This document shows, piece by piece, positions 1 through 64,000 of a DNA stretch of 64,000 bases. The stretch is taken from IMG/VR virus record IMGVR_UViG_3300017963_000011, positions 41,135 to 105,134 of that record; one strand, 5' to 3'. Position 1 is the stretch's first letter. The number at the start of each line of letters is the position of its first letter. The position numbers were made by a program, and so were the translations under genes. The notes below the pieces were generated by a model, which saw nothing but the letters and a program-made list of their open reading frames with translations, was not told the DNA's origin and did no database searches. The DNA comes from a virus.

Positions 1-1923
1 AAGGCTCTCAGCGGTCGGGTTGGTAGTTACGAGCTTGCAGACTTTGAAGTCAAGATCGAAAACGTTACCGGGTGGGGATCAAAGGTCTTCACGGATCACA
101 ACATCTCGTTGATCAATACACCATACGAGGTGAACTACGGACTCAAGGACGAGTTCTGGGAAGATTTCCACACCTTGTTCCGTGGTGTTGTTTCTGACAT
201 TCAGTTTGATGGCTTCACGATGGGTCTCAAGTTTACTGATCCAATGCCTCGTTACTTCAATCGCTTGCCGAACCAGTATGTTACATCTGATTCTTTCCCG
301 AGCGTTGCAGATGATTTCGCTGGTTCCGTAGCAGCAATTATCGCGGGCACCGTAGAAACCGATACCGGCGCTCTCAAGGTGACGCCGGTTGATTGGGCTG
401 TTGAAATCACCGATGGTTCTGGTAGTAAGCCGCAGAATGATAAGATCGATTTCAAGTACAAGCCATTCGGCGGTAGCTTGACGACATACGCTGTTACTCT
501 GACAAGCGGTGTCTACACAGATCCTGCGGCGCTCGCCGCCGAAGTCGAAACCAGAATGAACGCGGCGATGGGTTCTCCTCCTGGCGATCCTGGTTTTGAT
601 GTCACTTTTGATACAACAGAACGCAAGTTGCAGATCGAGGTCATCAAGGGTGGAGAGCTTACGCTGCAATGGTCAGAAGGTGCAAACGCCAGCATCAACG
701 CTGCCGATGCTCTTGGTTTTGACAAAGATCAAGACAAGTCAGGTTCCAAGAAGGTCAAGTCAGACCGCAAGTATTGGAACAAGTTCGTTGTCGCAAGGCA
801 CTGGTGCAAAGAAGATTCCAATGCCAAGCTCTGGATCGAAGAAGATTATATTGGAGACAAGGATAGCCAGCAAGTCAATTTCACATTTGACCATGTAACG
901 GCTGACAGTCTCAAGTGGACTCTGGTTCACACGCCATACAAGACGGTTGGCGATAGTGAGGCCAGGGTCAATATCTCTGGCGTGACTGATGATGAGTCCC
1001 CGAGCGGTACGCTCGTCACCGATCCTGTCGACTTCCTTGAGATCGTGCTTTCCAGGTTTGTCGAGTTGCCAGACAGTCTCTTAGACAATGACTCGTTTGT
1101 CACAGCCAAAGTCTTTACTGTTCGCAATAGCTATCAAGTCGCTGGCGCCGTGACACAAGACGTTGAGTGGACCACGTTCATCGAAGAGTATTGCTACAAC
1201 TTCCGCATGGATGTGTGGCTAAAGAACAACGGCAAGATTGCTTGTGGGTTCTTTGAAACAACAGTCAATGATCCTGATGCTCGGCATATCACAGACATCG
1301 TTGACATCTTGGATGGGTCTTACAAGTATAGCACTGAGTTCACAAGCATCATCAATAAGATAAGGTACGAATTCAAGAGGGATTACGTCACAGACACGTA
1401 CCTTCTTTCGAGTTTTGAAGATGATCAGTCATCGATACAGAGGACGAAGCAGGTTTATGAATGGCCAGAGGGCACGCTGCAACTTAACTGGATACGTGAC
1501 ATTGTTACAGCACAGCGTGTCGTAGCTGCTACGATCAATCTCTTTTCCGAGGCCAATCCAATCGTCACGATGGAGATCCCTTTTACAGGGCAGTTCGAGC
1601 CTGTGGATCTAACGGACAAGTTGAACATTACGACTGCACAGGGTCCGTTCTATGATGCAGCTACTAATATTCGTGGATATACTAATCGTTTACATCGAGT
1701 TATCGAGGTAGCGGTTGATATTAACGATTACAAGATGGACATCAAGCTCCAGGACATGTTTAGGCTTTCGTATAACTGTTTCTTTCTCGGAGATGACACC
1801 TGGGATACGGACGAGCTTGACTGGCTCACTGCCAGCGAGGAGAATCAGCAGACTTACGGATACCTCTGTGATGAAACAAGTGGCCAATTCTCAAATGGCG
1901 ATCCTGGAAAGAGACTTTGTTAA
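1..1923 (+). CDS. Tail/baseplate structural protein (5'-truncated by window)
   Basis: Frame is open from base 1 to the TAA ending at 1923. Acidic, beta-rich composition, first gene of a run of virion genes. Confidence 0.6.
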   Translation, partial: KALSGRVGSYELADFEVKIENVTGWGSKVFTDHNISLINTPYEVNYGLKDEFWEDFHTLFRGVVSDIQFDGFTMGLKFTDPMPRYFNRLPNQYVTSDSFPSVADDFAGSVAAIIAGTVETDTGALKVTPVDWAVEITDGSGSKPQNDKIDFKYKPFGGSLTTYAVTLTSGVYTDPAALAAEVETRMNAAMGSPPGDPGFDVTFDTTERKLQIEVIKGGELTLQWSEGANASINAADALGFDKDQDKSGSKKVKSDRKYWNKFVVARHWCKEDSNAKLWIEEDYIGDKDSQQVNFTFDHVTADSLKWTLVHTPYKTVGDSEARVNISGVTDDESPSGTLVTDPVDFLEIVLSRFVELPDSLLDNDSFVTAKVFTVRNSYQVAGAVTQDVEWTTFIEEYCYNFRMDVWLKNNGKIACGFFETTVNDPDARHITDIVDILDGSYKYSTEFTSIINKIRYEFKRDYVTDTYLLSSFEDDQSSIQRTKQVYEWPEGTLQLNWIRDIVTAQRVVAATINLFSEANPIVTMEIPFTGQFEPVDLTDKLNITTAQGPFYDAATNIRGYTNRLHRVIEVAVDINDYKMDIKLQDMFRLSYNCFFLGDDTWDTDELDWLTASEENQQTYGYLCDETSGQFSNGDPGKRLC

Positions 1924-1934
1924 GGAGATAGCCG

Positions 1935-2993
1935 ATGGGCGCTGTCGGAAGCGATGCAATTTTTGTTGATGGGACAGAGTTTGTTCTGAATCAGCTTTTC
2001 GGCTATCAGAGCGCAGAGGCTGGGCGCGAGCGGGGCATTCGCCTGCGCGACGGTTTCGAGTATCAGCACGCATGGGATGATACTTCAACAGATGACCCTG
2101 GCGGCGGCTGGTCGCATGATTGGCCCCTTGGTGCTCATGTGGGGACGATCGGCTGGCCAGCAGATCCTTCGCAGACACAGTTCTACGGTGATGGCGCTGG
2201 TATCACTAACATTGGTTCCAATGGTGGTCTCAAAGATCTCTCGCAGTCATTTTCTAGTGCCCAACAGTGTCTTAGCGCAACTGAATATCCACTTGCTCCG
2301 GGAAACCAGATAAGTCCGTTTCGAGCGATTATTCTGGCAACTTGGTATGACGCCACTGGTATCACTCCTGGAGTCTGGTATGCCAATACCGCAGTGCCGG
2401 GTGGTAGCCGTGTTGCTTATGATTTAACAGCAGCGTCGGGGGGACCATGGCCCACCATTGGAGACATGCCAGTACAAACTTGTATTTGGCTTTCTGGCGA
2501 TTTCACGTTGCATCTTCACTTTATGGTTGTTGCCAAGAATACGAATGGGTTTCAATGGGGCTCTGGCGATTCCATGCTCATTCGTCCCTTGTTCATCGGC
2601 CAGAATGGAACTACTTACTCATATCCATCGGATGATATCTCCATCACTACGGGGAACAATTTCCCAGACAGAGTTCAAACTTGGCACTGGCACTGCCATT
2701 GGGTTGGAAATATCACTTCCATGCCAGCTCAATTCTACTCAATCTTGTGGCAGATACAGGGCTCATGGATAGACTTCTTTAGCGGTGGTGGCGGTCCAGT
2801 TTGGGTTCAATTCTACTGCATGTCCAGAGGGCAGGTTTCCAACATAAACAGTTATGCGCCATCGGCAGGAGGGGCGCTTTTGAACAAAGCACAGCTTGGC
2901 GTTGGGGCATACTCGACTTTCAATGGTCTCGGTCAGACGTACCAATGTCAGGGCATCGACTCCTTCAACATGTTTCCGATTTTCGCTACCTAG
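1935..2993 (+). CDS. Putative virion/tail protein
   Basis: 352 aa, Gly/Trp/Ser-rich; AAGGAG SD upstream; tail-module context. Confidence 0.55.
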   Translation: MGAVGSDAIFVDGTEFVLNQLFGYQSAEAGRERGIRLRDGFEYQHAWDDTSTDDPGGGWSHDWPLGAHVGTIGWPADPSQTQFYGDGAGITNIGSNGGLKDLSQSFSSAQQCLSATEYPLAPGNQISPFRAIILATWYDATGITPGVWYANTAVPGGSRVAYDLTAASGGPWPTIGDMPVQTCIWLSGDFTLHLHFMVVAKNTNGFQWGSGDSMLIRPLFIGQNGTTYSYPSDDISITTGNNFPDRVQTWHWHCHWVGNITSMPAQFYSILWQIQGSWIDFFSGGGGPVWVQFYCMSRGQVSNINSYAPSAGGALLNKAQLGVGAYSTFNGLGQTYQCQGIDSFNMFPIFAT

Positions 2994-3023
2994 TGGTAGC
3001 GCTACCATACGAGAGGAAAACCT

Positions 3024-3428
3024 ATGCCTCGACCGGAACTCGATAGTGACAGGTCACATCTTCTCAAGATCTATATCGGAAACGAGAAGAAGTACAAATT
3101 CGTCCTACGTGACGAGAACAACGATCCGATACCGCTCACCGTGAGTGATATCTTGTATCTCGCAGTCAAGAAGAATCCCAAAACAGAAGATGACGCCGAT
3201 GCCATTTTCAAAAAGACGATCGCACTCACTGGCCAGCCGCCGGCTGATCTCTCAAACGGCATTGTCCGTTTTACAATTACGCCAGCAGAGTCAGGAGCCA
3301 TCACGGTAGTTGGCAGGTTCCGCTGGGATTGCATGGTGTGGAGATCCGCAGGTTCTTCCATTAAGAACGTGCCCGATCCGGCGGGCCATGTCGTTATCGC
3401 ATATCCAGTACGTCGATCCACGACCTAG
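3024..3428 (+). CDS. BppU N-terminal-like baseplate/adaptor protein
   Basis: 134 aa with the pattern IYIGNEKKYKFVLRDENNDPIPLT...GIVRFTITPAES typical of BppU_N-like Ig folds; GAGGA SD. Confidence 0.55.
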   Translation: MPRPELDSDRSHLLKIYIGNEKKYKFVLRDENNDPIPLTVSDILYLAVKKNPKTEDDADAIFKKTIALTGQPPADLSNGIVRFTITPAESGAITVVGRFRWDCMVWRSAGSSIKNVPDPAGHVVIAYPVRRSTT

Positions 3429-3458
3429 AGCCACGGGCTAGAGAGGAGGTCGCCCCAA

Positions 3459-3728
3459 ATGGTGGTCTCGGTAGATTTCGGAGCGTTTGAAGGTGGGGCG
3501 CCTGTCTGGCGTGACGTTTCTGCTTTGACAGAACTCGTTACCAGGCAGCGGTATCAGACCCCGGAAAAATTTATCGAGACGAGTCTGGCCGTTTACTTCA
3601 ACGGTCAAGTCCTAGACCGAGAGTCCGACAATGGCTTTACGGTCATCGATGATGAAACGTTTGAGTTGAAAACAGCGATCCCGGCAGGACGCGTATTTAC
3701 ACTCTTCGTCAGCTACGCCGAACTATAA
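3459..3728 (+). CDS. Small virion protein (fibre-type repeat domain)
   Basis: SLAVYFNGQ...FTVID motif resembles the LLVFVNG/LLVFVDG repeats in 8607..9536; GGAGG SD. Confidence 0.55.
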   Translation: MVVSVDFGAFEGGAPVWRDVSALTELVTRQRYQTPEKFIETSLAVYFNGQVLDRESDNGFTVIDDETFELKTAIPAGRVFTLFVSYAEL

Positions 3729-3745
3729 GATAGAAAGGAAGAGAG

Positions 3746-5113
3746 ATGGGCCAGAAATCCCTTCTCGACCAGGATCTACAAATCCGAGCGTCGACCACCT
3801 ACGATGACGCTATCGCGAGTGCCCAGACTGTTGGTGTTGCCGAGGGACAGACGAACTTGCTCGGCGACCTCAACGTGATGCGCACTCTTCTCAAGCTACA
3901 GATGGGCGTGACCAACTGGTATGACGCACCCGACCAAACGCTGGCCGACATCTATGGCAGGTTCTTCATCAACCTGCTTCAGCAGTCGGGCTTCATCGAT
4001 GTGGCCAGTGGTACGGGCGGATCGACAAACGCCTTCGATACTGCGATCAAGACCATCACCAATCACAATAGCGGTGGAGGTAACAGCACGACAGAGGGTG
4101 TCGTCGTAGACACCACAAAGGTGCATCGCCTGTCGATCCGTAACCACGATACGCAGGACGCCATCGATGATGGATCTGGCAATGAAGTCTACGGTCGTCT
4201 GTCGTGGTCTGGCACCGAGTACATCATCACATGGTACTCGATGGTGTCGGGCACGGAGACCGCTTACAGCTTCACGTCTTCGGTCGATATCGATCTCGCC
4301 TGTGTTCTCGTGTCGCGCGAGTACCAGGATCTGGAATGGGATCGCTTCATCGACCCGTCATTCCACGACATGGCCGGTTTCACCGGGTCCATCTCCGACG
4401 ACAACGTTGTTGTCGATGGCATGCTCTACCTGTACAACGGTCTGACAACTCAGGCTCAGGTCAACGCGCAGGGTGACAAGCTCGGCCACGGCGACACCGC
4501 AGCCGAGGGCGCTCACCTCGTCAAGATCAACGACTCGGCCACGGGTGGCGGCTCCAACGGCTACTTCACCGGGGATGACGTGCAGGACGCTTTCACGGAA
4601 CTGAAGACGCAGATCGGCGGCACGACGTCGACGACCTACAACTTCACCGAGAACAACGTCCTGACCGACAACGACTACATCTACCCCGCGCTGGAGAAGC
4701 TCGATCTCAAGTGGGGAGATCTCGCGAGTGTGGCCACGGGCGAGGGCGCCAGCCTCGTCGGTGTCGAAGACACAGGCGGGTATTTCACGGGCACCGACGT
4801 CGAGGCTGTTCTCCAGGAGATCGGTCAGGAACTCGACGATCAGGGAGTCCAGAAGTACCAGCATACGGAAACCAGCGTCATCACGGGTGGCACCCCATGG
4901 ACCCTCCCCGGCTCGCTCCAGTACACCCCGGACTCCGGTGGTCACGCCCAGAACATGGACGTGTACCTGGAAGGCCAGTTGCAGCACGGCGGTATCCTCA
5001 CGGACACCACGACCGACTACCAGGAAGCCGCAACGGGTGCTCTGCGCACGCAGATCACTTGGAACAAGACCATCCCGGCCAACCGCAATTTCACGTTCAT
5101 GGTTCGCAAGTAG
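3746..5113 (+). CDS. Tail fibre/virion structural protein
   Basis: 455 aa with an internal repeat (EGAHLVKIND..GYFTGDDVQDAFTELK / EGASLVGVEDTGGYFTGTDVEAVLQEIG) and strong codon bias. Confidence 0.65.
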   Translation: MGQKSLLDQDLQIRASTTYDDAIASAQTVGVAEGQTNLLGDLNVMRTLLKLQMGVTNWYDAPDQTLADIYGRFFINLLQQSGFIDVASGTGGSTNAFDTAIKTITNHNSGGGNSTTEGVVVDTTKVHRLSIRNHDTQDAIDDGSGNEVYGRLSWSGTEYIITWYSMVSGTETAYSFTSSVDIDLACVLVSREYQDLEWDRFIDPSFHDMAGFTGSISDDNVVVDGMLYLYNGLTTQAQVNAQGDKLGHGDTAAEGAHLVKINDSATGGGSNGYFTGDDVQDAFTELKTQIGGTTSTTYNFTENNVLTDNDYIYPALEKLDLKWGDLASVATGEGASLVGVEDTGGYFTGTDVEAVLQEIGQELDDQGVQKYQHTETSVITGGTPWTLPGSLQYTPDSGGHAQNMDVYLEGQLQHGGILTDTTTDYQEAATGALRTQITWNKTIPANRNFTFMVRK

Positions 5114-5120
5114 TCTGAAT

Positions 5121-5148
5121 GGCCTCCCCCTGGAGTCAGGGGGAGGCC
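5121..5148 (+). terminator. 12-bp stem hairpin after 3746..5113
   Basis: GGCCTCCCCCTG-GAGT-CAGGGGGAGGCC. No U-tract, so it may be a stabilising or pausing hairpin. Confidence 0.4.
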
Positions 5149-5174
5149 CCTACTCCTAGAAAGGCTTGGATACT

Positions 5175-5654
5175 ATGCCTGACAAGCAAGATACCAAAGC
5201 CCCCGAGTCTCTCGACGACATCAAAACGGAAGTCTTCAACAAGGTGACTGGCCCGAGAGGGGCACACGCTGTTCTCGAAGCCGCGAAGCAGAAGAAGAAA
5301 CGTCTCCTGGATGAGAAGGAGAGACTGAAGCAGAGAGGGGCCTTCATCGAGGGCCAGCTTGCATCGACAGATGAAATCATCGCCACTCTGGAGTTGATGA
5401 TCAAGGAGTGTGGCCTCAGCAATGTGGTCACGTTTGCCACCGGAACGGTCGGAGAGCCGATCGCAAAAGAAGAAACCGTTGTCGCCGACGAGGAGATGGA
5501 GAAGCACAGGGCCGCCGGGCGATGCCTCTACGTCCACTTCGTTCAGGTGAAGGGCGGCAGGAAGAGGAAGTTCTGCAATCGCAAGGGCTCCAAGAAATAC
5601 GGGGGCTACTGCAAGATGCACTGGGATCGAGTGAACGGTGGGAAAGAAAACTGA
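5175..5654 (+). CDS. Hypothetical protein (coiled coil plus C-terminal Cys/His cluster)
   Basis: ORF track; RC...FC...YCKMH could bind Zn. Confidence 0.55.
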   Translation: MPDKQDTKAPESLDDIKTEVFNKVTGPRGAHAVLEAAKQKKKRLLDEKERLKQRGAFIEGQLASTDEIIATLELMIKECGLSNVVTFATGTVGEPIAKEETVVADEEMEKHRAAGRCLYVHFVQVKGGRKRKFCNRKGSKKYGGYCKMHWDRVNGGKEN

Positions 5655-6447
5655 GATTCTCGGTCAGCAGGCAGATGGGGAATTTCTCCTAGAAGAGGAG
5701 TTCCCCATCTCGAAGACCGTGACTCCAGATCACGGTGATGCTCCGGTCTACAATGAAGTCACCGGGAAGTACGAGCCTGCCCCGGTGGCTGGTGGTCACG
5801 CACGCCTTCATGAGATCGAGAGTCCTCTCGATCACAATGTCCAGGGAACCTTGTTGGATCGCCAAACGATCCAGTACAACCTCGCTGATGAGAAATGGGA
5901 ATTCACTGATTTCCCAGACGCGAATGCCACTCTTTTACCTGGCGTGACGATGTTAGGCACTGTGCTGAACTATCCTAAATCAGCATCTTTCGGTGCAGCT
6001 TCCGATATTCAGTATGTCCGTGTTTTCTTGGTTGAGGATGCGGAATACGACTCGTTCGTTGTCTTTGTCACGAATCGAGTTGCCTCTGTCGATATCCGTT
6101 TGGGCATCTATTCCCAGACTGATCCGAGTGATATTGATTTAGATCCCAATTCTAAGGTTGCAGAAACAAATGTGCGAACGATCCTCGCGGCAGATGAGGG
6201 CACATTTGTCGAGGTAGCTCTAACATCAAGCTACACTGTCCCAACAAGCGGCTACTATTGGTTCGCTATGATCTACGACGGAACCCCAAACTCAGTGTCA
6301 TTTGCTACGAGTGAGACTTTCCCTGCCGACTATCTTCCAAGAAGAGAAGAGAGCGGTTCTGGAGATACGCTTCCTGCAACAGCGTCCGGTCTTACTAATC
6401 CAGCAAGCGCGGTCATTCTCGTGGCAGCTAAGAAAGCGGTGACGTAA
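5638..6447 (+). CDS. Putative virion protein
   Basis: 269 aa, overlaps both neighbours, beta-sandwich-like C-terminal half. Confidence 0.55.
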   Translation: MGKKTEILGQQADGEFLLEEEFPISKTVTPDHGDAPVYNEVTGKYEPAPVAGGHARLHEIESPLDHNVQGTLLDRQTIQYNLADEKWEFTDFPDANATLLPGVTMLGTVLNYPKSASFGAASDIQYVRVFLVEDAEYDSFVVFVTNRVASVDIRLGIYSQTDPSDIDLDPNSKVAETNVRTILAADEGTFVEVALTSSYTVPTSGYYWFAMIYDGTPNSVSFATSETFPADYLPRREESGSGDTLPATASGLTNPASAVILVAAKKAVT

Positions 6448-7106
6448 TGCCCGTTATTCCTTGCGATCTTATGGAGCAAGAGTTCAGAGAGCACAAGCTA
6501 GGCATGCTCATCGACGGGGTTTCCTTCGAGCAGGAAGCTAATCTCTGGAGTAACACTCCTCTGCAAATTGCACAAGATTTGCACATCCAAGAAGCGTGGA
6601 TCGAGTGGGAGAGTTGCAAGATAGGAGATTACGGTTTCATTGTGGCCATTCATCCTGAAGGAGAAACCAATCTCAAGGCAAGTGCGTCTCAGGGCGCAAC
6701 CTCTGTGAATGTTGGCGCGGCCTATGCGCCATATTACAATCCGGCGAATGGAAAGCGCTCCATAGAATTCTGGAACGCTGCCGAAACCGAGCTTCTCGAA
6801 GTTCGTACCGTTACTGGTATCTCAAGCCCGAATGTGAACTTCACACCTGGGCTTGCTGCCGCTCGCGATACGACGGTAAAGGTCAAGCCGGTTTACGGTC
6901 GCTACGGTCCAATTCGCGGATCGAATGGAAACCTCGGCGGTTACAGGATGATCGCTTCGGGGGTAGCCCATATCGAGAATCCATTCTCGATTTCAGCGAG
7001 GCTTCCTTCTGGTTTCATCATTGGCGTTCGTGTGAAGACTGTTAGCACCTCTGGCACTCGACAGTTTGCCATCAACTTCTTATTCAGATCACCAGAAGAT
7101 GAATAA
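6447..7106 (+). CDS. Putative virion protein
   Basis: 219 aa, TAATG coupling with the upstream gene. Confidence 0.55.
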   Translation: MPVIPCDLMEQEFREHKLGMLIDGVSFEQEANLWSNTPLQIAQDLHIQEAWIEWESCKIGDYGFIVAIHPEGETNLKASASQGATSVNVGAAYAPYYNPANGKRSIEFWNAAETELLEVRTVTGISSPNVNFTPGLAAARDTTVKVKPVYGRYGPIRGSNGNLGGYRMIASGVAHIENPFSISARLPSGFIIGVRVKTVSTSGTRQFAINFLFRSPEDE

Positions 7107-7653
7107 ACGTGCTGGCGACATAGTGCTGTTCAAGGTGAAAGCCAAGCACCTCTGGAAGAGTCCTCTTTCGTTTTTAATAGGACTCTTTCAGGGAAGTCGC
7201 TGTACGCATACTGCCATTTTGTCAGAGCCGTCTAATAGCGTAGTTGTAGAAGCGTGGTGGCCCCTCTGCCGCGCTCATGCTATCGACTACGATCTCTACG
7301 AGATTGCTTTCATTCGACCTAAACTCATCACTGAAGGTGAGCAGATCTCGGCTGCAATGACAGCCCGACGCATGATCGGGACTAAATGTGCTTATGATGA
7401 GCCGGCCTTAATTGGCTTGGCCAAGTTCTTCCTGATCGAGCGCTTTCTTGGCATCCCGATACGTAAGGCGTTCTATAATACAGACAGTCCAGACAAGTAT
7501 TTCTGCTCCGAACTCGTGGCGGTTTGCTATATGATGGCTGGCTTCTCACTTGCGAGTCTCCTCGGCTTCAAGGACTATTCGCAGATCACCCCGTCCGACT
7601 TCGAGCGACAGATCGACAAGTTTACGATTATAGAAAGAACCGAAGGCTGGTAA
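7099..7653 (+). CDS. Permuted papain-like NlpC/P60 hydrolase (YiiX/YebB-like)
   Basis: GDIVLF, THTAI (His), VVEA, YD, FCSELVA (Cys) and ITPSD occur in the permuted order. Confidence 0.8.
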   Translation: MNKRAGDIVLFKVKAKHLWKSPLSFLIGLFQGSRCTHTAILSEPSNSVVVEAWWPLCRAHAIDYDLYEIAFIRPKLITEGEQISAAMTARRMIGTKCAYDEPALIGLAKFFLIERFLGIPIRKAFYNTDSPDKYFCSELVAVCYMMAGFSLASLLGFKDYSQITPSDFERQIDKFTIIERTEGW

Positions 7654-7657
7654 GCCA

Positions 7658-8323
7658 ATGGCCGAGACGCACATCAAATTCGTCAACGACACCGTTACTC
7701 TCGGCGTCATGATGACGCGCAGGGGCACTCCGGTCACTGGCGAAACCCCCACAGTCGAGATGCGCAGAATGAGCGATGGCCGTTATTGGGATTGGAACAC
7801 GCTCGTCTGGAGCACATCACCGACTGGTACAAAAGAGGCAACCCTCGTTGAGAAAACCTGGCTTGGTGGTTTCTATACAAAGACTTGGGATCATGGAACT
7901 ACCGATCCTGATGCTCAGGGTGAATACACAGCCATCTATCGCAACGTCGGCGCTCCCAATGATTTCACCTCAATCGAGATCTTCTACTTCAGGTTTGACT
8001 GGAGCGAGGGAGCCGGTGTTATCGCTGATCAGGTTTGGGAAGAGGCCCTCGCTGACCATCTCGGTACAGCCGGCAGTGCGGCCGAGCAGCTTGCCATCGT
8101 CCGTGGCATGTGTCAGCAGAACTACATTCTTGACAACACAGTCCACAACTCCCTCGGGCTTCTCCTTGAGGGACGTATTAGAATTTTCGACACCGCTGCA
8201 AACGTGCCTGCTACTGGCGGCGGTAGCGAAACAACCGGGCTCATCGCAACTTACAACATCGAAACAACACCTGAGTCCGGTGATCAGGATCTCGTAGACA
8301 CCTATAGGGTGGTGAAAGCATAG
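7658..8323 (+). CDS. Putative virion protein
   Basis: 221 aa; IADQVWEEALADHLGTAGSAAEQL-type motif seen in phage structural proteins. Confidence 0.55.
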   Translation: MAETHIKFVNDTVTLGVMMTRRGTPVTGETPTVEMRRMSDGRYWDWNTLVWSTSPTGTKEATLVEKTWLGGFYTKTWDHGTTDPDAQGEYTAIYRNVGAPNDFTSIEIFYFRFDWSEGAGVIADQVWEEALADHLGTAGSAAEQLAIVRGMCQQNYILDNTVHNSLGLLLEGRIRIFDTAANVPATGGGSETTGLIATYNIETTPESGDQDLVDTYRVVKA

Positions 8324-8580
8324 TGTCGATTTGCCTTGCAACAAAAGGCGTCATCTGCGGTAGGAAGGAAAGGTATCTTACCTACTTTGAGGAGCCGCTT
8401 AACCTTACCGTGGTCGAGGAAGAAACCGTCGACCTTGAGGTCGTTGCCGAGGAAGAGATCGATATTGCTATTACAGAAGAGGAAGAGATCGATCTTCAAG
8501 TTACAGAGGAAGAAACGATAGAGCTTACTATCGATGAAGAGGAAGAGATTATTCTAATCGTTACCTGCTATGAAGACTGA
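8323..8580 (+). CDS. Small acidic protein with 10-aa repeats
   Basis: Six repeats of about EEEEIDLxVT; GTG start overlaps the upstream stop. Confidence 0.55.
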   Translation: MSICLATKGVICGRKERYLTYFEEPLNLTVVEEETVDLEVVAEEEIDIAITEEEEIDLQVTEEETIELTIDEEEEIILIVTCYED

Positions 8581-8606
8581 TGGTAGCGCTACAACGGGAG
8601 TAGATT

Positions 8607-9536
8607 ATGGCGAACAAGACCGCGCTAGTAGGAACGAACCGGGTCAATAGTTCTGGCGATCCAGCAGTTCAGAACTGGAACACGGGGGATACTCTCACTG
8701 ACCCTGATGGCAATGTCATCCAGACAGGGGCTAATGCGCCATCTCCTTCTGACGCGACTCCTCAACAGGTTGGCACTGGCACTGGTCAGCCTGGAACAAG
8801 CAACGACTACTCGCGAGCCGACCATGTTCACCAGACGAACGCGCAGCCCGGCACTGCTACTCCACAAGACGTGGGCTTGACAGGTGTTGTCGGGACAGCT
8901 ACAGCTTATGCCCGCGAAGATCACGTTCACGGTGGCGCTGTCGTAGGCACTGCGGGCTATCTGGAACAGGCAGCTACGGCAGCGGTGGCCACTTACACGG
9001 TGAACAACTACTCTGTCGGTGCTGATAACTTGCTCGTGTTCGTGAATGGCGCCTACGTGCCGAAGGATCAGTATACCGAGGACAATCCAACGCAGATCAC
9101 TTTCACAACCTATCCTGGTCTTCCTTTTGTTGGTAGCGAAAAGATTGTCACATTCGTACCCAAGGGTGGTCTGGGATTGACAAATCAGCTTTGGGAAAAA
9201 CAAGTTGCTGGAGCAAGTCAAGCAGTCTTCAATCTGGCGGGTTCTTACGATGTCGGCACTCACAGTCTTCTCGTGTTTGTCGATGGGACTCTCAATCTCG
9301 TAGGCGCCAGCGAGGACTACCAAGAGACGGGTACGCAGCAAGTCACGTTCAACACTCCTCTTTCTGGTGGAGAAGAAGTCCTCTTTCTCGTTCCGCGAGG
9401 ATCTACAACCGAGAACTCTGGAGCGTACAGCGCTGGAACCCCCGGCGACTGGAATGGTGCTCCGACAACGATCGGCGATGCGCTTGATAGGCTCGCCGCA
9501 GAGCTTTCGAGACTCATCGGATATCCGATTCCGTAA
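8607..9536 (+). CDS. Tail fibre protein 1
   Basis: YSRADHVH / YAREDHVH fibre repeats, two LLVFV(N/D)G domains, shared N-terminal motif NWNTGDTLTDPDGNVI. Confidence 0.7.
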   Translation: MANKTALVGTNRVNSSGDPAVQNWNTGDTLTDPDGNVIQTGANAPSPSDATPQQVGTGTGQPGTSNDYSRADHVHQTNAQPGTATPQDVGLTGVVGTATAYAREDHVHGGAVVGTAGYLEQAATAAVATYTVNNYSVGADNLLVFVNGAYVPKDQYTEDNPTQITFTTYPGLPFVGSEKIVTFVPKGGLGLTNQLWEKQVAGASQAVFNLAGSYDVGTHSLLVFVDGTLNLVGASEDYQETGTQQVTFNTPLSGGEEVLFLVPRGSTTENSGAYSAGTPGDWNGAPTTIGDALDRLAAELSRLIGYPIP

Positions 9537-9545
9537 GGAGATGGC

Positions 9546-10310
9546 ATGGCAAACGTAATAGCGATGACTGGCAAGCCAAGCATCAACGCATCCAACGACC
9601 CTGAGCTTCGTAACTGGAACACAGGGGATACGCTGGTCACTCCTGATGGAAACGTGATCATGGTCGGTACTCCATCGAGCGCCGAATTGGCAATTCCAGA
9701 TGGGGATGCCACGCCAGATATCAGTGGTGGCGAGAACTTCAAGACTGTGAATACAGTTTTGACGACGATCACGAACTTCATCAATGGTGTCGCCGGAACC
9801 AGAATTCGCGTTAGAATCACAGACACAAATACCATCATCTCCGGTACGCTCACAAAGACGGGACGGACGATCGTATGTCTCGTCGGCGACGTCTTTGAGT
9901 GGGTTTATGATGGTGCTAGTTGGATTCAGGTCGGTGGCAATGTAGGCATGGGTGCCTACATTCGGTATCAGACTCCTATTGATGTTACTGCCGGCACCTG
10001 GATTGGCAATACTGTTATCGTTTACACAACGATTCCAATGGCTTCTTGGCTTCCTCGTCTTGGAGTGGATATGGTGCATGTGTCTTGCAAGGTGAATGCG
10101 TCGGCCGGCACACCTACTCTTTTAGCGAGAGCCGTTGGCGATACGGATAATACCCTGGCCCGCGTTGTAGCCAATTACACTACGGGTTTCTTTGGAGGCG
10201 AAGACTTCTTTGTCAAGCTGAATGATGCTGGCAATTTCGAGGCTAGATGGTGGACGGCTTTCACACCGGCTGGCTGGAACAACCTATATCTTGAAGGCAT
10301 CACACTCTAG
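9546..10310 (+). CDS. Tail fibre / receptor-binding protein 2
   Basis: N-terminus NWNTGDTLVTPDGNVI is paralogous to 8607..9536; YDGASWIQVGG fibre motif. Confidence 0.65.
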   Translation: MANVIAMTGKPSINASNDPELRNWNTGDTLVTPDGNVIMVGTPSSAELAIPDGDATPDISGGENFKTVNTVLTTITNFINGVAGTRIRVRITDTNTIISGTLTKTGRTIVCLVGDVFEWVYDGASWIQVGGNVGMGAYIRYQTPIDVTAGTWIGNTVIVYTTIPMASWLPRLGVDMVHVSCKVNASAGTPTLLARAVGDTDNTLARVVANYTTGFFGGEDFFVKLNDAGNFEARWWTAFTPAGWNNLYLEGITL

Positions 10311-10319
10311 GAGGACGAC

Positions 10320-10913
10320 ATGGCAAATATTCCTGCGCTTGCGGGCTATCAAACAGCTAACGGAGAAGCTGCTCCTGCCAAGTTCGGCGGCAGTGATGTC
10401 CTTACAGATCCTAACGGGAATGTCCTCCTGACCGCTGTCGGTGGTGCTGGTTCTATCGTGCCATTCGATACTCCAGTCATTGTCATGGCATATAACAACA
10501 CGCTCTATAGTGGAGCTACAACTGGCTCTCCATGGAACTACTCTAGCCAACACGCATTCAATGGTGTGATCGATCTTAGTGGCTTGACACCGGCAATTCC
10601 TTCTGGCGCTAAAGCTGTGATTCTGGTAACACTGGCCAATCTGTACAATACAGTGGGGGGTGCAGCGCGAGTCATTAACATGTACGCTGCCAAGCTGCAT
10701 GCTTCTCTCCCAACCGCAGCGCAATACGTCATGAGTAGCGCATACCATGTCGGTGGCGTTGCCGCTGGTGCTGAAGGAGTAGAATACGATGCCAATCCGG
10801 GTTACGGTATTGTGAATTTCAATGGTGACAGGACCGTGGCTATAGCCGCCTATTCTAACAACAGTCCAAACAATGCGTACTGGTACTGGAACGTAGCCGG
10901 GTACACGATCTAG
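10320..10913 (+). CDS. Tail fibre / receptor-binding protein 3
   Basis: N-terminus MANIPALAG...SDVLTDPNGNVL is related to the two upstream genes. Confidence 0.6.
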   Translation: MANIPALAGYQTANGEAAPAKFGGSDVLTDPNGNVLLTAVGGAGSIVPFDTPVIVMAYNNTLYSGATTGSPWNYSSQHAFNGVIDLSGLTPAIPSGAKAVILVTLANLYNTVGGAARVINMYAAKLHASLPTAAQYVMSSAYHVGGVAAGAEGVEYDANPGYGIVNFNGDRTVAIAAYSNNSPNNAYWYWNVAGYTI

Positions 10914-10915
10914 GA

Positions 10916-11446
10916 GTGAACATGCTACCAGTTTTCAAATTGATTTATGATGAGTCAACATATGAAATCGTCGACTCGGTGCCGGCGCAACCCGACAATC
11001 CTCCGTCAACTCTTGTCGACAAACCCGATGGCTTTACCTGGGACGAGCGCACTCTCTGGAAATACGACCCTACAGAAGAAGAAGTCGTCCAGAAAACCGG
11101 CCAGGAGTATGACGATGCTCTCGCGTTAATCAAAGCGAAGATCGCCTCTGATCTCGCCTTGGAGTATACCCGCAAGAACCTCGAAGACATTTTCACGGTC
11201 ATGGGCTCGATGGAGGCTATGCTCGACTGCACAAATCAGATCGTGCAGAAAGTCATGAATGAGGATACGATCACACAGGCTGAGAAGGACGCCTTCAATC
11301 TTCTCGTAAATACTTGTTCGTCCAAGTTCAAGCTAACGCTGACCAACGTTACACAAGCCATCGCCGATGGTATGAAGGCGAAGAAAGAAAAGGCCCGTGA
11401 TACCGAGACAGACATGAAGAACGATCCTAGGTGGCCGTATTCATAG
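10916..11446 (+). CDS. Putative tail-fibre assembly/chaperone protein
   Basis: Follows the fibre genes; WKYDPTEEEVVQK followed by a helical region. Confidence 0.4.
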   Translation: MNMLPVFKLIYDESTYEIVDSVPAQPDNPPSTLVDKPDGFTWDERTLWKYDPTEEEVVQKTGQEYDDALALIKAKIASDLALEYTRKNLEDIFTVMGSMEAMLDCTNQIVQKVMNEDTITQAEKDAFNLLVNTCSSKFKLTLTNVTQAIADGMKAKKEKARDTETDMKNDPRWPYS

Positions 11447-11475
11447 AGTGTAGCGCTACAACGAGGGGGTATTAA

Positions 11476-12465
11476 ATGGGAAGGGATGGGGCAGTGGCCG
11501 ATCAGATTAGAATTCTGGTCGTCGATAATGACGAAACATCTATCCAGTCTCTTCGAGACATGCTTGGTGAATATGATTTCGAGGTCGAGGACGTTCGGGA
11601 TTCTCGCAAAGTCCTAGATCATCTTCGACAAACCAATGACTATTCTCTTCTCATTCTTGACATCAACATGCCTCACAAGGATGGCGTGACGCTGGCGTCT
11701 CAGGTCAGAAATACTCTTCACTACGACACGCCTATCTTGTTCGTATCGGCTGATATCAGCAAGACCAACCTATCGCGCATTCGTAGAATGAGTCTCGGTG
11801 GCCACACCGTAGAGTTTCTGAAGAAGGGTAGCTTCAATTCAGAGATCCTCTTCAACGTAGCTATGGCCTTGATCAAGGAACGCATCTCCACAAACAACGT
11901 TTCTGAGATCAAAGGACGCGTTTCCAAGATGCAGAAATCCCAGGATGAGATCAAAGAAACAATATCTGATTTCATCCTGAAGCTGGAAGACAAGCCACTC
12001 GTGTCCATTGATCATTGCAAGGCTCAATCCGAGGAACTTGTGAAGTCCCTTCGCAAGGAGGTCATTGGCATCACCCTCGGGGAAGCTAGTAAGAAACTAG
12101 ATGAGGCACTGAAGCCTGAGCCTCTCGCTGTGAGGATTGGCGCCGCGCTCACGGAGAAGCCCCAAGCTATCGAGCCTGCTCTTGAACCAAATCTCATGTT
12201 TGCAAAGACACGCCAAGCCGCCGCATGGAAGATGGCCGTCTATTTCTTGCTCGTTATCTTTGCTGGGCTCTGCATTTTCTGGGGAAACATGTGGACCAAA
12301 GCTGATCATGCCGACGATGGGGTTCGTAAGCTAGAGATCCAGCAAAAGCAAGTTATCGATACGATGCAACAACAAACGACTGCGATGAAATCTCATTTCA
12401 GGCGTCTTCAGAAAATGTTCAAGTCCAACCCAAGCATGTGGGTTACAACCAAAACGCACCCGTAA
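11476..12465 (+). CDS. Response-regulator receiver (REC) domain fused to coiled coil and transmembrane helix
   Basis: ILVVDND, LLILDINMP..DG, PILFVSA and FLKK are the canonical REC motifs; TM segment WKMAVYFLLVIFAGLCIFW; lies directly before the endolysin. Confidence 0.85.
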   Translation: MGRDGAVADQIRILVVDNDETSIQSLRDMLGEYDFEVEDVRDSRKVLDHLRQTNDYSLLILDINMPHKDGVTLASQVRNTLHYDTPILFVSADISKTNLSRIRRMSLGGHTVEFLKKGSFNSEILFNVAMALIKERISTNNVSEIKGRVSKMQKSQDEIKETISDFILKLEDKPLVSIDHCKAQSEELVKSLRKEVIGITLGEASKKLDEALKPEPLAVRIGAALTEKPQAIEPALEPNLMFAKTRQAAAWKMAVYFLLVIFAGLCIFWGNMWTKADHADDGVRKLEIQQKQVIDTMQQQTTAMKSHFRRLQKMFKSNPSMWVTTKTHP

Positions 12466-12474
12466 GGAGGTAGC

Positions 12475-12969
12475 ATGGCACTGGTGACGAAGAACGATAT
12501 CAGGAGTACGGAGACCCATTCATACGCATTGAAAGGGCTCGGTGAAATCCGATACGTCGATCTCCCCCGTGGCTACATCAAGATCATCAACGACTTCCCA
12601 CAGAAGTGCCTCATCAGAGAGACCTTTCCCATCATCGGCACGAAGTACGTCCACAAGGTGATGGCTCCAATGCTGATGAAGGTGATGGAGTTCATCCGCC
12701 ACAAGGTCGAGTACGATGCGGAATGGGAGTACATCCTTCACGGGAGCATCTTCAATCCGAGGCACATGTGGTATCACAAGAACAAGCCGATCTCGATGCA
12801 TGCTTTCGCGGCTGCGGTCGACATCAATCCATGGGAGAACCAGCCCGGAACGCCCGGCACCATCCCCCAACATATCATCCACCTGTTCGAGTCCAATGGT
12901 TTCAAGTGGCTCGGGCACATGGATCGACCCGACCCGATGCACTTCGAGGTGGACATCGATAAGCTCTAA
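12475..12969 (+). CDS. Endolysin, peptidase M15 family
   Basis: FNPR, SMHAFAAAVDIN (SxH...D), GFKWLG and DPMHFE Zn-peptidase motifs; AAGGAGG SD. Confidence 0.85.
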   Translation: MALVTKNDIRSTETHSYALKGLGEIRYVDLPRGYIKIINDFPQKCLIRETFPIIGTKYVHKVMAPMLMKVMEFIRHKVEYDAEWEYILHGSIFNPRHMWYHKNKPISMHAFAAAVDINPWENQPGTPGTIPQHIIHLFESNGFKWLGHMDRPDPMHFEVDIDKL

Positions 12970-12991
12970 ATCAAAAGTTCCAACATTTATC

Positions 12992-13020
12992 TTGCAACAT
13001 CCTCCGGGGTGTTGTATCTT
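12992..13020 (+). promoter_or_regulatory. Sigma70-like promoter
   Basis: TTGCAA-17 bp-TATCTT just upstream of 13043. Confidence 0.5.
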
Positions 13021-13042
13021 TTACGGCAGAAAGGGGGTGAGC

Positions 13043-13429
13043 ATGGCAGAGGAGAAAAAGTACAGTCCGTGGGAGAGCGTGATCTGGCATTTTCGTTCTC
13101 GGAAATCCAGGCTTGCCATGGCAGCGGTGATCGCGATAATCCTTGCCAACAGTAAGTGGGTTCAGAGCAAACTCAGCCTCGATCCCTCCACCATCCCGGC
13201 ACTGTCCCAGAACATCGTGATCTGTCTCGGCATCATCATCGCTGCCGTCTCAGGAGAGAAGATCATGATGAACGGTAACGGAAATGGGAAGACGCCCGAT
13301 CCCAAAGAGGGAGTCACACTCAGCGTGGAATCCGTTGTCGACTTGAAGCTCAAGGAGAAGTTACACGAGGAACTCGAAAAGGGCCTCGACAAACTGACTG
13401 ACAAGATCAAGGAGAAACTCAACAAATGA
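13043..13429 (+). CDS. Holin-like membrane protein
   Basis: RSRK followed by two hydrophobic segments and a charged C-terminus; next to the endolysin. Confidence 0.55.
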   Translation: MAEEKKYSPWESVIWHFRSRKSRLAMAAVIAIILANSKWVQSKLSLDPSTIPALSQNIVICLGIIIAAVSGEKIMMNGNGNGKTPDPKEGVTLSVESVVDLKLKEKLHEELEKGLDKLTDKIKEKLNK

Positions 13430-13809
13430 TGACCCTGAAGGCCGCAGAAAAGAAGGGCTACGTTCCGACCAAGATCCAGATCGAGGTGCTCATGCACCCC
13501 GAGACAGGCAACATCCTCTATCCCTGCGACGGCTGCGTGACCAAGGCGTATGACACCTACGCCATCATCTCCGACCCCCTCTACAACGACGACGGCAAGA
13601 AGGAAGACAAGGTGGTCAACCTCGTCTGCAAGAAGCACAAGAAGCGCTACCAGAAACCCTCGGCTCCGACGTTCGAGGGCATGGTTCGCCTCAACCTTCA
13701 GATGCTCGTCGGCAAGAAGTGGGAGAAGATCTCCCAGGCCATGGTCAAGCGCATGCGCAAAAGCCAGGGCTGGTTCGACTGGCTCTACCCGGAGGACGAC
13801 GACGAATGA
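13426..13809 (+). CDS. Hypothetical protein
   Basis: ATGA overlap with the upstream gene; CDGC...CKKH. Confidence 0.6.
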   Translation: MMTLKAAEKKGYVPTKIQIEVLMHPETGNILYPCDGCVTKAYDTYAIISDPLYNDDGKKEDKVVNLVCKKHKKRYQKPSAPTFEGMVRLNLQMLVGKKWEKISQAMVKRMRKSQGWFDWLYPEDDDE

Positions 13810-13844
13810 CTGGCCAGATTTGAGATCAAGGTCAGGTTCTAGGA

Positions 13845-13874
13845 AGCCGGGGCGCAAGGCCCCGGCTCTTTCTT
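13845..13874 (+). terminator. Intrinsic terminator between convergent modules
   Basis: AGCCGGGGC-GCAAG-GCCCCGGCT followed by CTTTCTT. Confidence 0.65.
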
Positions 13875-14481
13875 ATCCCATCTTCTTTTGGATTTCTGCG
13901 ATCTCAGCCGCGACTTGTTGGTCGCTCTTAGCAGCTTTGGCCTTGAAGATCTCAGATGGGCTCATCGGTTCGCCACACTCGCCTACGACTACGCACTTGG
14001 CGTAGTACATCTTAGCCTGCTTCGAGATGTGTTCGAGGTTGGTCTCATACATGTCCTGGATCTTCTTCCAACCATCGTAATCCATACCGAGAATGTGGCA
14101 GTATTCTAGCATGGGTATGTGCTCTTGTGTGAGCTTGTTCATCGCTTTGACGAAGTTGCCCAGGACTTCTATGAAACGCATGATCGACTTGACGGTGAAA
14201 CGCTCGGCGGCCAGTGTAATCTTGGCGTCATCCGTGATGCGCAGATTGCACTTGACGCACTTGAGCTTGCCCTTCTTGATCTGTTCATCGGTGTATGTTC
14301 TAGGCTTGTAGCCACGGTGGTAGATCAATGCTCCCACGAGCAGACGCCCTTTCTCGGGCTTCTTGGCGTAGCAGAAGGCTTCCTCTTTACATTGGCTGCA
14401 TTCGGCATAGAACTTCATGCGTTTCATCATCTGTTCTGCAATTTGTTGGACTTGGGGACCGAGGTTGGGAGGAATTGCCAT
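13873..14481 (-). CDS. Hypothetical protein with CxxC pairs
   Basis: 202 aa; CSQC and CVKC. Confidence 0.6.
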   Translation of the reverse strand: MAIPPNLGPQVQQIAEQMMKRMKFYAECSQCKEEAFCYAKKPEKGRLLVGALIYHRGYKPRTYTDEQIKKGKLKCVKCNLRITDDAKITLAAERFTVKSIMRFIEVLGNFVKAMNKLTQEHIPMLEYCHILGMDYDGWKKIQDMYETNLEHISKQAKMYYAKCVVVGECGEPMSPSEIFKAKAAKSDQQVAAEIAEIQKKMG

Positions 14482-14488
14482 GGTAGCG

Positions 14489-15499
14489 CTACCACTCTTT
14501 CAGTAGTGAGTCCCAATCACTTGAGGCTCGTCTCTTGTTTACGATATGGACGGAATTCTTGACACAGCGCAAGAATTCTTGCGCTGTTTTCAGATCATCG
14601 GCATCTTTGCCATCCGGGAAGATTATTCTTGTGATACTCTCGACTTCCCCCGAGAGTTCTTTGATCATATCCGCAGCACCATCGTTACCTGCCTCGTCGT
14701 TATCGAGGGCTATGAAGACGCTGCTCCAGTTCTCTAGGATAAGAGCAAGGTGGTCGTCCGACGCCACTGCTCCGAAAATGGCAATGGCCGACTTGAAACC
14801 GAATACCGAAAGACGGATGACATCGAGAGGGCCTTCGCAGACAATAACGTATGGAGATCCTTTTGCGCGGTCGAAGTTGTATAGGATGCGGTTGCGGGGC
14901 AGACCCGGCTGGTGATCCCACTTGCCCAGATACGCTTCCTTTCGTATGTCTCGGGCTGTAAAGCCTCTAAGCTCTCCATCAAAGTGAACAGGAAAGAAAA
15001 CGTAATCCGGCCGAGTTCGATCGTAGGAGACGCCAAAGGGACGAAGATCTTTGTTTCGATAACGTCGAGTTTTGGGCCACGGATGATTCCTCGGCATGGG
15101 CTCCAGTGTTCGCGGCCACTCGAAAACGGGAAGGGGTCCATCATCATCCTCTTCTGATACGTCAGGAATGTTCTTGATAATCTGAGCCCACGAGAGTTGC
15201 TCTTTTTGGAAATTGGCTAGGATCTCCAGAGCATGTTCTCGTGAACAGTCAATGCCAGTGAGCTTCTTCTCCATCAACTGAATGAACCGTATGAATTTGC
15301 CACCACCGCACTTCGGCTTGCCTCTCTCTTTAGCAAAACATTTCCATTTGCCATTGTGGCGATTGATCGAGAAGTTGAGGGGCGTCTTGCCACTACTCTC
15401 ATGGAGGGGACACTTGCAGTAGATGTTCTTGTTTGACGTGTTGTCCTTGAGGACGTCAACGAAGTAATGATCGAGGATCTCACGTACAGGCTGGCTCAT
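14489..15499 (-). CDS. dnaG: DNA primase (CHC2 zinc finger plus TOPRIM)
   Basis: CPLH...WKCF...CGGG zinc finger; CEGPLD, ALDNDEAG and GKDAD TOPRIM motifs. Confidence 0.9.
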   Translation of the reverse strand: MSQPVREILDHYFVDVLKDNTSNKNIYCKCPLHESSGKTPLNFSINRHNGKWKCFAKERGKPKCGGGKFIRFIQLMEKKLTGIDCSREHALEILANFQKEQLSWAQIIKNIPDVSEEDDDGPLPVFEWPRTLEPMPRNHPWPKTRRYRNKDLRPFGVSYDRTRPDYVFFPVHFDGELRGFTARDIRKEAYLGKWDHQPGLPRNRILYNFDRAKGSPYVIVCEGPLDVIRLSVFGFKSAIAIFGAVASDDHLALILENWSSVFIALDNDEAGNDGAADMIKELSGEVESITRIIFPDGKDADDLKTAQEFLRCVKNSVHIVNKRRASSDWDSLLKEW

Positions 15500-16119
15500 C
15501 TCCAGTCCTTCCTCAGATCGGATTTCTTTATTTCATTCGGCTTCTTGAACTTGCGCTTCAAGCCACGGCGCACAAGAGCCGGATAGATGTTCCAGTAGAT
15601 GCCTGGACGCTCCTCTGCTTGTATTAGCTGGGCGTATGTGGCATCGCTTGTCATGATCTCGTCCAGTTTAGCACAGAAGTCTTTCCCACTGTACTCGTAA
15701 AGCCTGGCAATCTCTGTACGCTTCCAGGGGCGGCACACTAGATCGAATGCAGTGCCAAATACGAGGAAGACGTCCTGGCAGCAGTAGGGCTTCAGTAGCG
15801 TGGCTTTCCATCTGGAGATCTTCCACCCGCTCGGTGGTAGTTGCCCTATACGCTTGCAAGCCCTGTTGATCACGTCGTTCTTGCCGCGTAAGCCAGAGCC
15901 AAGTTCTTCGCGCAGGGAGATGTACAGATCGTAAGACAAGAGTTGTGGCAAGCTCAGGTAGATCCTGGCAGTTGTATGATGGTCACGTCTGAACTCCCGG
16001 CCAAGGTTTACCCACTCAAGGCCGGGCATCTTGCGTATCGTCTCGCCAACGTTCTTAGACCAGAGTGCTTGATCGTGCCAGAAGAACGCGACGAGATGTC
16101 TTGAAAAATAATGGATCAC
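15496..16119 (-). CDS. Hypothetical protein
   Basis: 207 aa, coupled to both neighbours by 4-bp overlaps. Confidence 0.6.
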   Translation of the reverse strand: MIHYFSRHLVAFFWHDQALWSKNVGETIRKMPGLEWVNLGREFRRDHHTTARIYLSLPQLLSYDLYISLREELGSGLRGKNDVINRACKRIGQLPPSGWKISRWKATLLKPYCCQDVFLVFGTAFDLVCRPWKRTEIARLYEYSGKDFCAKLDEIMTSDATYAQLIQAEERPGIYWNIYPALVRRGLKRKFKKPNEIKKSDLRKDWR

Positions 16120-16457
16120 ATCTCGCCGTTCAGACGTCTAATGAAGTGTGGGTTAACCTCACAAGAGATGAAGGTCTTCTTGCCCTTCATGCCCGCGAAG
16201 AGGCCAGTCTTGGTCCCTTGGCGGGCTCTCTTTTTGAGCCTGATAGTGCAGAAACCACGGAACCACATGTAGCCCTTGTTGCCAACACACTTGGACATCG
16301 CCCGGATGATGGCCGAAGCGATCAGTCTGTGATTGAGCGTACTGATTGAGATGTCCTTGATGATCCCCTTCCGGCTCAGTGTTCGTAGGATCTCGGCGTA
16401 ATCCTCGACACCGAAGAAGTTCTTACTCGTTCCCGTTATTCTCTTGAACCCTGGCAC
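16116..16457 (-). CDS. HU/IHF-like DNA-binding protein
   Basis: WFRGFCTIRLKKRARQG...KKTFISCEVNPHFIRRLN resembles the HU/IHF beta-arm. Confidence 0.6.
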   Translation of the reverse strand: MPGFKRITGTSKNFFGVEDYAEILRTLSRKGIIKDISISTLNHRLIASAIIRAMSKCVGNKGYMWFRGFCTIRLKKRARQGTKTGLFAGMKGKKTFISCEVNPHFIRRLNGEM

Positions 16458-17166
16458 GTGTCACATCTCCTTCTAGTGTAAACCTGATTGCGAGGCCAGC
16501 GCGGGCTGCGTATTCGTCCTCGTTAGTCACCATGATGAGTTGAATATCGAACTCGTCTACTATCTTATGCAGCAGATCCATGAAGTAGTCACGTCGATCT
16601 GGAGAAAGATTGGTTACTGGCTCGTCAGCAAACAAGATACGATCTGGATCGGTCGGGTGGTTCACGAGCAAGATGATGCGAAGAATGAAGAATGCCACAT
16701 CGGCTGCTCCACCACCAGTACATTCGAGGATGGGTTGCTCGATGGTAGCGCTACCATACTGACGAGTGACTGTGAAATAGGTTTCTAGTTGGTTCCTTTT
16801 CTCTATGGTCTTAATGTTGAAAGATACGATGTTGTCGTTGACCAGTTTCTGCAAGATGTCTGTGATGACAGCCTGGATCGCCTTTGTTGGATCGTGTTCG
16901 AGAAGATAGTCAGATGTTGCTACGAGTAGCTTGTGAACGTTCTCCTCGATCTTGAGCGTCACCTTCTTTTCTTTTATAGTCCCTTGGATCTTTTTGGATT
17001 GCTCGATCAAGAGCGCAGCGTTGGCCGCTCTCGCGAGTTGCTCCCGCGACACCTTCTTCGAGATCTCTCTGGCGAACTTGCGCTGCTCGGCCGCCGTCTT
17101 GGTTCCGAGCTTGGAGTCCTGTAACTGATACAAGACCGTTTTCATTTGTATCAAGTCAGCGATCAT
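16423..17166 (-). CDS. SbcC/Rad50 C-terminal half
   Basis: Signature-like TGGG, Walker B ILFADEP and IMVT; N-terminal coiled coil. Confidence 0.75.
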   Translation of the reverse strand: MIADLIQMKTVLYQLQDSKLGTKTAAEQRKFAREISKKVSREQLARAANAALLIEQSKKIQGTIKEKKVTLKIEENVHKLLVATSDYLLEHDPTKAIQAVITDILQKLVNDNIVSFNIKTIEKRNQLETYFTVTRQYGSATIEQPILECTGGGAADVAFFILRIILLVNHPTDPDRILFADEPVTNLSPDRRDYFMDLLHKIVDEFDIQLIMVTNEDEYAARAGLAIRFTLEGDVTRARVQENNGNE

Positions 17167-17558
17167 ACGTCGACTTCCTCGTTGAGGATCTTGTAAACCA
17201 TGCGAGACGCCCGAAAGTAGCCTTGCTGGTACGGATCTTGGAATTCTTCCGGGCCTTCTGGCATGTGTATGCCTTCTACCCATCTGAAGAGGCGAGCGAT
17301 GGTTTCGTACTTGGCCTGATTCATCAAGGCCATGATGATTGCCCAATCCTTGAGCATCCCACATGTTTCCATGCTGTCTGCGGCTTTTCTAGCCTCGATT
17401 ACGTCGGCCGGCGGTTTGTAATACACTTCAAGCGTGTCAATGACGGCTTTGAGATGTCTCGCCTCAATCTCTATGTCATAGGTAAAGCCTTCAGTGTGCT
17501 CCGCTAGTGCCTGCTTGATCGCATCAATGGCTTCTCCAAACTCTTTCTCTTTGTTCAT
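17163..17558 (-). CDS. Hypothetical protein
   Basis: 131 aa, 4-bp overlaps on both sides. Confidence 0.6.
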   Translation of the reverse strand: MNKEKEFGEAIDAIKQALAEHTEGFTYDIEIEARHLKAVIDTLEVYYKPPADVIEARKAADSMETCGMLKDWAIIMALMNQAKYETIARLFRWVEGIHMPEGPEEFQDPYQQGYFRASRMVYKILNEEVDV

Positions 17559-17839
17559 TCTTCACCTTCCAGCTTGTCCAGAGCAGCCTCAACCTCGGAG
17601 ATCTTCTTGTCCAAAGCCTTGTTGAGCTTCTTCTTACGAATGACGATGTGCTTCTTCAACTTGTCATGATCTTCCGGTTTCTTCACACCAAGCTCGCGTA
17701 GGCGCTCATAGCAACCCTCTCGCTCCTTGGCGAGAGCCTTTAACTGACCATCAAGTTCGGCACAGCCCTTGGCCAGCTTGTCGACCTTCTCTGTCAGGTC
17801 GTTGAACTTGTCTCTCAGCGTCGGAGTCTCTTCAGACAT
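17555..17839 (-). CDS. Small coiled-coil protein
   Basis: 94 aa with a heptad pattern. Confidence 0.6.
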   Translation of the reverse strand: MSEETPTLRDKFNDLTEKVDKLAKGCAELDGQLKALAKEREGCYERLRELGVKKPEDHDKLKKHIVIRKKKLNKALDKKISEVEAALDKLEGEE

Positions 17840-18696
17840 AGTTCCACCTCGATCTCACTGTATGTTGAATTCTTGGCCAGAGTTCTCACCACATCCTCGA
17901 TACGGAACGCGCCCATCTCCTTCGATAGCGACTTGAGTGCCGATACCGCGTCATCGAGTCTTTGCTGGCGCACCACATCTTTCTGGCTTGCCTTCTCAGG
18001 TACGGAAATGACATCCTCGGCAGGCTTTGCTGACTGAAGGGCTCTGAAGTAGGCATCGACTTCTCCTCGCTTGGAGATCTCGATAATTGCAACGCTTGGA
18101 ACTTTGCAAATGTCCTCGCTGGATCTTCCGATACGGGCAATAGCCCCAGGTGCGACAAAGTGAACTCTCTTACCACCTCTTGTTTTGATGACGTGATAAC
18201 CTTGACCTGGATGATAATCGCTGACGAGGAAGATGTCGCCTGGGCCTTCGTAGTCGGTCCAAAGGTGATGGGGCCACATGACTGGTTTTCTGACGAATTG
18301 CTCATGGCGACTGTGTACCTTCATCCCGTTGACAGGTATCAATAGATAGCCCTCATGGAGTATGATCAAGTTCATCTCCATGAGGGTCTTGAGAGCAGAT
18401 TTCTCTCGCCAGTCTTCCCAGCGCCCACGCCATTCGTGGTTTCCGAGAACAACGTGAATAGGCAATAGGCGTTTTGGAATTTTATCGAAGAACTCCAGTA
18501 CCCGATTGAGGAGATACACAGACTGGTGGGCTTGATCGAAGAAGTCGCCACCATGGATGATGTAGTCGACTGACAACTCAGTGGCGATCTCGGCTACCTC
18601 AATCAGTTTGAGCATCAACGAATCAAGGTAGTTGTCGATCCGCGAAACCGGGTTCTTCTCCTTGAGATGAGTGTCTGTTAGGTAGAGGATCTTCAT
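17815..18696 (-). CDS. SbcD/Mre11-like metallophosphoesterase nuclease
   Basis: MKILYLTDTH, GGDFFD, GNHE, SDYH and APGAIAR motifs. Confidence 0.85.
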   Translation of the reverse strand: MKILYLTDTHLKEKNPVSRIDNYLDSLMLKLIEVAEIATELSVDYIIHGGDFFDQAHQSVYLLNRVLEFFDKIPKRLLPIHVVLGNHEWRGRWEDWREKSALKTLMEMNLIILHEGYLLIPVNGMKVHSRHEQFVRKPVMWPHHLWTDYEGPGDIFLVSDYHPGQGYHVIKTRGGKRVHFVAPGAIARIGRSSEDICKVPSVAIIEISKRGEVDAYFRALQSAKPAEDVISVPEKASQKDVVRQQRLDDAVSALKSLSKEMGAFRIEDVVRTLAKNSTYSEIEVELCLKRLRR

Positions 18697-19253
18697 AGCG
18701 CGTCCACCCAACAGAACTTTTCTGCCAAGTCTGGATAGCGCTCGTCTATTGGTACTTTACGTTTGTCACCTGGAGTGCGCTTCAGCACCAACAAACCATG
18801 ATGTTTGGCTGAGTCCTCTGGATCGAGCGCTGCGAACCCTTCCAAGTTCTCCCTGAACGGAGGGTAGAGGATGGCATTTTGACCGACACGAGTTAGTACA
18901 GCATAGACTACCTCGCGACTGATGTGGATGAACGTAGCCTGCAAACCTATACCAGTGCCAGCGTTGATACGCTTGCCCATTGTGAGTTGATGGTCCTCTA
19001 GCTGTTTGTCGAAATGAATGGCGAAACCCTTGCGCTTGGGAATCTTCTTGGTTGGGATGTATTTTGCTTCGATGCCAAGAAAGCTAGAGGCCAAGAGAGT
19101 GTTGTCTACGCAGTAGACGTAATCCGGCATTCCCTTCTTTTGGAAGATGCTGCCATGGATCTTGGTGCCGATCGCTATGAATTCTCGGTACACCCACATC
19201 AACGCCGCATGGAATTGGCCGGCGTATTCGTTTTCCTTTTTCTTTTTACTCAT
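18693..19253 (-). CDS. PD-(D/E)xK nuclease, Holliday-junction-resolvase / VRR-NUC-like
   Basis: KGMPDY...FLGIEAK...HQ. Confidence 0.7.
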   Translation of the reverse strand: MSKKKKENEYAGQFHAALMWVYREFIAIGTKIHGSIFQKKGMPDYVYCVDNTLLASSFLGIEAKYIPTKKIPKRKGFAIHFDKQLEDHQLTMGKRINAGTGIGLQATFIHISREVVYAVLTRVGQNAILYPPFRENLEGFAALDPEDSAKHHGLLVLKRTPGDKRKVPIDERYPDLAEKFCWVDAL

Positions 19254-20775
19254 CGAAGAAGTCATCCTCCTCGTCTTCATCTTCACTGTCATCTACCAGA
19301 TCGTCTTGAGGCTCTGATCTCTTGAACTCCGAGAAACCCATCTTCCAGAGTTCCTTGCGGAGATAGAAGTCGCGTGGTTGAAAGTACCTGCCCTTGACGC
19401 ATTGAAGCCTGAGTAGTTGATCTGAAAGAGGCAGAAGGCCCCACATGCCGTCGAGATTGTCCATGATTTTATCGGCATCTCTCAGGTGCTTGGCCGTGAG
19501 TCGCTTGACACCCTCGGCCGATCGGTTCAACTGGAGCGCGGAGAGGATCGGTATTTCACGGGCTCTGGCAAAACCGTGTAACTGTTCGGCGAGTTGACCC
19601 CAATACAGATCGGGCCTTTGAACGTTCGGGGGTACGTAGAGTAGGTTGAAGTAGTCAATGATAACAAGGACATCTTTCCTACCATGCTTGGCAAGGAAGT
19701 TGTCAACCATTCGGAAGATGGTTGTGAGCTTTGTCTGGAGCGGGATGTCGACGATTTGATAGTTCTCGTTGTCTTCGATCGTATTGATCCAAGCATCGAC
19801 ACCCTCCTGTACTTGAGCAATCGTCTCGTCTGAGACTTGCTTGGTCATTAAAGCCTCGAAGCTCACGCCACAAAGATAGGCCATAATGCGATAGCGAAGT
19901 TCTTCAAGGACTGGCATTTCAAGATTGAACTCCAGCACGAGATGGCCTGCCGTAGCAGCCACGTTACCGCACTGGAGAAGTAGTGCAGACTTACCTATAC
20001 CAGAACGGGAGGCGAACATGTAGAGGCGTTTGTCCATCCACCCGCCGATATTCTCTGTGAGTTTGGGAAAGGGAGTAGGCAATCCTTTGACGATGCGGTT
20101 GCCATCCTCATCGACGTCTAGCTTGTCAATGCGGAGCTGCTCAACGCCATCTGGGAGGATCTCCGTGACGTTATAGATACGCACAGAGGTGCCCATCGTA
20201 TCGAGCTTGATCTGCTCGGTCTTGGTTGCAACATGGTCTAGGGTGAAGATGCTACGATCTCGTTCACCCGACTTGATCATGAGCTTGCACTCTTCTTTGT
20301 AATCGCAAGTGCGGCACTTCTCTTCCTTCTTGTCATAGTTGCCCATGCATCTAAGGGTATAGAAGGCCGCCATCTCCCGAGTCAGCACCTTGTGTCTGAA
20401 CTCCCGATACTCGAAGATGAGATCGTCAAGCCGTTCTTTCCACTCCCCTAGCTTGATCTTCCTGTGCTTGCGTAGCTCGTTCCACTTCTTCTTGTAAGAT
20501 GCGATCCTGGCACGGCCTGCCCGTCTAGTTAGGAGCATCTTCTTCACATAGGAGAACGTCACAAGCTCCGCATGTTTCTCGTAGTATTCTAGCGCGCAGT
20601 GTGCAATGAAGATGTTTTCTTTCTTGCCATGCGTCATCTCCGTGCGCTCCGAGAACTCATAGAAGAGATCCTCGCTATAATCTGCACGGGCATAGTGCTC
20701 GACGGCCTTTGTATTGCTAACTAATCCAGCAACCACGAGCGTATGCGTGTCTGGCGCCTTCGAAGCCATACTCAC
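19246..20775 (-). CDS. dnaB: Replicative DnaB-like helicase
   Basis: Walker A SRSGIGKS, FNLEM, IIDY, SALQLNR and KGR. Confidence 0.9.
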   Translation of the reverse strand: MSMASKAPDTHTLVVAGLVSNTKAVEHYARADYSEDLFYEFSERTEMTHGKKENIFIAHCALEYYEKHAELVTFSYVKKMLLTRRAGRARIASYKKKWNELRKHRKIKLGEWKERLDDLIFEYREFRHKVLTREMAAFYTLRCMGNYDKKEEKCRTCDYKEECKLMIKSGERDRSIFTLDHVATKTEQIKLDTMGTSVRIYNVTEILPDGVEQLRIDKLDVDEDGNRIVKGLPTPFPKLTENIGGWMDKRLYMFASRSGIGKSALLLQCGNVAATAGHLVLEFNLEMPVLEELRYRIMAYLCGVSFEALMTKQVSDETIAQVQEGVDAWINTIEDNENYQIVDIPLQTKLTTIFRMVDNFLAKHGRKDVLVIIDYFNLLYVPPNVQRPDLYWGQLAEQLHGFARAREIPILSALQLNRSAEGVKRLTAKHLRDADKIMDNLDGMWGLLPLSDQLLRLQCVKGRYFQPRDFYLRKELWKMGFSEFKRSEPQDDLVDDSEDEDEEDDFFDE

Positions 20776-21215
20776 ACCGTTTCATACTCGATCGTGACAA
20801 AGCAAAAATAGATCAGTTCTTCTTCCTCATTCTTGAAGAATTCCAGGCGTGTGAGCCTGACCTCCAGAATGAGTTTGTGTTTCACCAGGACATTCACGAT
20901 GTCCTTGAGCTTGGCTTTCTTCTTGCCTTTGCCAAGAGTTGTCTTGGCTGGTACGTAGCCGATGTTGAGCCACCCTCTGGAACCAGAGTAGACGTCGATC
21001 GCCACAGCCTTGTCATCGTGTTCGTTCTCTGGTTCAAGCCTGAGTCTTGTTCTGATCGATGCCAGCCCTTGCTTATATTTCAGGCGAGACAAGGCGTCCT
21101 TGAGCTTTCCCCCGGCTCTCTTCTTGAGAACCCTCCGTAGCTTCTTCAGGATAGCCTGACGGCCATCCATTGTGACGCCGGCAACCCTGAATGTATAGAC
21201 TTGTTCCATCCTCAC
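20772..21215 (-). CDS. HIRAN domain protein
   Basis: VAGVT...LRLEPENEHDDKAVAI...IGYVP. Confidence 0.85.
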   Translation of the reverse strand: MRMEQVYTFRVAGVTMDGRQAILKKLRRVLKKRAGGKLKDALSRLKYKQGLASIRTRLRLEPENEHDDKAVAIDVYSGSRGWLNIGYVPAKTTLGKGKKKAKLKDIVNVLVKHKLILEVRLTRLEFFKNEEEELIYFCFVTIEYETV

Positions 21216-22372
21216 CCCTCATCATTCTCGGCGCCGCGAATGGTAGCGCTACCACCAAGCGATAGCTTCTTGGCGCATGCTTCCGGGAGCGGTTCAAGAG
21301 TAAATGGACAGATCTCGTGTTCTTGTAGGAAGAGATAGAGATCGTATTGAGCTTCTTCAAGCTCGTCACGTTTTTCATGAAGATTGTGGTCGACATCTAG
21401 CAAGTATTGCTCGACAACTTCTATACGCTTTGCCTGATCCACCACTTGTAAGTACGCACTGTAGAGTGCCTCGATATCTTCGACACCTTCCCCGGCGGCG
21501 AGTAATTCAGAAGGTTCGAGGTCTGGGATCTCAGGAATGCGATTAGTGATTTCTATGATCGAACCAAGGGAACTGATCTCCTCGACTATAGCAGTAGAAT
21601 CAATAACCTCAAGGCTTGCGCGCAAGTCTGCAAGTTCTTCCTTGACGGCCGCGCTTTCAGCATTGATCTGTTTGAGCTTCTTACTCTTGAGGATCACCTT
21701 AGACAAACGTTGGTGCTCGGCTAAGAGTTCATCACAACATAGATCATCATCCGGGATTGTGGCTTGGATGTTCTCGATCTCTACCTTTTTATTCTCTAAC
21801 TCTTCCTGAGCCGATGTGATGTCTTGTTTGATGTTGCGGATCTGTGCGTTGGTTTCTTTGAGCGCACTATCCACAGCGTTACGGCCAGACATAGAACCAA
21901 GAAGTTTCGATATCTTCGATGGCTTGAGAGCCAGTGGCAAGATGCGATCGAACTGGCCTATGAAGTTGAGCGAGACCTTCTCGTTGACGTCTTCGATGTC
22001 AAGGTTGGCGATGCGTGTGCGCTTAATCAAACCCTCTGGGATCTGCTTCTTGTACTTGCGCCAGGGCTCTTTCTCACCGGAGACTTTGATGTAGTCGTCG
22101 AGGACTCTTCCGGTTGCTGAAATATCAGTGTGCCGCTTCAGCTTGTAGTCGGTGTGATCGACAAGAACTGCCATGTCAGTTTCGCCGCACCGTATCCACG
22201 CCTTGCCCAGAAGATAGGCGTAACGGGTTCCTCGTATGAACGAGGACTTACCAGAGTCAGTCGATCCGTGAATTGCGACTAGCCTTATAGGTTCTCCGTC
22301 GCTACCAGTCAAGGTCAATGTCGTCGTCTTGTGACTCTGAAAGTTCCGAAACTTCGTCTTCCTGATCGGCAT
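21212..22372 (-). CDS. SbcC/Rad50 N-terminal half
   Basis: KFRNFQSH, Walker A GSTDSGKS, Q-loop-like GQFD, long coiled coil, hook-like CPFT. Confidence 0.8.
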   Translation of the reverse strand: MPIRKTKFRNFQSHKTTTLTLTGSDGEPIRLVAIHGSTDSGKSSFIRGTRYAYLLGKAWIRCGETDMAVLVDHTDYKLKRHTDISATGRVLDDYIKVSGEKEPWRKYKKQIPEGLIKRTRIANLDIEDVNEKVSLNFIGQFDRILPLALKPSKISKLLGSMSGRNAVDSALKETNAQIRNIKQDITSAQEELENKKVEIENIQATIPDDDLCCDELLAEHQRLSKVILKSKKLKQINAESAAVKEELADLRASLEVIDSTAIVEEISSLGSIIEITNRIPEIPDLEPSELLAAGEGVEDIEALYSAYLQVVDQAKRIEVVEQYLLDVDHNLHEKRDELEEAQYDLYLFLQEHEICPFTLEPLPEACAKKLSLGGSATIRGAENDEG

Positions 22373-23471
22373 CTTCGTCTTCTTCCTTCTTGAGCGTTTC
22401 GACCTGATCTCTGAGCTTGTTGAAGGTCGTTGGGTAGTTCGCACACCACTCGCGCACTGCACGCATTCCCTGGCCGATGGTCTTCTCCTTGTAGCTGAAC
22501 CACCCGTTGCTGGCCTTCTCGATCAGATCGAATGAGATAGCATCCTCGATGATGAGTGTGTACGGGCAAAAGCCCTCACCGTAGTAGAAGGGGATCTCTA
22601 CCTCTTTGCCGAGACAGGGGCCGACCTGATCCTTCTTGATGACAACCCGGATCACATGGCCGACAGTCTCACCCTTCTCCTTGAGGTTGCGCAACTTGTT
22701 CATGAAGATCCGCATGGCCGCGAAGTGGCGAAATGCCTTGGCGCCGGGCGAGTCCCAATAGACGTAGTTCGAGCCCTTCTGCTGAACGAGGCGAGCCTGA
22801 TTGAGCCATACTACGCAGCAACGGCTTTTGCCAACAGGACCAGAGATCTTGCGGCAATGCTGGGACATGATCCTCGCCTGGAGAGCATAGTGTTGCTTGC
22901 CCACAGCGTTTTCCTCTTCCTCTTTGGGAAGGATCGCTGCGGCTGAGTCACCGACGATCAGATCGAAGGCATGGGACTTGACCAACTGTTCCATCTTGTT
23001 CGTGCCTTCTTCTGCCGTGTCGGGCTGGTAGAAGCGGAAGCCGTTGTCTTCGAGCACCTTCTTCTTTTTGCCTTTGATCTTGATGTACTCGGGATGGACG
23101 AGGCCGTATGTGTTCTCGGCATAGAAGGCGTCATGCTTTGTCTCGAAATCAACAAAGGCTCCCCGGCCGGGAGCCTTTGGATTGGCAGCGTCAAGCGTTG
23201 GAAGATCGTTCTCCTTTGCGATCAGGAACTTCTCCTGGATGACCGACAGGGCTTTGTATGCCTTAGAAGTCTTGCCCACATTCTCTGGAGCAAAGATCTC
23301 GACGATGCGGCCACGGGGGAGGCCACCACCACTGGCTCGATCGAATTCTGGAATGCCCGTAGGAATGCGCTCGATCTTCTTGATGCCGTCGCTGAACGTT
23401 GTCGCCTTGCATAGCTGCTCATCGAGCCGGTTGAGTTCAGCTTGCATGTCGAAGGCTTTCTTCTTTGCCAT
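22302..23471 (-). CDS. recA: RecA recombinase
   Basis: IPTG..FD.A.GGGLPRGRIVEIF.PENVGKT, QPDTAEE, DSAAA, LQARIMSQ, LNQ and PGAKAFRHFA. Confidence 0.95.
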   Translation of the reverse strand: MAKKKAFDMQAELNRLDEQLCKATTFSDGIKKIERIPTGIPEFDRASGGGLPRGRIVEIFAPENVGKTSKAYKALSVIQEKFLIAKENDLPTLDAANPKAPGRGAFVDFETKHDAFYAENTYGLVHPEYIKIKGKKKKVLEDNGFRFYQPDTAEEGTNKMEQLVKSHAFDLIVGDSAAAILPKEEEENAVGKQHYALQARIMSQHCRKISGPVGKSRCCVVWLNQARLVQQKGSNYVYWDSPGAKAFRHFAAMRIFMNKLRNLKEKGETVGHVIRVVIKKDQVGPCLGKEVEIPFYYGEGFCPYTLIIEDAISFDLIEKASNGWFSYKEKTIGQGMRAVREWCANYPTTFNKLRDQVETLKKEEDEDADQEDEVSELSESQDDDIDLDW

Positions 23472-23553
23472 ATCAACTCCGAATTAGGGCAGAGCCGCCC
23501 ACACAAATCCTTCCAGGTACGGAAAGGAGCGCGAACGGCTCTGCCACAGCGTG

Positions 23554-24981
23554 CTAGAACGGAATGTCTTTCTTCTTGACTCTGCCCTTCTTGGCGGCCG
23601 GCTTCTTCTTGGCCGGGGCCTTCTTCTTCGGAGCGGCCTTCTTGGCAGGCGCCTTCTTTTTCGCAGGCGCCTTCTTCTTGGCCGGGGTCTTCTTCTTCCT
23701 GGACTTTTTGGCCGCTGCGATTGCCGCAGCCTCGGCCTCCTCGTCCTCTTCTTCCTCGTCGTCGGACTCGTCCTCGTCTTCTTCTACTTCTTCTTCGGAG
23801 TCGTCCTCCTCCCCGTCTTCATCTTCCTCTTCGTCTTCTTCCTCGCTGTCCTCGTCGTCCTCGTCTTCTTCCTCATCTCCTTCTTCTTCGTCATCGTCTC
23901 CGTCGTCTTCATCCTCCTCGTCGTCCTCTTCTCCGTCCTCTTCCTCTTCTTCCTCTTCGTCGCTCTCGTCGTCGTCGTCTTCCTCGGAGTCCTCGCTTTC
24001 TTCGTCTTCGTCATCGTCATCTTCTTCCTCGTTGTCGGCCTCATCGTCTTCACCTTCTTCCTCGGGCTCGTCGAAGTCGTCCTCGACGTCCTCATCTTCA
24101 TCGCTGGAGGAGCCGACGAAGAGGGGGTTGATGGGACCGATGGCCTTGTCGAGCTTCTTGAAGCTCATCTTGGCCGTGAGGGCTTCGAGATCGGGGAAGG
24201 TGCCGTCGTCGATGGCTTCCTTGATCGCGTTGTACTCGTCGGTGCCCTTCTTGATGGGAACGAATTCCTCGAAGTCGAACTTGTACTCCGTGTCGATTCC
24301 CTTGCCCGACTTGGAGCAGAAGATCTTGTAGCCACCCTTGAGGTCGCCGGGGAGGTCGCGCTTCGGTGGGCAGTTGTCGAGCCAGTGAGCTTCCTGGTCG
24401 ACGCTCTTGAGCTTCTTGATCTCGGGATGCTTCTTCTTCCACTGATTGAGCGTGTACTTCTTCTCCGTGATCAGGGGGAGGAGTTTCTCGCGGAAGTAGT
24501 AAGCCTGGAGCCTGTAGGGTTCGATGCCCACGACGTCGCCATCGTCGTTGTACGTGATCGAGACCCAATAGACCCACTCCTTGGCCTTGGTCCCGTTGTA
24601 CATGCGGGCGATCTCCTTGGCGTGCTTCCTCTTGCCTCTCTCGTCGAGCTTGTCGGCGAATGCCGAAACGGGGTCGAGCTTCTTGCAGACGGGGCATGTG
24701 TCGGTGCCCGAGCCGATGCAGACAGCCTCGTAGAGATCGGACTTGGGGAACATGGACTGCGCCGAGTTCTTGCCCTTCAAGAACCTGTGAAGCCAGATGA
24801 AGATGAACGTCGAGATCGTCTTCTTCCTTGACTTGACAGGACGCAACATCGAGTGCGTGGTTTTGCCGCTCTGGCCCCAATCGTGGAACTTTGCCGTGTT
24901 CCTTTCTCGGGCCTTCTCCTCCATGATGATGCCTACTAGCGCGGCTTCTTCGGCATTCATCTTCCGTTCTTTGGTCGCCAC
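23554..24981 (-). CDS. Single-stranded DNA-binding protein-like, with a long acidic tract and a PAKK-rich tail
   Basis: H...C...CPVC Zn cluster and KSGKGIDTEY recall gp32-type phage SSBs; ends in DIPF; sits between recA and the uvsY-like gene. Confidence 0.65.
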   Translation of the reverse strand: MATKERKMNAEEAALVGIIMEEKARERNTAKFHDWGQSGKTTHSMLRPVKSRKKTISTFIFIWLHRFLKGKNSAQSMFPKSDLYEAVCIGSGTDTCPVCKKLDPVSAFADKLDERGKRKHAKEIARMYNGTKAKEWVYWVSITYNDDGDVVGIEPYRLQAYYFREKLLPLITEKKYTLNQWKKKHPEIKKLKSVDQEAHWLDNCPPKRDLPGDLKGGYKIFCSKSGKGIDTEYKFDFEEFVPIKKGTDEYNAIKEAIDDGTFPDLEALTAKMSFKKLDKAIGPINPLFVGSSSDEDEDVEDDFDEPEEEGEDDEADNEEEDDDDEDEESEDSEEDDDDESDEEEEEEEDGEEDDEEDEDDGDDDEEEGDEEEDEDDEDSEEEDEEEDEDGEEDDSEEEVEEDEDESDDEEEEDEEAEAAAIAAAKKSRKKKTPAKKKAPAKKKAPAKKAAPKKKAPAKKKPAAKKGRVKKKDIPF

Positions 24982-24992
24982 TAGGACTCCTT

Positions 24993-25502
24993 TCAGTCTG
25001 GGCTTCCACGGTTGATAGTTTTCTTCATCGACATGATCATCATTGACTTGGTTGCAAATGGTTCAACAAGGGCTTTCACAGCGGAGTCGAATACGTACTG
25101 AAATCTCAGGATCGCCTCCCTCCTAAGTCGATAGCCCTTCGTCACCATGATCTCGTCGTCAACTTCTCGTTCTTTGACTTCTCCTGGCCTCGGCCCTCTC
25201 AATCTTGTCGCAGTGCCGTAATAGACACTCAGTTGATGCTTCCTTTCTTCGTGTATCTTCACCCGGACGGCGCGCCTTCTTCGAGCCATCCAGATCTTGA
25301 ACTCTTCTTGCGCTGATTCGAGCTTCCCTTTCACCTCGGCCCAGAAGAGGCCGATATCTGCCATCGTGTCGGCTGCCTTCTCTCCGTCCTTTATCAGTCC
25401 AACGGCATCGCGAGAGATTGGGAGTTGTTTGCGTAACTTCCCGATCTCTTTAGTCTTCTCCTGAGCCCACTTCTTCGAGCCCTTCCAAGAGTCCTTTATC
25501 AC
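24993..25502 (-). CDS. UvsY-like recombination mediator (putative)
   Basis: Helical 169-aa protein; EREVDDEI...AVKALVEPFATKSMMIMSM pattern and gene context. Confidence 0.45.
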   Translation of the reverse strand: MIKDSWKGSKKWAQEKTKEIGKLRKQLPISRDAVGLIKDGEKAADTMADIGLFWAEVKGKLESAQEEFKIWMARRRRAVRVKIHEERKHQLSVYYGTATRLRGPRPGEVKEREVDDEIMVTKGYRLRREAILRFQYVFDSAVKALVEPFATKSMMIMSMKKTINRGSPD

Positions 25503-28179
25503 GAGCCCACTCCGTCACTGCTTTCTTGTCTGAGACGTGCATAGACTTCATTCCCCACATGAGAGTATATGCACGATCACGTCGTTTTGGATCACTCAGT
25601 CCTTTCTTAAATCTCTCTATTCTCTTCTGTCTTTTAGCCTCGTCGTCAGGGTTGCACGACTCCCATGGGATGTCGGGTTGTACAGCGTCGAGTACCCTCT
25701 TCAACTTGGAAAAGATGAGTTTCGACCAGTAGTGATTGCGGTCGAGTTTGAGATCCCTTTGGAGGAAACGCTCGATCTGCTCACCTTGTTGTAGCTTCTC
25801 GTCAGACTCGATGATGACGTATCGCAACACATCGCCGATGAAGAACTGATCTTTGTCGGTCCACATCTTGCGAACAATCCTGGCGTGGACAGGTTCATTA
25901 GCGTAGTCATCCGGCGCCTTCAAGACCCTCGTATGGATCACGAACTGCTCGATGATGTCTGTATCGTCAATCGCCATCTCGAAGAACTTGTCGGCTTCTT
26001 TGAGAACCCACCTACGCAACTTCTCTGGGTCGTTGAATGAACGCTTCAGGATCAACTTGCGCACCAGCTTTTTCTGGAGCTTGGCGGCATAGGGGATCGT
26101 GTTACGCTTTACGTAGTCGATGCCCATCGCCTCCCACTCTTTGGAGTGGCGGTTCCAGCCAATGTAGTTCTTCTTGCCGATCAGGAGAAACCGATGATAC
26201 ATCAACTTCGGTTCGATGCCGTACTTATGCTCGTCAATGTTGAAGTAGTATTTGAGGTTCTCATCCATGAACGATCTGAACCAGCGATTGAATGCACGAT
26301 CGAACTTGCGCAGAGCCTTGCGAGTTCCAAGACGTAGCAAGAAGAAGATCGAGTCCGTGTCACCGTAGATAGCCGGCGTGCCGAACTTCTCCATGGCGCC
26401 TGTGCGGATCATGTTGATGATGACCTGGCACCCTAGTGTGATCGTGCAAGCGATGGCGTGAGAGTAGCAGCGATTCTTGTGACTCGACATGTAGCCGAAC
26501 ACCACGTTACCCATCAACTTGTAGGCGAGGTTGTACTGCTTGGCGATTTTATACTCGCGGCTCTCCCTGTACAAGAGATCGGTGTCTTCGGCGTGTTCGA
26601 TGTCAATGCGCTTCATCTCATCTTTATAGACGCTGCGCTCTTGAACGAAGGTCTCTAACATCTCATGGACGAGCGATGTTGGCTCCTTGAGAAAGAAGAC
26701 TTGCTTCTTGTAGACAAACACCAGATCGCCGCCGCAATGCTCCGTCTTGACGAATGGCTTCAGGATGTTTAGAGACTTGAGCGTGATGTGTTTCTGGATC
26801 TCGACAGTGAGCCACGAGTGTAGCGCTACCACGGCTTCTTCATCAATATCCTTGATCCGTATGCGCCACCAGTCTTTAGAATGCTTGACTCTGTAGCCAG
26901 TCTTCTCACACCACTCTTCGATCAACTTGTACATCAACTTGATGACGATGTAGATAGGAGAGACGATCATCTCTGAGGTGTCATGTTTGTGAAGATCTTG
27001 CTCGTCGATGATCCTGAGAGTTTCAGGCGAGATGTTGAAGGCCCGCATGGTTGTCGAGTAATACTGGTTCAAGTCCCACACGTATGCGTTGTCATAGATG
27101 CCAGTGTCTTCTCGGATGACTCGGCCCCCCGGCATCTGGATCTTCAGACGCTCGTGCTTGGTTGGCAGCGCCACCTTCCTCCCGTGAGCCAGCCGCAGAA
27201 GATACATGTCAGTGAGACGAGTATTCCAGAAGCGGTTGATGAAGTTGCCACAGAGCTTGCACTGGAGCACCATCGTGTCGATGGCTTCGAGATGCTCGTC
27301 GAGCTTCTTGAGGAGCACAACGTCCTTGATGTTGTATTGCTTGTGGACTTCTGGATATTTCTTCCACGTCTCGTAGAACCCTGCCGGCATCACCATCTTT
27401 CTTTCGTTGAGGAAGTGTTCAGACAGGGCGTCCAGGGAGAAACGGCTCGGGCCTTCCTTGTCAAACTTGAACAGGTCTACAATCCGCTCGTGGAGATCGA
27501 TGTGGATCATGTCGCTAAGATCGAATTCGATGCCGTGGTAGCGGCACCTTGCCTTGATGTACGGAAGGTCAAACTCTCGACTGTAGAAGCCGACGATCAT
27601 CGTGTAGCGACGTAGCGTCTGGACCATTTTGCGCAGGAGCCGTCCCTCGTTACCGGAGGTGAGGTAACGAACTTCCCCGTAGTTGTCGACCACAGCCATC
27701 GAAAGGATACGTGTGGCACCGATCTCGATCTCCTTGTTGCGGTCGTCGGTCTCGATGTCGAAGTAGCCCTTGTAGTAATCGTCCTCGATCTCTGGGCGTA
27801 GGTCGATGAGTAGTCGGTCCAGGGATGTCAGGTCTGACTCGAAATCCTCGATGCCAAGCGCTGCTAGTCGATCGAGGAGTTCGAGCTTCTGATCTGTTTC
27901 GCCATCCTCGATCTTGAATTCCGGGAGGTTTTTGTTCTTGACGTAGATCCGCACGAAGTCATCACCATAGGGGGCGTAACCCTGGATTTCTTTGTCTCTC
28001 TTCATGCACTTGAACATGTCCTTGTGTTGAAGAAAGTCTGTCTTCTTGATCAAGAAGTAGTAGCGATGGCGACTTTGCGGGACGTCGATGAACTTGCGAA
28101 CATGGCCGACCTGATAAAAAAGACGCACGGTACTGCCTAAGCAGATACCGTGCGTAAATTTTCTATTCGGAAGTTCCAT
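25450..28179 (-). CDS. Family B DNA polymerase
   Basis: Exo FDIETD, FDLPYI, YNIKDV; pol WDLNQYY...NISPET, YKLMGN..FG, YGDTDS and KKNY. Confidence 0.92.
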   Translation of the reverse strand: MELPNRKFTHGICLGSTVRLFYQVGHVRKFIDVPQSRHRYYFLIKKTDFLQHKDMFKCMKRDKEIQGYAPYGDDFVRIYVKNKNLPEFKIEDGETDQKLELLDRLAALGIEDFESDLTSLDRLLIDLRPEIEDDYYKGYFDIETDDRNKEIEIGATRILSMAVVDNYGEVRYLTSGNEGRLLRKMVQTLRRYTMIVGFYSREFDLPYIKARCRYHGIEFDLSDMIHIDLHERIVDLFKFDKEGPSRFSLDALSEHFLNERKMVMPAGFYETWKKYPEVHKQYNIKDVVLLKKLDEHLEAIDTMVLQCKLCGNFINRFWNTRLTDMYLLRLAHGRKVALPTKHERLKIQMPGGRVIREDTGIYDNAYVWDLNQYYSTTMRAFNISPETLRIIDEQDLHKHDTSEMIVSPIYIVIKLMYKLIEEWCEKTGYRVKHSKDWWRIRIKDIDEEAVVALHSWLTVEIQKHITLKSLNILKPFVKTEHCGGDLVFVYKKQVFFLKEPTSLVHEMLETFVQERSVYKDEMKRIDIEHAEDTDLLYRESREYKIAKQYNLAYKLMGNVVFGYMSSHKNRCYSHAIACTITLGCQVIINMIRTGAMEKFGTPAIYGDTDSIFFLLRLGTRKALRKFDRAFNRWFRSFMDENLKYYFNIDEHKYGIEPKLMYHRFLLIGKKNYIGWNRHSKEWEAMGIDYVKRNTIPYAAKLQKKLVRKLILKRSFNDPEKLRRWVLKEADKFFEMAIDDTDIIEQFVIHTRVLKAPDDYANEPVHARIVRKMWTDKDQFFIGDVLRYVIIESDEKLQQGEQIERFLQRDLKLDRNHYWSKLIFSKLKRVLDAVQPDIPWESCNPDDEAKRQKRIERFKKGLSDPKRRDRAYTLMWGMKSMHVSDKKAVTEWARDKGLLEGLEEVGSGED

Positions 28180-28456
28180 TGGGCATCTTCTTCCCAAACA
28201 TCTCGATGAGCTTCTGTGCGATCACAAGCCGCTGACTGTCGCAGAACTGGAATGCCTCCGGGTCGTTCTGCCAGAGATGGGCTGCCGCTGCGCCGCCAGC
28301 GATGTCCAGCCTTTCTCCGAGCTTCTCAAGAGCACCACATGCGCCACTGTACTCGTCGGTCACGCGCAAGTCGAGTTCTGGGATGCGGGCTTCTCCGTAA
28401 CCGCTGTCTTCGCCTTCCACGATGATGTGGAATGTCTTCATCATGTCAAGCCTCAC
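28163..28456 (-). CDS. Hypothetical protein
   Basis: 97 aa ORF overlapping both neighbours. Confidence 0.5.
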   Translation of the reverse strand: MRLDMMKTFHIIVEGEDSGYGEARIPELDLRVTDEYSGACGALEKLGERLDIAGGAAAAHLWQNDPEAFQFCDSQRLVIAQKLIEMFGKKMPNGTSE

Positions 28457-28709
28457 TCTCTGTTAATTCTGCGAAACCATCGCCATGCCTGCTCTTGATA
28501 ACCTTGATCGTGAGAGCCCTAGCGCCATCTGGCAACAAAGCCATTACGCTTGAGCAGTGATCGGCTACTCTGGTGCTCTCTGTGAGTGCTGACAATGGAG
28601 GGCGGCGTGAGTTGAGAGGCGCAACATAGATGGCCAAGCCGTTCTTGCCATACTTCAATGCATGTAGCAGTTCTTGAAAGATCCGTTCCCTAATCAGTTC
28701 GTATGCCAT
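28446..28709 (-). CDS. Degenerate DnaB C-terminal-like fragment
   Basis: APLNSRRPPLSALTESTRVADHCSSVMALL...IKVIKSRHG parallels DnaB SQLNR..RP.LSDLRESG.IEQDAD.V..L...K.R.G. Confidence 0.5.
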   Translation of the reverse strand: MAYELIRERIFQELLHALKYGKNGLAIYVAPLNSRRPPLSALTESTRVADHCSSVMALLPDGARALTIKVIKSRHGDGFAELTESEA

Positions 28710-28725
28710 TGTCTTCTCCGTCCTG

Positions 28726-28899
28726 TTATAGAACCCCAATGTAGTCCACAAACTGGATGTCGTTATCTTCTGGAAACCACCCGAGATAAATGAGCCTGTC
28801 TTTTGGAATTTGCTTGGCGTAGAAAAAATAGTTATCGTTTTCTTCTAATATACTCAGCTTATTTACTGTTTCTTGTATCTCTTCCCAGGATGGTTTCAT
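28726..28899 (-). CDS. Hypothetical 57-aa protein
   Basis: MKPSWEEIQE..., with a GAAAGGA SD directly after the palindrome at 28916. Confidence 0.55.
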   Translation of the reverse strand: MKPSWEEIQETVNKLSILEENDNYFFYAKQIPKDRLIYLGWFPEDNDIQFVDYIGVL

Positions 28900-28929
28900 G
28901 ATCCGTCCTTTCTAGTCTCGGCGCCGAGA

Positions 28930-29066
28930 CTGATTGCGGTAGCGGGAGATGGAATTCTACCACCCGATCATCCTTTGGTTCACGGGAACGCTAGGCATAT
29001 AGGCTCCATCCTTCCCTAGCCAGCCGCAGGGGGCCTATTCCTGCGAGCCCCGCTACCGTCAATCAG
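28930..29066 (-). ncRNA. Enlarged cloverleaf-like structured RNA
   Basis: Closing stem CGGTAGCGGG/CCCGCTACCG extended by CTGATTG/CAATCAG; internal hairpins CGCAGG/CCTGCG and GCTAGG/CCTAGC; T-arm-like GGTGG-TAGAATT-CCATC. Confidence 0.5.
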
Positions 29067-29075
29067 AATTCTCAT

Positions 29076-29150
29076 TGGGGCTGGTGACAGGAATCGAACC
29101 CGCAACCACCTCATTACAAGTGAGGCGCTCTACCATTGAGCCACACCAGC
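29076..29150 (-). tRNA. tRNA-Thr(UGU)
   Basis: GCTGGTG/CACCAGC acceptor, CCTCA-CTTGTAA-TGAGG anticodon arm, GGTTCGATTCC T-arm, encoded CCA. Confidence 0.92.
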
Positions 29151-29239
29151 CCGTCAATAGGCCGAGGGGCGACTATCCGCTTAGGCGCAGACCGGGACCG
29201 CCCTAAGTTTCAGAGGTCGCCTTTCTCCTCGATGATCTT

Positions 29240-29345
29240 TGGTGGAGGGGGCAGGATTCGAACCTGCAACTGAGACACGGGCGTATGGCGCCTTAAACCC
29301 GCGCTCACCGCTTAACGGCGCGTCTGCCACTTCCGCCACCCCTCC
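29240..29345 (-). tRNA. Aberrant tRNA-Leu-like RNA
   Basis: GGAGGGG/CCCCTCC-A-CCA acceptor, Leu-type D arm GGCGGAAGTGGCAGACGC, perfect T arm; shrunken anticodon arm (TAA) and oversized variable arm. Confidence 0.65.
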
Positions 29346-29357
29346 TTGTTCTATACG

Positions 29358-29450
29358 TGCCGGTGCGCGGGAGTCGAACCCACCACTCCGAGTCTAGTGC
29401 CCCGGCGATCATGAGGAGTCGAACCTCACCGTTTCCGAAGGACACCGGCA
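29358..29450 (-). ncRNA. Structured RNA with two T-arm hairpins
   Basis: TGCCGGTG/CACCGGCA closing stem; TGAGG-TTCGACT-CCTCA and GTGGG-TTCGACT-CCCGC. Confidence 0.55.
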
Positions 29451-29456
29451 ACTTAG

Positions 29457-29547
29457 CGGGAGAGTGAGGGATTTCAACCCTCGGGTGACATGCGCCGGCC
29501 CCGGAGGTTCAAACCGGGGACCACTCCGTCACGGAGCCCGCTCTCCC
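29457..29547 (-). ncRNA. tRNA-Ser/Sec-like aberrant RNA
   Basis: GGGAGAG/CTCTCCC-G acceptor, 6-bp D-like stem GCTCCG/CGGAGT, CCCCGG-TTTGAACCT-CCGGGG arm, GAGGG-TTGAAAT-CCCTC T-like arm; no encoded CCA. Confidence 0.5.
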
Positions 29548-29556
29548 TGTGATCAC

Positions 29557-29772
29557 CTATTCCTGATTGCGGGCCAGCGCTGCGTTGGCCCACATGATGC
29601 CTTCCTCGATCTTCCTGATCGCGAGCGTTTGCTCGGCGCACTGCGGCGTGTACTTGAGGATCGCCTCAGCCGTGATCTTGCCCATGTTGCGGAGACTCTC
29701 GAACTTGTGGATGTTCTCTTCCTGCGGTTTGTGGTACGTGAAGATCCTCTTGATGTCGGCTTCCGTGATCAT
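29557..29772 (-). CDS. Acb2/Tad1-like helical hairpin protein (putative immune-signal sponge)
   Basis: FTYHKP...FESLR...P...EQTLAIRKIEEGIMWANAALAR matches the family pattern FTYH.P...RE.SLA.TKLEEA.MWANA.IAR. Confidence 0.7.
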   Translation of the reverse strand: MITEADIKRIFTYHKPQEENIHKFESLRNMGKITAEAILKYTPQCAEQTLAIRKIEEGIMWANAALARNQE

Positions 29773-30012
29773 TTCTGTCCTCTCAGTATGCACCCTCGGG
29801 AGCGCGCCACGGGGACAGGATGGCATCTCTCCCGAGAGCGACTTTCAGTCCCCTGAGCCAGCCATGGCTATCGGCCTATCGTGCGCTAAGTATTCTACCC
29901 TAGCGCAAGGTAACGGAGCGCTACCACCGGCTGATCCTGGGAAGTATATCCTGCCCCTTTCCCAGGCCACCGTGTCAGGTCACTTTTTCAACACGGTGGT
30001 AGCGCTACCACT

Positions 30013-30978
30013 TTACTTCTTCTTGCCCTTGCCAGCAGCGAGCACGTCCTTGATGACGGAGCGCCACTCGTTGATCTCTTCCAGGTTGAGCTTGAGGGCT
30101 TCCTGCGCGCCAGCGTCGAGGACGAGGCTCTTGCGCTTGGCGAGCTTCTTGGCGTCCTGGAACTTGCCCTGGAGATTGGTGGTCGTGTTCTTGACGAACT
30201 TGATGAACAGTTCCACCGGGTCTTTCCGGCCGGGATCTTCGTCACCGAGCAGCTTGGCCCGGTCCTTCATCACGCTCTCGCGGAACTCGCGGCTCGTCTG
30301 GTCGGCGATCTTCTTTTGGTTCTTCTCTAGGTACTTGACCGGGTTCGGGTGGGCCAGGACGGCGAACAGCTTGTACTGGCCATCGACCGAATCGAGGAGT
30401 TCGGGCTTGTCCTTGAAGGTCTTGTACGCTTTGATGTACCGGATGCAGACGGAGCGCTCGTAGTTGATCTTCTCGCGGCACCACTTGTCGAAGTCGTCGG
30501 GTGTGAGGATCTCCTGGACCTCTTGCATGAGGGGTGCCGACTTCATCACGAGATTGACGAAGGCCGTGCGGGTCTTGTCCTTGAGGTCGTTGATCTTGAC
30601 CGCTGCCTCGGCGGCCCTCTTCTTGGCCTCCTTCGCCGAGACTGCCTTCTTCTCGGGCTTGGCGAGCTTCTTGCCGACCTTCTTCTTGACCTTCTCCTTC
30701 GGCTTCTCGGCCTTGATCTTGAGGGGCTTCTTGACCTTCTTCTTCTTGCTGGCGAGCTTCTTGACGGCCGCCTTCTTCTGCTCGGCCGTGGGCTTTTTCT
30801 TGACTACCTTCTTCTTGACCACCTTCTTCTTGGCAGCGGCCTTCTTGACCACCTTCTTCTTGGCAGCGGCCTTCTTCTTCGGGCTGGACCCCTTGCACTT
30901 CTCGGCCTGATCGCAGAGTTCGCACTCGAAGTCGTTCTCGTCGTAATTTCCGAATCGGTCGCACTTGTCCTTTGCCAT
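30013..30978 (-). CDS. Histone H1-like Lys/Ala-rich protein with a DUF3102-like domain
   Basis: KKAAAKKKVV repeats, N-terminal Cys cluster, FDKWCREKINYERSVCIRYIKAY. Confidence 0.65.
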   Translation of the reverse strand: MAKDKCDRFGNYDENDFECELCDQAEKCKGSSPKKKAAAKKKVVKKAAAKKKVVKKKVVKKKPTAEQKKAAVKKLASKKKKVKKPLKIKAEKPKEKVKKKVGKKLAKPEKKAVSAKEAKKRAAEAAVKINDLKDKTRTAFVNLVMKSAPLMQEVQEILTPDDFDKWCREKINYERSVCIRYIKAYKTFKDKPELLDSVDGQYKLFAVLAHPNPVKYLEKNQKKIADQTSREFRESVMKDRAKLLGDEDPGRKDPVELFIKFVKNTTTNLQGKFQDAKKLAKRKSLVLDAGAQEALKLNLEEINEWRSVIKDVLAAGKGKKK

Positions 30979-30979
30979 C

Positions 30980-31543
30980 CTATACCTCCGTGGTAACGGC
31001 TCTGGTCGCCTTTCGGATCTGTTTGAGTATGGGTTTCACCTGATGCGTTTCCAGGTAGAGTTCCTCGCCTATTTCACGCTTGGACATCCCCGCCAAGCGC
31101 CCGATGAACACGCGTTTCTGGATCGGACTCAGCCTCTCCATCACTTCCTCGATTATGTCGTGAACGACTCCCTTCAATCCAACCATGCTCGGCAAGAGTG
31201 GTACGGTAGTTAGGTTCTTACGTCTCAGAAATCTATGCCGAAGGATCATCTTGATCCTATTGTGCGCTGCATCCCAGAAATACTTGAAGAATGAAAAGCT
31301 CTCGTAGCACTCTTGGCATCGTCGGGCGCACTGCCAGAGAACTTCGTCGAGCAACACCGCGACTTCCTCACCTTCCTCCCAAACGACTCGGCCATACTGT
31401 TTGCCGATCTTGTAGTATACTCCGAGCACCCGACTTCTCAAACTATTAAATGCACGATCACGTTCAATCGGACACGCGCCTGCACGATTAATAGCCCGGA
31501 CCTCGAATTTCCATTCATCCCCTTCCAGTCTTTTCCGCTCCAT
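30980..31543 (-). CDS. Phage-encoded sigma70-family (SigH/ECF-like) sigma factor
   Basis: Region-2-like LWQCARR...SFFKYFWDAAHNRIKMILR and region-4 HTH LSPIQKRVF...GMSKREIGEEL. Confidence 0.7.
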   Translation of the reverse strand: MERKRLEGDEWKFEVRAINRAGACPIERDRAFNSLRSRVLGVYYKIGKQYGRVVWEEGEEVAVLLDEVLWQCARRCQECYESFSFFKYFWDAAHNRIKMILRHRFLRRKNLTTVPLLPSMVGLKGVVHDIIEEVMERLSPIQKRVFIGRLAGMSKREIGEELYLETHQVKPILKQIRKATRAVTTEV

Positions 31544-33321
31544 TAGCGCCTTAGACCTTTCGCGATCTGGCGAAGAGTTTTTGAGTTGATGAACTTCAAA
31601 AAATTCTTTCGCTCCCTAAGACACTTCCTCACCGGCATGTCGATTGACGACATAGCCAGAAGATCGTACACTACCACCTTTCCCCCGTGTAGCTGCTTGG
31701 CCTTGTTGTCGTAGTTGCGGGCCTCTGCCTGTTCACGCTCGGCGAGTAAGTGCCGATTCTCGTAGAAGACCATGTACTTGGCCTGCGAGAGGCTCAGTCC
31801 CATACTCAGCATCGTTGGGTTGGCAACCATCACCGAACAGTTGTCGTCGTTCTGGAACTTGTACTTCTGCTCGTGCCGCTCCCTGTCCGTCATTGTGCCA
31901 TCGACACCGGACACCAGAGCGTAGTTAATCCCTTCCTTTATTAACATGTTCCTGATCATGTCCATCGTCTCGTGGTGGAAGCCCCAGACCACGATCTTAC
32001 GACCCTTGCGGATCACTTGATCGAGGATCTCTCGGAGCTTCTTCAGCTTTGGATTGTTCGGGAACAAGTAGCGAGTACCGTCTGGCAAATACATGAAGCC
32101 GGATGTGATCTGAACCATCTTCATGGTCTTGGTCAGGATCGTGGCCTCGATGATCTGCCCATCTATCTCGGTTGCAAGTTCTTCGCAGAGTTCTCGATGT
32201 GCTTTCTTCTGCTCCTTTGTTAGCTCGACCTTGCCTGTAGTGTAGAGCCGGTCGGGCATGTCATGACATTCCTCGATGCGCACCTTGTGAGAGAACTTGT
32301 TGATGCGGCGCCATAGTTCTTTTTGGTTCTCGCGCCTTGGTCTGTCGTAGATCTGGTGGCCACCGATGGTCTTGAAGATGCAATACTGCGCTCCGAAGCC
32401 ATCCTCATCTTCCGGGAAGATGTAGTTGTTAATGATCTTCATCTGCTGGTAGGCGTCCAGCGGCGACTTCGTGATGATGGTCCCTGTGAGCCCCACCCTG
32501 CGTGGTATCCAGCGGCGTAGCTCCAGCATTCCTTGCGTGCGTGCTGACGTCCTGTGCTTGAACAGATGGATCTCATCCACGCAGAGCATGTCGAAGTTGA
32601 ATTCCTTGAAAGCCTTAACGAGTTCTTGATTGCGTAGCGAGTCCGTGTTTGTGATGTAGAGATCAGCGTGGCCTGGCACACGGCGAACGTATGGACCATC
32701 TACCACCGTGATCTGATCGTCTCGTTGTAGCGCTACCATCTGTTGCTTTGTGCCGGTCCCGAGGATGAGACACTTGAGGTCTGTGAAGTCAGAACACTCC
32801 TGAACCCAATTAATGCGAATGTCCTTGGGGCACACTACCAGACCGCGTTTCACGATCCCCTGCTGTTTCAGAAACTCGAACGCTGAAGCGAATGCATAGG
32901 TCTTCCCCGTGCGCATGTCCCAGAGAAGCATCACCCCGGAGCAGTTGATGATGAGGCGGAAACCGATTAGCTGATTGTTCCACGGCTTGACCTTGAACTT
33001 GTAGAAATCGATCTCCTGATTCGGCATCCTCTTGATCTTGCGAATGCGATCGGCGATCTCCTTCGTTTCGTCGAATTCTCTCTCTGCTGCTTTGAAATCC
33101 CGTATCAGATCCGGGTGGATCTCGATCTTCCTGAAGCGGTCCTGGAGCGTCTCTATCACCTGTACGTTACACGGTAGCATGAAGCCGTTCCAGGACTCGT
33201 GAAACTTGGCCTCCCTCTTGAAGATGCGCAGGATCTTGAAGTATTGCTTCTCCGAGAAACCCTTGAGTAGCAGACAGTGCGGGCTGCGCACGCGCTTGAT
33301 CGTCATAGCCATGGATCGCAC
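31543..33321 (-). CDS. SNF2-family helicase
   Basis: DMRTGKT, LVVCP, VDEIH, GLTGT, GLSLSQA and QAEAR. Confidence 0.9.
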   Translation of the reverse strand: MRSMAMTIKRVRSPHCLLLKGFSEKQYFKILRIFKREAKFHESWNGFMLPCNVQVIETLQDRFRKIEIHPDLIRDFKAAEREFDETKEIADRIRKIKRMPNQEIDFYKFKVKPWNNQLIGFRLIINCSGVMLLWDMRTGKTYAFASAFEFLKQQGIVKRGLVVCPKDIRINWVQECSDFTDLKCLILGTGTKQQMVALQRDDQITVVDGPYVRRVPGHADLYITNTDSLRNQELVKAFKEFNFDMLCVDEIHLFKHRTSARTQGMLELRRWIPRRVGLTGTIITKSPLDAYQQMKIINNYIFPEDEDGFGAQYCIFKTIGGHQIYDRPRRENQKELWRRINKFSHKVRIEECHDMPDRLYTTGKVELTKEQKKAHRELCEELATEIDGQIIEATILTKTMKMVQITSGFMYLPDGTRYLFPNNPKLKKLREILDQVIRKGRKIVVWGFHHETMDMIRNMLIKEGINYALVSGVDGTMTDRERHEQKYKFQNDDNCSVMVANPTMLSMGLSLSQAKYMVFYENRHLLAEREQAEARNYDNKAKQLHGGKVVVYDLLAMSSIDMPVRKCLRERKNFLKFINSKTLRQIAKGLRR

Positions 33322-33776
33322 TCTCCAAACTTGAGCTTCAGCCCGTTCTTGAAGATCACAAGCCCTGACTTTGCAGCAACTAAGTTGCGAGCTTCTAACC
33401 AGATCCGCCCGTGGTAGGCTTCTAGTGCGTATTCTATGGCCTTGTACTCTCGTGAAAGAGGTGACGCGAGGCCGCCGTGGAATAGGACGATCTCTTCCTT
33501 GCCGAGCTTGGAAAGATTGAACAACATATTCCTAACCGTGCATCGTAGATCGGTCAGGATCAGTCCGGGCGACCCTACCTCCACGACGACCTCGCATCGA
33601 AATAGAGTGATACAGTATTGGAGCAGTTCCATGACGTGCTTGTTGGCTTTCTTGAGTGAGCAGTAATCCTCGGCGCGTTTCAGTTCGATCTGAAGGCCAA
33701 CCGGCAGCGTACGGCCGGCCAGAATTTTCCTTATCATCTTCTTTATGCGGGCCGCACGTCGCTCGGCTGCGTTCAC
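33303..33776 (-). CDS. Hypothetical protein
   Basis: 157 aa ORF in a tight operon. Confidence 0.55.
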   Translation of the reverse strand: MNAAERRAARIKKMIRKILAGRTLPVGLQIELKRAEDYCSLKKANKHVMELLQYCITLFRCEVVVEVGSPGLILTDLRCTVRNMLFNLSKLGKEEIVLFHGGLASPLSREYKAIEYALEAYHGRIWLEARNLVAAKSGLVIFKNGLKLKFGECDPWL

Positions 33777-34151
33777 TCAGATCACCTTGACCTTGTGGAC
33801 CTGCTTCGTGTTCTCCTCCTTGAGCTTCTTTTCAAGCTCGTCGAAGTCCTTGCCGAACTCCTCGCAGAGTTCTTGTGCCACGGTCTTCCAGGAGATGGAG
33901 GTCTTGGGGCCTTCGGTCACGATGAGTTGCAGCTTGCCCTCACCTTTGGCGCTGCGTTTTCCATCCTTGTGCGCCTCGATAAAGAGGTTTTCCAGGTCTT
34001 CCTTGCGCGACTTCTCGAACTTGAGTTTTGCAGCCCACTTGGCCATTGTGCGCACGATGTTCTGGAATTCCTTGAGAGCTTCTTGCGTGACGAACTTCCC
34101 CTTCGTCACCTTGATCTCGTCCTCGAACATGAGACCGTTTTGCTTTGCCAT
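33777..34151 (-). CDS. Hypothetical protein
   Basis: GAAAGGA SD before MAKQNG; Lys/Glu-rich. Confidence 0.6.
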   Translation of the reverse strand: MAKQNGLMFEDEIKVTKGKFVTQEALKEFQNIVRTMAKWAAKLKFEKSRKEDLENLFIEAHKDGKRSAKGEGKLQLIVTEGPKTSISWKTVAQELCEEFGKDFDELEKKLKEENTKQVHKVKVI

Positions 34152-34520
34152 TGTCAACGCTCCTTTCCGTACCTGTGTACGATTGTAACCATGCAGCGCC
34201 ACCTTGTCAATCTCTTTTTTCCAGTCTGACTCGGCAGTTTTCACCGGGCCAGTGGTAGCGCTACCATCCTCTACTTAGTAGTTGCCACGAATGGCGAGCC
34301 ACTTTTCGATCAGTTTGTACAGCACCAGCACCACCAGCACGACTAGCGGCGGCACGAAGATCTCGACCAAGGAAGACTCCTTCTCTTTGTATACATATAT
34401 ACCCGTAGCCTAGCTCAGGAGAATCTATCTCCTACTCCGTAGGAGTAGGGATAGATAATCATGATAGATAGAGAGTAAGAAAGAGAGGGGGTGTGGGGGA
34501 GAGAAAGGGAGAGAGAAAGA

Positions 34521-34742
34521 TCACTCCCTTTTCACACCGTCTCCACACCATTCCGCTCGGACTGTTTGAGGCCACCTCTTGGTGACGACATCGAATCCTG
34601 AGTTTGGATTGCGGTATTTCACCACCACCGGGGCGTGCCGGCGGCACTCTCCGTCGATTGGATCATCGTCGGGCTCGGTTGCACCGTCGATGATGGGCGA
34701 CCAGAACTTGCAGTCGTCACAGTGGACGCATTCACTCGCCAT
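34521..34742 (-). CDS. Small Cys-rich phage protein
   Basis: CDDCKFW...GECRRHAP...WP...WCG; GGAGG SD. Confidence 0.65.
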   Translation of the reverse strand: MASECVHCDDCKFWSPIIDGATEPDDDPIDGECRRHAPVVVKYRNPNSGFDVVTKRWPQTVRAEWCGDGVKRE

Positions 34743-34908
34743 CCTTCACCTCCCGCTTGTAGCAGTTCTCGTATTTCCTGATCCGTTTCTTCTCTGCTTG
34801 GATCATATCGCAGATGAGAGTCCTTGGCATGTTCTGGCTCAAGTCATAGTCATCCAGGTCATTGGTCACTGTGAAGACTTCACCCCCGCAGATGATAGCT
34901 AGTTTCAT
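34732..34908 (-). CDS. Hypothetical protein
   Basis: AAAGGAG SD and ATGA overlap. Confidence 0.5.
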   Translation of the reverse strand: MKLAIICGGEVFTVTNDLDDYDLSQNMPRTLICDMIQAEKKRIRKYENCYKREVKDGE

Positions 34909-35252
34909 CGAAGCTCCTTTTCGGTCAGTTCTTTGTTCTTGCGCAGTTCGGGGAAATACTGGTCGACCAGTTGTTTGGCATGCCAGTTGGCTTGCTCGAA
35001 CATCTCGGGCTCGCCGTCCCAATCGTACATGGTCACGTGTGCGCTGTCGAATTCGAGTTCGCGCCTCATCTTCTTCAGGATCGAGGTGCGGTTCCACTTG
35101 AACGCCTCACGCTCGATCTCGTGTACGGTGAGGCAAGATTGGAATTCTCTGAGCAGCACATTGATGATCTTGTACCTGCCGACTCGATGCTTCACCGAGA
35201 TCGAGAGCCTTGGCACACCGTCCTTGCTCACTGTCGCTTTCATTCTTGCCAT
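34905..35252 (-). CDS. Hypothetical protein
   Basis: Start MARMKAT directly follows the palindrome at 35267 and an SD. Confidence 0.6.
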   Translation of the reverse strand: MARMKATVSKDGVPRLSISVKHRVGRYKIINVLLREFQSCLTVHEIEREAFKWNRTSILKKMRRELEFDSAHVTMYDWDGEPEMFEQANWHAKQLVDQYFPELRKNKELTEKELR

Positions 35253-35522
35253 GTCAACCTTCCTAATCTCGGCGCCGAGAATGCCACCACTCGGGAGGCT
35301 GGCCGACACCGCCATCGAAGAGATCGCACTTTGGTTGATCCCCGGAGTTCTTGAGGTCAGGGTTGTTTCCGTAGGGGCACTTCTTGCCCCACCAGAGCTT
35401 GCACTGTTTGCACTGCATTGTAGCGCTACCACCATTCCGCTGTTACGAGAAGAAGTGTAAGTACGAAGCCGACGATCAGGCCGGCGGCGATCGGGCCGGG
35501 CGGGATCTCCCACCACGGTGCT

Positions 35523-35921
35523 TCATCCAAGTGCTTCCTCGGTCGAGAAGGCGATGCGGCTCCGGTCAGTGAGGAAAGAGACGTAGCAGTTAACGAGGGC
35601 CTGGTGCCACGTGTTCGCCCAGCCACGGTAGGTCGTTTCGTATTCGGAGTATTCACCCCGCTCGATGAACTCGCATTGGATGCGGTACATCTTCTTGGCT
35701 TTCGAGAAGCCGTGACTTCTCCCGCCGACTCCAGCATGGCCGAAGTACCATGCGGTTGCTCGGGTGAGGAGATCCCAGAAGGCGATCTTTTCAGCGAGGT
35801 TGCCGGCGTGGTATTCCTTGCCCCCGTTGTCATATTCTTTCGGCCGGCGCATCTCTCCGTAAAGGCTGCTCGCTTCGATTTTTTCCGGCGCTTTGCTCTC
35901 GCTCGTTTTCTTCCCATTCAT
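35523..35921 (-). CDS. Hypothetical protein
   Basis: 132 aa; GAAAGGA SD. Confidence 0.55.
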   Translation of the reverse strand: MNGKKTSESKAPEKIEASSLYGEMRRPKEYDNGGKEYHAGNLAEKIAFWDLLTRATAWYFGHAGVGGRSHGFSKAKKMYRIQCEFIERGEYSEYETTYRGWANTWHQALVNCYVSFLTDRSRIAFSTEEALG

Positions 35922-36102
35922 CCGGTTCCTTTCTGACTCTACAGATCCGAAAGTTGTACTTGCGCTGATCGGGCCGGTCGATTATACTACGGACTGAAGC
36001 TGGCGTCGGGGGCGAACCCCCCAGCCCCCGGTGCTTGCTCCGTTCAAGACTCACCACCTTTCCGAGCCCCCTGAACCACCAGACAGGGGGCTCGAACTTT
36101 AT

Positions 36103-36131
36103 TTGACATCTTTCATCCCAGGATGTATACT
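36103..36131 (+). promoter_or_regulatory. Strong sigma70 promoter
   Basis: TTGACA-17 bp-TATACT. Confidence 0.8.
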
Positions 36132-36137
36132 CTTGTT

Positions 36138-36228
36138 AACCGGCTTGTCCGGTTCTTTGGCTCCCGTCCGGTGCGTTAGCATCGGCCCCTAGCGGTTCTT
36201 GGCAGATCTGTTGGGACGGGGGCCAAAA
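36138..36228 (+). ncRNA. Putative small RNA or structured leader
   Basis: AACCGG/CCGGTT hairpin at the predicted TSS, then a 13-bp stem TTGGCTCCCGTCC/GGACGGGGGCCAA. Confidence 0.4.
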
Positions 36229-36305
36229 ATCTTTATTAGCACTTGACTTATGTGCGACTCTGGTGCATAGTATAGCACTGCCAAGAACAAGGCTAAGGAG
36301 TCAAG

Positions 36306-37304
36306 ATGCTAACCGAGACACTCAGAAAGTTCCACCGCTCGCAGAGCGGTTCGCCCGTATTCTCACTCCCTTCCGGGAAGCGCGTTGATCTGCGAGAGAA
36401 GCGCTCTCGGCAGGATCTTGCCAAGTGGATCGCCGAGCAGTTCAACGGCGATCTTGATGCGGCCGACGACGCAGTGAGTTCTGTCATGGCAAGGGCATTG
36501 AGGGAAGCCCGAGCCCCTTGGCCATACCTCCTATCGGCTCTCCGTGGTATCGCCGAAGAAGCTGACACGAGAGAGCCTCTTTCTCGCCAATGCACGAATG
36601 CCATGTTCTCCTCTCGCATCGGCAAGTGCCACTACCGCATCGCTCGCAATGTGCTCGGCGACCTTACCGACCCCCTCACCCTTAGTGGCCGAGAATACAA
36701 CCTGTCAAATTCCGACGACTACTCGCTGGCCGTTCAAGAACTTCTAGGCGATGACCCTTTCCCGCTGTTCATGGCCACTGCCCCTCAGTTCGCCAAGTTC
36801 ATTACGAGCCGGCGCCTCGTCGATGACTTGATCCAGTACCGTGCCATCACCAACGACGTGAGCGAGGCAAAGGAAGCTCAGGCTACCTTTCTCGGCTTTG
36901 TCGGGCAGGCACTTGCACAGTGTGTTTTGACGAATGAGTTCCGTGAATGTCTCAAGGTCATCAAGAGCTTCTATTCCCGGTTCTTCCACCCGGCTATCCT
37001 CGGGGTGAGGGTGCCGGGTATCGGAGTCATGCGCTGTCTTAGCAACGCAGGCTATCGTGAGTTTCTCCACGCCCTCTTCAGGCACCGGCAGGATCACGAA
37101 CTCCTACGCTCCGATTGGTTGCGGCAGGCGTTGCACCTGGGCATCGTAACGAACCCTATTTCGTGGCTCGTGTTCATACTCACCCGGAACGTTGATACCG
37201 CCGAGGACTGGATGGATGTCCAGTGGTATGATACAATTAAGATGACGCAGGAGTTTGGACTCAGGCGTGTAACTGAGCTTTTCCCGAATCTGGTGGCGGT
37301 ATGA
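36306..37304 (+). CDS. Hypothetical protein
   Basis: 332 aa; TAAGGAG SD; opposite strand to its surroundings. Confidence 0.75.
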   Translation: MLTETLRKFHRSQSGSPVFSLPSGKRVDLREKRSRQDLAKWIAEQFNGDLDAADDAVSSVMARALREARAPWPYLLSALRGIAEEADTREPLSRQCTNAMFSSRIGKCHYRIARNVLGDLTDPLTLSGREYNLSNSDDYSLAVQELLGDDPFPLFMATAPQFAKFITSRRLVDDLIQYRAITNDVSEAKEAQATFLGFVGQALAQCVLTNEFRECLKVIKSFYSRFFHPAILGVRVPGIGVMRCLSNAGYREFLHALFRHRQDHELLRSDWLRQALHLGIVTNPISWLVFILTRNVDTAEDWMDVQWYDTIKMTQEFGLRRVTELFPNLVAV

Positions 37305-37867
37305 GTAAAGATCCAGCAGTCGAGGTCTATGACGACGATGATGAGTTCTTCGATACCGAGGAAGACGAGGAACTCACTAGCGTTCAGAAGGTTTGGAGAG
37401 CCCGGCAAGTAGCCGTGTTCTTCTGCACCGGCAAGAACTTCGAGGACATCGCTCAAGAACTTGAAGTGACCGCTGACACGGTGCGTCGATGGTTCAACAC
37501 GCCCGAGTGTCAGAAGGTCATCAACAAGATCCAGCACAGCGACATCAAGCTGGCTCGGAATAGTCTCCGTGAAGTTCTCCCTGATTTCTGCGATCGGCTC
37601 AAGACCGACATCCAGAACGAGGGCGATAACACGTACCAAGCGATGAAGCTGTACGCCAAGGTGATGGGCCTTGATGAGCGGCAGAAGGGCACGGACGCTG
37701 CGCTCTCGAACTACGAGGAAGTCATGCGCATGGTCTTTGGCGATGACGATGAGGATGACATCACCGAAATCGCGCATCCTAGTCAACTCCTTTCTGAGAC
37801 AACAGAAACCAACTCTCACGATGATGACGATGAAGAGGAGGCTTCTAGCGAGGTAGACGACACATAA
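37301..37867 (+). CDS. Helix-turn-helix protein with acidic termini
   Basis: GKNFEDIAQELEVTADTVRRW HTH; ATGA overlap with the upstream gene. Confidence 0.75.
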   Translation: MSKDPAVEVYDDDDEFFDTEEDEELTSVQKVWRARQVAVFFCTGKNFEDIAQELEVTADTVRRWFNTPECQKVINKIQHSDIKLARNSLREVLPDFCDRLKTDIQNEGDNTYQAMKLYAKVMGLDERQKGTDAALSNYEEVMRMVFGDDDEDDITEIAHPSQLLSETTETNSHDDDDEEEASSEVDDT

Positions 37868-37914
37868 CTGAGATGCACGCAATCGAGCGAACGATGCGTC
37901 TCTACATACTGAGC

Positions 37915-38409
37915 TTATCTGAACCCTGCCAGAGTGGCGGGGTTTAGTGTTAGTAGCCTCCTTTTCCTGGGCGACTCCTTGAAGCTGTAGTAGTCATCCT
38001 CTCCGATGATGATGTGGTCGAGCACCTCGATCTTGAGGAAGGCGCAGAGCATCACCACTGCCTTAGTGAGCATCACATCCGGCATACTGGGCTCAGGCCC
38101 ACAGCCGGGGTGGTTGTGGAAGATGACGATCTTCTTGCCGCCCACCATGATGATGTGGCGTAGCAGGGCAGTGATATCTACCACTGACATGTCAGAGTCT
38201 CCAGCGTTGATCTGAGACTCGCCGATGTACCTCTTCTCCAGGTCCAGCGCTACCACCAGGAAGCGCTCGTTGGTGTACTTGCCGATGGCCTTCCTGCCGT
38301 GCTCGGCGATGTCGCAGACGTACTCGAAATTGATGTGGTCGATGCGTCGGTCAGTCGTCTTCCAGACGACCTCGAATTCTTTGGCGAATCTAGGCGTCTC
38401 CTCCTCCAT
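37915..38409 (-). CDS. JAB/MPN (RadC-like) domain protein
   Basis: ERFLVVALD, HNHPGCGPEPSMPD and LDHIIIG. Confidence 0.85.
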   Translation of the reverse strand: MEEETPRFAKEFEVVWKTTDRRIDHINFEYVCDIAEHGRKAIGKYTNERFLVVALDLEKRYIGESQINAGDSDMSVVDITALLRHIIMVGGKKIVIFHNHPGCGPEPSMPDVMLTKAVVMLCAFLKIEVLDHIIIGEDDYYSFKESPRKRRLLTLNPATLAGFR

Positions 38410-38593
38410 CGTCGTCCACCTCCAGTGCTCGACCATCGCTGGTGTGCATGAGTGCGCAGGCCATGCAGACGTAGATCCTGCGGCCATATTTCTCGCTTTC
38501 TTGTGGATCGTATTCGAGGATCTCCCCGCACTCGGAGCATTCGATCGGATCATTGTACTCGTCATAGATTGCCAGGACCAGATCGTCATCCAC
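38390..38593 (-). CDS. Small Zn-ribbon protein
   Basis: CSECG...CMAC. Confidence 0.5.
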   Translation of the reverse strand: MDDDLVLAIYDEYNDPIECSECGEILEYDPQESEKYGRRIYVCMACALMHTSDGRALEVDDDGGGDA

Positions 38594-38792
38594 AGTACAC
38601 GTTTCCTTTCGGGTAGGGGTAGGCGATGGTCTTGCCGTCTTCGGTCTTGATCTCTCCGTGCTTGATCTTGTCCGTCTTGCCCAGGAAGAAATCGTGACGG
38701 ATGTTGTGATCGGGGCACTCGATCGTGCCATCCTGATTGAAGATGAAGACTAGCTTCTCGGGCTTATCCACATCGTTGTCCACAGTATCCAC
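38586..38792 (-). CDS. Hypothetical protein
   Basis: Starts just after the palindrome at 38803 and an SD. Confidence 0.55.
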   Translation of the reverse strand: MDTVDNDVDKPEKLVFIFNQDGTIECPDHNIRHDFFLGKTDKIKHGEIKTEDGKTIAYPYPKGNVYCG

Positions 38793-39076
38793 ACCCTCTC
38801 ATTCTCGGCGCCGAGATTAGTTGACCTCTGGGTGGCTGCTTGCGTAGAGGTTGATCTCGGCCCACCATACGAGGTAGTCGTCGTCCTTTGACCAGAGCCA
38901 GTTCCAGTAGTGGTGCTCCCCCGGCCAGTTAGGCCGGTCCCGCATTAGATAGTGGAAGGACTCAGGGTCATCCTCGAATAGCAGGAACAGCCTCTGGCGC
39001 AAGAGGCGGAACTCCAGCTTCTTCTTGTACTGGTAGAACAGAACCCTCTTGCGCCTGACCGGATCGAAGACCCAAC

Positions 39077-39298
39077 TCAGGTCGTCATCTTGACCTTCGG
39101 CTTCGGTTTCACCTTGTCGTCGTCGTAGTACGTCTCCTTCTTCGTCTCGTCCAGGGTCACGAAGCCGTCTGTCAGCCATTTCGTCTTCTCACATGCCTTC
39201 CCTTTGAAGCCTTGCATGTCGATGTTGATCTTGCCGTCTTTCCAGGTCACGATGATGCGCTTGCCATCGTACTCGCTTACGAAGCCGTCACCTGCCAT
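39077..39298 (-). CDS. DUF2997-like protein
   Basis: DGKINIDMQGFKGKAC...YY pattern, downstream of the DUF1257-like and AAA genes. Confidence 0.7.
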   Translation of the reverse strand: MAGDGFVSEYDGKRIIVTWKDGKINIDMQGFKGKACEKTKWLTDGFVTLDETKKETYYDDDKVKPKPKVKMTT

Positions 39299-39299
39299 G

Positions 39300-39767
39300 T
39301 TACCACCCCGCGCTCACTTTCTGCTTGCCCTTGGGGCGAAGCTCCATGTAGTTCGTGCCGTCCGGGAGCACCTTGCGCTCGAACGTCATCCATTCCTGGC
39401 CTTCCATTGTTTCGGCCAGTTTCTTGCGCACCTGACCCTCGGGATAGATCTGCTCGATCTTCTCCTGGAAGCCGAGGTTGAGGTTCACGTCGTTGACCTT
39501 CAGGGCGTAGGTGCCATCGTCTTGCAGCTTGAAGCCGATGTCCTTGTGGTAGTGCCGCCGCCCCTGGATCTCCGTAGTTCCCCCGAGGATCGTGATGTCG
39601 GCGAATTCGTCGCCATGATCAAAGCCGGCATAACCGACCATCTTGCGGTTCGGGGTCAGGTCGATCTTCTCCTTGGGGATGCCCAGGCCCCACTCCTTGT
39701 TGGTCAGGCACTCGATCAGTAGCTCTCGATCCGTGAACGGGAGAGCCGATTGCAGGAACTTACTCAT
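39300..39767 (-). CDS. DUF1257-like protein
   Basis: MSKF...TDRELLIECL...ADI...DIGFKLQDDGTY...IEQIY. Confidence 0.7.
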   Translation of the reverse strand: MSKFLQSALPFTDRELLIECLTNKEWGLGIPKEKIDLTPNRKMVGYAGFDHGDEFADITILGGTTEIQGRRHYHKDIGFKLQDDGTYALKVNDVNLNLGFQEKIEQIYPEGQVRKKLAETMEGQEWMTFERKVLPDGTNYMELRPKGKQKVSAGW

Positions 39768-39789
39768 CTCGTCTCCTCTCGTGGTAGCG

Positions 39790-41610
39790 CTACAACCTGA
39801 CTTTCTTCTTCACGCGCTTCTTGCCGTTTCCTTTGGCACGGTGCTTGTCGGGATCGTAGGCGAGCGGGATGTTGCCGTCCAGTGCCCACTGCCTGTACTG
39901 CTCGGTCCTCTCTGGGTGAGTCACGCTTGCCGGCGTGGTATTCTTGATCGTCTCCAGGAACATAGCCGTTGTGGCCTTCTGGTCTGGAGCCCGGTAGGCT
40001 TTCTTGAGCACGGCCTTCGCCAAGCTCTCGATTTCGGAACCGGACCACCCTTCCAGGTCCACAGCGATGCGGCAGATCTCGAAGTCCTCGGAGTTGTAGT
40101 TGTTCATCTCGTTCCGTCGCTTGTCGATGTGATATCGCAGGATCTGCTCGCGAGCCTCTGGCTCGGTCGGGAGATCCATGAACCACTTGCCATCGGTGTC
40201 GATGCGGTGGCCACCGAACAACTCGGGCGGCAGCTTGCTTGGGTCGTTGCTGGTGAAGATGAAGTAGACGCCCTCCCGCTTCTTATGATCCGAGAGAAAG
40301 CTCAGGAACGTTCCGAAGAAGCGCTTGGTCGTGCCGGCGTCCACTTTGTCGGAACTGTCCGACCCGCCCAGCCCCTTCTCCACCTCGTCGATCACCACGA
40401 ACACCGGGCTCAGTGCCACACAGGTGTCCAGCGCCCGCCTGAGCTTGGCGTTCGTTTCACCGATGTGCGAGGAGAAGCATTTCTCCAGGCGCAGGATCAG
40501 CGTGGGCTTCTTCGCCTTGCTCCCGAGCCTCTTGGCTACGGCCGTTTTGCCGGTCCCGGAGGGGCCGACGAGCAGACAACCGAGAGGCCACGAGCCGATG
40601 AACTCTTTGGCTTTTTTGGTGAAGGCATCGACCAGTTCGTCGAAATACGCCATCAAGTCATCGCAGCCTTTGATGCCTTCGAGTGGTTCGTCCGGGTCAC
40701 AGAACTCCATGATGCCATCCTTGGCGAGGATCTCGGCCTTCATCCGTCCGACCACGAGAGGATCGAGCACGCCATCCCGACTCAGCGAGAGAGCCGTGAT
40801 ATTCATTGCCTCCTGACGAGTCAGACCTCGGAGCCCTTCGGCGATCTCCGAAACGGTGAACTCGCCAAGGATCTCGGCTCGTTCCTCGTCCGTTTCTGCG
40901 TTCTCAAGGATGACCTCGACAACCTTCTCCAGGTCAGGCTGCGTAGGCAGTGGCAGATGGAACTTGCGGAAGCATCGGCTCAAGCGCTCGGGCACCTCAT
41001 CGTTGCCGGTGAGGATGATGATGAGCGAGCCTGTGCTCTCGTATTCCATCTTGCGAAGTCGCAGCATGTCGGCCACGCCTTCACGATCGAAGTAGCGGTC
41101 GAAGTCTTTGAGGACAACGCAGACCGGCTCATCCTCGGTGGAAGGGACATTCACGGCATCGTCCAGGGCAGCGCCGAATTGCCGGAAGAAGTTGCGTAGC
41201 GAGAGGAAGCGCTCGTTCGGGGCCGGCTCGATGCTGATGCCGCTCTTGAAACGTTGCTTCAACTCGGGTCGGCTGGAGATCATCTCGCGGATCGTGAACA
41301 GCTTGTTGTCCACCGGGCGAGTGACCATCATCTGGCGAATGGGAGCGACGATGTTGCCGTCCTCATCGACCTCGTTGTCCTCGTAGTCGGCCAGACCACG
41401 GGATGCGTCCCACTCATACACATGCAGCGGCGGGTAGTATTCGTCCTCTCCCTCTTTCGGCCGCTTGCGTTTGACCTTCTTGTGGACCGCTTCCGCGATC
41501 AGTTCCATGGCTTCCTCGTAGTCGTGGGACACCAGCCATGCGGCGCCCCCTCCCGACGAGGCGAAGTGGTGCAAGTCCTTGACGATGGGCTTGCTGAACT
41601 CCTGATCCAT
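39790..41610 (-). CDS. AAA+ ATPase (Ycf46-like)
   Basis: Walker A GPSGTGKT, Walker B VIDEVEKG, TSND.SKLPPEL; degenerate N-terminal AAA domain (VLKDFD). Confidence 0.9.
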   Translation of the reverse strand: MDQEFSKPIVKDLHHFASSGGGAAWLVSHDYEEAMELIAEAVHKKVKRKRPKEGEDEYYPPLHVYEWDASRGLADYEDNEVDEDGNIVAPIRQMMVTRPVDNKLFTIREMISSRPELKQRFKSGISIEPAPNERFLSLRNFFRQFGAALDDAVNVPSTEDEPVCVVLKDFDRYFDREGVADMLRLRKMEYESTGSLIIILTGNDEVPERLSRCFRKFHLPLPTQPDLEKVVEVILENAETDEERAEILGEFTVSEIAEGLRGLTRQEAMNITALSLSRDGVLDPLVVGRMKAEILAKDGIMEFCDPDEPLEGIKGCDDLMAYFDELVDAFTKKAKEFIGSWPLGCLLVGPSGTGKTAVAKRLGSKAKKPTLILRLEKCFSSHIGETNAKLRRALDTCVALSPVFVVIDEVEKGLGGSDSSDKVDAGTTKRFFGTFLSFLSDHKKREGVYFIFTSNDPSKLPPELFGGHRIDTDGKWFMDLPTEPEAREQILRYHIDKRRNEMNNYNSEDFEICRIAVDLEGWSGSEIESLAKAVLKKAYRAPDQKATTAMFLETIKNTTPASVTHPERTEQYRQWALDGNIPLAYDPDKHRAKGNGKKRVKKKVRL

Positions 41611-41642
41611 TGTATTCCGTCCTCTCATTCTCGGCGCCGAGA

Positions 41643-42665
41643 TTAGAAGCGAACCATCCGGCGCTTGCGCTTGGCGAGAGTGTTGAGCTTCTTGTTGGTC
41701 TTGTTCTCCTCGGTCCCTATCTTCCTCTCGATTTGCACGATCTTGTTGTAGATGTCCTGCGGGGTACTCCCCTCGTTGGCCGATGCGTAGTCGGACTCTG
41801 GCAGAATGTCGATCAACTCCTGCATGAGCCCGATGATCTTGTCATCGCCGAAGTAGTTGGAGAGGATGTGGTCACGCAGGAAGAAGCGAGCATTCTTGAT
41901 CTGGTGCCCCTTGATTTTGATGGGCTTGCCTTTCTCGTCCTCGCCGCCTTCGGCCACCTTCTTCAGGGCTGAGAGGCGATCGACGAGCAGCTTGCACCAT
42001 GTGATCTTGTGGGCGAGTTCGATCTCGGCTTCGTCGAGCTTGGCGAGACGGATCAGCTTGTTCCTGGCCTCGGCTCCCTTCTTGTCGAGTTCGGTCAGGA
42101 ACTCCTCGCCCTCTCGCGTCGGCAGGAGAGCCATTGTCTTGCTCGGGAGAAGGCGTGCCTTCAGCCTTTCCGGGAGGGACTCCTTTGCCGGATAGGCGGC
42201 CTTGAACTCGCGGATCAGTTCGTTGATGATGGCCCGGTCGATGTCCGGGTTCTTTGCAATCAGATCCTCCTTGATCTCCTTGAGTTGCTGACGCATGATC
42301 GAGTCGTAGTTCTCCTGAAGCTCGGCGATGACTGCGTTGTAGTCGGCCAGCTTCTGCTCCCATCCCTTCTTGCCGGCCTCCTCGTCACCGTACATGAACT
42401 TGTTCCACAGTGCGTCCGGGATCAGAAAGACCGACGAGGTGGACTCCAGTTTGAAGCCGCCTGCGTGCTTCGGGTGATCCCGTAGCGCCTGACTCTTGGC
42501 GTGGATCTTCTTGCTGTGCTCTTTCGGGAGTAGCTTGACGCCACCCTTGCGGAAGTATTCCGCACTCAGCTTGGCGCCTCCGAGGCGAGTCTGGTCGAAC
42601 GAATGGTCGCCGCCCCATGCATCAATCTCAACGCAGATGGCGACTCCTTTGTGGAAAACGGACAT
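41643..42665 (-). CDS. DUF3150-like protein
   Basis: V.I.AWGG...GGVKLLPKE...FLIP...LQENYD pattern; AAA-associated context. Confidence 0.5.
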   Translation of the reverse strand: MSVFHKGVAICVEIDAWGGDHSFDQTRLGGAKLSAEYFRKGGVKLLPKEHSKKIHAKSQALRDHPKHAGGFKLESTSSVFLIPDALWNKFMYGDEEAGKKGWEQKLADYNAVIAELQENYDSIMRQQLKEIKEDLIAKNPDIDRAIINELIREFKAAYPAKESLPERLKARLLPSKTMALLPTREGEEFLTELDKKGAEARNKLIRLAKLDEAEIELAHKITWCKLLVDRLSALKKVAEGGEDEKGKPIKIKGHQIKNARFFLRDHILSNYFGDDKIIGLMQELIDILPESDYASANEGSTPQDIYNKIVQIERKIGTEENKTNKKLNTLAKRKRRMVRF

Positions 42666-42666
42666 G

Positions 42667-43416
42667 TTACCTCCTTGACAGCCGGTACAAGACCGGCTTC
42701 TGTTTGAACCAGGGGCGCAGCGCATTCTTGTGTAGCGCTACCACCTCGTCAATGTCGAACAGGTTCGTGATGGCTCGGGTGTTCCTGCGCTTGGCTTTCT
42801 TGGAGAAGAAGCCCTTGGGCAGCACCACCACCGCGCGTGCTTTCTCGTAGAGCTTGGCGACTCGCAGTAGCATCGTCATTGCTATGTCAGCCACGCCTTG
42901 CTGTTTCCCGGTCGGTGGGTTGAGCAGCACCACGTTGGGTTGGAACGTAGGACGTGTCAGTGAGAAATTCTTATACTCGACATGTTCGTATCTCGGGTAT
43001 TCGAGAAAGTCCCGGCACATGATGTGTAGCTTCGGGTCCAGTTCCTTTGATACCTCGACGAGCCACTTGTCGATCTCGTAGCCGATGGTTTTGCCACCCG
43101 CAGCTTGTGCTACCTTGAGCAGCACACCGATGCCGGCGCAAGGGTCCATGACTGTCTCACCTTCTTCGATCTCGGCAAGCTCGACCATCTTGATCGCCAC
43201 CTTCTTCGGCGTGAACCATGCCGACTTGGGCGCACCCTTGATGTTGATGAGGTGATCCCACAACTCGATCGCCAGGGCGAATGGTGTGTCCTCGTATTCG
43301 AGTTCAGTGAGATGCCCTAACTTGCTGAAGCCGAAAATGGATCGAGCATAGCGCTCTCGCCAGTTGCTAGAGTTAGAGATAAACTCGGCGTACTCGACCA
43401 CCGATAGCTTGCTCAT
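42667..43416 (-). CDS. N6-adenine DNA methyltransferase-like protein
   Basis: FTP, DPCAGIG, YEID, DFL and NPPT (variant of NPPY/F). Confidence 0.75.
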   Translation of the reverse strand: MSKLSVVEYAEFISNSSNWRERYARSIFGFSKLGHLTELEYEDTPFALAIELWDHLINIKGAPKSAWFTPKKVAIKMVELAEIEEGETVMDPCAGIGVLLKVAQAAGGKTIGYEIDKWLVEVSKELDPKLHIMCRDFLEYPRYEHVEYKNFSLTRPTFQPNVVLLNPPTGKQQGVADIAMTMLLRVAKLYEKARAVVVLPKGFFSKKAKRRNTRAITNLFDIDEVVALHKNALRPWFKQKPVLYRLSRR

Positions 43417-43574
43417 ACGCCTCCATCTCCTTTGCGATCATCCAGAGGACGAGCCCAGGTTCTTCCGAGTCCCATAGGTCGCCCTCGCCTTCCTCCGGTG
43501 ACATGTCAGAGTTGAAGCACCGGATGGCAGCACGTTTCGCGGCTGCGTTGTCACAGAGCCCTACCCAGACGGGC

Positions 43575-43946
43575 TCAGTAGTTCCTTCGTTTCGCTTCTT
43601 CATGCCTGTCCTTCTCGTGTTGTAGGACTAGGCGTATGGCTCTCACGAGTCCGGGTTTCTTCTCCAGAGTATTCACGCACCAGTCGAGGTAGTCCGGGTC
43701 CATCTGAAAGACCTCGTTGATTGGGAAGCCCTTGTACTTGCCGAACATGAACCGCGTACTGAGCGCTTCGTCCAGAGTCAACGTATCGTTGAGTAGGATT
43801 TCGCCACGCTCGTAAGCTGTGAGGAGCCTCTCGAATGTGACTCGGGCGCTGCCGGCGAGATACTTCCAGTCGATTTCACTCCCGCCGGCAGCGGCCTTGT
43901 TGTAGTCGGCGAGCCAGACGCGCAGTCCATTGAGCGTGTCTTTCAT
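43575..43946 (-). CDS. Protein with an FGKYKG (exonuclease X C-terminal-like) domain
   Basis: FMFGKYKG.PI.EV...DPDYLDW. Confidence 0.65.
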   Translation of the reverse strand: MKDTLNGLRVWLADYNKAAAGGSEIDWKYLAGSARVTFERLLTAYERGEILLNDTLTLDEALSTRFMFGKYKGFPINEVFQMDPDYLDWCVNTLEKKPGLVRAIRLVLQHEKDRHEEAKRRNY

Positions 43947-43949
43947 GGC

Positions 43950-44234
43950 TCACCTCTTGAACTTGAGCTTGATCTCCTGTTCCTTGCCATCCTTAATGGC
44001 CTGCGGGCCGACAACGTACACGTGGCAGAAGATTTCCTTCTCACCCTCCTTCCCGTTGGGCATGTCGCTCACGCGCACCTCGATCCTGAGTTCGGTGGGG
44101 CTGATGTCGCCTTCCTCCCGGAAGAGGACGCGTTCGTAGCTGCCACCGTTGCCGTTCTTCGGGCCAGTCTCTACCTTGCTCGTGCGGCCGTCCACTTCGA
44201 GCATGTGCCAGACGTTTCTTACGTTTCGAGGCAT
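43950..44234 (-). CDS. Hypothetical protein
   Basis: Palindrome 44252, GAAAGGA SD, then ATG. Confidence 0.65.
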   Translation of the reverse strand: MPRNVRNVWHMLEVDGRTSKVETGPKNGNGGSYERVLFREEGDISPTELRIEVRVSDMPNGKEGEKEIFCHVYVVGPQAIKDGKEQEIKLKFKR

Positions 44235-44265
44235 GGTTTCAGTCCTTTCATTCTCGGCGCCGAGA

Positions 44266-44778
44266 TTAGCTGATGTTGATTTCTTCTCCGCTGAGAAACT
44301 CGTGGCTATCGTCGTCATCGGAATTCTTGCCGGTGTCGTTGCTCGACGAGCAACCCGGCAGAAGATCCTTGGGGTCGCTCTCGTCATCGAGGTCGCTCTC
44401 GAAGACCAGGGCGTCGTCCCAGCCCATGTTGAACACTGTCCAGGCGTCTTTCTCCAAGCGGAGCACGGCCTCGTCGAAGACTTCTCGGATGATCTTGAGC
44501 ACATCCGGTAAAGACACAGGCAGTGAGCGCCGCCGGTTGTAGGTTTTCACCCGCAACTCCCTGCCTTCGATTCCATGGGCCGCCCAGATGTGAACCTTCT
44601 GGCACCGACAGAAGGTGTCGTGGTTCTTGCTGTCATCTACGTGTTCGAGGTAGATGTTGAACAGCTTGGGCACCTTCCAGACCATGCGCTCCATCTCGGG
44701 CTCGTTCCAGTCGAAGATACCCGTGGACTGGAGGAAGCTGGTCAACTGCCCCCAGTATACTTTCTTCACTTTCGCCAT
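44266..44778 (-). CDS. Hypothetical protein
   Basis: Own promoter motif at 44793-44817; stop abuts the palindrome. Confidence 0.65.
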   Translation of the reverse strand: MAKVKKVYWGQLTSFLQSTGIFDWNEPEMERMVWKVPKLFNIYLEHVDDSKNHDTFCRCQKVHIWAAHGIEGRELRVKTYNRRRSLPVSLPDVLKIIREVFDEAVLRLEKDAWTVFNMGWDDALVFESDLDDESDPKDLLPGCSSSNDTGKNSDDDDSHEFLSGEEINIS

Positions 44779-44820
44779 TGTGTTTCTCCCTTCACCCTAT
44801 AGGGCCGCGATTGGCAAGCC

Positions 44821-45240
44821 CTAGATTGAGCCGTAGTGCATTCTGATCCAGGGATCTGGCTCGAACTGCTTCTGATCCTTGAAGCGGTGCATGGTCGTGA
44901 CCCACCCTTTGGTTCGGGCAGCGCCGTACCACCAGACACCGTGGACGTCCTTGGCGTGCCACCATACGCAGCTTCCACAGAAGCCGCGCCTTGTTGTGTA
45001 GGTGCTCGTCACCGTGGCCAGCTTTCCCCCGCTCCATGTGGTGATGAGCTTGCCGTCGCTGGAGAGGTAAGCCTGGAACTTGGTGGCCGTCTTGAGTTCC
45101 TTGCGCTGGGCTTTGTTGGCGCAAGCATAGCACATGGTCTTTCCAGTCTCCCGGTCGTGGCACACGCCAGTAGCGCAGCTACCTTTCTTGCGCCTTGTGG
45201 GGAGGTGCCCACAGTCGAGCAGTGTTCCAGTTTTTGCCAT
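44821..45240 (-). CDS. Hypothetical phage protein
   Basis: Palindrome 45257 and SD; Cys pairs, AYLS...ITTW.G..L motif. Confidence 0.65.
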   Translation of the reverse strand: MAKTGTLLDCGHLPTRRKKGSCATGVCHDRETGKTMCYACANKAQRKELKTATKFQAYLSSDGKLITTWSGGKLATVTSTYTTRRGFCGSCVWWHAKDVHGVWWYGAARTKGWVTTMHRFKDQKQFEPDPWIRMHYGSI

Positions 45241-45278
45241 GTCAGAGTCCTTTCAGTCTCGGCGCCGAGACTAGGCGT

Positions 45279-45524
45279 CTAGTAGCGGTAGCTGATCTTG
45301 CGGGCGACGACGCGCCGGAACCCGTTGCGGTAGATGAAGACGAGCCGGCCACGGTAGCCGCGCCCGATGTTCAGACTCGCCCAGTAGAGGCCAACCAGCC
45401 CTGACTTTCTCTTGTCGAACGTCCAGCGGCGCTCGTAGGCGCTGCGTTCGGTCGGGCGCTTGGTCGACTCGATGGCGATCTTCACGACGTTCTTGGGGAT
45501 CTCGATAGTGCGTTGCTGGTTCAC
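45279..45524 (-). CDS. Hypothetical basic protein
   Basis: GAGGAGG SD; tight operon. Confidence 0.55.
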   Translation of the reverse strand: MNQQRTIEIPKNVVKIAIESTKRPTERSAYERRWTFDKRKSGLVGLYWASLNIGRGYRGRLVFIYRNGFRRVVARKISYRY

Positions 45525-45526
45525 GT

Positions 45527-45805
45527 TCAGTCCTCCTCATAGTATCCGCGCTTCTCGCGCATGGTGGTGAGACGGTCGAGGGTCTTCTCGAAGCCGTGCT
45601 TGTTGAAGTAGTCCTGGGCTTCGACCTGCGCCTCCCAGGACACGGAGATGTAGTCGATCCCTCTAGGGTTCGTTGCAATCTCGATTTCCTCGGCAAGCTC
45701 ATGGGCGAGCTTCTCGTGCAGACTCAGGTAGGAACCGGGTCGTTTCAGGTCTGAGAAGTCAACCTTGCTCTCCATCAACTTCTGAACTCCCTTGGATACT
45801 GCCAT
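45527..45805 (-). CDS. Hypothetical protein
   Basis: GGAGG SD. Confidence 0.6.
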   Translation of the reverse strand: MAVSKGVQKLMESKVDFSDLKRPGSYLSLHEKLAHELAEEIEIATNPRGIDYISVSWEAQVEAQDYFNKHGFEKTLDRLTTMREKRGYYEED

Positions 45806-46207
45806 CTAGTCCTCCTCCGTATCTTCCCCGTCCTCGGTCAGGCCGAAGAATTCTGTGTCGGAACCATGTTCGCCAAGCAGACGAGCGGCTGTTCTTGCGC
45901 AGATGACCTCATCCTTCTGATTGCGGGTGATGCCGGAAGCATAGCTGTTATCGCCGAAGCAAGCCGCATCGACTTCTTCGAGGGTCATGTCTACCGGCAG
46001 TTCGCTCTCGCTCAGGATCTCGAACGTGATTGTGCGCTTGTAGAACTTGCGCTGGCTCTTGGCCGCCTCTTTCCTACACTCTTCCGAGCAGACGTAGGTG
46101 AACGCCTTCTTTCCGCAGAGGCCGCCCTCGATCAAGCGGCCGTTTCGAGTAGTAAGTCTGAGCCGCTTGTTGCACGCCGCACAGTGCGAGAAGAACGTCT
46201 TGTCCAT
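45806..46207 (-). CDS. Hypothetical protein with Cys motifs
   Basis: CAAC...CSEEC; AAGGAGG SD. Confidence 0.6.
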   Translation of the reverse strand: MDKTFFSHCAACNKRLRLTTRNGRLIEGGLCGKKAFTYVCSEECRKEAAKSQRKFYKRTITFEILSESELPVDMTLEEVDAACFGDNSYASGITRNQKDEVICARTAARLLGEHGSDTEFFGLTEDGEDTEED

Positions 46208-46881
46208 TACTCCTCCTTCAACGTAGCGCTACCATCCTTGACAGCCTGCTGCGCATCTTCGAGGCTCTCGGGCAAGCCGTGCATCTTGCGAGTGAGCTTC
46301 TTTTCGTCGCTGTCGCTCTCGCTGTAGCGGTACAGCCCGGCGAGCACGTCACCCTTGAGCATGTCCCACCCGGTCGAGCCGATCTTGTTCTGGCCACGAT
46401 CCATCTCGAAACCGAACGTGATGCCGAGTATGGCCAGATCCTTGTGCATCTTTCGCCAGAGCTTCTTGATGTTGTTGCCGTTCTCCTGCCACACGATGGC
46501 GCCGAAGCCATAGTCGGATAGGATCTGCACACGGAAGTTCGGATCGTCCAGAGGCATCTGGGCCAGGTCTTCCTCTGTCCAGCCGCAGGAGTCGACCGCT
46601 TCTTTCCAGCCCTTCTCGCCGGCCTCGCTTGGCGAGATGGCCTTGACTTCCACTCCGTAGGTTGCGCCGACCTCTTCCTTGCAACCGTGTTCCTCCCACG
46701 GGATGATTTCCGCGACGAGCCAGAAGTAGAACTCGCCATTGCACATGCGCTGGGAGATGAACTTCCCCCCGTAGGTGAGGTAGTTTACGTCTCCCGTGAG
46801 GAATTTGAAGATGGGCTTTGCGATGTGGATGCGGGCGCACTCGCTGATCGGATTCTTACGCGGCGGTTTCCAGCCTAGCAT
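46207..46881 (-). CDS. Hypothetical protein
   Basis: 224 aa, coupled to both neighbours. Confidence 0.65.
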   Translation of the reverse strand: MLGWKPPRKNPISECARIHIAKPIFKFLTGDVNYLTYGGKFISQRMCNGEFYFWLVAEIIPWEEHGCKEEVGATYGVEVKAISPSEAGEKGWKEAVDSCGWTEEDLAQMPLDDPNFRVQILSDYGFGAIVWQENGNNIKKLWRKMHKDLAILGITFGFEMDRGQNKIGSTGWDMLKGDVLAGLYRYSESDSDEKKLTRKMHGLPESLEDAQQAVKDGSATLKEE

Positions 46882-47066
46882 TTGTCACCGTCCTTTTCAT
46901 AGAGCCAGTGCAGTTCTTTGTACGGACACTTCGAGCAGTCGACCTCGAATGCGTTGCGCCCGATGATCGACGGGTGCTTGCAGGAGAAGTCCCATGCGCT
47001 GCGCCACTTGCATGTGTGGTCAGAGGCTGCCGGGCCATCCGGTAGCCAGAACCTCGGTCTTGCCAT
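46875..47066 (-). CDS. Small Cys-rich protein
   Basis: Palindrome 47079 and GGAGG SD. Confidence 0.55.
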   Translation of the reverse strand: MARPRFWLPDGPAASDHTCKWRSAWDFSCKHPSIIGRNAFEVDCSKCPYKELHWLYEKDGDKC

Positions 47067-47093
47067 AGCAGCCTCCATTCTCGGCGCCGAGAC

Positions 47094-47321
47094 TCAGTAG
47101 TTTACAGCGTGGACCAACGTGTCGAGACAGTTGATGCCATCGGGCCATGTGAAGCAGTCGATGTCTTCGATCTCCTCGACCCACACGCCATCTTTCAGGA
47201 CGCCGGGATCGGCTGCGCGGTTCACCACGCAGCCGCCCTCGACGACATACCAGTCACCGTACACGAGCACCATGCAAGGGGTGCCTTCGGAACCGTAGGT
47301 TCCCCGGATCGTTCGTCTCAT
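47094..47321 (-). CDS. Hypothetical protein
   Basis: ATGA overlap; stop abuts the palindrome. Confidence 0.55.
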   Translation of the reverse strand: MRRTIRGTYGSEGTPCMVLVYGDWYVVEGGCVVNRAADPGVLKDGVWVEEIEDIDCFTWPDGINCLDTLVHAVNY

Positions 47322-48019
47322 TCCCATTCTCCCGTCACGTTGCCGTCGTCGTCGATCTTGCGGGTCATGTAGGGCTTTTTCTCGAACCATTCGGTGTCGA
47401 TGGCGAAGCAGCACACGCCGCTCGTCGGGCTCCAGTAGCTCTCGCGGCCAGTCATGTACTCCTCGAAGCTGGATGGAGTGCCCAGGTCGCCGGCATTGGG
47501 CACGCACGGCGAACAGCGATGGGCGAAGGTCACGATGGGAGCATCGAGGACGAAGATGATCTCCGCCCCGCCGAGGTAGGACATCTCGTAGATGAAACCG
47601 CCCTCTTCCAGCCGGTACGTCGGCTCGTCGCACTCCCACTGTTCCATGTAGGCGTCGATGAGTTCGGTTTCACCGTCGAATTCGACATCGACAGACACAT
47701 TGGTAGTGATGATGTCTCCGTCGTCATCGTCGATGATTTCGTCGAAATCGTGGATGAGATCGGCGCAGACTTGCTCGCGGATCGTGTCGATCATGTTGTC
47801 GGCCCTGCGCTTGGCTTCTTCCAGAGCCTTGCGGATTTGCTGCTTGATCTCTTCTCGTTTCTGCTCGACGGTCACGTTGGTGCCGTGCTCGAAGATGTGC
47901 TCCATGAGTTCGGGTACCCTGTTCCCGTAGATTGTGCCGTAGGCGATGCCCTTCTTCGGATGCACGTTGGCGATCTGCCCATCGTGAGGCAGGTTCGGAT
48001 TGATGGTCGATCTTGCCAT
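47318..48019 (-). CDS. Acidic hypothetical protein
   Basis: Palindrome 48036 and GAAAGGA SD; CSPCVPNAGDL motif. Confidence 0.7.
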   Translation of the reverse strand: MARSTINPNLPHDGQIANVHPKKGIAYGTIYGNRVPELMEHIFEHGTNVTVEQKREEIKQQIRKALEEAKRRADNMIDTIREQVCADLIHDFDEIIDDDDGDIITTNVSVDVEFDGETELIDAYMEQWECDEPTYRLEEGGFIYEMSYLGGAEIIFVLDAPIVTFAHRCSPCVPNAGDLGTPSSFEEYMTGRESYWSPTSGVCCFAIDTEWFEKKPYMTRKIDDDGNVTGEWE

Positions 48020-48049
48020 GTCAGAGTCCTTTCATTCTCGGCGCCGAGA

Positions 48050-48493
48050 TTAGGCGGCGTTGTTCAACTCTTTCTCGAATCTGCAAGCCGGGCAGCAACC
48101 GGCCTTTGTGGGCTCGCGCTTGTCACGGCCGCACTTCTCGCACTTGTATTTCTCTTCGATCTCCTCGATAGTGGTGACGTACACGAAGCCCTGATCGCTC
48201 TCCTCCAGATGAACTTCCCTGACCCCCTCCAACTCCGGGAACATGGCGACATCTTCTTCCGTGACCTGGAAGATGTCGATGGGCTTGTGCGGGCACTCGT
48301 CGGCCTCGCAGCCGTCCTCACCGTAAGCCTCGCACTTCTCTTCGTCGCACGGGTACTCTCGCTCGCCGCCCCCTTCCATCATGATGTCGTAGAAGTAGGG
48401 AGCGTAGAGCATTTCTGCCTCGAACTTGCCGGGCGAGCGGATCACGCCATGCTCGTCCACCTTGTAGTCTCTGAGGATTTTTTCTCTGGTCAT
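48050..48493 (-). CDS. Acidic hypothetical protein with a C-terminal Zn ribbon
   Basis: PGKFEAE..Y..YFY, ESDQGFV, CEKC..CPAC. Confidence 0.65.
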   Translation of the reverse strand: MTREKILRDYKVDEHGVIRSPGKFEAEMLYAPYFYDIMMEGGGEREYPCDEEKCEAYGEDGCEADECPHKPIDIFQVTEEDVAMFPELEGVREVHLEESDQGFVYVTTIEEIEEKYKCEKCGRDKREPTKAGCCPACRFEKELNNAA

Positions 48494-48597
48494 CCCGACC
48501 ACCTTTCAGTCTCGGCGCCGAGATTGCTCGGCGCCGGCTAGTTCCATGTACCCTCACCCTATAGGGCCGAGAATGGCAACCGTGGTAGCGCTATCCC

Positions 48598-49194
48598 CTA
48601 GTCTTTGTACTCATCAGTCTTGAGCCAGTTCAGGAACCACTCGCTCTCCTTGAACTCTGAAACGCAGACAGGCCAGGAACCATCCCAGGTTCCATCGTGA
48701 GTGTGTTCGTCGTGGAAGTCCTGCACGTAGTCATCGTAGGCACGGAGAACTTGTTTGTCGTCTGCTTCACTCGGGTCGAGGAAGATTACGTCGTCGAAGT
48801 GACCGAAGCCCCGAGCCCCCTCGTCGAGCTTGTCGGTCAAGATCCCCCACACTTCCGTGCGTGACCAGAAACCAGAACCATGCCCTTGTCGAGAGAGCCA
48901 GAAGTCGCACGCTGCTTTCTCGATACGATGCGGGCCTATCATGCGCCCGAATCTTTGAAGGAATCGGGCGCAGTCTTCGCGCATCTTCTTGAGCGTGTCT
49001 TTCCCTAACTCTTCCCGTAGATTCTCCGTGCTTGAATTCGTGCGGCTGTCCGGGCACTCGGCCCAGCACGCGGAGTCCACGTAGGTTTCATAGAAGCGGT
49101 CCAGGTCTTTGTACGGGCACTTGAGCCCGCAGTTTTCTTGTTGAGATGCGCTTGCATCACACTCGATCCTGCCTTCTTTGCAGAACATAGGCAT
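48598..49194 (-). CDS. Phage early-type hypothetical protein
   Basis: DFWLSRQGHGSGFWSR recalls the DFWLTRNGHG.GFWDR phage family; palindrome 49203 and SD. Confidence 0.7.
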   Translation of the reverse strand: MPMFCKEGRIECDASASQQENCGLKCPYKDLDRFYETYVDSACWAECPDSRTNSSTENLREELGKDTLKKMREDCARFLQRFGRMIGPHRIEKAACDFWLSRQGHGSGFWSRTEVWGILTDKLDEGARGFGHFDDVIFLDPSEADDKQVLRAYDDYVQDFHDEHTHDGTWDGSWPVCVSEFKESEWFLNWLKTDEYKD

Positions 49195-49216
49195 CCTTTC
49201 ATTCTCGGCGCCGAGA

Positions 49217-49609
49217 TTAGAAGTCGATGTAATCGAGAATCTTCTTGAGCAGATTGATAGGCGCAAGGTCATCCCACTTGGTCTTGCGCTTCTCGTTGAG
49301 AGACTCGTCGGCGTTGCTGTAGAATGCCCCCGTTTCGATCCTGTCAATGGCGAAGATCTCTACCCCGCAGTAGCCGTGCCTGCGATTGATTGTGAGCACG
49401 TAGGTGTACGGCACCTTCACGCCCCACTGGTCGCGAATCAACTCGCGGAAGACATGGATCTCATCTGACTCTCCAGCCTGGAGAGTGACCGTGTGCCTGC
49501 CCACTTTGTCTCGGTACGTGAGCGTGAGAGCACGGTTGTAGCGCTGGGCTTCCCGCGCCTCGTCCCACGTTTCGTGCTTGATCTCGTAGTTGCGCACCGT
49601 TCTGATCAT
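49217..49609 (-). CDS. Hypothetical protein
   Basis: ATGA overlap; stop abuts the palindrome. Confidence 0.6.
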   Translation of the reverse strand: MIRTVRNYEIKHETWDEAREAQRYNRALTLTYRDKVGRHTVTLQAGESDEIHVFRELIRDQWGVKVPYTYVLTINRRHGYCGVEIFAIDRIETGAFYSNADESLNEKRKTKWDDLAPINLLKKILDYIDF

Positions 49610-50166
49610 TCGATACCCTCTCCGTCACCGATGAATTCGGCGCTCTTGCCTTCCTCGAAGGTGTTCTGGATGTCGTCCCAGTTGTCGTACCCACAGCCCT
49701 CACAGGCGAAGGTATCCTCTCCAGGTTCCCCCACCTTGAAGTCTCTTCCGCAGTTGTAGCACGTGAAGCGGCCGTCCCAGTTTCCACGCTTGAGCATGCA
49801 GTACAGGCGCTGGAACTGTGTTGAGATGTTGAAGCTCGACGCTCCCCACGGGTCATGCTTGTCGCCTGACACATCAGGAAGCTCCGGCCAGCCCAGGCCA
49901 AGGGCTTGCTTGATCTCGACATAGCCGGCGGCCATGCTGAGAGCTTGCGAGATACGTGCGATGATCTTGTCACGGAGTTCGTTGCTGATCTGGCGGTATA
50001 GCTTGCCCTTCATTTTGCACCAGAAGAATTGCGGGATACCGCCTTCGTTCAAGTCGTGCTCGATGATGAGCGCCTTGCCATCCTCACGTGGCTCGAAACC
50101 GATGCTTCCACACTGATACTGTACCAGTTTCACGCGGTCCTCCTTGCACTTGCGTAGTGATTGCAC
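49606..50166 (-). CDS. Hypothetical protein with a Zn ribbon
   Basis: CYNC...CEGC; start position uncertain. Confidence 0.6.
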   Translation of the reverse strand: MQSLRKCKEDRVKLVQYQCGSIGFEPREDGKALIIEHDLNEGGIPQFFWCKMKGKLYRQISNELRDKIIARISQALSMAAGYVEIKQALGLGWPELPDVSGDKHDPWGASSFNISTQFQRLYCMLKRGNWDGRFTCYNCGRDFKVGEPGEDTFACEGCGYDNWDDIQNTFEEGKSAEFIGDGEGIE

Positions 50167-50354
50167 TTGTTCGTGCGCATTGCCTCGTTGAACTCGTCCT
50201 TCGTCACGTAGCGATTGTCACAAGCGGCCTCATCCTTTGGACAGGTGGGCGTACACTTGCATCCCTTGTAGAAGAAGAGACATCCCGAGCACAGGTCGCC
50301 GATGTGATCCTCTTCTGTCTCGCCGTACCACGGCATCCTCTTAGGCTTTCGCAT
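50130..50354 (-). CDS. Small Cys-rich protein
   Basis: Palindrome 50367 and AAGGAGG SD. Confidence 0.55.
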   Translation of the reverse strand: MRKPKRMPWYGETEEDHIGDLCSGCLFFYKGCKCTPTCPKDEAACDNRYVTKDEFNEAMRTNKCNHYASARRTA

Positions 50355-50823
50355 TGCCCTCCTTAGTCTCGGCGCCGAGACTGGGCTCGATGAGCCCGAG
50401 CCTCGTGTTCACCTCGTTACGCAGGCGTTTGTACTCGACGAGCATCTTGTCCCACACGGCTTGCATGCCATGCTTGACGTAGGTGCAAGCGAGCGAGATA
50501 CCATCCCCGCTGGAGCTATCCGTGCGTGCCGGTCGTCCGTTGATGAGCCAACAGCCCGGCCTCCCGTTCTTTTCGTCATACGCATGCCAGGAGACGCACC
50601 TGCCTCGCACCGCTTTCTGGCACCCCGTTTTGACGATGGAGCCGTTTTCCTCGATCCGTTCTACGATGCCCGTATATAGATCGAAACGCACCGCAGCATA
50701 CATGTTGTCCGTCACTACGAAGATGTAATCGCGCTCGAAAACATCACCAGGTACGTAGCCTTCGCCGTTGTTTCTCCCGCTCACATAGAGCTTGAACTCG
50801 ATCTCAGGCATGTCATTCTCCAA
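50341..50823 (-). CDS. Hypothetical protein
   Basis: 160 aa; the palindrome is encoded in its last codons (LGAE). Confidence 0.6.
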   Translation of the reverse strand: MENDMPEIEFKLYVSGRNNGEGYVPGDVFERDYIFVVTDNMYAAVRFDLYTGIVERIEENGSIVKTGCQKAVRGRCVSWHAYDEKNGRPGCWLINGRPARTDSSSGDGISLACTYVKHGMQAVWDKMLVEYKRLRNEVNTRLGLIEPSLGAETKEGNAKA

Positions 50824-51190
50824 TCAATGCGTAGAGTTCCCCCACGGCTTTTGCCATGAGACTACGTAGTTTCCGTCCGATTCGAGACGACTCTTCAACG
50901 CTGATACCAGTGGGCTGCACCACTCCCGAACCTACTGTGCGAGGGATATGCAGTCCACCGCCCTGGCGCCAGATCGCATGCGCCTGTCCGAAGGCGACCA
51001 GCGCATGCTCTAGTTCATCCCGCCCGATACGCGCCAGGCATTTGGCGATAGCGCTCTCCATAGAGCGCACGAGCTTGTCTTCGTCCAGGCAGTAGTAGAC
51101 CTTGCGCTGGAATGCGAGATCCGCGTCATGCGCTTTCGGTTGCGTCATGATCTTGAGCACGAGTCCGTTGAACTCATTGATGACCGACAT
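50813..51190 (-). CDS. Hypothetical protein
   Basis: Palindrome 51206 and GGGAG SD. Confidence 0.6.
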   Translation of the reverse strand: MSVINEFNGLVLKIMTQPKAHDADLAFQRKVYYCLDEDKLVRSMESAIAKCLARIGRDELEHALVAFGQAHAIWRQGGGLHIPRTVGSGVVQPTGISVEESSRIGRKLRSLMAKAVGELYALIGE

Positions 51191-51191
51191 C

Positions 51192-51533
51192 TCACTCCCA
51201 TTCATTCTCGGCGCCGAGAATGGGCTCGATCTCTTGCCAAGCCCATCCCATGCGCTTCCAGAAATTGTCGAGCACAGGGCTGGAGATGTGCAGCCACCAC
51301 ATGATCCCGAGCGTAATCCCGAGATTGATCTGTGCGCTTTTCACGTTGTCCTCGTCGAGAGCCGCAGTGACTTTCTTGAGAGTCTCTCGCATGCGCAAGG
51401 CCAGTTCGCGCGGGGTCTGTGTACGGAAGAAGTCATCGTAGATGACCTTCATGCGGAGCCGAGCCACGCATGGATGCTTCTCGATGATCTTGTCGACGAG
51501 CCTCTGAAGTTCCATCATCCTGTCACGCTTCAC
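51192..51533 (-). CDS. Hypothetical protein
   Basis: GTGA overlap with the upstream gene. Confidence 0.55.
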   Translation of the reverse strand: MKRDRMMELQRLVDKIIEKHPCVARLRMKVIYDDFFRTQTPRELALRMRETLKKVTAALDEDNVKSAQINLGITLGIMWWLHISSPVLDNFWKRMGWAWQEIEPILGAENEWE

Positions 51534-51832
51534 ACCATCCCCCTCGCGTGGAGTTCGTCTTGCAGGCGGATCTTGAGCTTGGCCAGCTTCTGAAACTGCG
51601 TGACGAGATCGCCGCAATACGCCTTCTGCACGATCTTGTTGTCCTGCGCCGTCTTGAATGAGTCTACGGCTGCCTTGATCCGAACCCATGCGCTTCGCAG
51701 GCAGCCGATGCGCCTGTCCTTGTGCATGCAGTCGACGAAGTTCTGGACTGCGAGCGAGGCATCGGCTACGCTCTCCTTCAGATGGTTGACGAGCCCTAGC
51801 CCTACCTTCTCCGCAGGATTGATCCCAGACAT
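51530..51832 (-). CDS. Hypothetical protein
   Basis: Variant palindrome 51845 and GGAGG SD. Confidence 0.6.
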   Translation of the reverse strand: MSGINPAEKVGLGLVNHLKESVADASLAVQNFVDCMHKDRRIGCLRSAWVRIKAAVDSFKTAQDNKIVQKAYCGDLVTQFQKLAKLKIRLQDELHARGMV

Positions 51833-51858
51833 AGTTGCCTCCATTCTCGGTGCCGAGA

Positions 51859-52071
51859 TTACTTGCTCATCAGCGTGCGCCACACGCTGCCTTCACCCTT
51901 GAGAACGACCCGACTCGTGGGCTCACCGTTGACGAGATCCACGACGAGCATGAGAGCCGTGACCCATGCTTGCTTGGCGAGTTCTCTGTACTTGGCGAGC
52001 GCTCTCCCGTAGTTCGTAAACGGCTCTGGCTTAGTCTTGCCGAATTGCGGGTTCACGATGACGAAGTACAT
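51859..52071 (-). CDS. Hypothetical protein
   Basis: Palindrome 52087 and GAGGAG SD. Confidence 0.6.
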   Translation of the reverse strand: MYFVIVNPQFGKTKPEPFTNYGRALAKYRELAKQAWVTALMLVVDLVNGEPTSRVVLKGEGSVWRTLMSK

Positions 52072-52189
52072 TCGGGCTCCTCTCATTCTCGGCGCCGAGA
52101 TTGATCGGCACCGAATTCGTACTTGGCTTCTCAGGGGCGATGTGCATGCCCCTCTACCCTATAGGGCCGAGAATGGCAAGGTTGTACGC

Positions 52190-52217
52190 AAAAAAAAAAG
52201 CCAGCCCGAAGGCTGGC
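52190..52217 (-). terminator. Intrinsic terminator
   Basis: GCCAGCC-TTCG-GGCTGGC followed by T10 on the minus strand. Confidence 0.85.
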
Positions 52218-52264
52218 GTGGAGAGTTCAACGCGATTGGAGCATTGTCGTTGTGGGGCGTGCCC

Positions 52265-52279
52265 CTACCCCGGACGCAT
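52265..52279 (-). other. Minigene MRPG behind a perfect SD
   Basis: GGGAGGTGAT-TGAG-ATG CGT CCG GGG TAG, between a promoter motif and a terminator. Confidence 0.5.
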
Positions 52280-52348
52280 CTCAATCACCTCCCGATCAAG
52301 GGAACACATTGTTCAACCTATAGTGCCGAGAATGGCAACGTGGTAGCG

Positions 52349-52681
52349 CTACGCTCTGGGATCTCCGATGTAGGTGCCATCGGCTCTGAAGTCGCCGCCC
52401 TTGTGGCCAACGATCCGAGCCATCTTTCCCTCGCCAGCGTACCATAGATCACCGAGCCAGTCACAGATGTTGCACGCGGCCCAATAAGCAAACTTCTCGC
52501 CATTGCCGCAACCAAAGTCTTCGTACTTAGGCCACGCCTGATTGGGGAAGCGTACCTCGATCCGGCGCATGCGCTTGTAGAGCGGGCAGGCTTTGCCACC
52601 GTGTCTGTCTTCGAGGAAGCAATGCCAGGCAATGAAGAGGTCCATTCGAGTGAAGGTGCCATCCCAATGACCCTTGAACAT
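52349..52681 (-). CDS. Hypothetical protein
   Basis: Promoter motif 52747, palindrome 52693, GGAGG SD. Confidence 0.6.
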   Translation of the reverse strand: MFKGHWDGTFTRMDLFIAWHCFLEDRHGGKACPLYKRMRRIEVRFPNQAWPKYEDFGCGNGEKFAYWAACNICDWLGDLWYAGEGKMARIVGHKGGDFRADGTYIGDPRA

Positions 52682-52715
52682 TCAGCCTCCATTCTCGGCG
52701 CCGAGAATGAGCGCC

Positions 52716-52859
52716 GATCCGATCCGATGCGATTCGCAAATGCTCTCACCCTATAGGGCCGAGAATGGCAACGTTGATCCGGCGCGATTGATCCCATGCG
52801 ATTCGCTCATGATCCGACGCGATTCGCCTTGATCCGACGCATGATCCCATGCGATTCGC
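52716..52859. repeat. Direct repeats GATCC(G/C)A(T/C)GCGATTCGC
   Basis: Full copies at 52721, 52790, 52811 and 52843; partial copies at 52776 and 52831. Confidence 0.75.
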
Positions 52860-52863
52860 GTAT

Positions 52864-52895
52864 AAAAAAAAAAGCCCCGCACATTGTGCGGGGCT
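52864..52895 (-). terminator. Intrinsic terminator
   Basis: AGCCCCGCACA-A-TGTGCGGGGCT followed by a long T run on the minus strand. Confidence 0.85.
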
Positions 52896-52943
52896 CGTCT
52901 CCGTCGCCTCTTGCGGCCGATAGAATGTTGGGTATATGTTGTG

Positions 52944-52961
52944 TCAATGATCGGGATGCAT
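52944..52961 (-). other. Minigene MHPDH behind an SD
   Basis: GGAGGT-AGTC-ATG CAT CCC GAT CAT TGA, upstream of a terminator. Confidence 0.4.
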
Positions 52962-54132
52962 GACTACCTCCAGAGTAAGAGCGCGCCCCCCTGTTTTATT
53001 AGACGGCGGGGGGCTAGTTAGTACCGTCATCCTCTTGATCGTTGGATGTACGCCGGGCGGCTCAACTGCTCACGAGTTATGCCTTGCAATTATCACGACT
53101 TGTGCCGTGTGCGTGGGGCCTCGGTCACAGGAGCCTTGTGCCCGTAAAACGAAACCCGGCTAGGGAGGATGGGAAGTGTCGTAGTTGTTACGGAGCACTG
53201 ATCCTCATTCCATTCTCGGCGCCGAGAATGCCGGTCACTCTCGGCCGCCCTTCGGCTTTGGGCTTGCTGCCCGTCACCCTATAGTGCCGAGAATGGCAAG
53301 CCTCTGCCGGGACGCGTTTCTACATCTATTATATAGCATGTTTCCAGGTCGTATTCCACTACCCTCTCGCGCGCGTGCGCACGCACCACTACCCTCTCGC
53401 ATGTGTGTTCTCGTTTTCACCACCTTACCCGTCACCACCCTCTCATGCGCGTTATCACCACCTTACCCCCCACCACCTTATCGACGCGTATCACCCCCGT
53501 GCGTCATGGTTGACGCCTCGACGGGTCTACGCGCGGGCGGGCGCGGGTTGACGGGTCTACGCGGGCGGGCGCGCGTATAGTATATATAGACACGAGAGAC
53601 GCGCGCGGGCGCCCGCGCCCGCGAAGAAAGGAATCGCACGCGCGCATGCGGGCGCGCGTCCTATAGACGGGCGGGCGCGTCTATCGGGCCGGCTCGCTTC
53701 CTTTTCTTCGGGCGTGCGGGCGGGCGCATGCGTGCGCGCGTCCTATAGACGGCGCGCGAATCCATTGAATCAGCGGGCGCCGCCCATGCTACGTCTCATG
53801 GCGTAGCGCTACCACGGGCGGGCGCCGGCCGCCGGCTCGGGCCGGCGGCCCGAGCGGCCCGCAAGGCGGCGCCAGATTCGCCACGAGAGCGCCGGAATCG
53901 GCCCGAATTGGGCCGCAAGCCAGCCGGCCCGAGTATCGGCCCGGCTCGGCCCCTTGCGGCCGTTAGACGGCGAATCTGCTAGACGCTACGCACGCGCCCG
54001 CGTCTATATAGTACATGACGCACGGGCACGGGCGCGCGAAGAAAAGGAAAGGGCCGGCCCTTTCAATGCGTAGACGGGCGCGCGTATAAAGAAAGCCGCC
54101 GGGCACGGCCCGGCGGCGCTGGCGCTCGGCTG

Positions 54133-54312
54133 TCAGCCGAGCCATGCGAGCATACGCACGAGAGCGAGCCCGCCGGCCGTGCCGATCGCCATGGCGAAGG
54201 CGGCCCCTAGCAGAATCACGCGCGCCCGCATTCGACGGGCGGCGCGCTCGGCTCGTATGTCTTCGATACGAGACGGAATCACTCGAAATGAAACGCACAT
54301 GGCTTGTCTCAT
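54133..54312 (-). CDS. Small membrane protein (59 aa)
   Basis: MRQAMC...VILLGAAFAMAIGTAGGLALVRMLAWLG; ATGA overlap upstream; followed by a terminator. Confidence 0.55.
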   Translation of the reverse strand: MRQAMCVSFRVIPSRIEDIRAERAARRMRARVILLGAAFAMAIGTAGGLALVRMLAWLG

Positions 54313-54773
54313 GGCGTCTCGATTCCAGCCACGCTATATACGTCTTCGATAACGTAATACGTGGCGCCGCGCCGCCCGATATAGACAACGCGGCCCGGCT
54401 TGAAAAACGAGCCGCCCGAGCAAGACGCTTGCACGTCTTCGAAGCGGCCCATGTGTACTGTCGCCGTCTCGCCGTCTCGTGCGCGTATCACGCCGATTCG
54501 GTTATCAAGCTCGTATACATGGAATTCGGCGCCCGTACCACGGGCGGCCGGCGCTACGGTCGCCGAGCCCGGCGCAATGCCGAGCCCGGCGCCGTTTGCC
54601 GCGCCGTTTCATCCTACAAGCGAGACGAGCACGAGCACGAGCATGACGAGCCCGAGCACGGCCGAGCCGGCCCGCTTCGCCAGCCGCAAGCGGCGGGCGT
54701 CTCGCTCGGCGAGAATGGCGCGGGCGGCGCGCCGCGTTTCCTTGCGAATCTTCTTCGCCACGATACCTCGCAT
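54309..54773 (-). pseudogene. Lipoprotein-like gene with an in-frame TGA at the lipobox Cys position (pseudogene or recoded)
   Basis: MRGIVAKK...VMLVLVLVSLVG-TGA(54609-54611)-NGAANG... continues in frame to 54309; GAAAGGGG SD and a sigma54 promoter upstream. Confidence 0.6.
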
Positions 54774-54854
54774 GTGTGTTCCCCTTTCGGGAGTCTCGGC
54801 CGGCCGCTCGGCTCGGCGGCTCGGGCCGTCTAACCTATGTCGCCGAGAATGGCA

Positions 54855-54870
54855 AGCAAGGGCCGTGCCA
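54855..54870 (-). promoter_or_regulatory. Sigma54 -24/-12 promoter
   Basis: TGGCAC-GGCCC-TTGCT. Confidence 0.8.
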
Positions 54871-55302
54871 GCCGGGCCGCATTCTCGGCGCCGAGAATGA
54901 GCCGGCGCTTCGTATCATGACGCCCGATTCATTAAATTTTTTTGCCCCTGTATAGTACGCGTGCATGCGTCTATATATAGGGGCCAAATTGCTTCCTTTT
55001 CTTCGGGCGCACGGGCGCGCGCCCGTGCGGGCGCGTGCGTATAGTATATATAGACATGTATCGTCTAGCAGATTCGCCGTCTAACGGCCGATCGCCTTTC
55101 ATGCGGCCCGATACTCGGGCGGCCGGCCGATCGGCCGAATCCGGCCCGATTCCGGGCGTCTCGTGGCGAATCTGGCGCGCCGCTCGGGCGCCCGAGCGGG
55201 CCGCCGGCCGGCGGCGGGCGTAGCGCTACCACGAGACGGCGCGCGCGCGTATAAGAAAAGCCGCCGGCCGATCGGCCGGCGGCCCGAGTCTCGGCGCCGA
55301 GA

Positions 55303-55710
55303 CTACATGCGGCGGCGGCGCCGGCTCTCGTGCTCTCGCCATTCGCGCCGCATGCGGGCGTCTCGGCGGCGGGCGTCTCGATCGCGCCGCTTGTAAAGCC
55401 TACGTATGGCGTGCTCGGCGCGCTTATACGTCTCGCTCTCGGGCTCGAATTGCCCGAGTAGATTCCACAGTGGCGAATCGTCACACGTCATGCCTTCGCC
55501 GTGCTCGTTTACGGCTTGCGCTACTCGATTCAGCGCTTCGGCCGCGCCTTTTGCCATGTCTCGGGCCGTGCGGCGCTCTCGCTCGGCGCCGGGCCGGCCG
55601 GCGGCTTCGGCGAAGATTCGCATGTCGTCTTGTCTCGTGGCGTTTTTGTACATGACGCCCGCCATGAGACGCAACATGAAGGCGACGACGTTTCGCGTGT
55701 CTTTGTCCAT
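55303..55710 (-). CDS. Hypothetical protein
   Basis: 135 aa; stop abuts palindrome 55289, then a terminator. Confidence 0.6.
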   Translation of the reverse strand: MDKDTRNVVAFMLRLMAGVMYKNATRQDDMRIFAEAAGRPGAERERRTARDMAKGAAEALNRVAQAVNEHGEGMTCDDSPLWNLLGQFEPESETYKRAEHAIRRLYKRRDRDARRRDARMRREWREHESRRRRRM

Positions 55711-55712
55711 GT

Positions 55713-55997
55713 CTAGTCTACTCGCTTCCCGTGCTCGTCAATCTCGTATGCGTCAAGATACATGGTCACACTGGCTTCGGCGGGCTCGGCGACGGCGGCG
55801 CGGCGCTGGCGCCAGCCGTCCATGCGCGGGCCGAGCGAGCGGCCCGCCGAGACGAGCCCGAGAGCGAGCACGGCGCCGAGCACGAGCCCGGCGGCCCATG
55901 CGAAGGCGCGGCGGCGGCGGCGCCGGCGGCCGGCGGCCCGTGCGCGAATGATAGACCGTGCCATGTGGCTTCGGCCCTTAATCGTTTCGTCTTTCAC
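55713..55997 (-). CDS. Small membrane protein
   Basis: GAAAGGGGAA SD and GTG; Arg-rich stretch followed by hydrophobic AFAWAAGLVLGAVLALGLVS. Confidence 0.6.
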   Translation of the reverse strand: MKDETIKGRSHMARSIIRARAAGRRRRRRRAFAWAAGLVLGAVLALGLVSAGRSLGPRMDGWRQRRAAVAEPAEASVTMYLDAYEIDEHGKRVD

Positions 55998-56050
55998 GTG
56001 TTCCCCTTTCGGCCCGGCGCCGCTCGGCCGGCGGCGCACGCATTCGACTA

Positions 56051-56066
56051 TGCAAGGGCCGTGCCA
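56051..56066 (-). promoter_or_regulatory. Sigma54 -24/-12 promoter
   Basis: TGGCAC-GGCCC-TTGCA. Confidence 0.85.
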
Positions 56067-56434
56067 TTCTCGGCCATGACATGTCAGCCGTGCCCGAGCA
56101 CGGCGCCGAGAGCGAGCCGGCCCATGTTCTTGGCGCCGAGAATGGCGGGCGCCAGCCGGGCCGAGACTGACAGCCATGCCAGTCTCGCCGAAGCATACAA
56201 TGTCAGCCGAGCGGCTGAAAGCCGCTTCCAGAGCGGATTAGAGCCTACTGACAAAAATGTCAGTATGGCTGACATGGATGCCAGCCGGGCCGGCCTTATA
56301 GTAGACGGGCGCATGACGCGCGCCCGCACGCGCGCCCGCACGCGCGCCCGAAGAATCGGAAGCGATCGGCCATACAACGCGCGCGGGCGGGCGCGTAGAC
56401 TGCGCCCGCGTCATGTATATAGGGCCGCCGAGCT

Positions 56435-56450
56435 TGGCACGGCCCTTGCA
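56435..56450 (+). promoter_or_regulatory. Sigma54 -24/-12 promoter
   Basis: TTGGCAC-GGCCC-TTGCA. Confidence 0.85.
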
Positions 56451-56662
56451 TAGCAATCGGCGGCCGAAGGGGAAGCGAGGAAACGGCCGGCGCCATTCTC
56501 GGCGCCGAGAATATGACGGCCCGAGCCGGGCCGAGTATTGCCAGACATAGCACGGGCACGGGAAAGGCGGCCGGCGCCGGCCGAGAGCGGCGCGCGATAG
56601 TTCTTTGACATGTGAATACGAATCAACGCGTATCAACTACTGACATGCGAAAGGGAACACGC

Positions 56663-58102
56663 ATGAAGAAGAAACGCAAGAAAGGCGAATCCGTCAAGAC
56701 GGGCGCGCGTGGCGCAAACGTGCCGAAACAAAAAGCCGCCGCCGAGCGCAAGGCGGCCGAGAGCAACGCCCGAGACAAGAAAGCAGCCGGAATCAAGCCG
56801 CCGCCGCCCGTCAAGCCGAGCCCGGCGCCCGAGCCGAAGCCGGCCGAGCCCGCGCCGAATCCCATGGCGGCGCCCGAGACGCTTCATGACGGCAAGACGA
56901 GCAAGCCGAACACGCCCGGCGCGCCCGTAGCGCTGCATGGCTCGCTCATTCTCGAAACGTTCATGGGCGCCGCCGTCGCTCTCGTGTGTCGTCTCATGCT
57001 CGGCGCGCTTTATGACGAAGCCGCCGCGCTCATGGAAGCGACGAAGGCCGAACGCGCCGAGCTTGACGGCAAGACGGCGCCGAAGACGGCCCGAGACATG
57101 GACAAGAAACGCGCCGCTCTCACTACGCGCTACACTCGCACGCAAGACAATGCAATCAAACGCGGCGCGTATCTCGCCGTGATTCTGGCGACATGGGACA
57201 TTCGCCTTGACTTTACGGGAACGAACACGGCCGCATGGACATGGGCGCGTGACATTAACGGGAAAATCGTGAAAGACGAAAAGACGGGCAAGCCGAAGCG
57301 CATGACTGTCAAGCTACAAGACGTGTTCATGTCCGTACTGACACAAAACTACGGAAGCGCCATGAAGGAATTGCAATGCCTTCGCACGGCCGCCGAATTC
57401 CTGCCAGTATGCCCGGAAGCGATCCGGGCCGCTCTCGTGCCCGAGAGCGACGGCGCACGGCCCGAGAGCGAGAGCGCGGCAAGCATGGGGCTCGTGCTCG
57501 ATTTTCTTGCCAAACACGTGCATACCGATTCCGTGCCATACGTAAGGAAACACGCGAAGGAAAAGGGAATCGGCGTCACGTGGCAAGCTCTCACAAACGA
57601 GAGCGAGCGCGCCGCGCTCGGCCGGCCCGACAAAGGCAAGGGGAAGGGGAAAGACAAGACGAAAGGCAAGCCGCCCGCGAAGAAAAAGCAAAAGCATGTG
57701 AACGTCTACAACGCACGCGGCGAAAAGGTTACGCTTGACATGGAACGCGCCAAGAATGCAGCCGCCGCCGCCGAAGGCAAGGCCGAAGAGAGTGAAACGG
57801 AGCGCGCCGCCCGTATCGTCGATGGAGTAGACATGAGCGAAACGGAGCGCGAAGCCGTCAAAAAGGCGCGCGAAGCCGGTCTGAATGACGGATGGGCCGC
57901 GCTTCGAAGCCTCGCGTCTCAACTCATGGGCGATCCGAGCACCGAAGGCTTCGACATGACGGGCGCCATGATTTTCGTCGAATGGCTCTCGGGACAAATC
58001 GCGGCGGCCGGAGACGCCGCCGCCGAGCGGGCCGAGCTTAGGCATGCCACGTCGAAGGCTAACAAGGCGGCCGTAGTGGGCGCCGCCCGAGTGAACGCGT
58101 AG
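56663..58102 (+). CDS. Lys/Ala-rich hypothetical protein (479 aa)
   Basis: Long ORF with a GAAAGGGAA SD; followed by a hairpin and T-tract at 58111-58145. Confidence 0.75.
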   Translation: MKKKRKKGESVKTGARGANVPKQKAAAERKAAESNARDKKAAGIKPPPPVKPSPAPEPKPAEPAPNPMAAPETLHDGKTSKPNTPGAPVALHGSLILETFMGAAVALVCRLMLGALYDEAAALMEATKAERAELDGKTAPKTARDMDKKRAALTTRYTRTQDNAIKRGAYLAVILATWDIRLDFTGTNTAAWTWARDINGKIVKDEKTGKPKRMTVKLQDVFMSVLTQNYGSAMKELQCLRTAAEFLPVCPEAIRAALVPESDGARPESESAASMGLVLDFLAKHVHTDSVPYVRKHAKEKGIGVTWQALTNESERAALGRPDKGKGKGKDKTKGKPPAKKKQKHVNVYNARGEKVTLDMERAKNAAAAAEGKAEESETERAARIVDGVDMSETEREAVKKAREAGLNDGWAALRSLASQLMGDPSTEGFDMTGAMIFVEWLSGQIAAAGDAAAERAELRHATSKANKAAVVGAARVNA

Positions 58103-58580
58103 AGTCTCCCGAGCCGCCGGGCCGTGCCCGGCGGCTCTCTTTTTCTACGCGCGCATGGTAGCGCTACCACGGGCCGCACGCTCGGCGCCAGCCGGGCCGA
58201 AAGGGGCCGCCGAGCCGCCCGAGATTCGCCACGAGACGCCCGGAATCGGCCCGGATTCGTCCGATCGCATGGCGAGACGGGCCGAGACAAGGGCCGGCCG
58301 CCTTGCGGGCGTTAAACGGCGAATCTGCTAGACAAGCGGCGCGCATGCGCGTCCTATATATACATGACGCATGCGCAGTCTACGCACGCACGCCCGCACG
58401 CCCGCACGCGCCCGCGCGTGCGCACGCCCGAAGAATGGAAGCGATCCGGCCCATGAGACGCGCGCACGTCTATAAGGTCGAATCCCTACCTTTTCTTCGG
58501 GCGCACGCGTGCGTGCGGGCGCGCATGTATATAAGAAAAGCCGCCGGCCCGAGCGGGCCGGCGGCGCTGGCGCCGGGCGT

Positions 58581-59003
58581 TTAGACGTACACATGCCCGC
58601 AACGATAGCAATGGAGAGCGGGCATGTCAGTCTCGCCATACGTGCAAGGCGAGAGCAACGCGCCGCACACGCTACATTCTTCGCATTCGTGCGCTTCGGG
58701 TGCGTCGTATCCTTGCCACAATTCGCGCCCGTGCTCGTCTCTCGGCCATTCGCCGTTGATAGTCAGCCGGCCCGTATCTCGCGCCCATTGCAGCGCGGCG
58801 CGGCGGGCGTCTTTCTTGCGCGCCTTATCCGCAATGGAGAGCGCCAGCCGCCGGCCGCTCGGGCAAGCCGGCCCGGCGCCGATTCCTTCGACGTGCCAGC
58901 CGTAGGATTCATGCGTGACAGTAGCAAGGCGGGCGCCGTCGAAAAGCCGCACGAGCACGAGCCGGCGCCGGCTCTCGCGCTTCCATGCATAGTCGTTTAC
59001 CAT
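58581..59003 (-). CDS. Hypothetical protein with C-terminal Zn ribbon(s)
   Basis: GAAAGGGG SD; CSVC...CYRC; sigma54 promoter upstream and terminator downstream. Confidence 0.65.
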   Translation of the reverse strand: MVNDYAWKRESRRRLVLVRLFDGARLATVTHESYGWHVEGIGAGPACPSGRRLALSIADKARKKDARRAALQWARDTGRLTINGEWPRDEHGRELWQGYDAPEAHECEECSVCGALLSPCTYGETDMPALHCYRCGHVYV

Positions 59004-59032
59004 TCTCGGCCCCTTTCGTCGCCTTTTTCACG

Positions 59033-59048
59033 TGCAAGCGCCGTGCCA
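59033..59048 (-). promoter_or_regulatory. Sigma54 -24/-12 promoter
   Basis: TGGCAC-GGCGC-TTGCA. Confidence 0.85.
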
Positions 59049-59367
59049 TGTTTCGGCTGACATAGCAGACATGAGCGAGCCCGCATGACTACGGCCGGCG
59101 GCCCGCTCATTCTCGGCGCCGAGACTGGCGAGACTGGCATGGCTGTCAGTCTCGCCGAAGCCCGGAATGTCGGCCGAGAGCCCGAGAGCCGCCATGGAAG
59201 CGGATTTGAGCCTACTGACATTTTTGTCACTACGGCTGACATGGATGCCAGCCGCCGGCCCTATATAGTATACGCTCGCATGACGCGCGCGCCCGCGCGT
59301 GCCCGAAGAAAAGGAAGCGATCCGGCCCATGAACGTGCGCGCGTCATGTATATAGGGCCGCCGAGCT

Positions 59368-59383
59368 TGGCACGGCCCTTGCA
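59368..59383 (+). promoter_or_regulatory. Sigma54 -24/-12 promoter
   Basis: TTGGCAC-GGCCC-TTGCA. Confidence 0.85.
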
Positions 59384-59589
59384 TTGTCAATCGGCGCCGA
59401 AGAGGAAGCCGGGCCGAGCAAGGCGGGCGCGGCGGGCCGCAAGGCCGAAGCAAGAAATGCCACGAGCACGAGCCGGCGCATGTGTTCGCAAAATATGGCC
59501 GGCCCGAGTAGCCGAGCCGCCGCAAGGCGGCCCGGCTTCGGGACATGAGAGCGGCCCGAGCCGGGCCGCACGTATCGAAGGGAACACAC

Positions 59590-59916
59590 ATGAGAATCGA
59601 CGTCGAAGCGATCATGAGCGGGCATGCGCTTGCCGAGCGCGGCAAGCTGCGCAAGCGGCGCGCGCTCTCTCACTCCATGCGCTCTCGGGCCGTGCGCGGC
59701 ATTCGGGCCGATCGGGAAGCCGCCGCCGAGAGCGCCGAGCCGCCCGCCCGGCGGCCCGAGCCCGCCGGCCGCCGGCCGATCGCCATGAGCGTGCCCGAGC
59801 CCGCCACGTACCACGGCGAGACGCCCGCGCCGTGCCACGTCGAAGGCGCCGGCTCGTGCGGCTCGTGCCCGGATTGCATGAACGTGCGCCACGAGCCCGA
59901 GCCGCCGGCCGAGTAG
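59590..59916 (+). CDS. Hypothetical protein with a Cys cluster
   Basis: GAAGGGAA SD; CH..GAGSCGSCPDC; terminator near 59960-59990. Confidence 0.55.
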   Translation: MRIDVEAIMSGHALAERGKLRKRRALSHSMRSRAVRGIRADREAAAESAEPPARRPEPAGRRPIAMSVPEPATYHGETPAPCHVEGAGSCGSCPDCMNVRHEPEPPAE

Positions 59917-60329
59917 CGCGCCGCCGGGCTCTCGGCCCCTTGCCCGGCGCTTGCCACGAGACGCCCGCCCGTGCGGGCGTCTTTCTTTATACGTGCGCGC
60001 GCCCGTAGTAGTGCCGAATCCCTTCCTTTTCTTGGCGGGCGCGGGCGCGGGCGTGCGTCATGTACTATATAGACGCGGGCGCGTGCGGCTTGTCTTACAG
60101 ATTCGCCGTCTAACGGCCGATCGGCCGGCGGGCCGGCCCAACATACGGCCCGAGCCGAGAGCGGCCCTATACGGCCCGATTCCGGCCGTCTCGTGGCGAA
60201 TCTCGGCGCCCGTCTCGGCCCCTATGGGCCGGCGCCGGCCCGCGTGCGCATGGTAGCGCTACCACGGCCGCCCGCGCGCGCGTATAGAAAAAGCCGCCGG
60301 CCCTTCGGCCGGCGGCTCTCGTGCGCCGT

Positions 60330-60656
60330 CTAGTGAATCGCCTTGAAGCGGGCGCCCGTCTCGGGCATGGCTTCGATCGGCACGAGCCATGCGCCGTCTC
60401 TGTAGTAGACATGGCGGCCGTCTTGCCAGACAACGCGCCAGCCGCCGAGCACGGCGCGGGCGCCGGGCCGCTGGATTTTCACGTATCCGATTCGGCGCCA
60501 GCCGTAGCGCGCCGCCTTCGGCCCGCTGATTTGAATCGCGCCGTCGCTCTCCCGATACGGCGCGAGCGTCAAATCCAGACACAAGCCGCGATTCACAAGC
60601 ATGCGGCTCGTGAAAAGCTCGCCAGTCTCCATGCTGATTTTCTCGAATGTCGCCAT
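60330..60656 (-). CDS. Hypothetical protein
   Basis: GAAAGGGG SD before MATFEKIS; terminator downstream. Confidence 0.65.
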   Translation of the reverse strand: MATFEKISMETGELFTSRMLVNRGLCLDLTLAPYRESDGAIQISGPKAARYGWRRIGYVKIQRPGARAVLGGWRVVWQDGRHVYYRDGAWLVPIEAMPETGARFKAIH

Positions 60657-60707
60657 GTCGGCCCCTTTCGTCTCGGCCCGGCGGCTTGCCGTGCTCGATT
60701 TTTGATA

Positions 60708-60723
60708 TGCGATTCCCGTGCCA
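60708..60723 (-). promoter_or_regulatory. Sigma54 -24/-12 promoter
   Basis: TTGGCAC-GGGAA-TCGCA. Confidence 0.75.
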
Positions 60724-61432
60724 AGTCTCGGCGCTGGCATGTCAGCCGAGAGCCCGAGCGCGCACGAGAGCCGGCGCCGGGCCGGCTGCTCGCTAGTCTC
60801 GGCGCCGAGAATGCCGCAAGGGCCGAATCGGAATTCTCGATTCCGATTTTTTCGGCGAGAGGCTCTCAAATCCGCTTCCAGAGCGGCTTTCCAGCGATCG
60901 GAACTCCCGGTTCCGATCGGAATTGTCAGTTCCGATTTTGCCCGCAAGCCGCCATGAGAGCCGAAGACAGCCGAGCCGGTCCCTATAGTATACATGCCCG
61001 TGCGCACGCCCGCATGACGCGCGCACGGGCGCGGGCGCGAAGAAAAGGAAGCGATCCGGCCCATGCTACGCGCGCCCGCGCCCGTCTTGTGTCTATATAG
61101 ACACAAAAGACGCCCGCACGGCGGCCGGCCACCGATTCCGGCTGGCGCGGCCCCAAAATACGCCACGAGAGCGCCGGAATCGGCCCGGATTCGGCCGATC
61201 GCAAGCCGGCCCCTATCTCGGCCCGTCTCGCCGAGCGATCGGCCCGGATTCGGCGAATCTGCTAGACAAGCGGCGCGCGCACGCGTCTATATAGAGACAT
61301 GGCGCACATGCGCGCACGCCCGCCCGCGCACGCGAAGAAAAGGAAGGGGAAAAGCCCCCTATAGACGCGCACGGGCACGCGCGCACATGAGAAAAGCCGC
61401 CGGGCCGGCCCGGCGGCTCTCGTGCGGCTCTC

Positions 61433-61624
61433 CTATCCTACGAGCAAGAGAGAGCCGTCCATGAACGCGCTAACCTTTTCGCCCGGCTTCATGTTGCCCG
61501 CATAATCGTACATTTCGCCAGCCGAGACGGTAAACCATGCATAGTCGTCTCGATTCATAATCACCTTGACTTGAATCGCGCTGGCTCTGTTTACCGCGTT
61601 CATAAGCTCGTGTCGGTCCATCAT
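61433..61624 (-). CDS. Hypothetical protein (63 aa)
   Basis: GAAAGGGG SD before MMDRHELMNAV; terminator downstream. Confidence 0.6.
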   Translation of the reverse strand: MMDRHELMNAVNRASAIQVKVIMNRDDYAWFTVSAGEMYDYAGNMKPGEKVSAFMDGSLLLVG

Positions 61625-61675
61625 TTTCGGCCCCTTTCGTCTTGCGGGCGGCTTGCCCGGCTCGCCATTCTTCAA

Positions 61676-61691
61676 TGCAAAGCGTGTGCCA
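61676..61691 (-). promoter_or_regulatory. Sigma54 -24/-12 promoter
   Basis: TTGGCAC-ACGCT-TTGCA. Confidence 0.85.
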
Positions 61692-62138
61692 AGTCTCGCG
61701 CCCGCTGTACACTCTACCACGCCCGCGCCCGTATTCCCCTATAGACGCACGGCGCGAAGAGCAAGGAAGCGAAAAAAGCCGCCCGAGCCGCCGGCCGCCG
61801 CCCGGCGCTACTGACAGCCATGCCAGTCTCGGCGCCGAGAATGACCACGAATCCGGGCCGGCCGGCTGCGCTCAAATCCGCCATGGGCGCCGTTTTGCGG
61901 CCCATACTGACATTTGTGTCACTAGCCGACATTGAGAGCACCGAATCGGCCGAGAGCCGCGCCAGCAAAGCAATACAAGCCGGCCGCCGGCTCGTGCTAC
62001 TGACAAAAATGTCAGTCCCTATATACGTATAAGCGCACGCCCGCATGCGCGCGCCCGTGCGAAGAAAAGGAAGGGATTCGGCCCTATAGACGCGCACGCG
62101 CCCGCATGCGCAGTGTAGCGCTACCACGAGCCGAAACA

Positions 62139-62154
62139 TGGCACGGCGCTTGCA
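62139..62154 (+). promoter_or_regulatory. Sigma54 -24/-12 promoter
   Basis: TGGCAC-GGCGC-TTGCA. Confidence 0.85.
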
Positions 62155-62180
62155 CTAAGGCAAGCGAAAGGGGAAACGAA

Positions 62181-62291
62181 ATGAGCAAGCGAGAACGAAA
62201 CGCCCGCCGCCTCGACTGGCTTATGCAATCGTTCATGGTCGCCGTTATGACGGCCGCCATTCTGGCCTATAACGGTACGATCGTATTCTAG
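62181..62291 (+). CDS. 36-aa membrane peptide
   Basis: GAAAGGGGAA SD; basic N-terminus then a hydrophobic helix. Confidence 0.55.
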   Translation: MSKRERNARRLDWLMQSFMVAVMTAAILAYNGTIVF

Positions 62292-62307
62292 GAAAGGGGA
62301 AAAGACA

Positions 62308-62574
62308 ATGACGCACGAGGAATTCATGAAGCGCCGCGCCGAGCTTTTCGAGGAAGCGAAGCGCATTCTTCGCACGCTGGCGCCCGAGACTCGCATGGCG
62401 AGTGAAACCGAAAAGAGCACGGCCGAGCTTTTCGAAGCCGCGCCGCTCTCGTGCCCGTACTGCGCAAGCAATAACACGAGCACATGCGATTTTGGCGGCC
62501 CGTTTTGCCTCGATTGTGGCGCCACGTTTGACGGCGCCGGCTTCGTCAACGGCGAATGGACGGGCCGCCAGTAA
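62308..62574 (+). CDS. Small Zn-ribbon protein
   Basis: GAAAGGGGAA SD; CPYC...CLDC; terminator near 62595-62625. Confidence 0.65.
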   Translation: MTHEEFMKRRAELFEEAKRILRTLAPETRMASETEKSTAELFEAAPLSCPYCASNNTSTCDFGGPFCLDCGATFDGAGFVNGEWTGRQ

Positions 62575-64000
62575 ATACGCCCGCAAGCATGCAGCCGGCC
62601 GCCGAAAGGCGGCCGGCTCTCTTTATACGCGCATGCCCGCGCCCGCCGTCTTTATTCCCCCTTTATGCGCATGCTTTATATACGCATACGCCCGTATATA
62701 AGGCAAGGAATCCCTACCTTTTCTTCGCACACGCGGGCGCTTATACGCTAGTAATATACATATACGAGCCCGCTTATACATGTATAAGCGTCTATGCGTG
62801 CGCTACTGTACACACGCACGCACGAAGGAAACGGCTCGGCACGGCTGGCAGTATGGCCACGAGGAGGGCCGCAAACGGCCCATTTTGGGCCGATCGGCCT
62901 TCGGCCCTTGCATCGGTATGGCTCGGGCGTATATCGGGCCGGATTCGGGCGCTTAGGGGCTCGGCTTTCTCGTCAATCTCTCGGGCTCGGCTGAACCTTC
63001 CCGCACGCACGCGCGCATGTACGCGTGGCGATCCGAAACATGGCATGCTGGCCAGTGTAGCGCTACCACGAGACGGCGGCCCGGCTTGCGGCTGACATGG
63101 CAAGGCGGCGGGCTCGGCGCTGGCTTGTCAGTCTCGGCGCCGAGAATGCGGCGGCTGACAAGTCAAGGCGCGGGCGTGCTACTGTCAACGCTGTCATATC
63201 AAGCACGTATCCCTTTACTGGCGCGCGTTTCGGCATTGACATGACAACGTTGCCAGTATGGCGCGGCTGACAAGTCAACGCGCAAGAGACGGGCACGGGC
63301 GGGCGTGTGTAGCGTATAGCGCGGGCGCCCGATTCCTTTCCTGGCGCGGGCGCGGGCGTGTGTAGCATATACCACGGACGCGGGCGCCCGTCGACGGGCG
63401 CGGGCGTCTTGCGCGCTCCGTGTGGCCTACCGGGAAACGTTAGACGTATACGTACGAGGCGGCCCACTCCCACGCAGATTTTTTTCAGAAATCCTGGACG
63501 ACCGGAATTCCGTGGTAGCGCTACCACTCGATGCGACTTTGCGCATCGAGTACGACGGTGGTACAGGCTACCAATGGTAGCTGCAACATCAGAAATAAAG
63601 CCGAGGGCCGCCTGAAATCTCAGTATCAAAAAGGTTGCAAACGTATGTGTACACGCTACATTGTGTACATATTACATCGCAAAATGTACCGAGAGCGACT
63701 ACAAAAGTGCGCGTTTTATCCGCTTTTCGCTCATAACAGCGTATTTCTTATTGATCTCTATGCCGATGTAGCGCCTGCTCAGAGAGCAAGCAGCGAGTCC
63801 TGTAGTACCTGCGCCAGAGAATGGATCTAACACGATGCAAGGTACGGTTTCTTCGGTATCGCATGCGCACATCTGCTGCCAGCCTAGTGTGTGATAATCT
63901 GCTACTCCGCGGGTTACGGTCTCGTCTAGTGCTTCTCGTTTGCCTATTTCTCTGAAGCCAGATGCTACCGGGCCTTTGCGTGTAGAGGACTTCCGTTCAA

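Follow-up and report, generated by a model that had tools for sequence, protein, structure and literature searches.

Why do short interrupted palindromes gather between back-to-back sigma54-type promoters in the genome of this uncultured phage, and what protein would read them? We analyzed a stretch of 64,000 nucleotides of the genome (the window). The motif TGACA-N4-TG(T/C)CA occurs at ten sites, versus 0.26 expected per 64-kb window, and none of 100 shuffles matched this count; a first-order Markov model of the 9.9-kb, 65% GC region gave an expectation of 0.005. All ten sites (starting at 56168, 56249, 56270, 59135, 59216, 59237, 61812, 61908, 62001 and 63242) are confined to 56.2–63.3 kb of the window, and the other 95 kb of the 105,134-bp phage genome contains no further copy. 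These positions bear out a preliminary description of the locus, as do the presence of three dyads per divergent sigma54 pair, their spacing (81 then 21 bp for clusters one and two, 96 then 93 bp for cluster three) and an extra site at 63242. No sigma54 box adjoins this extra site. The motif first noted was truly enriched but too short. The full conserved unit spans 16–18 bp, aCTG(A/g)CA-N4-TG(T/c)CAGt, with the flanking C present at 17 of 20 half-sites and the flanking A at 15. The hexamer CTGACA/TGTCAG occurs 24 times in the 9.9-kb region, versus 1.4 expected. Such dyad symmetry fits a dimeric DNA-binding domain, with three sites per module and one pair 21 bp apart. The sites are listed without strand:

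56167..56182, dyad A1, CTGACAGCCATGCCAG, core of an imperfect 24-bp palindrome
56248..56263, dyad A2, CTGACAAAAATGTCAG, a perfect dyad
56269..56284, dyad A3, CTGACATGGATGCCAG, 21 bp from A2
59134..59149, dyad B1, reverse complement of the A1 24-mer at every base, the rest of the scaffold being collinear
59215..59230, dyad B2, inverted copy of A2 at the same place, one difference
59236..59251, dyad B3, same sequence as A3
61811..61826, dyad D1, same sequence as A1, abutting the palindrome TCTCGGCGCCGAGA
61907..61922, dyad D2, CTGACATTTGTGTCAC
62000..62015, dyad D3, CTGACAAAAATGTCAG
63241..63256, tenth site, ATGACAACGTTGCCAG, no sigma54 box near

The surrounding promoters likewise exceed chance. 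Seven perfect TGGCAC-N5-TTGCW boxes were found, versus 0.005 expected, and every box faces a small gene; a terminator-like hairpin follows four of the genes served by sigma54-type boxes. Eight sigma54 boxes fall within 9 kb, along with dyad clusters of two specificities. Modules A, B and D each consist of a divergent sigma54 promoter pair with three TGACA dyads between, and module C carries a different dyad. The promoters and genes of these cassettes are:

55713..55964, minus strand, gene of 83 aa (one weak sub-threshold Pfam match only; none in PHROGs)
56051..56066, minus strand, sigma54-type –24/–12 box, module A leftward, TGGCACGGCCCTTGCA
56435..56450, plus strand, sigma54-type box, module A rightward
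56663..58102, plus strand, gene of 479 aa, no relative among 5.8 billion proteins
58581..59003, minus strand, gene of 140 aa with a Cys-rich C-terminus
59033..59048, minus strand, sigma54-type box, module B leftward
59368..59383, plus strand, sigma54-type box, module B rightward
59590..59916, plus strand, gene of 108 aa
60330..60656, minus strand, gene of 108 aa, module C
60708..60723, minus strand, unpaired sigma54-type box of module C, one mismatch
60828..60935, no strand, module C, three TCGGAA-N7-TTCCGA dyads (60828, 60898, 60917) and no TGACA dyads
61433..61624, minus strand, gene of 63 aa
61676..61691, minus strand, sigma54-type box, module D leftward
62139..62154, plus strand, sigma54-type box, module D rightward
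62181..62574, plus strand, two small genes of 36 and 88 aa, the latter with a weak zinc-ribbon match

Dyad centers lie 120–348 bp upstream of the estimated transcription starts; the nearest is 120–186 bp away at all six starts, and the remainder are at 202–348 bp. This refines the roughly 90–270 bp given earlier and suits upstream activator sequences (UAS), which are typically found some 80–300 bp before a –24/–12 (GG-N10-GC) promoter. In modules A, B and D, one of the three sites is 81–96 bp from the other two, and a 105-bp GC-rich inverted-repeat element separates the dyads from the rightward promoter. The order of the scaffold is sigma54 promoter, palindrome, three candidate activator sites, inverted-repeat element, sigma54 promoter. 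Judged by sequence, the dyads are probably UAS for a dimer-binding, NtrC-family bEBP of the host. The restriction of the sites to sigma54 cassettes, their UAS-like distances and their number per module all favor this reading. Other features count against it: dyad–promoter distances show no helical phasing between modules, the sigma54 boxes at 54855 and at genome position 17855 have no dyad, and the tenth dyad has no promoter.

Similar layouts are known in bacteria. In E. coli, activator sites lie between the divergent sigma54 pairs zraP/zraSR (ZraR) and hyc/hyp (FhlA); as in the phage, an intergenic stretch a few hundred bp long has a sigma54 promoter at either end, facing outward, and a small number of sites in the middle. 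The phage differs in repeating the arrangement three times, in adding the 105-bp inverted-repeat element, and in having no regulator next door. Among individual activators, NorR requires three enhancer sites (GT-N7-AC; PMC2831303), PexR has three tandem interrupted palindromes (CACCG-N6-CGGTG; PMC12754779), and NmpR has GCGCA-N5-TGCGC pairs (PMC11841059). These resemble the phage sites in being interrupted palindromes with 5–6-bp half-sites, two or three per promoter, ∼80–250 bp upstream of the –24/–12 element and independent of orientation. Yet the phage dyad differs in sequence from these and from every described bEBP site that we found in the literature, one site per module stands 81–96 bp apart, and the phage sites are candidates by sequence in a genome encoding neither sigma54 nor an activator.

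By analogy, three bEBP dimers on three sites would nucleate an AAA+ hexamer, which would loop to closed sigma54–RNA polymerase complexes on both sides and open them. Expression of the small ORFan cassettes would then depend on the host signal that activates the bEBP, and host signaling would thereby set the timing of these phage genes. The preliminary description went further, proposing that one shared enhancer fires both promoters of a pair. As written, this lacks support in the sequence: the distal site could just as well act on one promoter and the adjacent pair on the other.

Comparison of the modules also favors the enhancer reading. Modules A and B are paralogous, with 78% identity over 126 bp, so they do not represent independent events, and independent cases are few. 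Column identity between them is 92% for half-sites, 33% for N4 spacers and 78% elsewhere. Dyads 1 and 2 have opposite orientations in A and B at the same positions, with flanks that remain collinear, which suggests that the sites can function in either orientation, as expected of an enhancer. Module C is a fourth cassette in which the scaffold of A/B is kept and the dyads are swapped at matching positions: its TCGGAA-N7-TTCCGA dyads are at –141, –211 and –230, compared with –136, –216 and –238 for the TGACA dyads of module A. This exchange of one dyad for another likewise favors the enhancer reading, and the module C cassette would answer to a second activator.

The same comparison bears on the idea that the dyads, as hairpin-forming or selfish palindromic repeats, play no part in regulation and were duplicated along with the promoter modules. 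The paralogy of A and B fits this idea, as does the fact that dyad 1 is the same in A and D and exactly reverse-complemented in B. Hairpin-mediated template switching yields in-place inversions, and Idiomarina genomes contain dozens of REP-like elements with the same dyad. Yet selfish repeats would not account for half-sites that are more conserved than their flanks while spacers vary freely, for a recurrent TGCCA variant that always disrupts the same position of the hairpin stem, or for a different dyad at the same three positions in module C. The dyads are absent from the rest of the phage genome, and different Myxococcaceae genera keep the core invariant at a sigma54 promoter (see below); both facts also speak against it, and we consider this explanation improbable.

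What, then, would bind the sites? A domain search of the phage proteins revealed no PF00158 activator, sigma54 DNA-binding or HTH_8 domain. The sole AAA protein is of the PF00004 type and lacks GAFTGA, so the phage encodes no recognizable AAA+ activator (PF00158 with GAFTGA) to match the sites, and the host would have to supply one. The lack of both sigma54 and a recognizable activator in the phage fits an enhancer, and the palindromes are most likely docking sites for a host activator absent from the phage gene set.

A competing possibility is that the dyads are operators of a dimeric protein other than a bEBP, whether from the host or from the phage (in an unrecognized family). This protein could repress or insulate the cassettes, or be an initiator akin to Rep, which recognizes direct repeats at an origin and, as a dimer, inverted repeats. 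The identical CTGACA-N4-TGTCAG dyad occurs in other phages as 3–5-copy iterons within HTH_36 initiator genes, followed by DnaB, and the same dyad elsewhere is also found beside DnaA boxes. In the phage, direct repeats of the CTGACA half-site and the tenth dyad, which stands amid half-sites in other arrangements, occupy 63.09–63.28 kb, beside the cumulative GC-skew minimum at ∼62.9 kb. Moreover, proteins of no recognized family presumably bind other palindromes of the phage, present in 25 and 35 copies, so missing recognizable HTH genes are weak evidence against a phage-encoded binder. On the other side, the whole phage genome contains no HTH_36 (PF13730) or HTH_3 domain and no O-like initiator homologue, in addition to having no HTH_8. 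No sigma70-type promoter is predicted over the dyads, and every sigma54 box is at least 100 bp away, so the dyads overlap no promoter. An AT-rich unwinding tract does not adjoin them; the region is 65% GC (63–68%), with just TATA-like boxes of 6–8 bp after the dyads. Three origin-like clusters in 6 kb would be odd. Finally, this reading would leave the sigma54 promoters in need of an enhancer, and no other motif is specific to them. On balance, we regard an operator or initiator site as unlikely, albeit worth keeping in mind.

The iterons warrant a closer look. At the origins of lambdoid phages and prophages (IMG/VR and Oscillospiraceae/Clostridia MAG contigs), the same 16-bp dyad, often with an AAAA spacer, is repeated at roughly two-turn spacing. 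There, 3–5 tandem copies are situated in a coding gene; an AT-rich tract of 30 bp lies alongside, and a sigma54 box is missing. In contrast, the phage has one adjacent pair per module, intergenic between divergent promoters, and neither an HTH_36/O-like initiator nor an AT-rich tract, which rules against origins of this type.

SOS boxes are another known class of palindrome, and would link the cassettes to host DNA damage. The extended sites, (T)ACTG-N10-CAGT(A), do share the CTG-N10-CAG outline of the gamma-/beta-proteobacterial LexA box. However, that box has a conserved CTGT...ACAG (CTGT-N8-ACAG type), and bases 4 and 13 of the phage dyad are A and T (CTGA...TCAG). The distance from promoter boxes noted above is equally at odds with a LexA-type operator, and module C has no such dyads at all. 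SOS boxes are therefore a most improbable explanation. The Bacteroidota sigma54 heat-shock enhancer type, TGTCA-N3-TGACA, uses the same pentamers as the phage dyad but in the opposite half-site arrangement and with different spacing. This type has no perfect copy in the window, and its two one-mismatch matches there are far from the cassettes and at chance level.

To return to the host activator, scanning for the motif at bacterial sigma54 promoters, as the preliminary description advised, gave a mixed outcome. In nine Myxococcaceae genomes of several genera, a CTGACA-N4-TGTCAG pair is invariant at about –100 and –145 of a conserved sigma54 promoter; single dyad sites with no sigma54 box also occur in Myxococcaceae genomes. 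The conserved locus comprises the dyad pair, the promoter and a ∼130-nt RNA with three stem-loops. Its only invariant upstream blocks are the two dyads, 45 bp apart, and one short box, and the N4 spacers vary freely. The half-site hexamer, the N4 spacing and the position upstream of a TGGCAC-N5-TTGC box are all as in the phage. The differences are that the locus has two sites rather than three, a flanking C where the phage has A, and a chromosomal location with a single copy per genome. In a podovirus of 40 kb that is unrelated to the phage, TGACA-N4-TGTNA occurs three times at intervals of 20–22 bp, at positions –78, –98 and –120 relative to a sigma54 box; a relative of that podovirus (69% capsid) lacks the triplet arrangement. 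That both the Myxococcaceae and this podovirus have the core at sigma54 promoters further favors an enhancer. The phage's second dyad, TCGGAA-N7-TTCCGA, is absent from those Myxococcaceae genomes, so this family need not be the host. Nor is that dyad enriched in 3 Myxococcaceae, 301 Myxococcota or 5 gammaproteobacterial genomes, or in Idiomarina.

These comparisons also delimit what the motif can reveal. It had been expected to identify the host activator, yet the same dyad serves as origin iterons in HTH_36 genes and forms repeats in Idiomarina, and no activator gene lies within 100 kb of the Myxococcaceae locus. Because of these other uses, the motif alone cannot name its binder. The earlier enhancer reading thus stands in part: UAS placement, dyad swap, inversion and conserved core are in its favor, and shared firing and activator identification are not borne out. 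Tentatively, the locus may be a plug-and-play enhancer array, in which a fixed scaffold takes different activator sites and host pathways gate different ORFan cassettes; the TGACA-type site would then be that of an unnamed bEBP that also drives the conserved Myxococcaceae small RNA. If so, the phage motif could serve to track down the activator and its regulon and to indicate the host lineage.

Reliance of a phage on host sigma54 has precedent. Development of the virulent Pseudomonas aeruginosa phage YuA is described as depending on host sigma54 (Ceyssens 2008, via PMC5053324), and one sigma54-like promoter has been mapped in it (bioRxiv 10.1101/2023.10.13.562163). YuA runs part of its program with the sigma54 holoenzyme of its host, as is proposed here for the analyzed phage. 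PMC5053324 and bioRxiv 10.1101/2023.10.13.562163 describe no enhancer sites for YuA, whereas the phage analyzed here has dedicated dyad clusters.

Between 54.8 and 62.2 kb, the window carries seven perfect TGGCAC-N5-TTGCW boxes (0.005 expected) and an eighth with a single mismatch. Each of these sigma54 boxes points to a small gene 16–201 nt downstream, and a terminator-like hairpin ends four of the box-driven genes. Six boxes form three divergent pairs (modules A, B and D, at ~56, ~59 and ~62 kb), and each pair encloses three TGACA dyads. A pattern scan returned all ten dyads that the preliminary description had listed, and the spacings it quoted were also correct.

TGACA-N4-TG(T/C)CA dyads in the window (n = 10)
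56168, 56249, 56270: within module A
59135, 59216, 59237: within module B
61812, 61908, 62001: within module D
63242: tenth dyad

By chance, 0.26 would be expected per window, and none of 100 shuffles gave as many. In the 9.9-kb GC-rich region, the expectation under a first-order Markov model is 0.005, and the remaining 95 kb of the genome contain no copy. Alignment of the twenty half-sites gave aCTG(A/g)CA, with the flanking C present in 17/20 and A in 15/20, which makes the unit a dyad of 18 bp, aCTGACA-N4-TGYCAGt. The GC-rich region has 24 copies of the hexamer CTGACA/TGTCAG versus 1.4 expected, and the palindrome TGTCA-N3-TGACA is absent here. It is exceedingly improbable that the dyads are LexA sites.

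With transcription assumed to start 12 nt past the sigma54 box, each of the six starts has its nearest dyad centre 120–186 bp upstream, and the remaining dyads lie 202–348 bp upstream. Enhancer-binding activators (bEBPs) normally require upstream sites, and an activated bEBP is obligatory for the firing of sigma54 promoters. The layout resembles the multi-site upstream activator sequence (UAS) arrays of NtrC-family activators, as well as known divergent sigma54 pairs with shared sites. Three sites per module, as in the NorR and PexR systems, would accommodate three dimers for one activator hexamer. This geometry, the number of sites and their restriction to the cassettes (small ORFan genes behind sigma54 boxes) all suggest that the TGACA dyads are enhancer sites for sigma54 promoters, a reading we consider fairly probable. 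Counting against it, dyad–promoter distances show no helical phasing between modules, and two sigma54 boxes lack dyads.

Alignment of the intergenic regions revealed a repeated scaffold. It runs from a leftward sigma54 box through the TCTCGGCGCCGAGA palindrome, dyad 1, a CCGCTTCCAGAGCGG box, dyad 2, dyad 3 and an inverted-repeat element to a rightward sigma54 box. Over the dyad stretch, modules A and B share 78% identity and are thus paralogues, not independent cases. Column by column, identity between them is 92% in the half-sites, 33% in the N4 spacers and 78% elsewhere. The 24-bp palindrome of dyad 1 is an exact reverse complement in place between the two modules, with collinear flanks, and dyad 2 is likewise inverted in place, with one change. 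Module C, the unpaired promoter at 60708, keeps the scaffold and has three TCGGAA-N7-TTCCGA dyads (0.17 expected). These lie at –141, –211 and –230, compared with –136, –216 and –238 for the TGACA dyads of module A. Taken together, the swap in module C, the in-place inversions and the half-site identity indicate that the half-sites are conserved irrespective of orientation. The dyad positions would so be slots that accept different sites, with orientation predicted to be without effect. Both the swap and the inversions argue for enhancer sites; that the dyads are passive palindromes is very unlikely.

No motif other than the TGACA and TCGGAA dyads is restricted to the sigma54 modules; other palindromes are more widespread. 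The 14-bp perfect palindrome TCTCGGCGCCGAGA has 25 copies (window 21226–63132), limited to the leftward-transcribed arm, with one per sigma54 module. Genome-wide there are 35 copies of a 10-bp perfect palindrome, GTAGCGCTAC, and several lie just past terminators or 25–40 bp upstream of sigma54 boxes. The inverted-repeat element of the scaffold is ~105 bp long and GC-rich, with TATA-like boxes at its bounds and GAAGAAAAGGAAG at its centre. Elements of this kind, at window 56290–56430, 59260–59360, 60965–61110 and 62015–62110 among others, have inverted ends and outward-facing TATA(T)AGGG. They separate the dyads from the rightward sigma54 box; some are also found after terminators. No T7-type RNA polymerase gene was detected, in a search whose control queries were likewise silent.

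Which protein might bind the dyads? In the whole phage genome we found no Sigma54_activat domain, the best match being a 12-bit P-loop in a PF00004-type AAA protein without GAFTGA. Searches of the whole genome for a sigma54 DNA-binding domain, HTH_8, HTH_3 or HTH_36 were also negative. Provided that the sigma54 boxes are promoters, their activator must thus be the host's, which favors the enhancer reading. Since such promoters need an activated bEBP, the timing of the phage cassettes would be handed to host signal transduction. The expectation that the motif should identify this host activator was not borne out. The dyad differs from the sites of NmpR (PMC11841059), PexR (PMC12754779) and NorR (PMC2831303) and from known M. 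xanthus sites, and the motif was not found in the full-text literature on bEBPs. The second dyad, TCGGAA-N7-TTCCGA, showed no enrichment in 3 Myxococcaceae, 301 Myxococcota, 4 Idiomarina or 1 Pseudomonas genomes, and as a pair it is absent from IMG/VR. Its lack of enrichment in the Myxococcota and Idiomarina genomes weighs against enhancer function.

The palindrome also occurs in other settings. Scanning IMG/VR for two CTGACA-N4-TG(T/C)CAG dyads 5–30 nt apart yielded 11 contigs versus ~0.02 expected. The contigs examined have 3–5 dyads at 22–23-bp spacing beside an AT-rich tract, inside a gene for an HTH_36-domain protein that is followed by a DnaB helicase gene, as in the lambda O/ori layout. 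In two further contigs, dyad arrays adjoin DnaA-box-like sequences. Judging from this arrangement, the CTGACA palindrome apparently serves unrelated phages as an origin iteron, so a motif match by itself cannot reveal which protein binds. A paired-dyad scan of one genome per species (185,579 species) returned 62 loci, among them Clostridia prophage origins, dispersed REP-like repeats of Idiomarina and thirteen Myxococcaceae loci. In Idiomarina (L024, L027, L039–L043, L046, L048, L051, L053, L064, L067 and L077–L081), there are dozens of the dispersed elements, each made up of two copies of GTAGCCTGACAT(W)2ATGTCAGG in inverted orientation. Next to one of these repeats lies a sigma54-like box that looks accidental.

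Such other roles count against the enhancer reading, and they raise the alternative that a protein other than a bEBP binds the dyads. We regard this as rather unlikely. The tenth dyad, which lies among CTGACA direct repeats beside the GC-skew minimum, keeps a Rep-like dual binder alive, but an iteron-type initiator like that of the iteron phages was not found here (HTH_36 searched, whole genome). A classical operator, for its part, is disfavored by the fact that no sigma70-type promoter is predicted to overlap the dyads. The repeats in question, at window 63085–63290, comprise three ~20-bp direct repeats, GCGGCTGACA(A/T)G(T/G)CAA(G/C)G, plus CTGTCAACGCTGTCAT and the tenth dyad. The CTGACA-containing repeats and tenth dyad (63.09–63.28 kb) are located at the right-hand edge of the GC-rich region and adjoin the cumulative GC-skew minimum (~62.9 kb). 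They could be an origin or a further binding array for the same half-site.

Two cases outside this phage have the same core upstream of sigma54 promoters and thereby support an enhancer role. The first is in Myxococcaceae.

Myxococcaceae locus
L044:5935–6290, Corallococcus coralloides chromosome: paired dyads and sigma54 box; orthologues at L023, L026, L030, L037, L038, L047, L052 and L069

Of the 13 loci, nine have enough flank (from Corallococcus, Myxococcus, Pyxidicoccus, Hyalangium, Vitiosangium and a MAG), and all nine carry a TGGCAC-N5-TTGCT box 86–100 bp beyond the second dyad. Their alignment shows invariance only in the sigma54 box, in a short GCAAGTGCCTGA-like box and in both dyads, whose centres are separated by 45 bp; all else has diverged, and the N4 spacers vary freely. 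The invariant blocks are a phylogenetic footprint of a putative enhancer and its predicted promoter. Where a dyad stands alone in these genomes, no sigma54 box accompanies it, and all 52 Corallococcus bEBP genes are more than 100 kb away from the locus. A ~130-nt RNA is predicted downstream of the box, folding into three stem-loops of which the last is an intrinsic terminator (z = –4.6). A large TPR gene comes next, and upstream the locus borders on an epimerase gene. The RNA has no Rfam match. Its identification as pxr was rejected, as pxr sits directly after pxrR/nla19 (PMC5568312, PMC5684412). The hairpin-terminator unit seems to be repeated in tandem in Pyxidicoccus.

The second case came from scanning IMG/VR for one dyad 85–115 nt upstream of a sigma54 box, which matched two contigs (L213 and L214) of one 40-kb podovirus with a structural-gene layout like that of Mx8.

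Podovirus TGACA-N4-TGTNA triplet
L213:10505–10620 (IMG/VR 3300006802_001050), same region in L214: upstream of the podovirus's only sigma54 box

In this region, divergent from and ahead of the terminase operon, TGACAAGATTGTCA, TGACAAAAATGTAG and TGACAAAAATGTTA follow one another at intervals of 22 and 20 bp. They are centred at –120, –98 and –78 from the sigma54 box TGGCACGAGGTTTGCA, ahead of a 179-aa gene. The arrangement is absent from the nearest sequenced relative, MW202489 (capsid 69% identical), and myxophage Mx8 has no sigma54 box or dyad cluster.

Phage use of host sigma54 is documented for YuA (PMC5053324) but called rare in the searchable literature, where we found no phage enhancer described. 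The present case adds an interchangeable-site scaffold and a link to a conserved, putative chromosomal enhancer. The candidate enhancers are explicit and come in threes, with two interchangeable specificities in one scaffold, and thus offer clean constructs for dual-reporter tests. Recurrence of the core at the Myxococcaceae promoter and in the second phage provides a route to the activator, by DNA-affinity capture with the 18-bp site.

The window makes up the final 64 kb of the phage genome, an IMG/VR record of 105,134 bp with a terminal overlap and an estimated completeness of 100%. The GC content of the genome is ~52% over most of its length and 63–68% at window 53.5–63.4 kb. It encodes a family B DNA polymerase (PolB), a DnaB-like helicase and an SNF2-type helicase; cultured relatives of PolB and helicase are distant ones only, and megablast gave no match to cultured phages. 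In IMG/VR, scans with PolB (as one sequence and as an alignment), the 479-aa cassette protein or the 16-bp palindrome TTCTCGGCGCCGAGAA brought up no relative of the cassette region. The flanking DNA methylase, used as a metagenome query, retrieved 80 loci, all lacking both dyads and cassette motifs. One relative is known, a 103-kb ENA contig with a PolB 49% identical. The 479-aa protein, the largest from the cassettes, has no homologue among 5.8 billion proteins, and no relative was found for any cassette protein. None has a significant Pfam match (three weak hits fall below curated cut-offs) or a PHROGs family. Three small cassette proteins (58581–59003, 59590–59916 and 62308–62574) have Cys4 or zinc-ribbon-like C-termini. 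A ninth sigma54 box lies outside the window, at genome 17.8 kb (L110:17800–17910, a stretch of the same phage), with a 479-aa gene downstream. This box has a GTAGCGCTAC palindrome 38 bp upstream and no TGACA dyad, and it directly abuts a sigma70-type promoter, TTGACA-N17-TATTAT.
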